Assembly (NCBI GenBank): GCA_034722055.1
Contig: JAYENL010000330.1
Span: 1-16,731 of the forward strand
Length of the DNA stretch: 16,731 nt
Direction: 5' to 3'
Source: Armatimonadota bacterium
Lineage (GTDB): Bacteria; Armatimonadota; Zipacnadia; Zipacnadales; UBA5352
Position numbers and translations under genes: made by a program. This document shows positions 1 through 16,731 of this stretch, piece after piece. Each line of letters opens with the position of its first letter. Within the stretch, counting starts at the first letter, position 1. The notes under the pieces are model-generated. The model saw nothing but the letters and a program-made list of their open reading frames with translations. It was not told the origin of the DNA and did no database searches.

Positions 1-459
1 CCTCCAAACGGCTGGGCAAACCTGCCGTTCCGTGGCACGCACACTCATGTGCGTGCGTCGTTGTTACGTCCGGTCACGACAGCGACAACGGCCGGGCGGG
101 CAAGGAAGCCCGCCCCTCCGTACGGCTGAAGGCGCGCGGGCCGTTGCGGTCTGTCGTCCGTGGTGCGGAGGCCCTCCTCCGCACGCCGTTTGTCGTTGTC
201 GGTGAGATCGCTTGCGATCTCCGGAAGCCCGACCTACGCGAAGGACGGAGGCCGCGCGAAGGATGGCGCCGATGCCAACGACCGGGCGGGAACGTAGTCC
301 CGCCCCTCCAAACGGAACGGCAGACGGCGGCGGTTTGTGGGACGCAGATTGCCCTCCGTGGTGCGGAGGCCCTCCTCCGCACGCCGTTTGTCGTTGTCGG
401 TGAGATCGCTTGCGATCTCCGGAAGCCCGACCTACGCGATGGAAGGCTGACCTACGCGA
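1..459. repeat. BIME-like mosaic of REP-type palindromes (three hairpin families), truncated at the window start
   Basis: Family A (+): GTGG, 8-bp stem, 4-nt loop, then CGYC, at 32-59, 160-187 and 358-385. Family B (-): GTAG-gtcgg...ccgac at 198-237 and 396-435, partial at 441-455. Family C (-): GGAG-gggcggg...cccgccc at 94-119 and 284-309, with a tail only at 2-11. A GTRG tetranucleotide followed by a palindrome is the known REP architecture. Confidence 0.8.
157..439 (+). repeat. Exact 85-bp direct repeat (157-241 = 355-439)
   Basis: Base-by-base identity at offset 198; each copy contains one family A and one family B hairpin. Confidence 0.95.
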
Positions 460-489
460 CGAAGAAACGAGGCCGTCCAGAGCGCCTGC

Positions 490-518
490 GTGACAGCCAT
501 GCCGCGGTGCGCTATGAT
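490..518 (+). promoter_or_regulatory. Putative sigma70-type promoter for the 559..3933 gene
   Basis: GTGACA (490-495), 17 nt, TATGAT (513-518); lies upstream of SD GGAGG at 547-551. Confidence 0.6.
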
Positions 519-558
519 GCCCGAAAGGTATGCACCGATCGCGGCTGGAGGTACGACG

Positions 559-3500
559 ATGGTTCGCTTTGAGCTTGCCTGCCTGCTGCTGGCCCTCACA
601 TCCATGACCGCCCTCGCCGACGACTTCGTGGTCATCCGCGCCCAGGCGCCGGACACGCCCCTCCAACACATCCCGCTGCTGGTGCAGACTGACGCCGAGG
701 GCCTGCGCCAGGCCACCGGTTTCGACGAGCTGCCGGAAGGGGTGGTCTATGCGGATGAGCCCGCGCGGGATCGCCCGCTGGCGGCGCAGGTGAACGTGCT
801 TCCCGACGGGACGGTGCAGATCGCCGCGCTGGTGGCAGCCGATCCGCCGGGCGAGCGCGAGATTCGGGTCTGGTTGCAGAACCCGCCGGGCACGCCGCCG
901 GAGGCGCCTGCGGCACTGTCGGCCGCCCAGCGGGGCGACGTCATCCGGGTGGAGAACCTGCCCTACACCATCGTCCACGACTCCGCTGTCAACGCCGGGC
1001 TGCTGTCCGCCATCGAGCTGCCGGGGCTGATTTTCCAGCCCGCGCTCAACGATCGGGTCTATGACAAGGACGGCCTGGGCGGCTTCTCCCTGCGCCATGA
1101 TCCCGAGCCGGAGATGCAGCTTAGCGCCGCGGGGCCGCTCTACGCCGAGGTGCGCGTCGCGGCTCGCTACCTGCGCGAGGATGGCAGTGCCCCTGAGGGA
1201 TCGCCCCGAGCCACCTACACCATTCGCTACTGGGCCGGGCTGCCCGTCTTCCAGGTGGAGGCCGACGTTCGCCAGGACCGGAGCTTCGCGTGGGAGGAGC
1301 TGCACCTGCTGGAGCTTCACCACCAGGAGCCGGTCTTCGAGAAGTTCGCCATCAACGATCCGGGTGGGGTGCAGGAGTTCGATGACGACGCGGAGGGCGA
1401 TCGCGGCGGGGAGTGGGGCGCGCTGCTGACCGACGAGGGCCAGACCGTGGGCATCGTGGGCTCGGTCATCGTCTACGACGGCCTCGGCGAGTACGGCCGC
1501 TACCTGCACGGGCCCTGGCGGTCGTGGTCTGACACCTCCGCCGAGCTGAGCCGCTGGGTCTATGCCTCCTCCCAACCCGGGGCGCTGGAGACGCTGGATG
1601 CGCTGGCGGCGGGTGGTGTCTCGGCCCGCCGGGCCTGGCTGATGACCCAGGGGCTGGCCGAGGCCATGGATGGCCTGCGCTCGAGGCTTAGCGCCCGTGG
1701 CGAGGCGGCTGACCCGCAGGTCACCTGGCGGCTGTCGCTGATCGAGAGCGCGGCGGTGGCGGGTGCGCCTCAGGCCCAACTGCTGCAGGTGGCTCGCAGG
1801 CTGGAGCAGGCGATGGATGCCGGCCGCGCCTTCCAGCATGTGCCGGAGCTTCCCGGCGGCAAGCTGCTCATGGCCGGCGACGGCCGACTCGGCATCGGCA
1901 TCCGGCTCACCGACGCCGGGGTGGAGCTGGCGAGCCTCTACGACATGGTCACGCGGCGCGAGATGCTGGCGGGGCCGTGCGACATCTTCCGCGTGACGCT
2001 GGGCGACCGGGACGGCGAGGCCACCGAGCTGGGCTCATCCGCCGGCTGGGGGGAGTGGAGCGCGCAGGCGGCGAGCGCGCGGGATGAGGGCAGCATCACG
2101 GCGACCTTCGCCTCGCCGCTGGAGCTGCCGGCCGGCGACATGACCGCGGAGGTCACCTGTGAGATCGCCGGCGGCGCGTCCCGGTGGCGCATCAGGATCG
2201 AGAATGCCGGCCCCTGGAGCATCGACCGGGTGGCCATGCCGGTTCTCTCCGCGGGCCCGCTGGGCGACGGCGCCGACGACATGCTCTACGTCCCGCACGG
2301 CTTCGGCCGCGGCTTCGAGAGTCCGGCTGCAGCCGGCCCCCGCTACCGGGGCTACTACCCATCCGGCTCCTGCGCCCTGCCTATGCTGGCGGTCACCGAC
2401 CCTCGCGGCGGGCTCTACGTGGCGGCGCATGACGCCCATGCCTCCACCAGGGAGATGGTCACCGGCGCGGGCTCGGACGGGGGCGTGGCGATGAGCGTTG
2501 AGACGCCGGCGCCGAACGCCTCCGTCACCGGCAACGAGTTCAGCACCTCCGGCGAGGTCGTCATCGCCCGCGTCGATGGCGGGTGGTACCCGGCCTCGCA
2601 GATGTACCGCCGCTGGGTGCAGGAGAACGCCCGGTGGTGGCCGAGCGGGGATCCGGACTACGGTCGCGACGACCGCCCGGCGTGGCTGAACGACGTCGCC
2701 GCCTGGATCCTCGACGGCGGCGGTCCGGATGGGGTGGTGGAGCAGGCCAGGGCCTTCGCGGAGTATATGGACCTGCCCGTGGCCGTGCACTGGTACAACT
2801 GGCACCAGATCCCGTTCGATAACGACTACCCCCACTACTTCCCCACCAAGGAGGGCATCCGCGAGGGCGTGGCGGAGCTGCAGGAGGCCGGGGTGCGCAT
2901 CGTGCCCTACATCAACGGTCGGCTGTGGGACACCGACACCGAGAGCTTCCAGGAGACCGCCCATCAGTACTGCACCCGCGACCGGGAGGGCGGGCCCTAC
3001 ATCGAGGTCTACGGCTCCGGCGAGGAGCTCACGCCCATGTGCATCCACACCCAGTTCTGGCGCGATACGCTGCACGAGATCGTCATGCGGCTGATGACCG
3101 ACGTGGGCGTGGACGGGGTGTACATGGATCAGATCGCCGCCGCCCGCCCCCGGCTGTGCTACGATCGCGACCACGGACATCCGCTGGCCGGCGGACACTG
3201 GTGGGTGGACGGCTACTGGCAGCTTCTGGGGCGACTCCAGGAGGACATCGCTCAGGTCAGCCCCGAGAAGATGCTCACCACCGAGTCCAATGCCGAGGCC
3301 TACGCTCGCTTCTTCGACACCTACCTGATGTGCAACTCGCTCGGCGACGGCCTGGTGCCGCTCTTCCCGGCGGTCTACGGGAGCAAGATCCTGGGCTTCG
3401 GCCGCTACATGAGCGCGGAGGACTGGGACGCGCCACAGTCGCTGGCGCAGAAGCAGGGCCAGCTCTTCGTGTGGGGCACGCAACTGTGGTGGAGCCGGCC

Positions 3501-3933
3501 GGACGTGATCGAGCACGAGATCGCCGGACCGTGGCTGCGGGAGCTGGCACGGTTGCGCTTCCAGGTGCGCGAGTTCTTCAACGCGGGCCGGATGCTGGCG
3601 CCGCCGGTGCTTGAGGGCAATGACGCCACGGTCACCGCCGACTGGCACCGAGGGGAGCTGGAGGCCACCACGCCGGCGGTGCTGGCCTCGGCCTGGACCG
3701 TCGCCGACGGCCGCATGCTGGTGCCCATGGTGAACTGCTCCGAGGAGCCGCAGAGGGTCGTGCTGCGCCTCGAGGCCGCCAACTGGGAGCTCTCCGGGGA
3801 CGCGGCCTTCAGCGTCCGCCGCCTGGGTCCCGAGTCCGAGGAGGACCTCGGCACCTGGCGCGTCGGGAGCGAGCATGACATCAGCCTGGAGGGTCTGCAG
3901 CCTGCGGCCCTGGTTCTGACACCCCAGGAGTGA
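559..3933 (+). CDS. Secreted multidomain protein with a C-terminal DUF6259-like / glycoside hydrolase TIM-barrel-like domain (1124 aa)
   Basis: Long ORF with strong GC3 bias. ATG 559 follows GGAGG 547-551 and gives a signal peptide (MVRFELACLLLALTSMTALA). Motifs HWYNWH..FDNDYPHYFP, VPYING, VDGVYMDQIAA and LTTESNAE resemble DUF6259/GH-like barrels. Family assigned by recognition, not by search. Confidence 0.75.
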   Translation: MVRFELACLLLALTSMTALADDFVVIRAQAPDTPLQHIPLLVQTDAEGLRQATGFDELPEGVVYADEPARDRPLAAQVNVLPDGTVQIAALVAADPPGEREIRVWLQNPPGTPPEAPAALSAAQRGDVIRVENLPYTIVHDSAVNAGLLSAIELPGLIFQPALNDRVYDKDGLGGFSLRHDPEPEMQLSAAGPLYAEVRVAARYLREDGSAPEGSPRATYTIRYWAGLPVFQVEADVRQDRSFAWEELHLLELHHQEPVFEKFAINDPGGVQEFDDDAEGDRGGEWGALLTDEGQTVGIVGSVIVYDGLGEYGRYLHGPWRSWSDTSAELSRWVYASSQPGALETLDALAAGGVSARRAWLMTQGLAEAMDGLRSRLSARGEAADPQVTWRLSLIESAAVAGAPQAQLLQVARRLEQAMDAGRAFQHVPELPGGKLLMAGDGRLGIGIRLTDAGVELASLYDMVTRREMLAGPCDIFRVTLGDRDGEATELGSSAGWGEWSAQAASARDEGSITATFASPLELPAGDMTAEVTCEIAGGASRWRIRIENAGPWSIDRVAMPVLSAGPLGDGADDMLYVPHGFGRGFESPAAAGPRYRGYYPSGSCALPMLAVTDPRGGLYVAAHDAHASTREMVTGAGSDGGVAMSVETPAPNASVTGNEFSTSGEVVIARVDGGWYPASQMYRRWVQENARWWPSGDPDYGRDDRPAWLNDVAAWILDGGGPDGVVEQARAFAEYMDLPVAVHWYNWHQIPFDNDYPHYFPTKEGIREGVAELQEAGVRIVPYINGRLWDTDTESFQETAHQYCTRDREGGPYIEVYGSGEELTPMCIHTQFWRDTLHEIVMRLMTDVGVDGVYMDQIAAARPRLCYDRDHGHPLAGGHWWVDGYWQLLGRLQEDIAQVSPEKMLTTESNAEAYARFFDTYLMCNSLGDGLVPLFPAVYGSKILGFGRYMSAEDWDAPQSLAQKQGQLFVWGTQLWWSRPDVIEHEIAGPWLRELARLRFQVREFFNAGRMLAPPVLEGNDATVTADWHRGELEATTPAVLASAWTVADGRMLVPMVNCSEEPQRVVLRLEAANWELSGDAAFSVRRLGPESEEDLGTWRVGSEHDISLEGLQPAALVLTPQE

Positions 3934-3947
3934 GGGAGGACGACGCC

Positions 3948-5237
3948 GTGCGCCTCGCGCTACTGATGATCCCCGGCCTGCTGCTGTGCATCTCGTCCGG
4001 GACGGGGGCGGCGACCTACTACGCCTCGCCCGGCGGCGGGGGCAACGGTGCCAGCGAGCAGAGCCCGTTCCAGGTCGCTGACTTCTGGGAGGTGGCCCAG
4101 CCGGGCGATACGCTGCTGCTGGTGGACGGGACGTACACCGGCGAGCGGTCCATGATCAACACGCCCGAGGGGACCGCGGGAAGCGCCGACGCGCCCATTA
4201 CCGTCCGGGCGCTGAACGACGGGGGGGCGCTCATCGACGGTGAGGGCAGGCTCTACCCGGTCCAGCTCTACAAGTGCCGGCACGTGCACGTTGAGGGCAT
4301 CAACGCCTGCCGGTCGAAGGCCACCGTTGTCAGCGTGAGCCGCTCCAGCCACTGCGCCGTCCGGCGCATCTGCGGCTGGGACGCTCACGACGGCAACACC
4401 AACATCTTCGGGGTGCACTACAGCGATCACACCCTGGTGGAGGACTGCGCCGGATGGGGGATCGCGCGCAAGACCTACTCCTGCTCGCAGGATGGCAACT
4501 ACACCACCTTCCGGCGCTGCTGGGGCCGGTGGGAGGGCTGCCATGCGGTCGGCCCCAAGATGGTCTTCACCTGCGCCTACAACAGCCACCACAACCTCTT
4601 CGAGAACTGCATCGGCACCTGGGACGGGCGGCAGATGCGAGAGGAGTACACCGTCCTCGGCTATGACGGCGAGCCCTTCACCAACTGGGGCAGCCGGCCC
4701 AAGGAGCCCGTGCACATGACCGACTACGGGGTCGATCAGCCCTACGGCATCTTCGGCATCGACACTCGCCCGGATCCCGGGGTGCGCCTGCTCGGCTGCG
4801 TCGCCTACCGCCTGCCCGACCAGCGCGTGGTGGACTATATCGGCATGTTCTTCGTCCAACGCACCGCCGAGGCCCCCGGGCTGATCCGCGACTGCGTGGC
4901 CTACGCGGACCCGCAGGCTCCACCCGTCCCCGCCTTCAACATCGCGAACATGGCCGGCGGCGGCCTCACCGGGGTCTCGTCGGCTGAGAGCGCTTTCACC
5001 GGTGAGGTCTCACCGGATGCTGACCTGCGCGAGACTCCCACGGGGCTGGTGGCGGAGACCGGCTGTGTCCTGGTGAACCCGGAGGGCGCCACGGTCAGCC
5101 GTCGGTACGTTGATGGCGAGCTGACCGATCAGCCGCTGTGGCCGTGGCCGATGGACGGTCGCATCGAGGTGCTCATTGGGGTGAACGTGACGGAGACCGT
5201 GTTGCGACTCGGTGGCGGCAGCGCCCCCGGGCCATGA
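3948..5237 (+). CDS. Secreted right-handed parallel beta-helix protein (pectin-lyase fold) (429 aa)
   Basis: GTG 3948 follows GGAGG 3935-3939. Signal peptide, then ATYYASPGG..G..P and PGDTLLLVDGTY, both typical N-terminal beta-helix motifs. Repeating xxxC beta-coils (VEDC, FRRC, FENC, IRDC). Starts 14 nt after the upstream stop, so probably co-transcribed. Confidence 0.75.
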   Translation: MRLALLMIPGLLLCISSGTGAATYYASPGGGGNGASEQSPFQVADFWEVAQPGDTLLLVDGTYTGERSMINTPEGTAGSADAPITVRALNDGGALIDGEGRLYPVQLYKCRHVHVEGINACRSKATVVSVSRSSHCAVRRICGWDAHDGNTNIFGVHYSDHTLVEDCAGWGIARKTYSCSQDGNYTTFRRCWGRWEGCHAVGPKMVFTCAYNSHHNLFENCIGTWDGRQMREEYTVLGYDGEPFTNWGSRPKEPVHMTDYGVDQPYGIFGIDTRPDPGVRLLGCVAYRLPDQRVVDYIGMFFVQRTAEAPGLIRDCVAYADPQAPPVPAFNIANMAGGGLTGVSSAESAFTGEVSPDADLRETPTGLVAETGCVLVNPEGATVSRRYVDGELTDQPLWPWPMDGRIEVLIGVNVTETVLRLGGGSAPGP

Positions 5238-5261
5238 CGCGGTGACAAAAAAACTGTCTTC

Positions 5262-5290
5262 TTGAAGGACTTTCCGAGCGGGGCGAGAAT
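5262..5290 (+). promoter_or_regulatory. Putative sigma70-type promoter for the porin gene
   Basis: TTGAAG (5262-5267), 17 nt, GAGAAT (5285-5290), with an upstream A-tract at 5247-5253. Confidence 0.45.
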
Positions 5291-5430
5291 TGAGGTGAAG
5301 CCGTCGCGCAACCAAACTATGTGGCCTTTGTCTAAGAGGCACTGTGGGCTGGGCTCGTTCGGTTGCCGCTCCTCAGGAGGCAGCCGGACAGGGGAACACG
5401 CCACGAACTCGCTTCAGGGAGGGTACGACC

Positions 5431-6441
5431 ATGACTCGCCTTGTAGTCTGCATGGTGCTGATCGCCATGCTCGTGACCGCCGCTACTGCCGTGGCTCAGG
5501 AGGGCGTGGAGGAGGAGTCCTGGTACGACCGGGTCTCCATGTCCGGGTACTTCCACGCTCGCTACATCGACACCGATCAGGAGGGTGAGTACGACACCTT
5601 CGACTTCCGCCGCATGTATGTAACTATCCGGGGCGAGATGGATCGGACAACGGGGATCATCACCTTCTCCCGCGTCGGGCCAAACGACCCCAACATCGAC
5701 CTCTACAACGCGTTCGTGGACTATAAGATCGGCGACCGCTACGCCATCCAGTTCGGCCAGGTGCCGACCTGGTTCGGATTGGAGGCCTGGGAGGGGTCAT
5801 CGGTCCGGGACACCCTCGAGCGCGCCAAGATCCTCGAGGGCGGCCCAGGCTTCTACTTCGCAGGCGCCCCCGACCGGGGCATCTGGCTCCGCCGCGCCCC
5901 GACGCCCGAGACCTGGGAGCCGCTGATCATCTTCGGCGTCTGGAACGGCCAGTTCCGCAGTGATGACGCCAACGATGACAAGAATGTGTCACTCGACCTC
6001 AAGTGGAACGCCCCCTGGGGCCAGTTCGGCGCATCGTGGTTCGACGGCACCTACGTGGACGGAACTGGCAATGAGGCGGACCGGGGTGCTGTCGATCTCT
6101 ACGTGCGGCTCTTCCCCGCACCCTGGGGCGTTCAGGCCGAGTGGGCCGATGGTGAGCTGCTGGGAGCCGACCGCGATGGATACTACCTCCATGGCAGCTA
6201 CCTGATGCCGAACGGGACCGACAAGGTCTACGGCCGCTACCAGGAGTTCAACGCTGACACCGCTATGACGAGCACCAACTACGAGGCCTGGACTCTCGGC
6301 TGGGCCCGCGAGCTTGACGAGAACAACGAGATCACCGTCGAGTACACCGATGGTGACTGGACGTCCAGCGGTGGTGAGGATCAGAGCTCCGGAGGAAGCG
6401 ACGACATGTTCGGCGTGCAGTGGCAGTACGCCTTCCGGTAG
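5431..6441 (+). CDS. Outer-membrane beta-barrel porin (OprO/OprP-like) (336 aa)
   Basis: ATG 5431 follows GGAGG 5418-5422. Signal peptide ends AVA-Q. Motifs FDFRRMYVTIRG, LYNAFVDY and IQFGQ..FGLE; alternating amphipathic strands; C-terminal VQWQYAF Bam-type signature. Confidence 0.75.
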   Translation: MTRLVVCMVLIAMLVTAATAVAQEGVEEESWYDRVSMSGYFHARYIDTDQEGEYDTFDFRRMYVTIRGEMDRTTGIITFSRVGPNDPNIDLYNAFVDYKIGDRYAIQFGQVPTWFGLEAWEGSSVRDTLERAKILEGGPGFYFAGAPDRGIWLRRAPTPETWEPLIIFGVWNGQFRSDDANDDKNVSLDLKWNAPWGQFGASWFDGTYVDGTGNEADRGAVDLYVRLFPAPWGVQAEWADGELLGADRDGYYLHGSYLMPNGTDKVYGRYQEFNADTAMTSTNYEAWTLGWARELDENNEITVEYTDGDWTSSGGEDQSSGGSDDMFGVQWQYAFR

Positions 6442-6465
6442 ACGACACCTGGCTGTGGCGCGAGA

Positions 6466-6495
6466 AAGGGGCAGGCCCGGCCGGGCCTGCCCCTT
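6466..6495. terminator. Probable bidirectional terminator between the convergent porin and pdxS genes
   Basis: Perfect 30-bp palindrome AAGGGGCAGGCCCGG|CCGGGCCTGCCCCTT; U-tracts are short on both strands. Confidence 0.65.
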
Positions 6496-6560
6496 GTCGC
6501 TGTCTGTCGAAGGTGCTCGCCGCCGGCCTGTAGCCTCCGGCATTGAGCGTGTGGCCCCGT

Positions 6561-7448
6561 TCACCACCCGCGCGTGGCGAGCCGCTCCTCCTCGGCGAGG
6601 GTGCGGACGTCGATGCCCTCCATGGCCGCGCCCTCGAGCCCGCGGCAGGCGTTGGCAACCTCGACGGGGTCCTCGTAGTAGGTGGTGGCGTGCACGATGG
6701 CACGCGCCCGGGCGGGCGGGTCCTCGGACTTGAAGATGCCGGAGCCCACGAAGACGCTCTCGGCGCCGAGCTGCATCATCAGGGCGGCGTCCGCCGGGGT
6801 GGCGATGCCGCCGGCCGCGAAGTTCGGGACCGGCAGCGCCCCCTCCTCGGAGACCCGCTTGACCAGGTCATACGGTGCCCCCATGTTCTTGGCCTCGGTC
6901 ATCAGCTCATCGTCGCGCAGGCCCGTGAGGTGCTTGATGTGCGTCTGGACCGCGCGCATGTGGCGGGTGGCCTCGACGATGTTGCCGGAGCCGGCCTCGC
7001 CCTTGGTGCGGATCAGCGCGGCGCCCTCCCCGATGCGGCGCAGCGCCTCGGGCAGCTCGGTGCAGCCGCATACGAAGGGGACCTTGAAGGCGTGCTTGTC
7101 GATGTGGAAGCTCTCGTCGGCGGGGGTGAGCACCTCGCTCTCGTCGATGAAGTCCACCCCGATGGCCTCCAGCACCTGAGCCTCCGCGAAGTGCCCGATG
7201 CGGGCCTTGGCCATCACCGGGATGGTGACGGCCTCCATGATTCCGTCGATGATGCGCAGGTCGGCCATGCGCGCCACGCCGCCCTCCTTGCGGATGTCGG
7301 CGGGGACGCGCTCCAGAGCCATCACGGCCACGGCGCCGGCATCCTCGGCGATCTTGGCCTGCTCGGCGCTGGTGACGTCCATGATGACGCCGCCGCGCAG
7401 CATCTCCGCGAGCCCTACTTTGGTTCGCCAGGTGGATGTCTCTGCCAT
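6561..7448 (-). CDS. pdxS: Pyridoxal 5'-phosphate synthase lyase subunit PdxS (295 aa)
   Basis: Signature motifs [50 protein letters not shown] and [27 protein letters not shown] at 7462-7458. Confidence 0.98.
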
Positions 7449-7541
7449 CTGTGGTCACTCCTGCCTCTGCCAGCAGTCAAGTCTGCAAAGGCCCCGCGGC
7501 AACGTAGTGCCGTGCGGGGCCTCCTCTGCTGCCTCAGGTAC

Positions 7542-7570
7542 AGGATAGCACCCCCGCGTCGGGGTGTCAA
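7542..7570 (-). promoter_or_regulatory. sigma70-type promoter for pdxS
   Basis: Minus strand: TTGACA (7570-7565), 17 nt, TATCCT (7547-7542), with an extended -10 TGn. Confidence 0.75.
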
Positions 7571-7804
7571 GAAATGACCGCGACATCGGCAGGGCGGGAA
7601 TCCACGTGAGAGCAGTGCACCAATCAGCAGCGCTGACCCGATCCCCACAGGGAGTGAACAACGCCGGGACCGAGGGCGTCACACAATGCCCACGGCGGAC
7701 ATGGTCCCGGCCGCTGCACAGGGGCTCATCGGGGGAAGACAGTCGAGCTGTGAGGGTGTGGGGAGGCAGGGAGACAACTCAACAGGTTTTTCTGCATTTT
7801 GGCC

Positions 7805-7833
7805 TTGACAAGAGCGGGGATGTCGATTATACT
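7805..7833 (+). promoter_or_regulatory. sigma70-type promoter P1 for rpoBC
   Basis: TTGACA (7805-7810), 17 nt, TATACT (7828-7833); T-rich upstream tract at 7787-7800. Confidence 0.85.
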
Positions 7834-7865
7834 AGCTATTCCGAGCCTGCGCCAATCGTAGCGGC

Positions 7866-7895
7866 TTGCCAGCCTGTGGGTGCTCATCCCATAAT
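7866..7895 (+). promoter_or_regulatory. Possible second promoter P2 for rpoBC
   Basis: TTGCCA (7866-7871), 18 nt, CATAAT (7890-7895). Confidence 0.5.
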
Positions 7896-8019
7896 ACTGT
7901 GTGTCCGCGCCAATTCCCCTCATTAAACGCGGAGTGCGCCTGCGCCGCGCGTACTCCGGTTTAATCCTGTACGCACGACCGCCCTTCTTTGTCCGACCGA
8001 TGTGAGGAGGCTTTCGGGC

Positions 8020-11000
8020 ATGGCCCAGGAGCTACCCCGTATTCCCGAGTCCCGACCGCTGTCGTACGACCCTGCGGAGCTGCCCGACCTGATCAGCATC
8101 CAGACGGAGTCCTACCAGTGGTTCTGCCGGGAGGGGCTCAGGGAGCTGTTCGACAGCTTCAGCCCCATCGAGGACTACACGGGCAACATCGCCCTGGAGT
8201 TCCTCGACTACACCATCGGTGAGCCGTCGCGCTCGATGATCGAGTGTCGGGAGCGCGACGCCACCTACGAGGCCCCCCTGTACGCCAAGGTCCGGCTCAT
8301 CAACAAGGAGATCCCGGAGATCACCGAGTCCGAGGTCTACCTCGGCGAGCTGCCGATCATGACGGACCGGGGGAAGTTCATCATCAACGGCGCCAAGCGG
8401 GTAGTGATCAGCCAGCTCGCCCGCTCGCCGGGGGTCTACTTCTCGGACACCATCGATTCCGCCGGGCGCGTGCGGTTCTCGGCGAAGGTCATCCCCTCCG
8501 ACGGGGCATGGCTGGAGATCGACACCGCTGCCAACGGCGTCATCAGCGTCAAGCTGGGACAGACGCGCAAGTTCGCGGTCACCGCGCTGCTGCGGGCCCT
8601 GCAGTGGCTGGAGACCGAGCCCAGCGACGAGGTGCCACCGACGGGGACCGACGAGGAGATCCTGCACGCCTTCGGCGAGAAGGAGACGGCGCAGGTCAAG
8701 AGCCTCATCAAACGCATCGAGGAGCGGGAGCACGACGCCCTGCCGGGAATCGAGGCCCACGAGGAGTATTTCGCGACCCGCGACCTGGTCGATGAGGACG
8801 GGGAGATCATCGCGGAGGCGTGGGAGGCGCTGGACATCGACGCCCTCAAGACGCTCCGCGCTCTGGGCGTCGAGAAGCTGACGGTGATCCGGGCGGCCTT
8901 CGAGCTGCGGGCCACGCTGGAGGATGACGAGTCCGGCACGGCGGAGCAGGGGCTGCTGGAGGTCTACCGCAAGATCCGCCCCGGCGACCCGCCCACGGTG
9001 GAGAGCGCGGAGTCGCTGCTGCACAGCTACTTCTTCGACGTGAAGCGCTACGACCTCTCGCGGGTGGGCCGCTACAAGATCAACCGGAAGCTGGGCGTTT
9101 CGGTGGAGCCGGACGAGCGCACGCTTACCCGCGAGGACGTCGTGGCCATGGTGCGCTACCTGCTGGGGCTGTCGCGCGAGGAGGGGGAGGTGGACGACAT
9201 CGACCATCTGCAGAACAAGCGCGTCCGGGCGGTGGGCGAGCTGCTGCAGAGCCAACTGCGCACGGGCTTCATGCGCACCGAGCGGGTGGCCAAGGAGCGC
9301 ATGACGTCGATGGACCCCGAGGAGATGGTGCCGGGCAACGTCATCTCCACCAAGCCCATCTCGGCCGCGATCAACAGCTTCTTCGGCTCCGGGCAGCTCT
9401 CGCAGTTCATGGACGAGGTCAACCCGCTGGCGGAGCTGGCGCACACTCGGCGCGTCTCGGCGCTGGGGCCGGGCGGTCTGAGCAAGCAGAGCGCCAAGCT
9501 CGAGGTGCGCGACGTGCATCACTCGCACTACGGCCGCATCTGCCCGGTGCAGAGTCCGGAGGGCCAGCTCGTGGGGCTGACCGGCTACCTGGCCCTGCAC
9601 GCCCGGCTCAACGAGTTCGGCTTCATCCAGACGCCCTACCGGAAGCTGGCCGATGGCCGGGTCACCGACGAGGTGAAGTACATGACGGCGGACGAGGAGG
9701 AGGAGCACATCATCGCCTCCGCCTCGGCGCTGCGCGACGGCGACGGGAGGATCGAGGGGCCCATCACCTGCCGCTATCAGGGCGGCTTTGTCACGGTGCA
9801 GCCGGAGGCAGTGGAGTACATCGATTACTCGGCCTCGCAGGTCTTCTCGGTCTCCACGGGCCTCATCCCCTTCCTGGAGCACGACGACGCGGTGCGGGCG
9901 CTGGCGGGCTCGAACATGCAGCGGCAGGCGGTGCCGCTGATCAAGACCGAGGCCCCGTGGGTGCGCAGCGGCATGGAGGGCCGCGCCGCACGGGACTCGG
10001 GGGTGGTGGTGGTGGCCCCGAAGGACGGACGGGTGGTGGAGGCCAGCGCCGACCGCATGGTGGTGGAGTACGTTGACGGCACCACCGGGGAGTATCCGCT
10101 GGAGAACTTCATGCGGACCAACATGGGCACGTGCGTGACCCAGAAGCGGCTGGTGTCGGAGGGGGATCGGGTCAAGGCCGGCCAGCCGCTGGCCGACGGC
10201 CCGTCCACCGACCGGGGGAACCTGGCACTGGGCCGGAACCTGCGCGTGGCATTCGTGCCGTGGGAGGGCTACAACTTCGAGGACTCCATCCTCATCAGCG
10301 AGCGCCTCCTGCACGATGACGTGCTGACCTCGATTCATATCGAGAAGTACGAGTGCGAGGCCCGCGACACCAAGCTGGGCCCCGAGGAGATCACCCGGGA
10401 CATTCCCAACGTGGGCGACGACGCGCTGGCCGACCTGGATGCCACCGGGATCGTGCGGGTCGGCGCCGAGGTGCGCGCCGAGGACATCCTGGTGGGTAAG
10501 GTGGCGCCCAAGGGCAAGTCGGAGCTGACGGCGGAGGAGAAGCTGGTCATCGCCATCTTCGGCAAGAAGGCCGAGGAGATGCGCGATGTCTCGTTGCGGG
10601 TGCCTCATGGCGAGAAGGGCGTGGTTATCGACACCAAGATCTTCTCCCGGCACAAGTACGAGTGCAAGGCCTGCGGGGCGGTGCACGACTTCGGGAAGGC
10701 GCCCGAGCACGAGCGGTGTCCGCGCTGCGACGGGAAGCTGGAGAAGCTGCCCGGCGATGAGCTGAAGCCCGGCGTGAACCAGCTCGTGCGTGTCTTCGTG
10801 GCGCAGCGGCGCAAGATCATGGTGGGCGATAAGCTCACCGGCCGGCACGGGAACAAGGGCGTCATCTCCAAGATCCTGCCCGTCGAGGACATGCCCTACA
10901 CGGCCGATGGCCGGCCGGTGGACATCTGCCTCAACCCGCTGACGGTGCCGTCGCGCATGAACATCGGTCAGGTGCTGGAGACGCACCTGGGGCTTATCGC

Positions 11001-11826
11001 TGATGAGTATGGGGAGGAGTTCGTGACGCCCATCTTTGAGGGCATCACCCCTGAGCAGATCATGCGGGGCATGGAGGCGCTGTCCACCAAGCAGAGGTGC
11101 GAGGCCCTGGTGTCCTACGCTGACTGCGAGCTGAATCACTTCGGCGAGATCCTGGACGCGAATGAGCTGGATGCTGAGACGCCCGAGGAGCTGGAGGAGC
11201 AGATCGTGGAGCTGCTCTCCGAACACGACAAGGAGGACCTGGAGGAGCTGGCGGAGTGGCTGGGGGCGAGCCCCTACGCATGGAGCCGGGCGTCCGAGGA
11301 GCGGCCCTACGAGCTGATCGTGGAGGCCGCTCGGGAGAACATTGAGGCTCGGGCGCAGCTCGAGCCGGAGAGCGGCCGCACCGTCCTGTATGACGGCCGC
11401 ACCGGGGAGCCCTTCAACCAGCCGGTGACGGTGGGGTACATGTACATATTGAAGCTGCTGCAGCTCGTGGAGGACAAGATCCACGCCCGCTCCACAGGGC
11501 CCTACTCGCTGATCACCCAGCAGCCGCTGGGCGGGAAGGCCCAGTTCGGCGGCCAGCGGTTCGGGGAGATGGAGGTCTGGGCGCTGGAGGCCTACGGCGC
11601 GGCGAACTGCCTGCAGGAGATGCTGACGGTCAAGTCCGACGACGTCGCGGGGCGAGTGGCCACCTATGAGGCCATCGTCAAGGACCAGAACATGGAGGAG
11701 CCGGGAGTCCCGGAGGCCTTCAAGATCCTGGTCAACGAGATGCGGGCGCTGGCTCTGGACGTCGAGATCGAGGACCGCGAGGGCAACGCCGTGGACATTA
11801 GCTACGATACCGGCGACTTGCGGTGA
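8020..11826 (+). CDS. rpoB: DNA-directed RNA polymerase subunit beta (1268 aa)
   Basis: ATG 8020 follows AGGAGG 8005-8010. Motifs [48 protein letters not shown] and [18 protein letters not shown]. Confidence 0.99.
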
Positions 11827-11856
11827 CGAGCCGGGCCGGTGTGGCTGGCAAGCGAT

Positions 11857-11931
11857 GGCGTGCGGGCGGGGGCGCCCGCACCACGGAACGACAGACGGCA
11901 AACGGCGTGCGGACGAGGGCGTCCGCACCAC
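11857..11931 (-). repeat. Two tandem family A REP-like hairpins in the rpoB-rpoC spacer (period 47)
   Basis: Minus strand: GTGG-tgcggacg-ccct-cgtccgca-cgcc (11931-11904) and GTGG-tgcgggcg-cccc-cgcccgca-cgcc (11884-11857); same geometry and flanks as 160-187. Confidence 0.85.
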
Positions 11932-11970
11932 GCATACGGCAGCAGAAACGACATCAGGAGGCGATCGAAC

Positions 11971-16638
<4,668 letters not shown>

Positions 16639-16681
16639 CCACCCACGACACGCGCGGGGCCGCCGGGGCGCTCCGGCGGCC

Positions 16682-16720
16682 CTCTTCGCCAAACCGATTT
16701 CCAATCGGTTTGGCGAAGAG
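16682..16720. terminator. 18-bp perfect inverted repeat after rpoC (terminator or stabilising hairpin)
   Basis: CTCTTCGCCAAACCGATT-tcc-AATCGGTTTGGCGAAGAG; no U-tract follows. Confidence 0.55.
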
Positions 16721-16725
16721 AATAC

Positions 16726-16731
16726 TTGACA
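16726..16731 (+). promoter_or_regulatory. Possible -35 hexamer for the next downstream transcription unit
   Basis: TTGACA at the very end of the window; the -10 element would lie outside it. Confidence 0.3.

Follow-up and report, generated by a model that had tools for sequence, protein, structure and literature searches.

A predicted zinc-ribbon insert at the beta-i9 site of RNA polymerase in Armatimonadota, retained after repeated loss of its cysteines

Bacterial RNA polymerases gain regulators at lineage-specific inserts, and the catalogues of such inserts skip those shorter than 50 residues. Here we ask what a short four-cysteine segment in the RNA polymerase beta subunit (RpoB) of an Armatimonadota bacterium represents, how widely it is distributed, and what it may have been kept for. 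The window, i.e., the whole analysed stretch of 16,731 nucleotides, comes from a Ca. Zipacnadia-like genome of this phylum and carries the rpoB and rpoC genes (Table 1). The rpoB gene is single-copy in this genome (tblastn), and its product matches Rpb2 domains 1, 2, 3, 45, 6, and 7.

Table 1. Features of the analysed window (aligned rows refer to the 98-row alignment of the insert region)
Feature	Position	Strand	Remarks
rpoB (RNA polymerase beta subunit)	8020..11826	+	1268 aa from Met at 8020; ORF opens at 8002, unbroken
Predicted zinc-ribbon insert of RpoB, H878-P911, at the flap base	10651..10752	+	34 residues, in place of the 2-residue turn of Bacillota
K879-Y880, first strand	10654..10659	+	K in 83/98 and Y in 78/98 rows; retained in cysteine-less forms
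First knuckle, C882-x2-C885	10663..10674	+	Cys in 81 and 79 of 98 rows; Cys codons start at 10663 and 10672
F891-G892-K893, (F/Y)-(S/G)-K motif	10690..10698	+	K893 in 85/98 rows, conservation equal to the cysteines
Second knuckle, C900-x2-C903	10717..10728	+	Cys in 78 and 79 of 98 rows; Cys codons start at 10717 and 10726
G905-x-L907, past the second knuckle, where the last strand begins	10732..10740	+	G in 77/98 and L in 86/98 rows
rpoC (RNA polymerase beta-prime subunit)	11839..16638	+	ORF limits; real start probably further in
RpoC insert, CxxC-x10-CxxC	15025..15114	+	30 residues; Cys codons at 15046, 15055, 15088, and 15097; E. coli beta-prime 824|825

An earlier note on this DNA had reported a CxxC-x14-CxxC segment in RpoB, and translation of positions 10651-10752 confirms it, with cysteines at 882, 885, 900, and 903. 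The segment lies between the flanks FSR and GDEL, which fall at about R936 and G1039 in a pairwise alignment with E. coli RpoB. Since beta-i9 comprises residues 938-1042 of the E. coli protein (Opalka 2010, PMC2939025), the insert occupies the beta-i9 (SI2) site, where the note had placed it. The statement that Firmicutes and Actinobacteria have only a few residues here also holds: in alignments with solved RpoBs of Bacillota and Actinomycetota, both flanks match and an insert-sized gap separates them, and the span is 42 residues in 25 Bacillota loci versus 74 in the window RpoB. Cysteine makes up 0.8% of RpoB outside the insert, and the chance expectation for such motifs is about 6e-5; together with the recurrence of the same four cysteines through the phylum, this means that the motif is not accidental. 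The GC3 of the insert matches that of the whole gene (0.97 and 0.94) and its codon use is host-like, so it is no recent arrival.

The closest named loci (85-97% over the region) belong to Armatimonadota, Ca. Zipacnadia, or candidate division WS1. A pattern scan, in which 80 of 278 loci were kept, yielded 55 with the insert, labelled as Armatimonadota-type or merely “bacterium”, and 25 from Bacillota without it. From a phylum set of 301 genomes, 289 of which matched the region, the site was examined in 185, which were picked for coverage of family codes and for low-scoring matches, so that the proportions given below describe a non-random sample. The insert was present in 184 of these 185 genomes, covering 44 of 45 family codes; one genome outside the 185 (G100, contig end) has it in the four-cysteine form. 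The sole insert-free genome, G139, possesses an rpoB of the Deinococcus/Thermus type (1616 bits against Thermus, 1218 against Bacillus), and lies in front of an rpoC whose product resembles that of its own family; this rpoB appears to be foreign, or else the assembly is chimeric. No clean deletion of the insert occurred among the 184 native rpoB genes (44 family codes).

Outside Armatimonadota, the insert was not found by the pattern scan or by either of two profile searches. In the first, run against 5.8 billion proteins (7999 candidates scored), 238 matches were obtained; the 120 of them that are listed are all RpoB and bear Armatimonadota labels, save one “bacterium” and one cyanobacterial label, the latter on a protein carrying an insert of the type found in family f17 of the phylum. 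In the second, run against 1.84 billion cluster representatives, nine of the best 150 have the insert, their closest relatives being members of the phylum; the rest comprise 73 with a short turn, 51 with a long insert, two with a short cysteine-free stretch resembling a truncated beta-i9, and 15 unparsed (the one inspected is without the insert). The insert is thus real, old, and phylum-defining, and we infer a single insertion event in the ancestor of Armatimonadota. This makes it a clean molecular signature for a phylum whose boundaries have long been unsettled.

The fold was predicted with AlphaFold2 from the flap and the 98-row alignment (mean pLDDT 85.9; 85-92 in the insert). The model is a three-stranded ribbon of the rubredoxin type without helices, its strands spanning residues 878-882, 888-891, and 906-910, and the flap strand passes straight into the first ribbon strand. 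The insert modelled alone gave the same strands (pLDDT 83). Its neighbours in structure searches are zinc ribbons and rubredoxins (MCM, the best at Z 4.2; Nob1; TFIIE; rubredoxin); Foldseek gave no match at E <= 0.001, low scores being usual for 41 residues, and the ESM Atlas search gave no usable match. The model and its neighbours support the zinc-ribbon-like fold proposed in the earlier note, and the insert is predicted to be a helix-free zinc ribbon of the rubredoxin type. Most likely, the four cysteines of the window RpoB bind one structural Zn2+; the motif and the predicted ribbon support the metal-binding module claimed before, with zinc as the probable metal, and would make it a likely metal site on a bacterial beta subunit.

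A helix-free, all-beta ribbon argues against homology with beta-i9, so that the insert would be a second, non-homologous occupant of the site. The E. coli beta-i9 (also SI2 or beta-DR2) has 105-143 residues, two long helices, an acidic character, and no metal, in contrast to the 34-residue, all-beta, cysteine-liganded insert. Beta-i9 is found in Proteobacteria, Bacteroidetes, Acidobacteria, and others, and the Armatimonadota insert uses the same site independently. A second, unrelated occupant suggests that the site itself is important.

By the earlier note, a lack of conservation of the cysteines in relatives would refute the module; they are conserved in the window's own class (Cys4 in all 30 genomes examined) but not in six family codes. 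Among the 185 genomes, 128 carry Cys4, six carry Cys3His, 50 have no intact ligand set, and one lacks the insert; of these 50, G076 is apparently of poor sequence quality and is excluded from the later counts, leaving 49 reliable cases. Cys3His occurs in 6/6 genomes of family f35 and is compatible with zinc by general ligand preference. Cysteine-less forms make up 9/9 in f11, 13/13 in f14, 14/16 in f17, 4/10 native genes in f20, 7/7 in f33, and 2/2 in f37. The replacement tetrads are S-I-C-T (f17), C-T-S-T (f37), D-G-S-W (f33), D-G-S-D (f20), and G-D-x-E/Q (f14), while f11 retains C-x-x-T with a 16-residue expansion; a 24-residue addition occurs in the insert of another genome (G215). A tree built from the RpoB flanks alone, after exclusion of the insert columns, requires at least 10 changes of ligand state.

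What persists is the remainder of the insert. Its length is 33-34 residues in 40 of the 49 cysteine-less forms; the opening aromatic-basic-aromatic motif (the K-Y region) occurs in 49/49 rows, an F-S-K-like motif in 44/49 (99/128 among Cys4 rows), and G-x-L in 42/49. Over the 98-row alignment, K893 (85 rows), L907 (86), and K879 (83) compare with 78-81 for the cysteines, and K893 is not invariant, the motif lysine being absent in all six f35 rows. The new finding is that the cysteines are dispensable and the insert is kept, the ligands having been replaced in five or more distinct ways. The Cys4 and Cys3His forms, together with the zinc-free solutions (five or more) of one 34-residue fold in a single-copy essential gene, constitute a natural series in which the reasons for zinc-ligand loss and its routes can be studied.

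These losses do not reduce to one simple event per family. In f17 and f20, the Cys4 and cysteine-less states are interleaved in the tree, and monophyly of the cysteine-less members is rejected by AU tests (f17, p 0.010 and 0.0006; f20, p 0.004); the tested groups were picked after a first tree had been seen, and regain, parallel loss, or recombination may each account for the pattern. Since the f17 members on the two sides of a Cys4 member similar to a Cys4 outgroup have a near-identical cysteine-less motif, allele recombination is as plausible as regain of cysteines.

Because ligands were lost in several lineages while the insert persisted, we suppose that it acts as a structural knob and not as a metal sensor. 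We consider it reasonably probable that the structural zinc ribbon forms a compact knob on the surface and serves to contact a protein. The Armatimonadota ancestor would have gained a small zinc ribbon on a single occasion, in the exposed turn where the beta flap begins, which is the permissive position that beta-i9 fills in E. coli. Four cysteines would hold one structural Zn2+ and tie three short strands that prolong the flap's own strand into the knob. Selection would then act on the knob rather than on the metal, and the ligand-losing lineages would use Ser/Thr/Asp/Gly knuckles or hydrophobic residues instead, keeping the length and K-Y, F-S-K, and G-x-L. The knob probably contacts a protein, which may be another part of RNA polymerase, a transcription factor, or the trailing ribosome; such a partner would fit the docking part of the earlier “docking site or sensor” proposal, docking being the best remaining reading and a candidate.

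The literature on beta-i9 provides precedents for the site and no evidence on the Armatimonadota module. In E. coli, beta-i9 lies at a distance from nucleic acids, and a role in binding unknown factors has been proposed for its surface; the insert is dispensable in rich medium and needed in minimal medium (PMC2939025). In a subset of coupled complexes, the tip of beta-i9 is reported to touch the 30S subunit (bioRxiv 2020.03.01.972380).

Alternatively, the insert could be a fixed passenger that has no partner and persists under selection for foldability alone, a turn-restoring deletion being rare and the end strands being part of the flap sheet. Such a history agrees with the modelled continuity of the flap strand with the first ribbon strand, the tolerated additions of 16 and 24 residues (f11 and G215), the dispensability in rich medium of beta-i9, which occupies this site in E. 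coli, and the divergence of the insert, which within most families is about 1 to 3 times faster than that of the RpoB core (ratios 0.57-3.08). We nevertheless regard it as unlikely, given the zero clean deletions in 184 native genes of 44 family codes and the conservation of the basic residues K879 (83/98) and K893 (85/98), for which folding alone has no obvious need. The faster divergence and the non-invariant K893 would also fit a purely structural passenger. Tighter constraint on the zinc-free forms was considered and rejected, their ratios (0.98-1.92 versus 0.57-3.08) showing no clear difference.

The basic and aromatic character of the ribbon raises another alternative, namely that it binds RNA (the nascent transcript or the 16S rRNA of a coupled ribosome) or DNA. 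The mean net charge is +1.9 in Cys4 and +6 in Cys3His forms, the top fold neighbours include the nucleic-acid machines MCM, Nob1, and TFIIE, and beta-i9 touches the 30S subunit in the coupled complexes mentioned (bioRxiv 2020.03.01.972380). However, the charge of the insert spans from -2 to +6, the beta-i9 site is reported to be away from nucleic acids in elongation and open complexes (PMC2939025), and the reach of a 34-residue knob is much shorter than that of the 65 A coiled coil, which makes this contact quite improbable compared with a protein-contacting knob.

To consider what accompanied the loss of ligands, we compared the ligand states with the presence of oxidase genes. A COX1-family match at E <= 1e-20 occurs in 49/49 cysteine-less, 60/128 Cys4, and 4/6 Cys3His genomes, and at 1e-130 in 41/49 cysteine-less versus 26/128 Cys4 genomes; it occurs in 0/9 genomes of the window's family and not in the window's own genome. 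The underlying profile, PF00115, takes in nitric oxide reductases too. Oxygen was rejected as a proven driver of loss, since the test of independent pairs, of which there are only eight, with the oxidase differing in about one or two, was not significant (median p 0.5-1). Genome-wide zinc sparing was not supported either, since adenylate kinase lids and ribosomal protein L31 are mixed and did not lose cysteines alongside RpoB: in five genomes with cysteine-less RpoB, the lids have four Cys (three genomes) or three Cys plus Asp/Glu (two), a sixth such genome giving no kinase-lid match, and L31 is of the C+ type in 3/5 cysteine-less-RpoB and 4/5 Cys4 genomes. From the non-significant pairs test and the kinase lids and L31 being out of step, oxygen is a permissive correlate of ligand loss, and as its cause a candidate. 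A published reconstruction has the phylum starting out anaerobic, with oxidases acquired in several lineages (PMC11535203).

This correlation is also what an oxygen-labile site would give, as the cysteines were lost only in oxidase-bearing lineages and kept wherever the COX1-family gene is absent. The insert might be a redox or metal sensor, possibly one that holds iron in anaerobes, and its oxidation or loss of metal would tune transcription. The window's class is described as anaerobic (PMC10290634), rubredoxins are among the structural neighbours, and the insert weakly matches the rubredoxin-like domain of rubrerythrin, its scores with the rubrerythrin and rubredoxin profiles staying below both cut-offs (PF21349, 23.1 versus 26.5 bits; PF00301, 16.2 versus 23 bits). 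Against sensing speak the repeated ligand loss with the insert retained (50 of 184 insert-bearing genomes), the COX1-family gene in 60/128 Cys4 genomes, the existence of a Cys3His variant, the non-significant pairs test, and a peripheral site with no evident path to the active centre (PMC2939025). The sensor half of the earlier proposal is therefore disfavoured, and we hold it to be highly improbable; the repeated zinc-free solutions are a more interesting result than the weak sensor idea.

As for the origin of the ribbon, the adenylate kinase lid represents the best working analogue. The best PDB sequence matches of the insert profile are such lids (5g3z at E 0.0016, 5g3y, 1zin; E 0.0016-0.01), and profile-profile comparison gave 97.5% for same-phylum lids, 96.8% for FmdB, 67% for the RpoC insert, and 52% for the RpoC zinc-binding domain. 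With the cysteine columns masked, the lid retains 52% over 31 columns, none of 150 column shuffles reaches the lid score, and the four control ribbons stay at or below 1.2% (the HypA control being one sequence from four loci). Other comparisons are less selective: in an anchored position-weight test, FmdB (mean 5.8, n=14) is as high as the lids (3.6, n=23), and among 63 insert members, Pfam at E <= 0.05 matched FmdB in 46, HypA in 43, and ADK_lid in 28 (best E 4.7e-07). The window insert itself is below every curated Pfam cut-off and has no ADK_lid match at E <= 0.05. In whole-genome scans with ADK_lid (PF05191, cut-off 26.6 bits), the RpoB insert was matched in 4/30 genomes, all below the cut-off (best 22.5 bits), and the fold searches put no family, including the kinase lid, first as a unique donor.

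The lid, like the RpoB insert, is a ribbon inserted into another protein, and it too exists with and without zinc; it differs in being two residues longer between the knuckles and in closing over ATP in a P-loop kinase, whereas the host of the insert is RpoB. The lids are reported to have CCCC and HSDT forms, a structural zinc, and an enrichment of the zinc forms in thermophiles (PMC11526920). Judged from such sequence comparisons, descent of the insert from a kinase lid is a tentative possibility. A fuller scenario appears rather doubtful: a lid captured by an anaerobic Armatimonadota ancestor would have become a phylum-specific docking surface, zinc would have been exchanged for hydrogen bonds at least five times as oxygen respiration was gained, and the versions would still be exchanged or reverted within families.

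The other ribbons are less similar in their setting. The FmdB-type ribbon (PF09723, Zn_ribbon_8), HypA, and the C-terminal ribbon of rubrerythrin are stand-alone or terminal domains, unlike the RpoB insert, and the similarity of FmdB collapses in the masked profile test. A copy of the RpoC N-terminal zinc-binding domain was rejected (52% over 14 columns, 0.17% with cysteines masked), as was a BEAN/HABAS insertional domain, which needs helix-plus-two-strand brackets or a four-stranded sheet with a GD-box, the model having three short strands and knuckles. Archaeal and eukaryotic polymerases have zinc ribbons on or beside the second subunit, as here, namely the Rpo2/Rpb2 clamp zinc site and subunit P/Rpb12; the former is near the C-terminus and the insert is in the flap, and subunit P/Rpb12 adjoins the flap/wall. 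Weak profile matches of the insert to 36ro_B (1058-1083) and 4qiw_P (E 0.08-0.5) reflect common knuckles. The C+/C- ribbons of ribosomal proteins (S4, L31, L33, S14, and others) share with the insert the repeated loss of zinc ligands in a retained domain of a core information-processing protein. They are zinc and zinc-free forms of one domain (PMC3087516); both forms may be present as paralogues in one genome and be swapped under zinc regulation, in contrast to the single rpoB of the window's genome.

The suggestion in the earlier note that the insert had not been described holds for its zinc-ribbon identity within the searchable literature, but its coordinates have apparently been listed without comment in Table S1 of PMC11515920. 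This survey (Alvarez-Carreno 2024) omits insertions of fewer than 50 residues, and by term search “zinc”, “cysteine”, and “ribbon” are absent from its main text and its preprint. The Table S1 entries of type “4e” for Armatimonadetes RNAP-beta include 920-956 (AIE86838.1) and 974-1006 (CCW36300.1). A Fimbriimonas sp.-labelled protein, five residues shorter, has a cysteine-less insert at 915-948; by this proxy, the range 920-956 is very probably the zinc-ribbon insert. The range 974-1006 has the right length for it. The cysteine-less form of the Fimbriimonas type may be the reason why the ribbon went unrecognised in 2024. Literature searches found no paper describing the insert, and supplements of published surveys may still bear on it. 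It belongs to the known class of lineage-specific RNA polymerase inserts, is probably zinc-binding in the window organism, and does not by itself alter the understanding of transcription.

The window also encodes a second four-cysteine insert, in RpoC. Its close relation to the RpoB insert was not found in profile-profile comparison (67%; at or below 1.2% with cysteines masked), and by sequence it is a separate, class-restricted insertion. It is present in 37/37 named class-level loci and in two of 70 genomes handled, both of the window's class. Among the same 70 genomes, this RpoC segment has no such insert in 57, one CxxC in one, and a larger cysteine-rich insert in 10, which belong to four other families.

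The RNA polymerase encoded in the window may carry two extra zinc sites, one in the ribbon (the predicted zinc ribbon inserted into the RpoB flap) and the other in a further insert with four cysteines in RpoC, which was seen in 37 of the 37 named loci of the organism's own class. The ribbon itself is expanded in some genomes: in family f11, it has an additional 16 residues, helix-like, within the first knuckle (9/9 genomes, e.g., loci L132 and L135-L138), and in genome G215 (locus L145), an additional 24 residues lie between the knuckles. These expansions are secondary.

Coordinates of the inserts and variant sites in RpoB and RpoC
Feature	Position	Strand	Remark
Second four-cysteine insert, RpoC (beta-prime)	window 15025-15114		site, E. 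coli 824|825
Glutamate-rich long insert, N-terminal part of beta-prime (RpoC)	window 12390-12680		
Flap-tip helix, RpoB	window about 10530-10580		alignment with solved RpoBs
rpoB codons, residues 511-523 and 1148	window about 9550-9590 and 11461		substitutions in f1
rpoB without ribbon insert, Deinococcus/Thermus-type	L141 (G139:C281), locus 8990-12505	minus	

The beta-prime segment that contains the four-cysteine insert in the window holds an acidic insert of 190-280 residues with 3-4 CxxC pairs in families f10, f24, f26, and f29 (loci L074, L078, L080, and L084; genomes G002, G018, G032, G058, G071, G095, G142, G187, G204, and G251), and the Hebobacteria-labelled loci group with these carriers. 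The glutamate-rich insert in the window's RpoC is probably helical.

Two positions of the RpoB flap tip, the contact for sigma region 4/NusA, are occupied by Ile and Lys in most Armatimonadota, whereas Arg and Glu are found there in the solved RpoBs and in f10, f24, f26, f29, and f40. Near the active centre, the RpoB of family f1 has substitutions at positions that are otherwise usually conserved: the equivalents of E. coli E562/T563 are Gln-Ser and that of H1237 is Gln, each in 10/10 genomes. Among the other families, those whose pattern was read have His at the H1237 position. The window's RpoB also differs from that of E. coli at N568, I572, and S574.

The foreign-type rpoB of genome G139 is directly followed by an RpoC resembling that of its own family, and a normal rpoB is present in G277, a genome of the same genus; the arrangement in G139 represents either an in-place gene replacement or an assembly chimera.

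Upstream of the window's rpoB, the usual rplKAJL cluster is absent from positions 490-7448, where the genes, named by resemblance, presumably encode two secreted-looking proteins (1147 and 435 aa), a porin-like protein, and, on the minus strand, a PdxS-like product. The non-coding start of the window contains a direct repeat (144-420), in the translation of which one 30-residue reading occurs twice.
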